The notes beneath the pieces were generated by a model, which was given only the letters and a program-made list of their open reading frames with translations, searched no databases and was not told where the DNA came from. Made by a program: the position numbers and the translations under genes. From Candidatus Sigynarchaeum calidifontis (GTDB taxonomy: Archaea > Asgardarchaeota > Lokiarchaeia > Sigyniarchaeales > Sigyniarchaeaceae), in the NCBI GenBank assembly GCA_030587475.2, contig JAUQYZ020000234.1, positions 1 to 21,239 of the forward strand: a stretch of DNA of 21,239 nucleotides, in the 5' to 3' direction. Every line of letters starts with the position of its first letter. The first letter of the stretch is position 1. This document shows, piece after piece, positions 1-21,239 of the stretch.

Positions 1-689
1 ACGAGATGGTGCAGTACCACACGGGCAAGGGTCTGCACGAGAGCAAGGATGCCGTCCGGTTTGCCTTGCGCGTGCTTGTCGAGATGGAGCGCATCCGCAG
101 GGAATATGTCAAGGAAACGGGGCTCACCTTTGCCATCGCAAGGACGCCGGCCGAGTCGACCGCGAGCAGGTTCGCCGTGCTCGACCTTATGCACTACCCC
201 GCGCAGGCCGAGACCGTCGTGAAGGGTGACCGCACGAACTGGAAGAAGAAATACGAGGAGGAAGGCCGCACGGGCGTGCCCGTGTACTACACGAACGGCT
301 TCATGATCGAGCACGGTGCTCAAGTGCCCTTGCACAAGAAGATCGAGATCGAGGAGAAGTGTTTCCCATTGCTATCTGGCGGGAACATCATGAACGTGTT
401 TCTCGGCGAGCACACGCCCGACCCGGACGCGCTGCTCTCGCTCACGGAGAAGATCGCCAACACGAACGTGGGGTACTGGAGCTACACGACCGACCTGACC
501 GCGTGCAAACAATGCTTCAAGAACATGCCGGGGCTGCACGATAAATGCTACAACTGCGGGAGCGCCGACGTGGAAAGGTATTCAAGAATAACAGGATATT
601 ACCAAGCAGTGAGCGGGTGGAACGCTGGTAAGCAGCAAGAGTTGAAGGACCGGTATCGATACCAACTCGAAGACATCAATGCTTTCTGA
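1..689 (+). CDS. nrdD: Anaerobic (class III) ribonucleoside-triphosphate reductase, C-terminal part (5'-truncated by the window edge)
   Basis: The frame is open from the window edge. It has the TPAEST and YYTN motifs, a GGNI strand, the Zn ribbon CKQC...CYNC and the glycyl-radical loop YSRITGY followed by WNxGKxxE. Stop TGA at 687-689. Confidence 0.95.
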   Translation, partial: EMVQYHTGKGLHESKDAVRFALRVLVEMERIRREYVKETGLTFAIARTPAESTASRFAVLDLMHYPAQAETVVKGDRTNWKKKYEEEGRTGVPVYYTNGFMIEHGAQVPLHKKIEIEEKCFPLLSGGNIMNVFLGEHTPDPDALLSLTEKIANTNVGYWSYTTDLTACKQCFKNMPGLHDKCYNCGSADVERYSRITGYYQAVSGWNAGKQQELKDRYRYQLEDINAF

Positions 690-705
690 TTTTTCCCTTC
701 TTTTT
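690..705 (+). terminator. Archaeal-type oligo-T terminator candidate after nrdD
   Basis: TTTTTCCCTTCTTTTT lies immediately after the stop codon. Confidence 0.5.
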
Positions 706-853
706 AGTTCCAGTTAAATTGAGGCGTGTAAAGTTTTCACGCACGATGTAACTACTCATGCGTGCATAATTCCTTCTATTTCGAGAATCGACATCATATT
801 TTATCGAAGAATTGGGACAATTTCTAACGAGTGATTAAAGGATCTAATGAGAT

Positions 854-1321
854 TCAAGTACCATCGAGTAACTTGTCAATTTTCTCGTCGATCCGCTTCA
901 AGTCGTCCTTCGTCGCGAACTGCTTCAAGTCGTCCTTCGTCGCGAACTGCTTCGAATCCTCTTTCGTTACCATGTCACGCTTGATTGCCGCGATGTCATT
1001 TTTCAACACGTCGATATCTTGTCCTAATCGAAACACGGTATTTACCATGCCGCTATAAGATCCGATCGCTCCGATGGCGTTCTCGTCAGCGCTCTTTAAC
1101 AGCGGCAAGACCTCGTCGTCTATTTTTTTGCGCAAATCTTCCTTGAACTCGCGTTTCAAATCATTTGCCATCTCGTTCAAGGATGTTTCAAATCCCTTGA
1201 CGCTGTTATCGATCCGTTGCTCGAGCCGCTGGATGATGCACTTGTCGCGCTCGAGCGGGTCTGCGATCTCGAGACACTTGGCAACGCTTCCCGGGTCTCG
1301 TTTTTTCGCTGGATTCACCAC
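854..1321 (-). CDS. Hypothetical coiled-coil protein with C-terminal ATKDD nonad (beta-layer-type) repeats
   Basis: 155-aa charged, helical ORF. The C-terminus reads MVTKEDSKQ-FATKDDLKQ-FATKDDLKR and the N-terminus has CLEIADPLERDKC. GTG start, with a TTTAAA box at about 1354-1359 upstream. Confidence 0.75.
   Translation of the reverse strand: MVNPAKKRDPGSVAKCLEIADPLERDKCIIQRLEQRIDNSVKGFETSLNEMANDLKREFKEDLRKKIDDEVLPLLKSADENAIGAIGSYSGMVNTVFRLGQDIDVLKNDIAAIKRDMVTKEDSKQFATKDDLKQFATKDDLKRIDEKIDKLLDGT
895..975. repeat. 27-bp coding tandem repeat (2 perfect copies plus 1 degenerate copy)
   Basis: GCTTCAAGTCGTCCTTCGTCGCGAACT occurs at 895-921 and 922-948, with a degenerate copy at 949-975. There are no spacers, and it encodes the 9-aa repeat on the minus strand. 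Confidence 0.9.
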
Positions 1322-1442
1322 GATTCACTACCAGTGCTAACGCGATCTTTCCATTTAAACTACCCGGCCATTTTTCATCTTTCTCTCTGCCGCTCTACAT
1401 GTTGATGGTACTACTTTTATCGGTGAATGCCAAGATAAATCC

Positions 1443-3548
1443 ATGATATCGAAGACCCGCGTGCTCGTGAGCGTTCATTTTTCCATCGGCATCGCGCTGC
1501 TTGTAGTGTTTCTCGGCGGCCTTCTCATCGATGTAGAGGAAATCGCCTATTATATGGGGGTGGTCGGCCTTGGCGTGATACTGTTCCCGCTCATTGCCCT
1601 CGGTAGCTTGTACGATGAAATGCGGTCTGAAAAATTCGATGTAAAGCCGTGGTACATCGTTGCCTTGGGCCTCTCTGCCGTCGTGATGATCGTGGACGTC
1701 ATTCTCGGCGTGTTCATCGTGATCGCCATCACGTGCGCGTTCCTGGCTTGCACGTGGAGCATCGTCCTTTTACTGGATAGCCGGATTCGAGACCGGCTTG
1801 GCCGGTTTTCCATCGCCCTCGCGAGAGGGGTGTTCGTGTTTCTCGCCATTTTCATGTATTTCAACCACATCGACATCCCTGCCCGCGCGATCGCGGCCGG
1901 CATCCTCGAGCCGTGGGAAGCAATGTTCGATATCCTGGAAGGGATCTCGATGATCGGCATCATGGTCTTCTTGTTTGTCGTGTCCCGGTACCGGTTCGGT
2001 GGCCTTGTATCTCCCTTGATCGTCGTTTACGTGTACTTTTTCCCGGCACAGCAACTCGTGGACCACTATACCGAGATACCCGTCGAGCAATTACCCGCGT
2101 TCGCGATGATGGCTTCAATCCTCGTAGTGTTAGCGGTGAGCGCGGGCCTTGGCCTGGGACGGTGCATTTCAGAGACGACCGTGCTGGTCAAGAGCGGGCG
2201 ATCCGGTCTCCTTGGCCCATGGTTCGCCGCGCTTGTCAAGGATCGACGGTACCCGCGCGCGTCCGATATCAAGGAACGGCCATTCACGCCGGGGCAGAAA
2301 CACGTGGTGCTGAAAGGCATCGCGGTGTGCCTCGCCATGACCCTCGTGATCCTCCCGGGTTTCTTGCCGTACGGGAACGTGTTCAAGATCCCCATCCAGA
2401 TCGTGCCAAGAACGGATTATAACATGAGGTTCAGCTTCTGGGCAGCGCCATACATTAGTTACTATCCAGAAGAAGTTCGTGCCGAGCTGAGCATGTACCA
2501 TGCCAACCTTGATCTCACGATCAACCAAGTCACGCCGGGATACGTCAAAAACCTCACCGATTTCGAAACGTTCATGTCTGGCATCACGTACCGGGTCGTG
2601 ATCAGCCCGCCCTCGATCGACCAGCTTGCGACCTACGTGGAAACTGCCACGAATATCTTGCTTCCATACGCGACGAACGGGACCTTGCCGGGCTGGCGTG
2701 GTTTTTGCTTCGACATCGAAGGCTCCAGCTTCTCGGATGAGGGTTGTAACGGGTCGATAGACGACGAGATCGCCATCTGGAACAAGGTGTTCGACTGGGT
2801 CGGGAACCGGACGATTAATGGAAAACCTATCGAGATGGAATCCGTGAATTATGCCATGGAAATCGTCGATCAGGCATTTGACGGCGACATTGATCTCCAA
2901 GCGTTCGCCCGCCACGTGAGCGCGGTTCCTGATCGGTTCACGACCTACGCGCCGATGATATACCGCTGCGTGTTCACGGGGGAGAAACCCTATGGGTCGC
3001 CCATGGACTTGAGACGCATCTGGGGCACCTCGTATTCCGTGTACGCGTACTTGAAGACCATCTCGTCGCAAGTGCCGGTCGATCGCTTGGGTATCTATCT
3101 CGGGATCACGAACGCCTCGTGTTATGGGAGGGACCTGCCCCAACCGGAACCGGTCTCGTGGGGCAACGCGACGGGACTCGGCAACTTGCAGCGCGACGTG
3201 CTCATCGCTAAAAGCTTCGGGATCAAGGAAGTAACGTTTTTCTTGCTGCAGACGTATTACGTGCCGGGCGATTATTCGAATGGCGGTGTATTCGACACGT
3301 ATGGCATAAATTTCTTGCAAATCATGAACGACACCGCCAACACCAACCCACCCGAACGATTCGTCATCTATTATAACAAGCACGACGCGAACCTCAACCA
3401 GGCGTTGATGTTGGACTGGATCCTAGATTTTTCAAGGGGTTCCGGACTCTTGCAAGTTGCGGCCATGGCATCCGCGGCATCTCTCGCCGTGATTATACCA
3501 GTGATGGCGCGACGGCTGAAAAAAAAAATCGCAATGAAACAAGGATAA
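1443..3548 (+). CDS. Polytopic membrane protein with a putative extracytoplasmic glycoside-hydrolase-like (GH18/TIM-barrel-like) domain
   Basis: 701 aa. About 8-9 hydrophobic segments in the first ~310 aa, then a soluble domain with GWRGFCFDIE, YAPMIY and LGIYLG, then a C-terminal TM helix and basic tail. TTTTAT lies about 25 nt before the ATG, suggesting a leaderless transcript. The GH assignment is tentative. Confidence 0.7.
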   Translation: MISKTRVLVSVHFSIGIALLVVFLGGLLIDVEEIAYYMGVVGLGVILFPLIALGSLYDEMRSEKFDVKPWYIVALGLSAVVMIVDVILGVFIVIAITCAFLACTWSIVLLLDSRIRDRLGRFSIALARGVFVFLAIFMYFNHIDIPARAIAAGILEPWEAMFDILEGISMIGIMVFLFVVSRYRFGGLVSPLIVVYVYFFPAQQLVDHYTEIPVEQLPAFAMMASILVVLAVSAGLGLGRCISETTVLVKSGRSGLLGPWFAALVKDRRYPRASDIKERPFTPGQKHVVLKGIAVCLAMTLVILPGFLPYGNVFKIPIQIVPRTDYNMRFSFWAAPYISYYPEEVRAELSMYHANLDLTINQVTPGYVKNLTDFETFMSGITYRVVISPPSIDQLATYVETATNILLPYATNGTLPGWRGFCFDIEGSSFSDEGCNGSIDDEIAIWNKVFDWVGNRTINGKPIEMESVNYAMEIVDQAFDGDIDLQAFARHVSAVPDRFTTYAPMIYRCVFTGEKPYGSPMDLRRIWGTSYSVYAYLKTISSQVPVDRLGIYLGITNASCYGRDLPQPEPVSWGNATGLGNLQRDVLIAKSFGIKEVTFFLLQTYYVPGDYSNGGVFDTYGINFLQIMNDTANTNPPERFVIYYNKHDANLNQALMLDWILDFSRGSGLLQVAAMASAASLAVIIPVMARRLKKKIAMKQG

Positions 3549-3558
3549 TTGAGACATT

Positions 3559-4845
3559 GTGAACGGAATGGAGAACTCGCCTGCAATGAAGCCGCCTAGG
3601 TGGCGATATTTCAAGCGGAAGCCCCGGCACCCCGTTGACAGGCGCCGGGCACTGATCGCCTGGTACATCATCATGGGCGCGGGGATTTTCACCCCGTTAT
3701 TTTACTTGATCATCGGCAGCGATCACCCGCTTGTTATCAAGCCCTTTCCTGACCCGTTTATGTTCAACAACGGCACCCGCGTGAGTTCAGAATCGGATTG
3801 GAATTCAAGGCGGGCAGAAATCAAGGAATTGCTCCTCGGAACCGAATACGGGGCCATGCCGGGCCGTCCAGACCGCGTTTCCATCGCTGAAATCTCGACC
3901 AACGATCTCGGCGGGGGGCGAACCTTGCACGTCGTCATCCTTACAATCGTCCCTAACAACGCCAGTCCAGCTATTTCGTTCAACTTCACTGCGTGGATCT
4001 ACATCCCCAATGGGACAGGCCCGTTCCCGGCCGTCTTGAAGGTCGGGCGGGACGGGGAAGGGTTCAACGTGCCCGCGATGGAACGCGGTTACTTGCTCGC
4101 GTGTTACGACAACAAGGAACTTGACCCAGACACGGAGGGCCATGACATTAATGGGCCTGCCCAGGCCGCATATCCTGGGTACTCGTGGGGGAGCATCGCT
4201 GTCTGGGCGTGGGGCGCGATGCGCCTGGCAGATTATTTGCTTGGCGAGCCATGGGTCGACATTGGAACAGCATATGCGCCAAATATCGACCCCGGGATCC
4301 TCGCGATCACGGGGCACTCGCGCCGCGGCAAGACCGCGCTGCTCGCGGGCGCGCTGGACGAGCGGTTCACGATGGTCGTGCCCAACGGGAGCGGCTGCGG
4401 CGGCGCGGGCAGCTTCCTCGTCATGGGTCCGGCGTGCGAAACGATAGCGACCATGACCTCATCGATGCTGTACAAAGCATGGTTTAAAGAGGACTTCGGC
4501 CGGTTTGCGTGGAACGAAGCGCAGCTCCCGTTCGACCAGCATTTCCTCCGTGCCCTCGTCGCGCCGAGGTTGATGCTGTCAACAGATGCGCTGGATGATT
4601 TCTGGGCAAATCCCGTCGGGACGCAAGCTATCTACGATGCATCGATGCCCGTGTTCGATTTCTTGAACGCGTCCGCCCGGAACGGCATCCATTACCGGGA
4701 CGGCGGCCACGACCAGACCCTGGCTGACTTCGGCGTGCTACTCGATTTTGCGGACACGATGCTCCGGGGTATCATCCGGCCTACCAACTTCTACATGCGG
4801 CCGTTCCCCTTCGTTGCCCCGGTGAACTACGCCGCGCCAGCATGA
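3559..4845 (+). CDS. Membrane-anchored CE15-family (glucuronoyl esterase-like) alpha/beta hydrolase
   Basis: Motifs WGSIAVWAWG, GHSRRGK (nucleophile Ser), GSGCGGA, LPFDQHFLRALVAPR, DxWANP and GGH (His). A basic N-terminus precedes one TM helix. The start could be ATG 3568. Confidence 0.88.
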   Translation: MNGMENSPAMKPPRWRYFKRKPRHPVDRRRALIAWYIIMGAGIFTPLFYLIIGSDHPLVIKPFPDPFMFNNGTRVSSESDWNSRRAEIKELLLGTEYGAMPGRPDRVSIAEISTNDLGGGRTLHVVILTIVPNNASPAISFNFTAWIYIPNGTGPFPAVLKVGRDGEGFNVPAMERGYLLACYDNKELDPDTEGHDINGPAQAAYPGYSWGSIAVWAWGAMRLADYLLGEPWVDIGTAYAPNIDPGILAITGHSRRGKTALLAGALDERFTMVVPNGSGCGGAGSFLVMGPACETIATMTSSMLYKAWFKEDFGRFAWNEAQLPFDQHFLRALVAPRLMLSTDALDDFWANPVGTQAIYDASMPVFDFLNASARNGIHYRDGGHDQTLADFGVLLDFADTMLRGIIRPTNFYMRPFPFVAPVNYAAPA

Positions 4846-4866
4846 ACACGAAGGAGATGACGCATC

Positions 4867-5553
4867 GTGCATGAACGGGGACAGAAAGGATCGTTTTCTT
4901 TCGACGAGGAATACATACGGGGGCGGTTGTTACCGCTCGACTCGCCCGCGCGAGCGCGCTTGTCCCACGCCGGATTCGAGAATGCAGCAGTGTTGTTCTT
5001 GCTCGTCGCGCACGAATCATCTAAGCCATACGACCTGGTACTCTTCAAGCGCACGAAAAACGCGAACGATCGCCATTCGGGCGAGATCTCGTTCCCGGGG
5101 GGGCGACACGGGACCCGGGATCGCACCTTGGTTGACACGGCCGTGCGCGAGTGCGAGGAGGAACTCGGCATCCCGAGGGAAAAGATCACGATCCTCGGCT
5201 GTTTCGACGACTATTCCAGCCCGAAGCGGTTCATCATCACGCCAGTCGTTGGTTATATCCGACCGCCGTGCCAAATGACCAAGAACATTGCCGAGGTCGA
5301 CGAAATCATCCAGGTTCCCATCAATTTTTTTGCAAGCAAGGATCACTATTCTGACACCATTTTCAATCTCGACGGAGAGAAGCTCGCCGTCGCGAGATAC
5401 GAGTACGTGGACTCGGAGGGAAAAAAACACGTGATCTGGGGAGCGACAGGGCATCTCATCGCGCGGTACGTGGAAATCGTTCATGGCATCACCCTCATGG
5501 CACCCGGCACACGCCGGGCATCGCCTGAGGATTTCGTCCGGCTATACAAGTGA
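4867..5553 (+). CDS. Nudix hydrolase, CoA pyrophosphatase (NudL/PCD1-like) subfamily
   Basis: AAVL, the NuCoA-type motif KRT...HSGEISFPGG, the Nudix box TAVRECEEELGI and a C-terminal IWGATG. GGAGATGA SD lies 6 nt before the GTG. Confidence 0.9.
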   Translation: MHERGQKGSFSFDEEYIRGRLLPLDSPARARLSHAGFENAAVLFLLVAHESSKPYDLVLFKRTKNANDRHSGEISFPGGRHGTRDRTLVDTAVRECEEELGIPREKITILGCFDDYSSPKRFIITPVVGYIRPPCQMTKNIAEVDEIIQVPINFFASKDHYSDTIFNLDGEKLAVARYEYVDSEGKKHVIWGATGHLIARYVEIVHGITLMAPGTRRASPEDFVRLYK

Positions 5554-5600
5554 TGGAAAGTCGTCCCATCGCTATCTTCAACTGATTATTCAAGGTTCTC

Positions 5601-5730
5601 GAGTCACTAGGAGTCACTTTTTCAACATAGTAGTATCATTTAATTGTCTTGAAAATAGCATATAATGCCTTGATACGGCCTAAAAAATCTACTAGTCACG
5701 CTTATTTGGGATCAATCACGGGTCAGTCAC
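5601..5730 (+). promoter_or_regulatory. Promoter region of the MIPS operon with repeated (A)GTCAC-like motifs
   Basis: GAGTCACT at 5601 and 5611, TAGTCAC at 5693, CAATCAC at 5713 and CAGTCAC at 5724. A BRE/TATA-like GAAAATAGCATATAAT lies at 5651-5666. Confidence 0.45.
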
Positions 5731-6930
5731 ATGGGAAAGACGGCATCCGATGCGGAGGTCATCGCCTACCTCGACTCGCACACGTACAAGGAAACCATGG
5801 ACCATTTTAATATAAGCCGCATGACCATTGCCCGCATAAAAAAACGTAACATTTCTCAACGGAAAAGTGATTACATGCCAGAAAAGATCCAGCTCGCGAT
5901 CGTGGGACTTGGAAATGCCGCTTCTGCATTAATCCAGGGCATCGACTACTACAAGACCACGAGGAAACCAACGGGGTTGCTTCGCCCTACGCTAGCCGGT
6001 TACCACATCTCCGACATTCAGGTCGTGGCAGCGTTCGACATCGCATCGAGCAAGGTCGGCAAGCCCGTGGGCAAAGCCATCAAGGAGAATGAACTCGCAG
6101 TGGTCGTGGAACCATCTGCTGATTTCGATATACCTGTACTGATGGGAAATCCCCTCGATGGATACATCGAGGAGACAAAAGACATCATCAAGCCGGCAAA
6201 CATCGCGCCGGTCGACGTAGCCAAGGCATTGAAGGATAGCAACGCCGAGATCGTGCTTTGCTTGCTGCCTTCTGGTGCTGACGAAGCAGTAAAGTACTAT
6301 GCAGAGCAATCACTCAAGGCGGGATGCGCTTTCATCAACGCAACGCCGACGAGCATCGCCACCGACAAAGGATTTGCAAAACGGTATCAAGATGCAGGAT
6401 TACCGCTCATCGGCGATGATCTCCAAGATCAATTCGGTGCGACCATCCTCCACAAGCTGATCTTGCAGCAAATGCTCGATCGCGGCGTCGACATCAAGGA
6501 AAGCTACGCACTCGACGTTGGCGGCGGTAGCGAGAGCTTGAACACGATCTTCCGCGCCCGGGACGTGAAGCGTGCCATCAAGAGCATGTCGGTCGCAGGA
6601 GCACTCAACATCGATGCCCCTATCGTCGCAGGAACCTCGGATTATGTCGAACATCTCGGCAACGGTAGGAACTCGATGCTCTGGATCGTTGGAAAAGGGT
6701 TTTTAGGCTCTGAAATCATCATGGACGTGAAAATACAGACAGAAGATGGGCCAAACGGCGGCTCTGTACTCGCGGACGTGATCCGTGCGACCAAGGTCGC
6801 GCTGAACCAGGGCGCGTGCGGGGCGCTTGACGAGATATCCGCGTACGGCTTCAAAAAACCCCCCAAGTCTGTCAAGAACCCGCAAGAGGCCTATAGAAAC
6901 CTGGCAAATTTCATCTTGGGGATCAAATGA
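5731..6930 (+). CDS. Divergent myo-inositol-phosphate synthase-like protein with an N-terminal helix-turn-helix domain
   Basis: Residues 1-48 are HTH-like (YKETMDHFNISRMTIARIKKR). The MIPS fold follows, with AIVGLGNAASALIQG, VAAFDI, FINATP, GDDLQDQFGAT, EDGPN and FKKPP. Confidence 0.88.
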   Translation: MGKTASDAEVIAYLDSHTYKETMDHFNISRMTIARIKKRNISQRKSDYMPEKIQLAIVGLGNAASALIQGIDYYKTTRKPTGLLRPTLAGYHISDIQVVAAFDIASSKVGKPVGKAIKENELAVVVEPSADFDIPVLMGNPLDGYIEETKDIIKPANIAPVDVAKALKDSNAEIVLCLLPSGADEAVKYYAEQSLKAGCAFINATPTSIATDKGFAKRYQDAGLPLIGDDLQDQFGATILHKLILQQMLDRGVDIKESYALDVGGGSESLNTIFRARDVKRAIKSMSVAGALNIDAPIVAGTSDYVEHLGNGRNSMLWIVGKGFLGSEIIMDVKIQTEDGPNGGSVLADVIRATKVALNQGACGALDEISAYGFKKPPKSVKNPQEAYRNLANFILGIK

Positions 6931-8165
6931 ACGGGGCGACAAGCATGGGAAAGAAGGCACAATCACCAGCAAAGGCACTTGACAAGATCGCCGAGCATTC
7001 CGAGGTGTCGCTCGGTGAATTGAAGGCGGTCGGGACCGAAACGGGAGAAAACAAGGAGATCCGCATCGCGATCGCGGGTCTCGGCAATTGCGCATCGGCG
7101 CTAGCCCAGGGGATCGAATACTACCGCAACATCAAGGAAGAGGACATGTACATCAACGGTCTCATGAACCCGAGCATCGGCGGGTACTTGCCAAAGCACA
7201 TGAAGATCGTCGCCGCGTTCGAGGTGAACGCGCTCAAGATCGGCAAGGACGTCGCTGAGGCCATTTATTGCGACCCCATCACGACCCCGCACTTCGTCGC
7301 ACCCGAGAAATACCCGAAAACAGGTACGATCGTCCAAGCGGGCCCCGTCCTTGACGGCGTCGCGCCGCACATGCGCGAGCGCTTCCATGTCTACGAGGAC
7401 GTTGATTCCAAGATCAAGCCGTGCGACGTCGTGAAAGTGCTCAAGGATGCCAGGGCCGAGATCCTGATCAATTACTGCCCCGTGGGATCTTTCAAGGCTT
7501 CGCGGTTTTACGCCCAGGCAGCACTCGACGCGGGTTGTGGATTCATCAACTGCATCCCCGAGTTCATCGTGAGCGAGCAAGTGCCCGGCGACAAGGACTG
7601 GGTGGCCGAGTTCAAGGCACGAGGCCTGCCATGCGCGGGGGACGATATAAAATCACAAGTCGGTGCTACGATCATGCACCGGATGCTCGCCAAGTTGTTT
7701 CTCGACCGTGGCGTTATCGTCAAGGACACGTACCAGCTCAACATCGGCGGGGACACCGATTTCGAGAACATGAAGATGGAGAGCCGCCTCGTGACGAAAC
7801 GGAAGTCGAAAACCGCGGCGGTGACGAGCGTGCTCCCTTACGAGACCAAGTGCCGCATCGGGCCCTCCGACTTCGTGCCGTTCTTGCTGGGCAAGAAAAT
7901 CTGTTACATCCGCATGAACGGCATAACCTTTGGCGGGGTGCCGCTTGAGGTCGACGTGAAGATGCGCGTGGAGGACGCGCCGAATTCAGCAGGGGTCGTG
8001 TTTGACATCATCCGCGTCATGAAGCTGGCTCTCAACCGGAAGATATCCGGCCGTTTGGACTCGATCTCGTCATTTTCTTTCAAGCATCCTCCAATCCAAC
8101 CGCCATCGGACGTGATCGCGAAACAGTGGGTCGCAGAGTTCATCGAGGGGAAGCGGGAGAGATAG
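6927..8165 (+). CDS. ino1: Inositol-3-phosphate synthase (MIPS), canonical prokaryotic type
   Basis: AIAGLGNCASALAQG, GDDIKSQVGAT, YQLNIGGDTDF, TKRKSKT, IGPSDFVP, EDAPNSAG and FKHPP. ATGA overlap with the upstream stop; an alternative start is ATG 6945. Confidence 0.95.
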   Translation: MNGATSMGKKAQSPAKALDKIAEHSEVSLGELKAVGTETGENKEIRIAIAGLGNCASALAQGIEYYRNIKEEDMYINGLMNPSIGGYLPKHMKIVAAFEVNALKIGKDVAEAIYCDPITTPHFVAPEKYPKTGTIVQAGPVLDGVAPHMRERFHVYEDVDSKIKPCDVVKVLKDARAEILINYCPVGSFKASRFYAQAALDAGCGFINCIPEFIVSEQVPGDKDWVAEFKARGLPCAGDDIKSQVGATIMHRMLAKLFLDRGVIVKDTYQLNIGGDTDFENMKMESRLVTKRKSKTAAVTSVLPYETKCRIGPSDFVPFLLGKKICYIRMNGITFGGVPLEVDVKMRVEDAPNSAGVVFDIIRVMKLALNRKISGRLDSISSFSFKHPPIQPPSDVIAKQWVAEFIEGKRER

Positions 8166-8181
8166 GCCGCAAGCTAGCACG

Positions 8182-8189
8182 TTTTTTTT
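8182..8189 (+). terminator. Oligo-T terminator candidate after the MIPS pair
   Basis: A T8 run 16 nt after the TAG stop, followed by further pyrimidine-rich sequence. Confidence 0.45.
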
Positions 8190-8219
8190 CCATTCTCGTC
8201 TTTATTCTTTTGAAAGGGC

Positions 8220-8969
8220 ATGACCAAGAAAACCATCATCGCCATCGGCGGTGGATCGTTGCGCCGCCGCGAGACCGAACAGATTGACAGACATATCATC
8301 AACATGACAGGCTCCAGGAACCCGCGCGCGCTTTACATCCCGACTGCCTCTCTCGACAACGCTGTTTATGTTACATTTTTCGAAAAGGTCTACGGCGAGA
8401 ACGGGTGCAAGGTCGATGTTCTCTTGCTTTTCAAGGAGCGTTATTCCCCCGCGCAGATCGAGGAAAAGATCATGTCGAGCGACCTGGTATACATCGGGGG
8501 CGGAAACACGCTGTTTCTCTATAACATGTTACGGTTCTACAAGGCTGACGAAGTGCTGAAGCGCGCGTGGGAAGGGGGCACGGTAATGTCGGGCCTATCG
8601 GCCGGGTGCATCATCTGGCACGAGCACGGGCTCACGGACTCCATCCACAAGAAGCTCGTCGACATGGGAGGCCTGGCTTGGCTACCGAGGTTCGTCACCC
8701 CGCATTATTTGCGCGAGCCCAAGCGAAGAGCAATCTTTCAGGAGATTATCGCTGCTCGGGGTTATGAAGGCCTCGCGATCGACGACAACTGCGCGGTCGT
8801 CTACGAGGGATCGTCTATCAAGGACGTCATCTCGCTCGGGGAAGGTTATGGCGCGAGAATTATGCGGGTAGAAAAGGGAGAAATTACGGCGATCGATCTC
8901 GATAAGACACTGTTAGAGCACCGGGTCGAGCCGCTGCGTATGCGCCTCAAGCAAAAAATAGCCCGTTAA
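8220..8969 (+). CDS. pepE: Peptidase E (S51 family, class I glutamine amidotransferase-like)
   Basis: IIAIGGG, YIPTAS, YIGGGNT, GLSAG (nucleophile Ser), PHY (His) and AIDD. Confidence 0.9.
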   Translation: MTKKTIIAIGGGSLRRRETEQIDRHIINMTGSRNPRALYIPTASLDNAVYVTFFEKVYGENGCKVDVLLLFKERYSPAQIEEKIMSSDLVYIGGGNTLFLYNMLRFYKADEVLKRAWEGGTVMSGLSAGCIIWHEHGLTDSIHKKLVDMGGLAWLPRFVTPHYLREPKRRAIFQEIIAARGYEGLAIDDNCAVVYEGSSIKDVISLGEGYGARIMRVEKGEITAIDLDKTLLEHRVEPLRMRLKQKIAR

Positions 8970-8990
8970 AAGAGTGGAAGGATTAAACCT

Positions 8991-10424
8991 TCAAGCTTGC
9001 TTGATGTACTTATCATGGACAGCTACGAGCACGTCAGCTACCTTTTCTTCTTGTTCCCTCGTGAGCTGGCTCGGGACGTTGATACCGACGGACGTGACGA
9101 GTAATTCGTCAAGATGCGGGAGCGTGCCCCGGTCGTACTTGTAATTGACATGAAACGCGTTTCTGGCGCAATGCCACGGGCAGCCGTTATTCAATGGCCA
9201 TTTCCCGACGAGCTGCGGGATGTTGTAATAGACGTGAATTTCAAAATCGTGCATGAACCACGGGCGGAGCCCGTACGCGTCGAGTGCCTCGGCGATGGCA
9301 CGCCCCCTCTTGATTTTCACGTCGTCGGGAGCATCGTGCCAGGGTAGGTGAAAAATGCAATAATAACCCGTGTCGCCGGGATTGGCCGGATCCGCCCTGG
9401 CGCGTGGCACGAGGCCGAGCCGCTTGATGCACGCCTCGATGCGATCGTGGCTTTCGCGCATTTTACCGAGAATTGAATCGAGCTTCGTGAGCTGCACGCG
9501 AGCGATCGCTGCTTGCATTTCGGTCATGCGACGCCCCTGGCCCCAGCCGACCGGTTCGTCGCCGTACCAGTTCTTGGAGGGCGTGCCGACGGCCTTCAAG
9601 AAGCCGGCATTGTGGAGGGCATCGATCCGCTGGTGTAGGGCCTTGTCCCGCGTCACGATCACGCCACCCTCGCCTGCCGTCATGTTCTTGTTGATCTGGA
9701 GGCTAAAGATGCCGACATCGCCGAATGTCCCGATGCGGTAGGTGCCGGCTTTTCCGGCAACCACCGAGCCCTGGCATCCGGTGGCATGTGCCCCGAGCGA
9801 CTGGGCATTGTCTTCTAGCACGCGAACGAGCGGGAGCCCGCGTCGAGCACGGTCACGATTCACTTCCCTGATGATTTCCATTATTTTCCCGATGCGAGCG
9901 CATCCGCCAAGCATTGGAACGGGGATGACGACCTTCGTTCTATCCGTGATCCGCTCCTTCAAGGCCGCTGGATCCATATTCATCGTGTCATCGGAATCCA
10001 CCAGGACGGGTATCGCGCGGTTCCGGATGATCGCGCTAATCGTCGACACCCACATAAACCCTTGCGTGATGACCTCGTCCCCACACCCGACTCCAAGCGC
10101 GTCGAGCGCGATTTCAAGTGCCCCAGTACCACTGTTCACGGCAGTAACGAAGTATTTGCTGGTATCTGGCCATGGCATACCGGGCTCGCTCGCGATGAAG
10201 CGGGCAAATTCTTCTTCGAATTGCTTGACCTCGAAACCACATTGCGGGCCATAATAACGGAACGGGGACTTGTTATGTATCACCCGGAGGACTGCATCCG
10301 CCTCGTCCTTCCCGTAATGGATCGCACCGGGAAATTCCCGGGGCAAGCCAAGATCCTTCGCTCCTGGAAGGGCGGCCGCTCGTGCTTGCATGCCATTTTC
10401 TGGTTTTACCTTGCCTTTTGCCAC
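8991..10424 (-). CDS. DegT/DnrJ/EryC1/StrS-family PLP-dependent sugar/cyclitol aminotransferase (KdnA-like N-terminus)
   Basis: NSGTGAL, GDEVI, LEDNAQ, FSLQINKNMTAGEGG (PLP Lys) and RMTEMQAA. The N-terminus has PG...FRYYG. GTG start. Confidence 0.92.
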   Translation of the reverse strand: MAKGKVKPENGMQARAAALPGAKDLGLPREFPGAIHYGKDEADAVLRVIHNKSPFRYYGPQCGFEVKQFEEEFARFIASEPGMPWPDTSKYFVTAVNSGTGALEIALDALGVGCGDEVITQGFMWVSTISAIIRNRAIPVLVDSDDTMNMDPAALKERITDRTKVVIPVPMLGGCARIGKIMEIIREVNRDRARRGLPLVRVLEDNAQSLGAHATGCQGSVVAGKAGTYRIGTFGDVGIFSLQINKNMTAGEGGVIVTRDKALHQRIDALHNAGFLKAVGTPSKNWYGDEPVGWGQGRRMTEMQAAIARVQLTKLDSILGKMRESHDRIEACIKRLGLVPRARADPANPGDTGYYCIFHLPWHDAPDDVKIKRGRAIAEALDAYGLRPWFMHDFEIHVYYNIPQLVGKWPLNNGCPWHCARNAFHVNYKYDRGTLPHLDELLVTSVGINVPSQLTREQEEKVADVLVAVHDKYIKQA

Positions 10425-10495
10425 GATGTCGACCTCGAATCAGTAGCTGAGGAAAAAACGGGCTCGGTTTAATGGTCTCGCATCGTTCAAGGCGC

Positions 10496-11782
10496 ATGAC
10501 CATGCACGCTCCAGACCCGGTGCCCAAGTGGATCATGCGCACCATCCACGCGACGTATATCTTGTCGTTCTTGGATGATGTATGCACGGGGCTCTTCGGT
10601 TTCGCATTATCCTTGTACACTGCGGCCCTTGCCAATCGAATGGGTGCATCACCGGCGGAACGTGAATTCTGGGTTGGCCTTGTTGCCACGGGCTGGGGAG
10701 CTGTCTACATGTTTTCCGCAGTGCTGCTGGGAAAGCTTTCCGACAAGATCGGCCGGCGGAATTCCCTCTTGATCGCCATGGCTGGCTTCATCGCGATGAA
10801 CGTGTTCGTGCTGTTTTTCGCATCGCACCCGCTACACTTGTTTTTCGCCCTCTGCGGCGTCGCGTTGTTTTTCGGCTTCGTCTTCCCCGTCCTCGAGGCG
10901 CTCATCTCCGAGCTCACGGAACCGTTCGGGCAGCGGTTCCACGCCCGCTCGTTGAGCATCTTCATGATCGCATGGAGCGGCGGGCTCACTCTTGCCCCGC
11001 TCATCGGGGGCTTCTTCGTGGCATTCGTCGGCCACCTGATCGCCTTCGGATACCTGGTCGCCCACGCGACGCTCATCGCCATCATCGCCATCCTGTTCCT
11101 CCCCACGCGCAAAAAAACAAAGGAATACCTTGCTACGTCGAAAGCGGCCAACACGGGCGACGAGCGCATTGATGGGTTCTTCACGAATCTCCCCCGGCCA
11201 ACGTTTAAGTTTCTCCAGGCTTCCTTACTGCTACTGCCGCTCGTCTTTGCGTTCTGCAACCAGATTTTCTTCTCGATATACCCGCCATTCGGGGAACGGA
11301 ACGTGACTGGCGGGCTCGTGTTGAATGGGGTAAATCCGGCCCTTGTTGTCGGGATCCTGACGTTCACGCTCGGCGTTGGGAGAACCTTGACGTTCTGGCA
11401 CACGGGCCGGTTACCGAAGCGGCACTTTTTGAAGGCTATCCTCCTTTCGCCCATCGCCATGGCATCGAGTTGCCTCGTCATCTATTGCGCACGCACAGCG
11501 GACGTGCTCCTCCCGGCATTCCTCGTTTACGGGTTCGGGACGGGTTATGCATATGCCATTGGCTTGATCCTGCTCATGGAGCTGACACGGACGGGCAAGG
11601 GCTTGAAAGCAGGGCTCTACGAGGGTGTAATCGGCGGCGGGACGCTCGCGTCCACCTTGATCTCCACCTTCATCGGCCAGGTCGACGCATCATCGCCATA
11701 CTTGCTCGCCACGCTGTTCGCCACGGGGGTAAGCGCGGCCATCGCGGTCTTGTTTGCGATCCAGAAATGCTCGAGTGCTTGA
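10496..11782 (+). CDS. Major facilitator superfamily transporter
   Basis: About 12 hydrophobic helices and MFS motif A (GKLSDKIGRR). The ORF is open from 10472, but TTTAAT at 10468-10473 favours a start at 10496 or 10502. Confidence 0.88.
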   Translation: MTMHAPDPVPKWIMRTIHATYILSFLDDVCTGLFGFALSLYTAALANRMGASPAEREFWVGLVATGWGAVYMFSAVLLGKLSDKIGRRNSLLIAMAGFIAMNVFVLFFASHPLHLFFALCGVALFFGFVFPVLEALISELTEPFGQRFHARSLSIFMIAWSGGLTLAPLIGGFFVAFVGHLIAFGYLVAHATLIAIIAILFLPTRKKTKEYLATSKAANTGDERIDGFFTNLPRPTFKFLQASLLLLPLVFAFCNQIFFSIYPPFGERNVTGGLVLNGVNPALVVGILTFTLGVGRTLTFWHTGRLPKRHFLKAILLSPIAMASSCLVIYCARTADVLLPAFLVYGFGTGYAYAIGLILLMELTRTGKGLKAGLYEGVIGGGTLASTLISTFIGQVDASSPYLLATLFATGVSAAIAVLFAIQKCSSA

Positions 11783-11800
11783 TCGCAAGTCGATTTTGTT

Positions 11801-12859
11801 TCATTGGTTCCCGGCGTCCGAACGCTTGTGTTCCCAGATGAATCGAACGACCATGTCCCATGTCGGCATGTTAACCCTTGCGGATTCTCCTTGGACGATG
11901 AAAGCCGCGGTTGCGTTCCCGAAGGTCAGGCACTGCTGGAAAAAGCTAGGCGTGGCACTTTGCGCTTTCAAGAACTCGTCGAACGATGCCTTGTATGACA
12001 TTCCAGGCTTTTTTATCGACGGGAGGGATTCCTTGAACTGCTTGAGCACGTTGGCAATGAAGCCCGCGTAGAATGCGTCGCCCGCCCCCGTCGTGTTAAC
12101 GGCGGGCACGTCAAAAATAGGCTCGATCTCGCCTGAAGTACCCATATAATAGTACTTGCTACCCTTGGGCCCGAGGGTCACCACGAGGAGCTTCACGCCC
12201 GTGTTTTCAAAGCAGATATTTGCATTGCTATCGATATCAGCCCTCCCGAACATCTTATCGAGCTCCCGTCTCGAGACGACGAGGACATCGACGTTGTCAA
12301 GAATGTCCTTCAACGCCTTGTACCCGCGCATGGCATTTATCCCGCCGGGGTTCATCGACACGATCGAGCCGTGCTCGCTTGCGAGCCGGGCTGCCTCGAT
12401 CAAGGGTTCCGTCACCCGGAGGCTACCGAGGTGCACGATCAAGGCTTTCTCGAGAAAGGGAGCCTTCGCGATGATGTCCTCGCCTTTCAAGGCTTGCGGC
12501 GCGCCAGGGAAGGCGAATATCATGCGATCCGCGTGCTGGTCCACCGGGATGAAAACCTGGCCAGACGGGAGATCGGCATCCACGATGATCCCGTCCGTGT
12601 CGACGCCCGCGTCTTGAAACGCCTTGATCAGCTCGATCCCGTTGTGGTCTCGCCCGACCTTGCCAACAAACCCGACCTTCAAGCCAAGCTTCGCCGCCGA
12701 GACGACCGTGTTGGCAGCAGAACCACCCGGAGCGTATGACAAGGCAGTTACCGCCACCTGGTCGTCTATCTCGGGAAATTTGTCGATCTTCGCGATGATG
12801 TCCATGTTCGCTGCCCCGATGGCAACGAGATCTAGCGGTCTGTCGTTCGGGTTCATCAT
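11801..12859 (-). CDS. PfkB/ribokinase-family carbohydrate kinase
   Basis: GAANMD, PGGSAANT, GKVGRD, VVTLGPKG and NTTGAGDAF. The start is placed at ATG 12859, since the upstream extension to 12931 runs through the divergent promoter. Confidence 0.92.
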   Translation of the reverse strand: MMNPNDRPLDLVAIGAANMDIIAKIDKFPEIDDQVAVTALSYAPGGSAANTVVSAAKLGLKVGFVGKVGRDHNGIELIKAFQDAGVDTDGIIVDADLPSGQVFIPVDQHADRMIFAFPGAPQALKGEDIIAKAPFLEKALIVHLGSLRVTEPLIEAARLASEHGSIVSMNPGGINAMRGYKALKDILDNVDVLVVSRRELDKMFGRADIDSNANICFENTGVKLLVVTLGPKGSKYYYMGTSGEIEPIFDVPAVNTTGAGDAFYAGFIANVLKQFKESLPSIKKPGMSYKASFDEFLKAQSATPSFFQQCLTFGNATAAFIVQGESARVNMPTWDMVVRFIWEHKRSDAGNQ

Positions 12860-12944
12860 TGGATCGCCGTTAGAATGTTGCTCCCGTGGTTTAAAAAAGG
12901 ATATATACTGCTTCAAACGAGGGATGAGCATTCGGGTGAATCAA
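12860..12944. promoter_or_regulatory. Compact divergent promoter between the PfkB kinase and the SDR
   Basis: AT-rich core GGTTTAAAAAAGGATATATAC at about 12888-12908 gives TATA-like boxes on both strands. GGTGA at 12935-12939 precedes TTG 12945. Confidence 0.45.
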
Positions 12945-13760
12945 TTGACAAGAATCCAATTCGCATTAATAACGGGCGGGAGTTCAGGCTTAGGAAAGGC
13001 CCTCGCGATATCGCTCGCGCGCGGCGGCTCGTCGGTCGTTATCGTGGCGAGGAACGAAGCGCGTTTAACCGAAGCCAAGGCGGCAATCGAGGCCGCAAAG
13101 GCGGGAAATGGATTCGTTAAAACCGTGCAAGCCGACGTGACTGACGAGAAACAGGTTAGGAACACGTTCGACAAACTGGTGCAGCACGAGGGGGTGCCGA
13201 CCCACCTTATTAACTGTGCCGGTGCGGCAAATCCAGGGTATGTACAAGACTTTTCTCTTGCAGATTTCGAGGCAGCCATGCGGCTCGACTATTTCGGGAC
13301 GGTCATCCCCACGATCACGATGCTCCCCCATTTTCTCTCCCGCGGTTCCGGGCACGTGATCAACGTGTCGTCGGCGGGCGGTTTCGTTGGTCTCATCGGT
13401 TATGCGACGTACTGTCCCGCGAAATTCGCCGTCATGGGATTCTCGGAGGTTTTGCGGCACGAGTTGAAGCCGAAAGGCATCAAGGTGAGCGTTGTTTGCC
13501 CGCCCGATATGGACACGCCCGGCCTTGCCACCGAGAACAAGACCAAGCCCGAGGAATGCAAGATCATCTCGCAGCGCGGGAAGCTGGTCAAGCCGGAAGA
13601 TGTTGCCAAGGCCGTCATCGACGGTGTCAAGAAGGGCAAGTACTATATCCTGCCGGGCGAGTCGAACTACATCTTCAACATGAAGCGGTTGTTTCCCAGC
13701 CTCGTGTTCAGCATTATGGATGGCGACTTGCAGAAAGCGTTGAAGAAGCTTGGAAAGTGA
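12924..13760 (+). CDS. Short-chain dehydrogenase/reductase, 3-ketodihydrosphingosine reductase (KDSR/Tsc10)-like subgroup
   Basis: ITGGSSGLG, ARN (NADP-type), INCAG, NVSS, YCPAK (YxxxK) and PPDMDTPGLATENKTKPEECKIIS. The start is ATG 12924, GTG 12936 or TTG 12945 (the last has a GGTGA SD); it is not 12624. Confidence 0.88.
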   Translation: MSIRVNQLTRIQFALITGGSSGLGKALAISLARGGSSVVIVARNEARLTEAKAAIEAAKAGNGFVKTVQADVTDEKQVRNTFDKLVQHEGVPTHLINCAGAANPGYVQDFSLADFEAAMRLDYFGTVIPTITMLPHFLSRGSGHVINVSSAGGFVGLIGYATYCPAKFAVMGFSEVLRHELKPKGIKVSVVCPPDMDTPGLATENKTKPEECKIISQRGKLVKPEDVAKAVIDGVKKGKYYILPGESNYIFNMKRLFPSLVFSIMDGDLQKALKKLGK

Positions 13761-13776
13761 ACGGGGGGAGCATTCG

Positions 13777-14568
13777 ATGCTCGCGACGACACACGCGTTT
13801 GTTGCGGCCATAGTTGCCGCCATCGTCTTCTGGAAAATGCCGGTCGCCCTCCGCCCGAACCACGGCCGCTTTTTGCTGTTCGCGATGGCCGCGGGCATGC
13901 TGGTCGATTTCGACTTCCTCTCGGGTTTCCTTGAACTCGCGTTCTCAGGCGCGATCCCCCCGTCCCTGCAGCAATACATTTTAGAAGGTCGCCAGAACCA
14001 TCCCGTGTTCACGCACAGCATGATCACGCTCGGGATCGCCGCGGTCGCTGCGGGGATCGGTTTCGCGTTGCTCGCGCGGGCGTGGCAACGCGCCCGCAAG
14101 GATAACCAGGTCGCCGGCTCGGGGGCCGGGAACCTCCGTTCCGCAGTCCCTACCATCATCACCTTCGCTGCGACCGTGACGCCGCAGCTGCTCTTGCGGC
14201 TCGGTTCCTCGCACTGGTGGGGAATTGACAACTTGCAGCTCTGGAACTTCAACGTGTCCATGGCCATCGTATTCCTGACTGGTTTAATCGCCGGGATGGC
14301 GGCAAACGTGAAAAGGCCCGCATACTTGCTCGTCTTCGGGCTGGGAATCAGCCTCCACTTGCTATGCGACATGATCCAGTACTTCGTGCTCGTGCTCGGC
14401 CCGTTCGACCCCGCGTGGATGGCGGGGGTCTCGCCGCTTCGTGTCGGGTTGGACTTGTACTCGGATTCCGATCTGGTGCTGGGCGCGATCGTGGAGGGGC
14501 CTGCCATCGTGTTCATCGTTATTTATGCCGTGTGGTTCGCAGTGAAAGGAAAAAGAAAAATACGATAA
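13777..14568 (+). CDS. Membrane-bound metal-dependent hydrolase (YdjM/DUF457-like)
   Basis: Multi-TM protein with the family's His/Asp pattern: TTH, LVDFD, HPVFTHS and SLHLLCD. GGGGGAG SD lies before ATG 13777. Confidence 0.75.
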   Translation: MLATTHAFVAAIVAAIVFWKMPVALRPNHGRFLLFAMAAGMLVDFDFLSGFLELAFSGAIPPSLQQYILEGRQNHPVFTHSMITLGIAAVAAGIGFALLARAWQRARKDNQVAGSGAGNLRSAVPTIITFAATVTPQLLLRLGSSHWWGIDNLQLWNFNVSMAIVFLTGLIAGMAANVKRPAYLLVFGLGISLHLLCDMIQYFVLVLGPFDPAWMAGVSPLRVGLDLYSDSDLVLGAIVEGPAIVFIVIYAVWFAVKGKRKIR

Positions 14569-14640
14569 ATCGCCGCGTCCCGGCATACGTGGACCCACCA
14601 TTTTTTATACCTTCAACAACTTTATCACGGGATTCGCTCC

Positions 14641-15828
14641 ATGAACTCCGATACCCTAATCTTCGAGATAGGAATCATCATCATCCTCGCCGGGGGAGCG
14701 ACCGTGCTCGCCAGGCGCTTGAGGATCCCTGGCTTGATCGGAGCAATCTTGATCGGGCTTTTCCTCGGAGGACCCGGGGGCGTCGGCTTGATTGTGAACG
14801 TGGATCTCATCACCATCATCTCGATCCTGGGAGCGATCTTGTTGCTATTCATGACCGGGTTAAAATTTGATCTGGACTCATTCTTCAAGATGGGAAGGAA
14901 AGCCTTTCTCATCACGACCTTCGGGGTCGTGACATCATTGTTCTCCGGATTCGTGCTCGGATTGCTCCTGGGCTGGTCGCCGTTCGTATCGTTCCTGCTC
15001 GGGGTCATGATCTCCCCTAGCGGCACGAGTGTACTCGCGTCCATTCTCGACCAGAAGCGAATGGAGGCGTCCGAGACTGGTTCGTTGATAATAACAGCTG
15101 CAGTGATCGACGACGTGGAGGGGATCATCCTCTATTCCGTCGCGGCGGGATTGATCAGATCCGCATCGGTCTCGTGGGTAGACGTCACGAGCGTCACGGT
15201 CGTCTCTATCGTGTTCGTCTTCGGTTCGATCATTCTGGGCAAGAAGGCTTTCCCCCGCTTGGTCTCGGCACTCGAGAAGCACCTCAACCCGGACGTGCTG
15301 TTCATGATACTGCTTGGCATCGGCCTGATCATGGCATTCACTGCCACGATGATCGGCGTGGCTGCGATCACCGGGGCGTTCTTGATAGGAGCATTGATAC
15401 CCACGGAGACAGTCGGCAAGAAAATGGAGGAAAGGCTCGCCCTCATGAAGGACGTGTTTGTTTCGCTTTTCTTCGTCAGCATCGGGCTCATGGTCAGCCC
15501 CGTCGACATGATCTTGTTCCTACCTTTAAGCCTGCTCGTCCTCGGCGTAGCAATCGGGGGACGGCTAGCCGGCGGCGCGATCGGGGTGAGGTTGAGCGGG
15601 ATGAGGTTGAAGGAAGCTTTTGCGTGCGTCGGGAGCCTAGCAATACGAGGAGAACTATCGTTGATCATGGCGCGGGAAGCGATCGTGCACGGAATCGCCG
15701 GGCCCGAGTTCCTCGTGATTGCATTCTTAGTGATCGTCGGATCGGTCCTGATCCTCGTTCCCTTGGTGTTCAAGAAGGAGAGTAAAACGATGCCCGCGCA
15801 AGAAGCCCGAGAACCCATGCCTAGATGA
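14641..15828 (+). CDS. Cation:proton antiporter, CPA2 family (NapA/KefB-like membrane domain only)
   Basis: About 12-13 TM helices with LLLFMTGL, AAVIDD, GAFLIG, FFVSIG and RGELSL. There is no cytoplasmic KTN domain. Confidence 0.9.
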   Translation: MNSDTLIFEIGIIIILAGGATVLARRLRIPGLIGAILIGLFLGGPGGVGLIVNVDLITIISILGAILLLFMTGLKFDLDSFFKMGRKAFLITTFGVVTSLFSGFVLGLLLGWSPFVSFLLGVMISPSGTSVLASILDQKRMEASETGSLIITAAVIDDVEGIILYSVAAGLIRSASVSWVDVTSVTVVSIVFVFGSIILGKKAFPRLVSALEKHLNPDVLFMILLGIGLIMAFTATMIGVAAITGAFLIGALIPTETVGKKMEERLALMKDVFVSLFFVSIGLMVSPVDMILFLPLSLLVLGVAIGGRLAGGAIGVRLSGMRLKEAFACVGSLAIRGELSLIMAREAIVHGIAGPEFLVIAFLVIVGSVLILVPLVFKKESKTMPAQEAREPMPR

Positions 15829-15868
15829 ATCGCGGAAAGGCTCTAGTGGCAACGCGCGGGAACCAGGC

Positions 15869-17896
15869 TCAAGGTATAACGGGGAGTACAACACAAGAAG
15901 GGCGATCCTTGTCATGGTAGATGGTCTGCCGAGCGATCGTGTACTCGCCTTTGTTGCCATTGGCGAGGTTTGAATGAACGCTGTATTTCGGGAAATCGCT
16001 CGACGCGATCGAGACACGGATGCGGTGACCCTTTTTAAAAAGGATCGACGTCGGCCAGAGGTCGAACTCGAACTTGTAGCACTTCCCGGGTTCAAGGAGG
16101 GAGGGCGGTTTCAGAACACCGGCACGATACCGGGCACGTAATCCGAGATCGTCGATGTTGTAGGACTTCCCGTTCGGGTACACGTCGCAGATCTTGACTA
16201 TGAAATCCGTGTCGACAGCTGTCGTCGATGCATAGAGCTCGCATTTCACGGGGCCTGTCATCTCGATACCTCGTGTAAGAGGAGCGGAGGTATAGACGAG
16301 GACATCGTCGCGTGACTCGGCGAGGTGCTGGTCAAACGCGCCCTTTGGGATGAGCAAGTTATTCCCTCCCGCCGTGATTACAGGATTCGCCGGGTCGTGT
16401 AAATATTTGTCGGGTTGCTCGTCAGTGGTGGGCTCGTCGAAGGATAGTGTACCATCGCCCTTACGAGAGTTGGCAGCGCCCGACGAGTGCAAGTAAAGAT
16501 TCTGATATCGGGTGCGTGCCAGCGGCCATTCATGCTCCCACCGCCACGTGTTCGCGCCGAGGGTAAAGATTTTCAAGGGCGGGGTGTTGATGAGGGTTTT
16601 TTCTATGCGGGCCCGCTCCTCTGGGCAGTCATCCTTGAGCCAGTAGTCATACCAGTCAAAGTTGATCACGTTCTTGATGAAGTCGGCGAATCCCCCGTGG
16701 AGGACGTGCTTCACGTCGGGATGACGGATCTCGCCGTGCGCCCACGGGCCGACCACCATCTTGATGTTCTTTCTCGCGAAGGGATCCGCGTTGGCCCGGA
16801 TGTCGCAAAAGTCTTCGAGGGAGAGGCGGATGAACATGTCATACCACCCGCCGACGATGAGGTAGGGGCGCTTGATGTTCTTGGCCTTGAAGTCGAACAT
16901 GCCCGGCATGAAGCGTGAAAGGTGGCCGACGCTGCTCCCGTAGATGAGCTCCATGACGAAACGTTGGTACTTTTCCCGCTCCGGCTTGCTCGCGTGTAAA
17001 TCCAGGCCAAAAACGGCCTTCAATATCGAGACCATCTCCTTCTTCTTGACGGCCTCCATGTCCAGCAGCGTGAATTTCTCCTTCCCGACGGGCAAGTTGT
17101 ACATACTCTTGGCCGGGTTATGAAGGTAGTGGGTCGTGTACTGGAAGTAGTGCATACGTTCTTGTTTCCCGATATTCATGGGGTCGTAGAACCACATGCC
17201 GTCGCACTGGATGCGGCTTAGCGCCGCGCTGAGCTCGTTGATCGAGAGGCCATTGTGCTGTCCCCAGAGGTTGCGGGGCGATGAAACTTGTATACCGAAG
17301 CACGTGATGTCCTCGCTATCATGAACTACCCATTGGGTCATCCCGAGGTATGATGCGCCCCACGTGCCGATCTTGCCGTTGTACCAGAACTGTTTCTTGA
17401 TCCAGGCGATCACGTCCTGGCCGTCCTCTCGCTCGAGGATCGTGAAGCTGTTGATGCCAGTCTTGTTGCTGTGGCCAGTGCCGCGTATGTCTTGCACGAC
17501 GACAACATAGCCGTGTTGGGCGAATGCTTGGCCGATGATCGGCAGCTTGTCTTTCCAGTATGGCATGCGGATGAGGATGGTGGAAAGCTTCTGCTTGCAT
17601 TTGAATGACGATTTCTTGGGAAAATACACGTCCAGGGCGACTTTCACGCCGTCACGCATGGGGATCATGACGTCCTTGATGCGATATGGCGTGCCGGTTT
17701 CGAGCTTGAGAAGGAGCAAGGATTTGATCGCGGAGGATGTTATCGGCCCGAGGGTCGAAAACAGCGGGGACATGATGTCGACGTTCTTGAAGAGATTGAT
17801 GGGTATCATTATTTCCTCGTCCGTGATGAGCCGCGGGGGCCTGTCCTTCACGTTCAAGATACTACCTGGTTCTGGGGGCGGGGTTGTCGTTCCCAT
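15869..17896 (-). CDS. CocE/NonD-family (S15) serine hydrolase with a C-terminal PepX_C-like domain
   Basis: IPMRDGV, RMPY, QDIRGTG, GASYLG (Ser), GGWYD (Asp), GPWAHG (His), DVLVYTS and GHRIRV. The likely start is ATG 17896; the ORF is open to 17959. Confidence 0.92.
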   Translation of the reverse strand: MGTTTPPPEPGSILNVKDRPPRLITDEEIMIPINLFKNVDIMSPLFSTLGPITSSAIKSLLLLKLETGTPYRIKDVMIPMRDGVKVALDVYFPKKSSFKCKQKLSTILIRMPYWKDKLPIIGQAFAQHGYVVVVQDIRGTGHSNKTGINSFTILEREDGQDVIAWIKKQFWYNGKIGTWGASYLGMTQWVVHDSEDITCFGIQVSSPRNLWGQHNGLSINELSAALSRIQCDGMWFYDPMNIGKQERMHYFQYTTHYLHNPAKSMYNLPVGKEKFTLLDMEAVKKKEMVSILKAVFGLDLHASKPEREKYQRFVMELIYGSSVGHLSRFMPGMFDFKAKNIKRPYLIVGGWYDMFIRLSLEDFCDIRANADPFARKNIKMVVGPWAHGEIRHPDVKHVLHGGFADFIKNVINFDWYDYWLKDDCPEERARIEKTLINTPPLKIFTLGANTWRWEHEWPLARTRYQNLYLHSSGAANSRKGDGTLSFDEPTTDEQPDKYLHDPANPVITAGGNNLLIPKGAFDQHLAESRDDVLVYTSAPLTRGIEMTGPVKCELYASTTAVDTDFIVKICDVYPNGKSYNIDDLGLRARYRAGVLKPPSLLEPGKCYKFEFDLWPTSILFKKGHRIRVSIASSDFPKYSVHSNLANGNKGEYTIARQTIYHDKDRPSCVVLPVIP

Positions 17897-18078
17897 AATA
17901 ATCCCGGCGCGGAGAAAGTGATTGTATTTCCGACATTTCCCAAGACACGCGGTCGGCATTAATAGATGATCTCGCCACCGATACCGACGAATGCCGAGTC
18001 ATGTTCCTGTCTATTATGTCTGGGTTGCATCATCATATGTTGCCGATATTCAGCCTCGAAATTTGCTACCACCTTTTC

Positions 18079-18807
18079 CTAGCTATGATCCTCAAGGTTG
18101 AAAACGTCGCTGATAAAAGCGAAGTTCTTGACGTCCTCGTGATCCTTCCCGATGATGATGCATGCCGAAACGATATACATTATGCCCATCATGCGATCGA
18201 AGGGGTCGCCGACGAGGATCATGAAAACACCGATTGCAAGCCACGCGATGGAGAACAGCGACTCGTGCACGCGTTTTTTGCCCACGAACACGCGCACGCA
18301 GCGATAATCGTCGAACGTGCGGGTGGTCATGATGGCGAGAAGTATGGCGAGAATGACCACGTCCAAGTTAACCAGACATTCTATTATAGCATTTACGGGC
18401 CAAGATTCTCTCAAAAATCTACTCGAACCACCGAAATCAATGAATGGCACGAACGAATTGTACTTGATGGCGTTCAACGTGGCCGCTATCAAAGTAAAAA
18501 CACACGAAACGGCAAGGAATAGCCGCCACTTCAAGCCGCCCGGCAGGACATCTTTTAACTCGCGCTTTTGCTCGGTTCGATGCTTCAATATCCCAGCGAG
18601 CAAGCAGCTACCCATGATCGCAAGGATGAAAACCCTAACATGGTGGAGAACGATCAAGTCGATGGAAACGATGTCAAGATTGGCCAACCAGCGCATGACT
18701 AAATAAACGACGTACAAGGCACTCCAGATGAACATTGTCCATATCATGAAGCCATATGATCTTTCTTGCACCGGTTGTTGTGATTCGTTCTTGAACGTGA
18801 TCCCCAT
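18079..18807 (-). CDS. Hypothetical polytopic membrane protein
   Basis: 242-aa ORF with about 6 hydrophobic helices. It fills the gap between the CocE and GH13 genes and is divergent from GH13. Confidence 0.65.
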   Translation of the reverse strand: MGITFKNESQQPVQERSYGFMIWTMFIWSALYVVYLVMRWLANLDIVSIDLIVLHHVRVFILAIMGSCLLAGILKHRTEQKRELKDVLPGGLKWRLFLAVSCVFTLIAATLNAIKYNSFVPFIDFGGSSRFLRESWPVNAIIECLVNLDVVILAILLAIMTTRTFDDYRCVRVFVGKKRVHESLFSIAWLAIGVFMILVGDPFDRMMGIMYIVSACIIIGKDHEDVKNFAFISDVFNLEDHS

Positions 18808-18940
18808 GGCATGCTCGCCTTGATGGCACTCACATCGAACGAGGTCAATTTACGCGTTCAAAGAGTTATACGCTTCGTGCTATCGATAACCGTCATAGAA
18901 TTATATGGCGGCAAGCCCTAGATCCAATTGGTGAAGCTGT

Positions 18941-20656
18941 GTGGCTAGCGAAATCGAACAAGATGCCTGGTGGAAGCGTACGACCGTTTACCAGATCTAT
19001 CCACGCTCATTTTGCGATTCAAATGGAGACGGTATCGGAGATCTCGAGGGCATCATCTCCAAGCTCGATTATCTAGAAGACCTCGGTGTTGAAACGCTCT
19101 GGCTCTCCCCGCCGTACAAGAGCCCCCAGAAGGACTTCGGCTACGACATCTCGGATTACCGGGACATCGCGCCCGAGTACGGGACCATGGCAACGATGGA
19201 GAAGCTCATCGAGGAGGTGCATGACCGGGAAATGAAAATCATCCTGGACATGGTCCTGAACCACACGTCAGACCAGCATCCCTGGTTCATCGAATCCAAG
19301 TCCAGCAAATACAACGAGAAAAGGGACTGGTACATTTGGCGCAACGGCAAGAAGCCAGGCGGGAAGAAACCCCCGACGAACTGGAACGCGGTCACGAGCG
19401 GGAACGGCTGGCATTACGACCCGACTACCGACCAGTGGTACTGGTCCCAGTTCCTGGCCATCCAACCCGATCTTAACTACCGCAATCCAGACGTCAAAAA
19501 GGAGATGCTCGATATTTGCCGCTTTTGGCTGGACAAAGGCGTCGATGGCTTCCGGCTCGACATGATCTCCAGCATCTACGAGGATGCCGAGTTCCGCGAT
19601 AATCCCCGCACGTGGCGGCTTCTCCCCTCCAAGACCGAGAATGCCATGCTTTTCCAGAAGCCCTTGTATACGCTCGATCATCCCGACACGCTTGCCTTCA
19701 TGAAGGAATTGCGCTCGGTGCTGGACGAGTACGAGCCGGTGCGGTTCATGGTCGGGGAGGTATCAGGGCCACTACCCGTCTTGAAAAAATATCTTGGAGA
19801 AAAGGCCGATGGCCTGAACCTCGTGTTCATATTCCAAGCGCTTGGCTTGAAACTCCAAGCCGACCCGGTTCGCAATTTTCTCAAGGACATCGATGAAACG
19901 TTCCCAGACCCGTTCATGCCCACGCTCGTGTTTTCAAACCATGACCGCATGCGACGCATTTCGAGGCTTGGGGGTAGCATCGAAAAGGCAAAACTGAATG
20001 TTGCGCTCCAGCTCACTGCCCGAGGCGTTCCTTTCATCTATCAAGGCGAGGAAATAGGTATGGAGCAGCACAAGTTGCCCATCAAGGATTCGCTTGACGT
20101 GATGGCGAAGAAGTTCATGAAACCTCCCGCGGGAACTGGAAAATTTCCTTGGTGGTTTGTCCAATGGATCAATAATCTCAGCCGCTCGCTGATCGGCGAA
20201 TCGATTAACCGGGACGAGTGCCGCACGCCCATGCAATGGGACGCGACACCGAACGCAGGATTTTGCCCGCCGGACATCAAGCCGTGGCTGCCCGTCACTC
20301 CATCGTACAAGGAACGGAACGTGGCCGTCGAAAGCAAGGAGCCGGACTCCCTCCTCTCTTGTTACATGCGCTTCCTTAGAGCCCGCCAGGTCTCGCCCGC
20401 CCTCAACTCGGGCACGTTCGAGCTGCTGGATCCTGGCAACGCGAAACACCTGGTGATGTACGCGCGACGGGCACCAACCGAAGAAGGACTGCAAGAAACG
20501 ATAACGATCCTCAACTTCAGCGACAAGCCAGCAAAGGTCCTCAACATGTTGGAAGAACAAGCACACGTCCTCGTGTCAACGAGAGCGTCGTACGAGCCCA
20601 TCCACGGCAACTTGATCCTTCTCGCCCCATGGGAGGGGCTCGTCGTGGTCAAGTGA
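18941..20656 (+). CDS. GH13 alpha-glucosidase (oligo-1,6-glucosidase-like)
   Basis: YQIYPRSF, DSNGDGIGD, DMVLNHTS, QPDLN, DGFRLD (nucleophile), VGEV (acid/base), NHD, YQGEEIG and RTPMQW. GGTGA SD lies before the GTG start. Confidence 0.95.
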   Translation: MASEIEQDAWWKRTTVYQIYPRSFCDSNGDGIGDLEGIISKLDYLEDLGVETLWLSPPYKSPQKDFGYDISDYRDIAPEYGTMATMEKLIEEVHDREMKIILDMVLNHTSDQHPWFIESKSSKYNEKRDWYIWRNGKKPGGKKPPTNWNAVTSGNGWHYDPTTDQWYWSQFLAIQPDLNYRNPDVKKEMLDICRFWLDKGVDGFRLDMISSIYEDAEFRDNPRTWRLLPSKTENAMLFQKPLYTLDHPDTLAFMKELRSVLDEYEPVRFMVGEVSGPLPVLKKYLGEKADGLNLVFIFQALGLKLQADPVRNFLKDIDETFPDPFMPTLVFSNHDRMRRISRLGGSIEKAKLNVALQLTARGVPFIYQGEEIGMEQHKLPIKDSLDVMAKKFMKPPAGTGKFPWWFVQWINNLSRSLIGESINRDECRTPMQWDATPNAGFCPPDIKPWLPVTPSYKERNVAVESKEPDSLLSCYMRFLRARQVSPALNSGTFELLDPGNAKHLVMYARRAPTEEGLQETITILNFSDKPAKVLNMLEEQAHVLVSTRASYEPIHGNLILLAPWEGLVVVK

Positions 20657-20657
20657 C

Positions 20658-20954
20658 GTGATGCCATCCCGCTTCTTTTTATACAAGTCAAAGATCTATC
20701 AAGGCCCTAAGCATGCTTGCTATCGCACGCCGCGCAAGCGAGGCGCGAAAAAAATCTGCCCGATTTGCTTCTGGGATGATCATGTCTCCCGAGAATTCGA
20801 TCCCGATTCCATGGTTGATGTAAACTGCGTTTTGCTGCGGGAAACCCAGTACAACTTCATAAAGTTCGGGATCTGCCATACGCGAAGCCGCGGACCCGTG
20901 CAGAAGATGGCAAGGAGCGAGGCATGCGATCCCGATTGGAGACCGATGCAATGA
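20658..20954 (+). pseudogene. Degenerate Cys-rich CPCC-family gene
   Basis: It retains ICPICFWD, DPD, NxxxLRExQxNFxxFGxC and DPDWRP. The diagnostic CPCCG is reduced to AC-YRT, and the start is unconvincing. Confidence 0.5.
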
Positions 20955-21239
20955 TGCCGGATTCTCTTCCACGTTCGTATTCCGATACTTTCTTTTCTCG
21001 CGCTACCCGTGTGGATCGACACGTGTTTTTCGATCACGTTCCATAATTCGATGCTTTTTTTGTCGGCACAATGCACGCTCATTATCAAGGCTGATTTTAC
21101 TTTTCTTGGCCAAAAGGTTCATAGACGTGTGTTTAGATATATACACACACAACCGTATCCAAAACTGGAAGAATCACGATTCACGTTGGTGATCATCTTG
21201 AAAAAAATGATAATTTCCTTCATGCTCATCTCGATAATC

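Follow-up and report, generated by a model that had tools for sequence, protein, structure and literature searches.

A paralog of MIPS encoded in a lokiarchaeial genome, here called MIPS-B, carries an N-terminal HTH domain, and the upstream regions of such HTH-fused genes share a candidate operator that comes and goes with that domain. The altered pocket of MIPS-B appears from alignments to belong to an older paralog that is spread across the Asgard archaea and mostly lacks the HTH. The reading we favour, at slightly better than even probability, is that MIPS-B is a partner subunit of its canonical neighbour MIPS-A that gained an autorepressor module.

The window analysed here is a complete contig (C35) of 21,239 bases from a genome of 4.99 Mb, and its homologues bear the lineage label Lokiarchaeia/Promethearchaeota. 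Both MIPS homologues of the genome (P0001, MIPS-B, and P0002, MIPS-A) lie inside the window, where their ORFs overlap via an ATGA; pairwise alignment revealed them to be 36% identical over 366 aa. The locus has the following features:

5602–5618, + strand: operator-like pair of AGTCACT heptamers, at 5602 and 5612 (–129 and –119 from the ATG)
5694–5700, + strand: operator-like AGTCACG at –37, in the BRE position, directly 5′ of the TATA-like box
5702–5707, + strand: TATA-like TTATTT, –29 to –24 (sequence)
5725–5731, + strand: heptamer AGTCACA over the start codon and the presumed transcription start
5731–6930, + strand: MIPS-B (P0001), ORF of 399 aa with a three-helix HTH, a linker and a full MIPS fold
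5749–5847, + strand: tri-helical HTH, residues 7–39, recognition helix SRMTIARIKKR (Pfam, conservation, AlphaFold, structural matches)
5851–5883, + strand: flexible, variable linker, residues 41–51, with Met49 (ATG at 5875) as a possible, non-conserved internal start (alignment, AlphaFold)
5884–6930, + strand: MIPS-B domain, residues 52–399, NAD-binding motifs intact (sequence, structure, alignment)
6424–6429, 6514, 6532 and 6667, + strand: altered MIPS-B residues Q232/D233, D262, E268 and R313, respectively
Same ORF, + strand: kept MIPS-B residues D230, K280, K284, D339 and K375
6927–8165, + strand: MIPS-A (P0002), canonical Asgard-type MIPS with the full set of textbook active-site residues (ORF, domain search, alignment)

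In MIPS-A itself, the Rossmann strand is preceded by about 40 additional residues (6927–7052), in which an HTH search yielded no match, and the MIPS-A proteins of family f2 have N-terminal extensions of similar length. A peptidase S51 (dipeptidase E-like) gene lies 54 bp 3′ of MIPS-A on the same strand (8220–8969, +) and was no recurring neighbour among relatives. Elsewhere in the window, a short-chain reductase (12924–13760, +), for which the 3-ketodihydrosphingosine reductase TSC10 (8JAT, E 4.3e-26) is the top single-domain match in the PDB, carries a PPDMDTPG...ENKTKP motif typical of KDSR, and is possibly a sphingolipid-pathway relative in a Lokiarchaeon. A 155-aa coiled-coil-like ORF with a repeated KQFATKDD unit (854–1321, –) had no Pfam or NCBIfam match.

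The initial annotation of this DNA had proposed a three-helix HTH extension in frame with a full MIPS fold, and domain searches, structure prediction and homologues all bore this out. Residues 10–40 matched Pfam HTH_28 (E 2.3e-5; 24.8 bits, narrowly missing the cut-off of 25) and HTH_23. AlphaFold modelling of the N-terminus, the check suggested in that annotation, returned three confident helices (residues 7–14, 19–26 and 30–39; block pLDDT 87–91) followed by a disordered linker (44–49), and the domain was also modelled alone. The top structural matches of the isolated domain were all HTH proteins, including Tn3 resolvase (Z 6.7, rmsd 2.8, 44 aligned residues) and SigA region 4, LsrR and SorC (Z 5.3–5.6), these Z values being modest because the domain spans only 45 residues. 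Moreover, 63 of the 120 top homologues, from Lokiarchaeia, share this HTH, and its recognition helix hardly varies among them. Conservation reaches 0.82 over residues 7–40 and 0.92 in helix 3, the highest of any segment, against 0.72 in the Rossmann part, and the helix 3 codons of the window's genome and a same-genus relative differ by 6 synonymous and 0 non-synonymous changes. By sequence and by model, the extension is thus an HTH DNA-binding domain, a three-helix bundle with a conserved recognition helix.

Since only 28 of the 63 HTH-fused homologues have a Met at position 49, the extension is not a start-calling artefact; homologues consistently starting at this Met were not found, and Met49 was ruled out as the true start because most fused homologues lack it. 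Conversely, mis-called starts as the origin of the HTH-less homologues were ruled out at the loci checked (a subset of the database proteins), where no HTH was present upstream. The same HTH type, with transposase-type Pfam matches, also occurs on many unrelated proteins and in tandem arrays. Among these are fusions to Roadblock/LC7-like domains in Lokiarchaeia (L050:2556–3143, –; L051:3041–3616, +; P0130, P0136 and P0144), PF03259 being matched by 9 of 81 HTH matches, and these HTH-Roadblock fusions are possibly an undescribed regulator family.

The remainder of MIPS-B is a member of the MIPS superfamily, with a PF01658 match of 52.9 bits (cut-off 27) and with 1GR0 found both by sequence (E 2.3e-62) and by a Foldseek comparison of the model (E 2.4e-35, TM by target 0.89); a shape search of the Atlas led to a generic MIPS cluster and nothing else. 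Alignments recovered every motif change that had been listed relative to the neighbouring copy (GDDLQDQ, ALDVGGGSES, NGRNS and DGPNGGS), together with the retained KxxxK, ED Asp and FK Lys and the intact NAD-binding motifs. Relative to A. fulgidus MIPS, the catalytic Lys triad and Asp pair of a canonical enzyme are in place (D225, K274, K278, D332 and K367, corresponding to D230, K280, K284, D339 and K375), whereas three other residues are replaced (N255D, D261E and K306R in A. fulgidus numbering; D262, E268 and R313 in MIPS-B) and the phosphate-loop motif GDDxKS has become GDDLQD (Q232–D233). The three lysines kept in MIPS-B are those credited with isomerisation in MIPS (PMC11348189), and MIPS-B therefore need not be inactive.

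This pattern extends well beyond the window. D230, K280, K284, D339 and K375 are invariant in 62–63 of 63 B loci, and E268 and R313 occur in all 63 across the phylum, in both cases down to 39% identity (the B loci were sorted by the D262 motif, which makes a count of D262 circular and leaves E268 and R313 as independent markers). Canonical MIPS has N, D and K at the altered positions in 46/46 Asgard and 74/74 non-Asgard sequences. The B genes form one tree branch separate from the canonical ones, with low support for its exact base, and the NCBI lineage labels of some HTH-less homologues are doubtful (e.g. 'Hodarchaeota' for L031). The pocket changes are invariant in HTH-fused and HTH-less close homologues alike. 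As judged from these alignments, the altered pocket marks an older pan-Asgard paralog that is mostly HTH-less; the pocket is therefore old, under selection and not dependent on the HTH. In addition, a third variant of MIPS (GxGDVA, LDWGG, NQKEA, DGNNSAG) was observed at L023–L030, L049 and L207:5967–7067.

MIPS-B genes travel with the MIPS-A clade. Of 76 loci, 25 have B and A side by side, with either gene first and in many cases with an overlap (short flanks may lead to an undercount). In family f2, B usually lies far from A. In family f4, an A-type MIPS was found in 13/13 genomes with B, and B in 13/14 genomes with A, with 88 genomes having neither; 22 of these 88 carry a canonical-type MIPS outside the A clade, and none of the 22 has B. 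Shared descent and operon co-transfer raise these counts, and much of the co-occurrence could reflect such transfer. An A-type MIPS also stands alone in some other Asgard families (a single match in genomes that are 93–98% complete), and A therefore does not always need B.

A predicted A–B dimer scored 0.79 (best control 0.00), passing a mark that 58 of 80 solved complexes and 2 of 110 mismatched pairs also attain, and its runs agreed on at least 97% of contacts with a partner pLDDT of at least 87. The predicted contact is strand-to-strand, at B residues 322–338. Because this pass could be explained by memory of solved MIPS homo-oligomers, it shows only that the interface is compatible. The earlier suggestion of a regulatory subunit acting with the downstream MIPS is thus plausible from adjacency, from the f4 co-occurrence and from the predicted dimer as a compatible interface, and we regard a physical A–B complex as slightly more likely than not.

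Gene neighbourhoods of B did not contain a single conserved downstream pathway gene, and included nucleotidyltransferases, glycosyltransferases, UbiA and polyprenyl synthase. At L031, L206 and L211 the B–A pair is located among a nucleotidyltransferase (PF12804), a PF04464 glycerophosphotransferase and GT4 glycosyltransferases, a gene content that suggests CDP-inositol use in a surface polymer. At L207, two ITPK1-like (PF05770) genes (14–910 and 7085–8008) flank three MIPS paralogs, an MFS transporter and an SDR. A search for ITPK1 in the window's genome gave no match, and its control was likewise without a match anywhere.

The main rival to the partner-subunit reading takes MIPS-B for a distinct enzyme whose substrate or product differs (a different hexose phosphate or cyclitol, or NAD-dependent epimerisation of the MIPS-A product), in which case the HTH would make it a bifunctional enzyme-autorepressor like BirA, NadR or PutA. 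The invariance of the catalytic residues, including the isomerisation lysines, fits such an enzyme, as do the fixed, mostly conservative pocket changes (D to E, K to R), which do not look like decay. Ari2 offers a precedent, as it is homologous to MIPS, has GDDL and acts on a different substrate (PMC9092360), and the third variant, which has the same Asn-to-Asp change, is the sole MIPS homologue found in many near-complete f4 genomes. The nucleotidyltransferase, glycosyltransferase, UbiA and polyprenyl synthase neighbours point in the same direction, but none of them is conserved beside B as a pathway gene. Moreover, K306 and N255 are important in A. fulgidus mutagenesis according to a passage of PMC5614600 that cites Neelon 2005, and Ari2 retains both, while B tracks the A-type clade specifically and not any canonical MIPS. 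We therefore consider a distinct enzyme possible but rather unlikely.

The upstream regions of HTH-fused genes share a heptamer, (A/G)GT(A/C)AC(A/T), which most often forms a direct repeat with a 19-bp period and is sometimes inverted or otherwise spaced. At least two heptamers were present within 150 bp upstream of 18/18 HTH-fused genes, as opposed to 0/52 HTH-less paralogs and 0/55 Asgard and 0/69 non-Asgard canonical MIPS genes, the chance of such an occurrence in shuffled sequences being 0.002–0.017 per locus. A later set (2/2 HTH-fused and 0/7 HTH-less, one a duplicate) brought the counts to 20/20 HTH-fused genes and 0/58 HTH-less paralogs, beside 0/124 canonical MIPS genes. Seven of the 20 HTH-fused loci were held out, having been fetched after the motif was defined, and the matches listed in the related-locus search of genome contigs, mostly canonical MIPS, served as a control set. 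Three single-contig genomes (4.3–6.0 Mb) each have a single occurrence of the 19-bp repeat, situated 5′ of MIPS-B; one of these genomes encodes the N-terminus of the protein that bears the name of Ca. Lokiarchaeum ossiferum. Half-sites are rare genome-wide (0.3 per kb), which rules out the heptamer as a general promoter element.

The operator sites are located just 5′ of, or flanking, the TATA-like box, and in the window also over the start codon; most HTH-fused loci have a site at –37 to –43, and relatives have similar AT-rich boxes 3′ of the last heptamer. The position of the TATA-like box in the window suggests a leaderless MIPS-B transcript. In the same-genus locus L002, the heptamers at 5602 and 5612 have unchanged positions within otherwise divergent intergenic DNA, and the site at 5694, which has one mismatch to the heptamer in the window, is perfect. 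A sigma-70 promoter scan is uninformative for an archaeon. In family f2 (L005, L007–L012), a conserved divergent gene for a Lys/Ser/Thr-rich protein of 260–340 aa without a Pfam match lies upstream, and may share its operator with MIPS-B.

On the gene tree, the distribution of the HTH calls for four changes, interpreted here as a single gain and three losses; monophyly of the HTH-bearing genes is rejected (p-AU 0.0002). The motif is absent after every HTH loss, and some HTH-less genes still start with a remnant of the linker. Contrasts between motif and HTH all agree, but with two on well-supported branches and four on all branches they are too few for a formal test. Because motif and HTH appear and disappear together, MIPS-B probably controls its own gene, and the DNA-binding, autoregulatory role first proposed for it gains support. 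By comparison across loci, a conserved site thus stands at the gene's own promoter, and the heptamer repeats are a probable autoregulatory operator. Given this pattern in the sequences, the MIPS-B HTH very likely binds the heptamer. Repression is the likely outcome, and activation from the BRE-adjacent site may be an alternative.

The initial annotation had gone further and suggested a one-component regulator that would use a remodelled MIPS pocket as its sensor. On this reading, MIPS-B would be a dedicated, catalytically dead transcription factor for inositol synthesis, with NAD(H), G6P or inositol phosphate as its ligand. An HTH joined to an enzyme fold does recall ROK or SorC/LsrR, with SorC and LsrR among the structural matches of the HTH, and the candidate operator lies 5′ of the B–A operon in the window and in L208–L212. 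However, the remodelled pocket predates the HTH; since the same substitutions occur in a mostly HTH-less paralog and are kept after HTH loss, the pocket did not evolve for transcriptional sensing, and this part of the proposal is not supported. The unlinked MIPS-A genes of family f2 have no motif upstream, and B therefore does not control A transcription there. Moreover, a search for a wider regulon yielded variable-spacing heptamer pairs elsewhere in ten genomes at or below the level of the reversed-pattern control. Such a dead sensor is accordingly unlikely. A last reading makes the HTH a mobile-element passenger and assigns the heptamers to a different factor or the core promoter. The promiscuous, transposase-like group of the HTH, present on many unrelated proteins (Roadblock-domain proteins included), and its approximately three losses might hint at this, but we deem it highly improbable, because helix 3 is conserved above the enzyme core and free of non-synonymous changes in the same-genus pair, and because the rare motif vanishes with the HTH.

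In the favoured partner-subunit reading, MIPS-B would be an old Asgard MIPS paralog that cooperates with MIPS-A. The two would most likely assemble into a mixed oligomer with MIPS-B as the second type of subunit, which would bind NAD and a sugar- or inositol-phosphate-like ligand and tune output. A mobile, flexibly tethered tri-helical HTH would have been added to MIPS-B in one Lokiarchaeia clade. MIPS forms tetramers (PMC11348189), and a mixed oligomer would present several HTHs to the repeated heptamers around its own promoter; the variable spacing and orientation of the heptamers fits tethered HTHs on an oligomer. MIPS-B would then most likely repress its own gene, and the B–A operon where the genes are linked, the signal being either a pocket ligand or surplus B relative to A. 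Family f2 has A unlinked and without a site, so that only B (and perhaps the divergent neighbour) would be controlled there, which fits subunit balancing. Ligand control of MIPS-B has about an even chance. The fullest version, in which Asgard archaea have a heteromeric MIPS of catalytic and regulatory paralogs and the lokiarchaeial regulatory subunit is a ligand-gated transcription factor coupling flux or subunit balance to repression, is more tentative, and we hold it to be conceivable rather than probable.

Among known systems, M. tuberculosis Ino1 (1GR0; EC 5.5.1.4) shares with MIPS-B the fold, the NAD-binding motifs, the equivalents of D230 and D339, KxxxK and K375. MIPS-B differs from enzymes of this type by its N-terminal HTH, the fixed N255D, D261E and K306R changes and the changed phosphate loop, N, D and K being kept by 74/74 non-Asgard MIPS. 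BirA, NadR and PutA are bifunctional enzyme-repressors in which a DNA-binding domain is fused to a biosynthetic enzyme fold. MIPS-B resembles them in this architecture and in its predicted own-operon control, but is a non-canonical paralog beside a canonical copy, known from sequence, and its HTH is of a transposase-like tri-helical type that was repeatedly lost. ROK proteins (NagC, Mlc), SorC/DeoR/LsrR and Rex are enzyme-derived regulators that likewise combine an HTH with an enzyme-like ligand pocket. Their sensor domain is mainly regulator-only, whereas the MIPS-B pocket predates the HTH and is widespread in its absence; an altered pocket specific to the DNA-binding form was not found, as HTH-less relatives across the Asgard archaea have the same one. 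The five-membered-cyclitol-phosphate synthase Ari2 (PDB 6K96) is also a MIPS homologue with GDDL, and its substrate has changed to F6P (PMC9092360), but it keeps the Asn, Asp and Lys altered in MIPS-B, has no HTH and serves secondary metabolism. Arabidopsis MIPS1, an active enzyme, stimulates its own expression via ATXR5/6 chromatin marks (PMC3597657). Like MIPS-B, as predicted, it is a MIPS protein acting at its own promoter, but without a fused HTH, making this a convergent idea rather than a shared mechanism.

A literature search, with most subscription papers outside its coverage, found no description of an Asgard MIPS paralog or an HTH-MIPS fusion. What is new, as far as sequence comparison carries it, is the pan-Asgard altered paralog as host of the HTH and an operator that tracks the HTH. 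MIPS-B and its named 7-bp site thereby form a concrete candidate regulator-operator pair from Asgard archaea, and an HTH-fused form is present in the cultured Ca. Lokiarchaeum ossiferum (P0044). At the same time, a second, mis-annotated MIPS clade is exposed across the phylum. Lokiarchaea are close relatives of the ancestor of eukaryotes. MIPS is the first enzyme of inositol synthesis, and inositol-3-phosphate feeds the archaeal inositol lipids. Because inositol-3-phosphate, besides feeding lipids, serves ITPK1, control of its supply bears on the origin of inositol signalling: it is an ITPK1 substrate, and ITPK1 is common to Asgard archaea and eukaryotes (PMC7695695). The MIPS family is known for homotetramers, and a heteromeric or a redirected member would, if true, be new to it.
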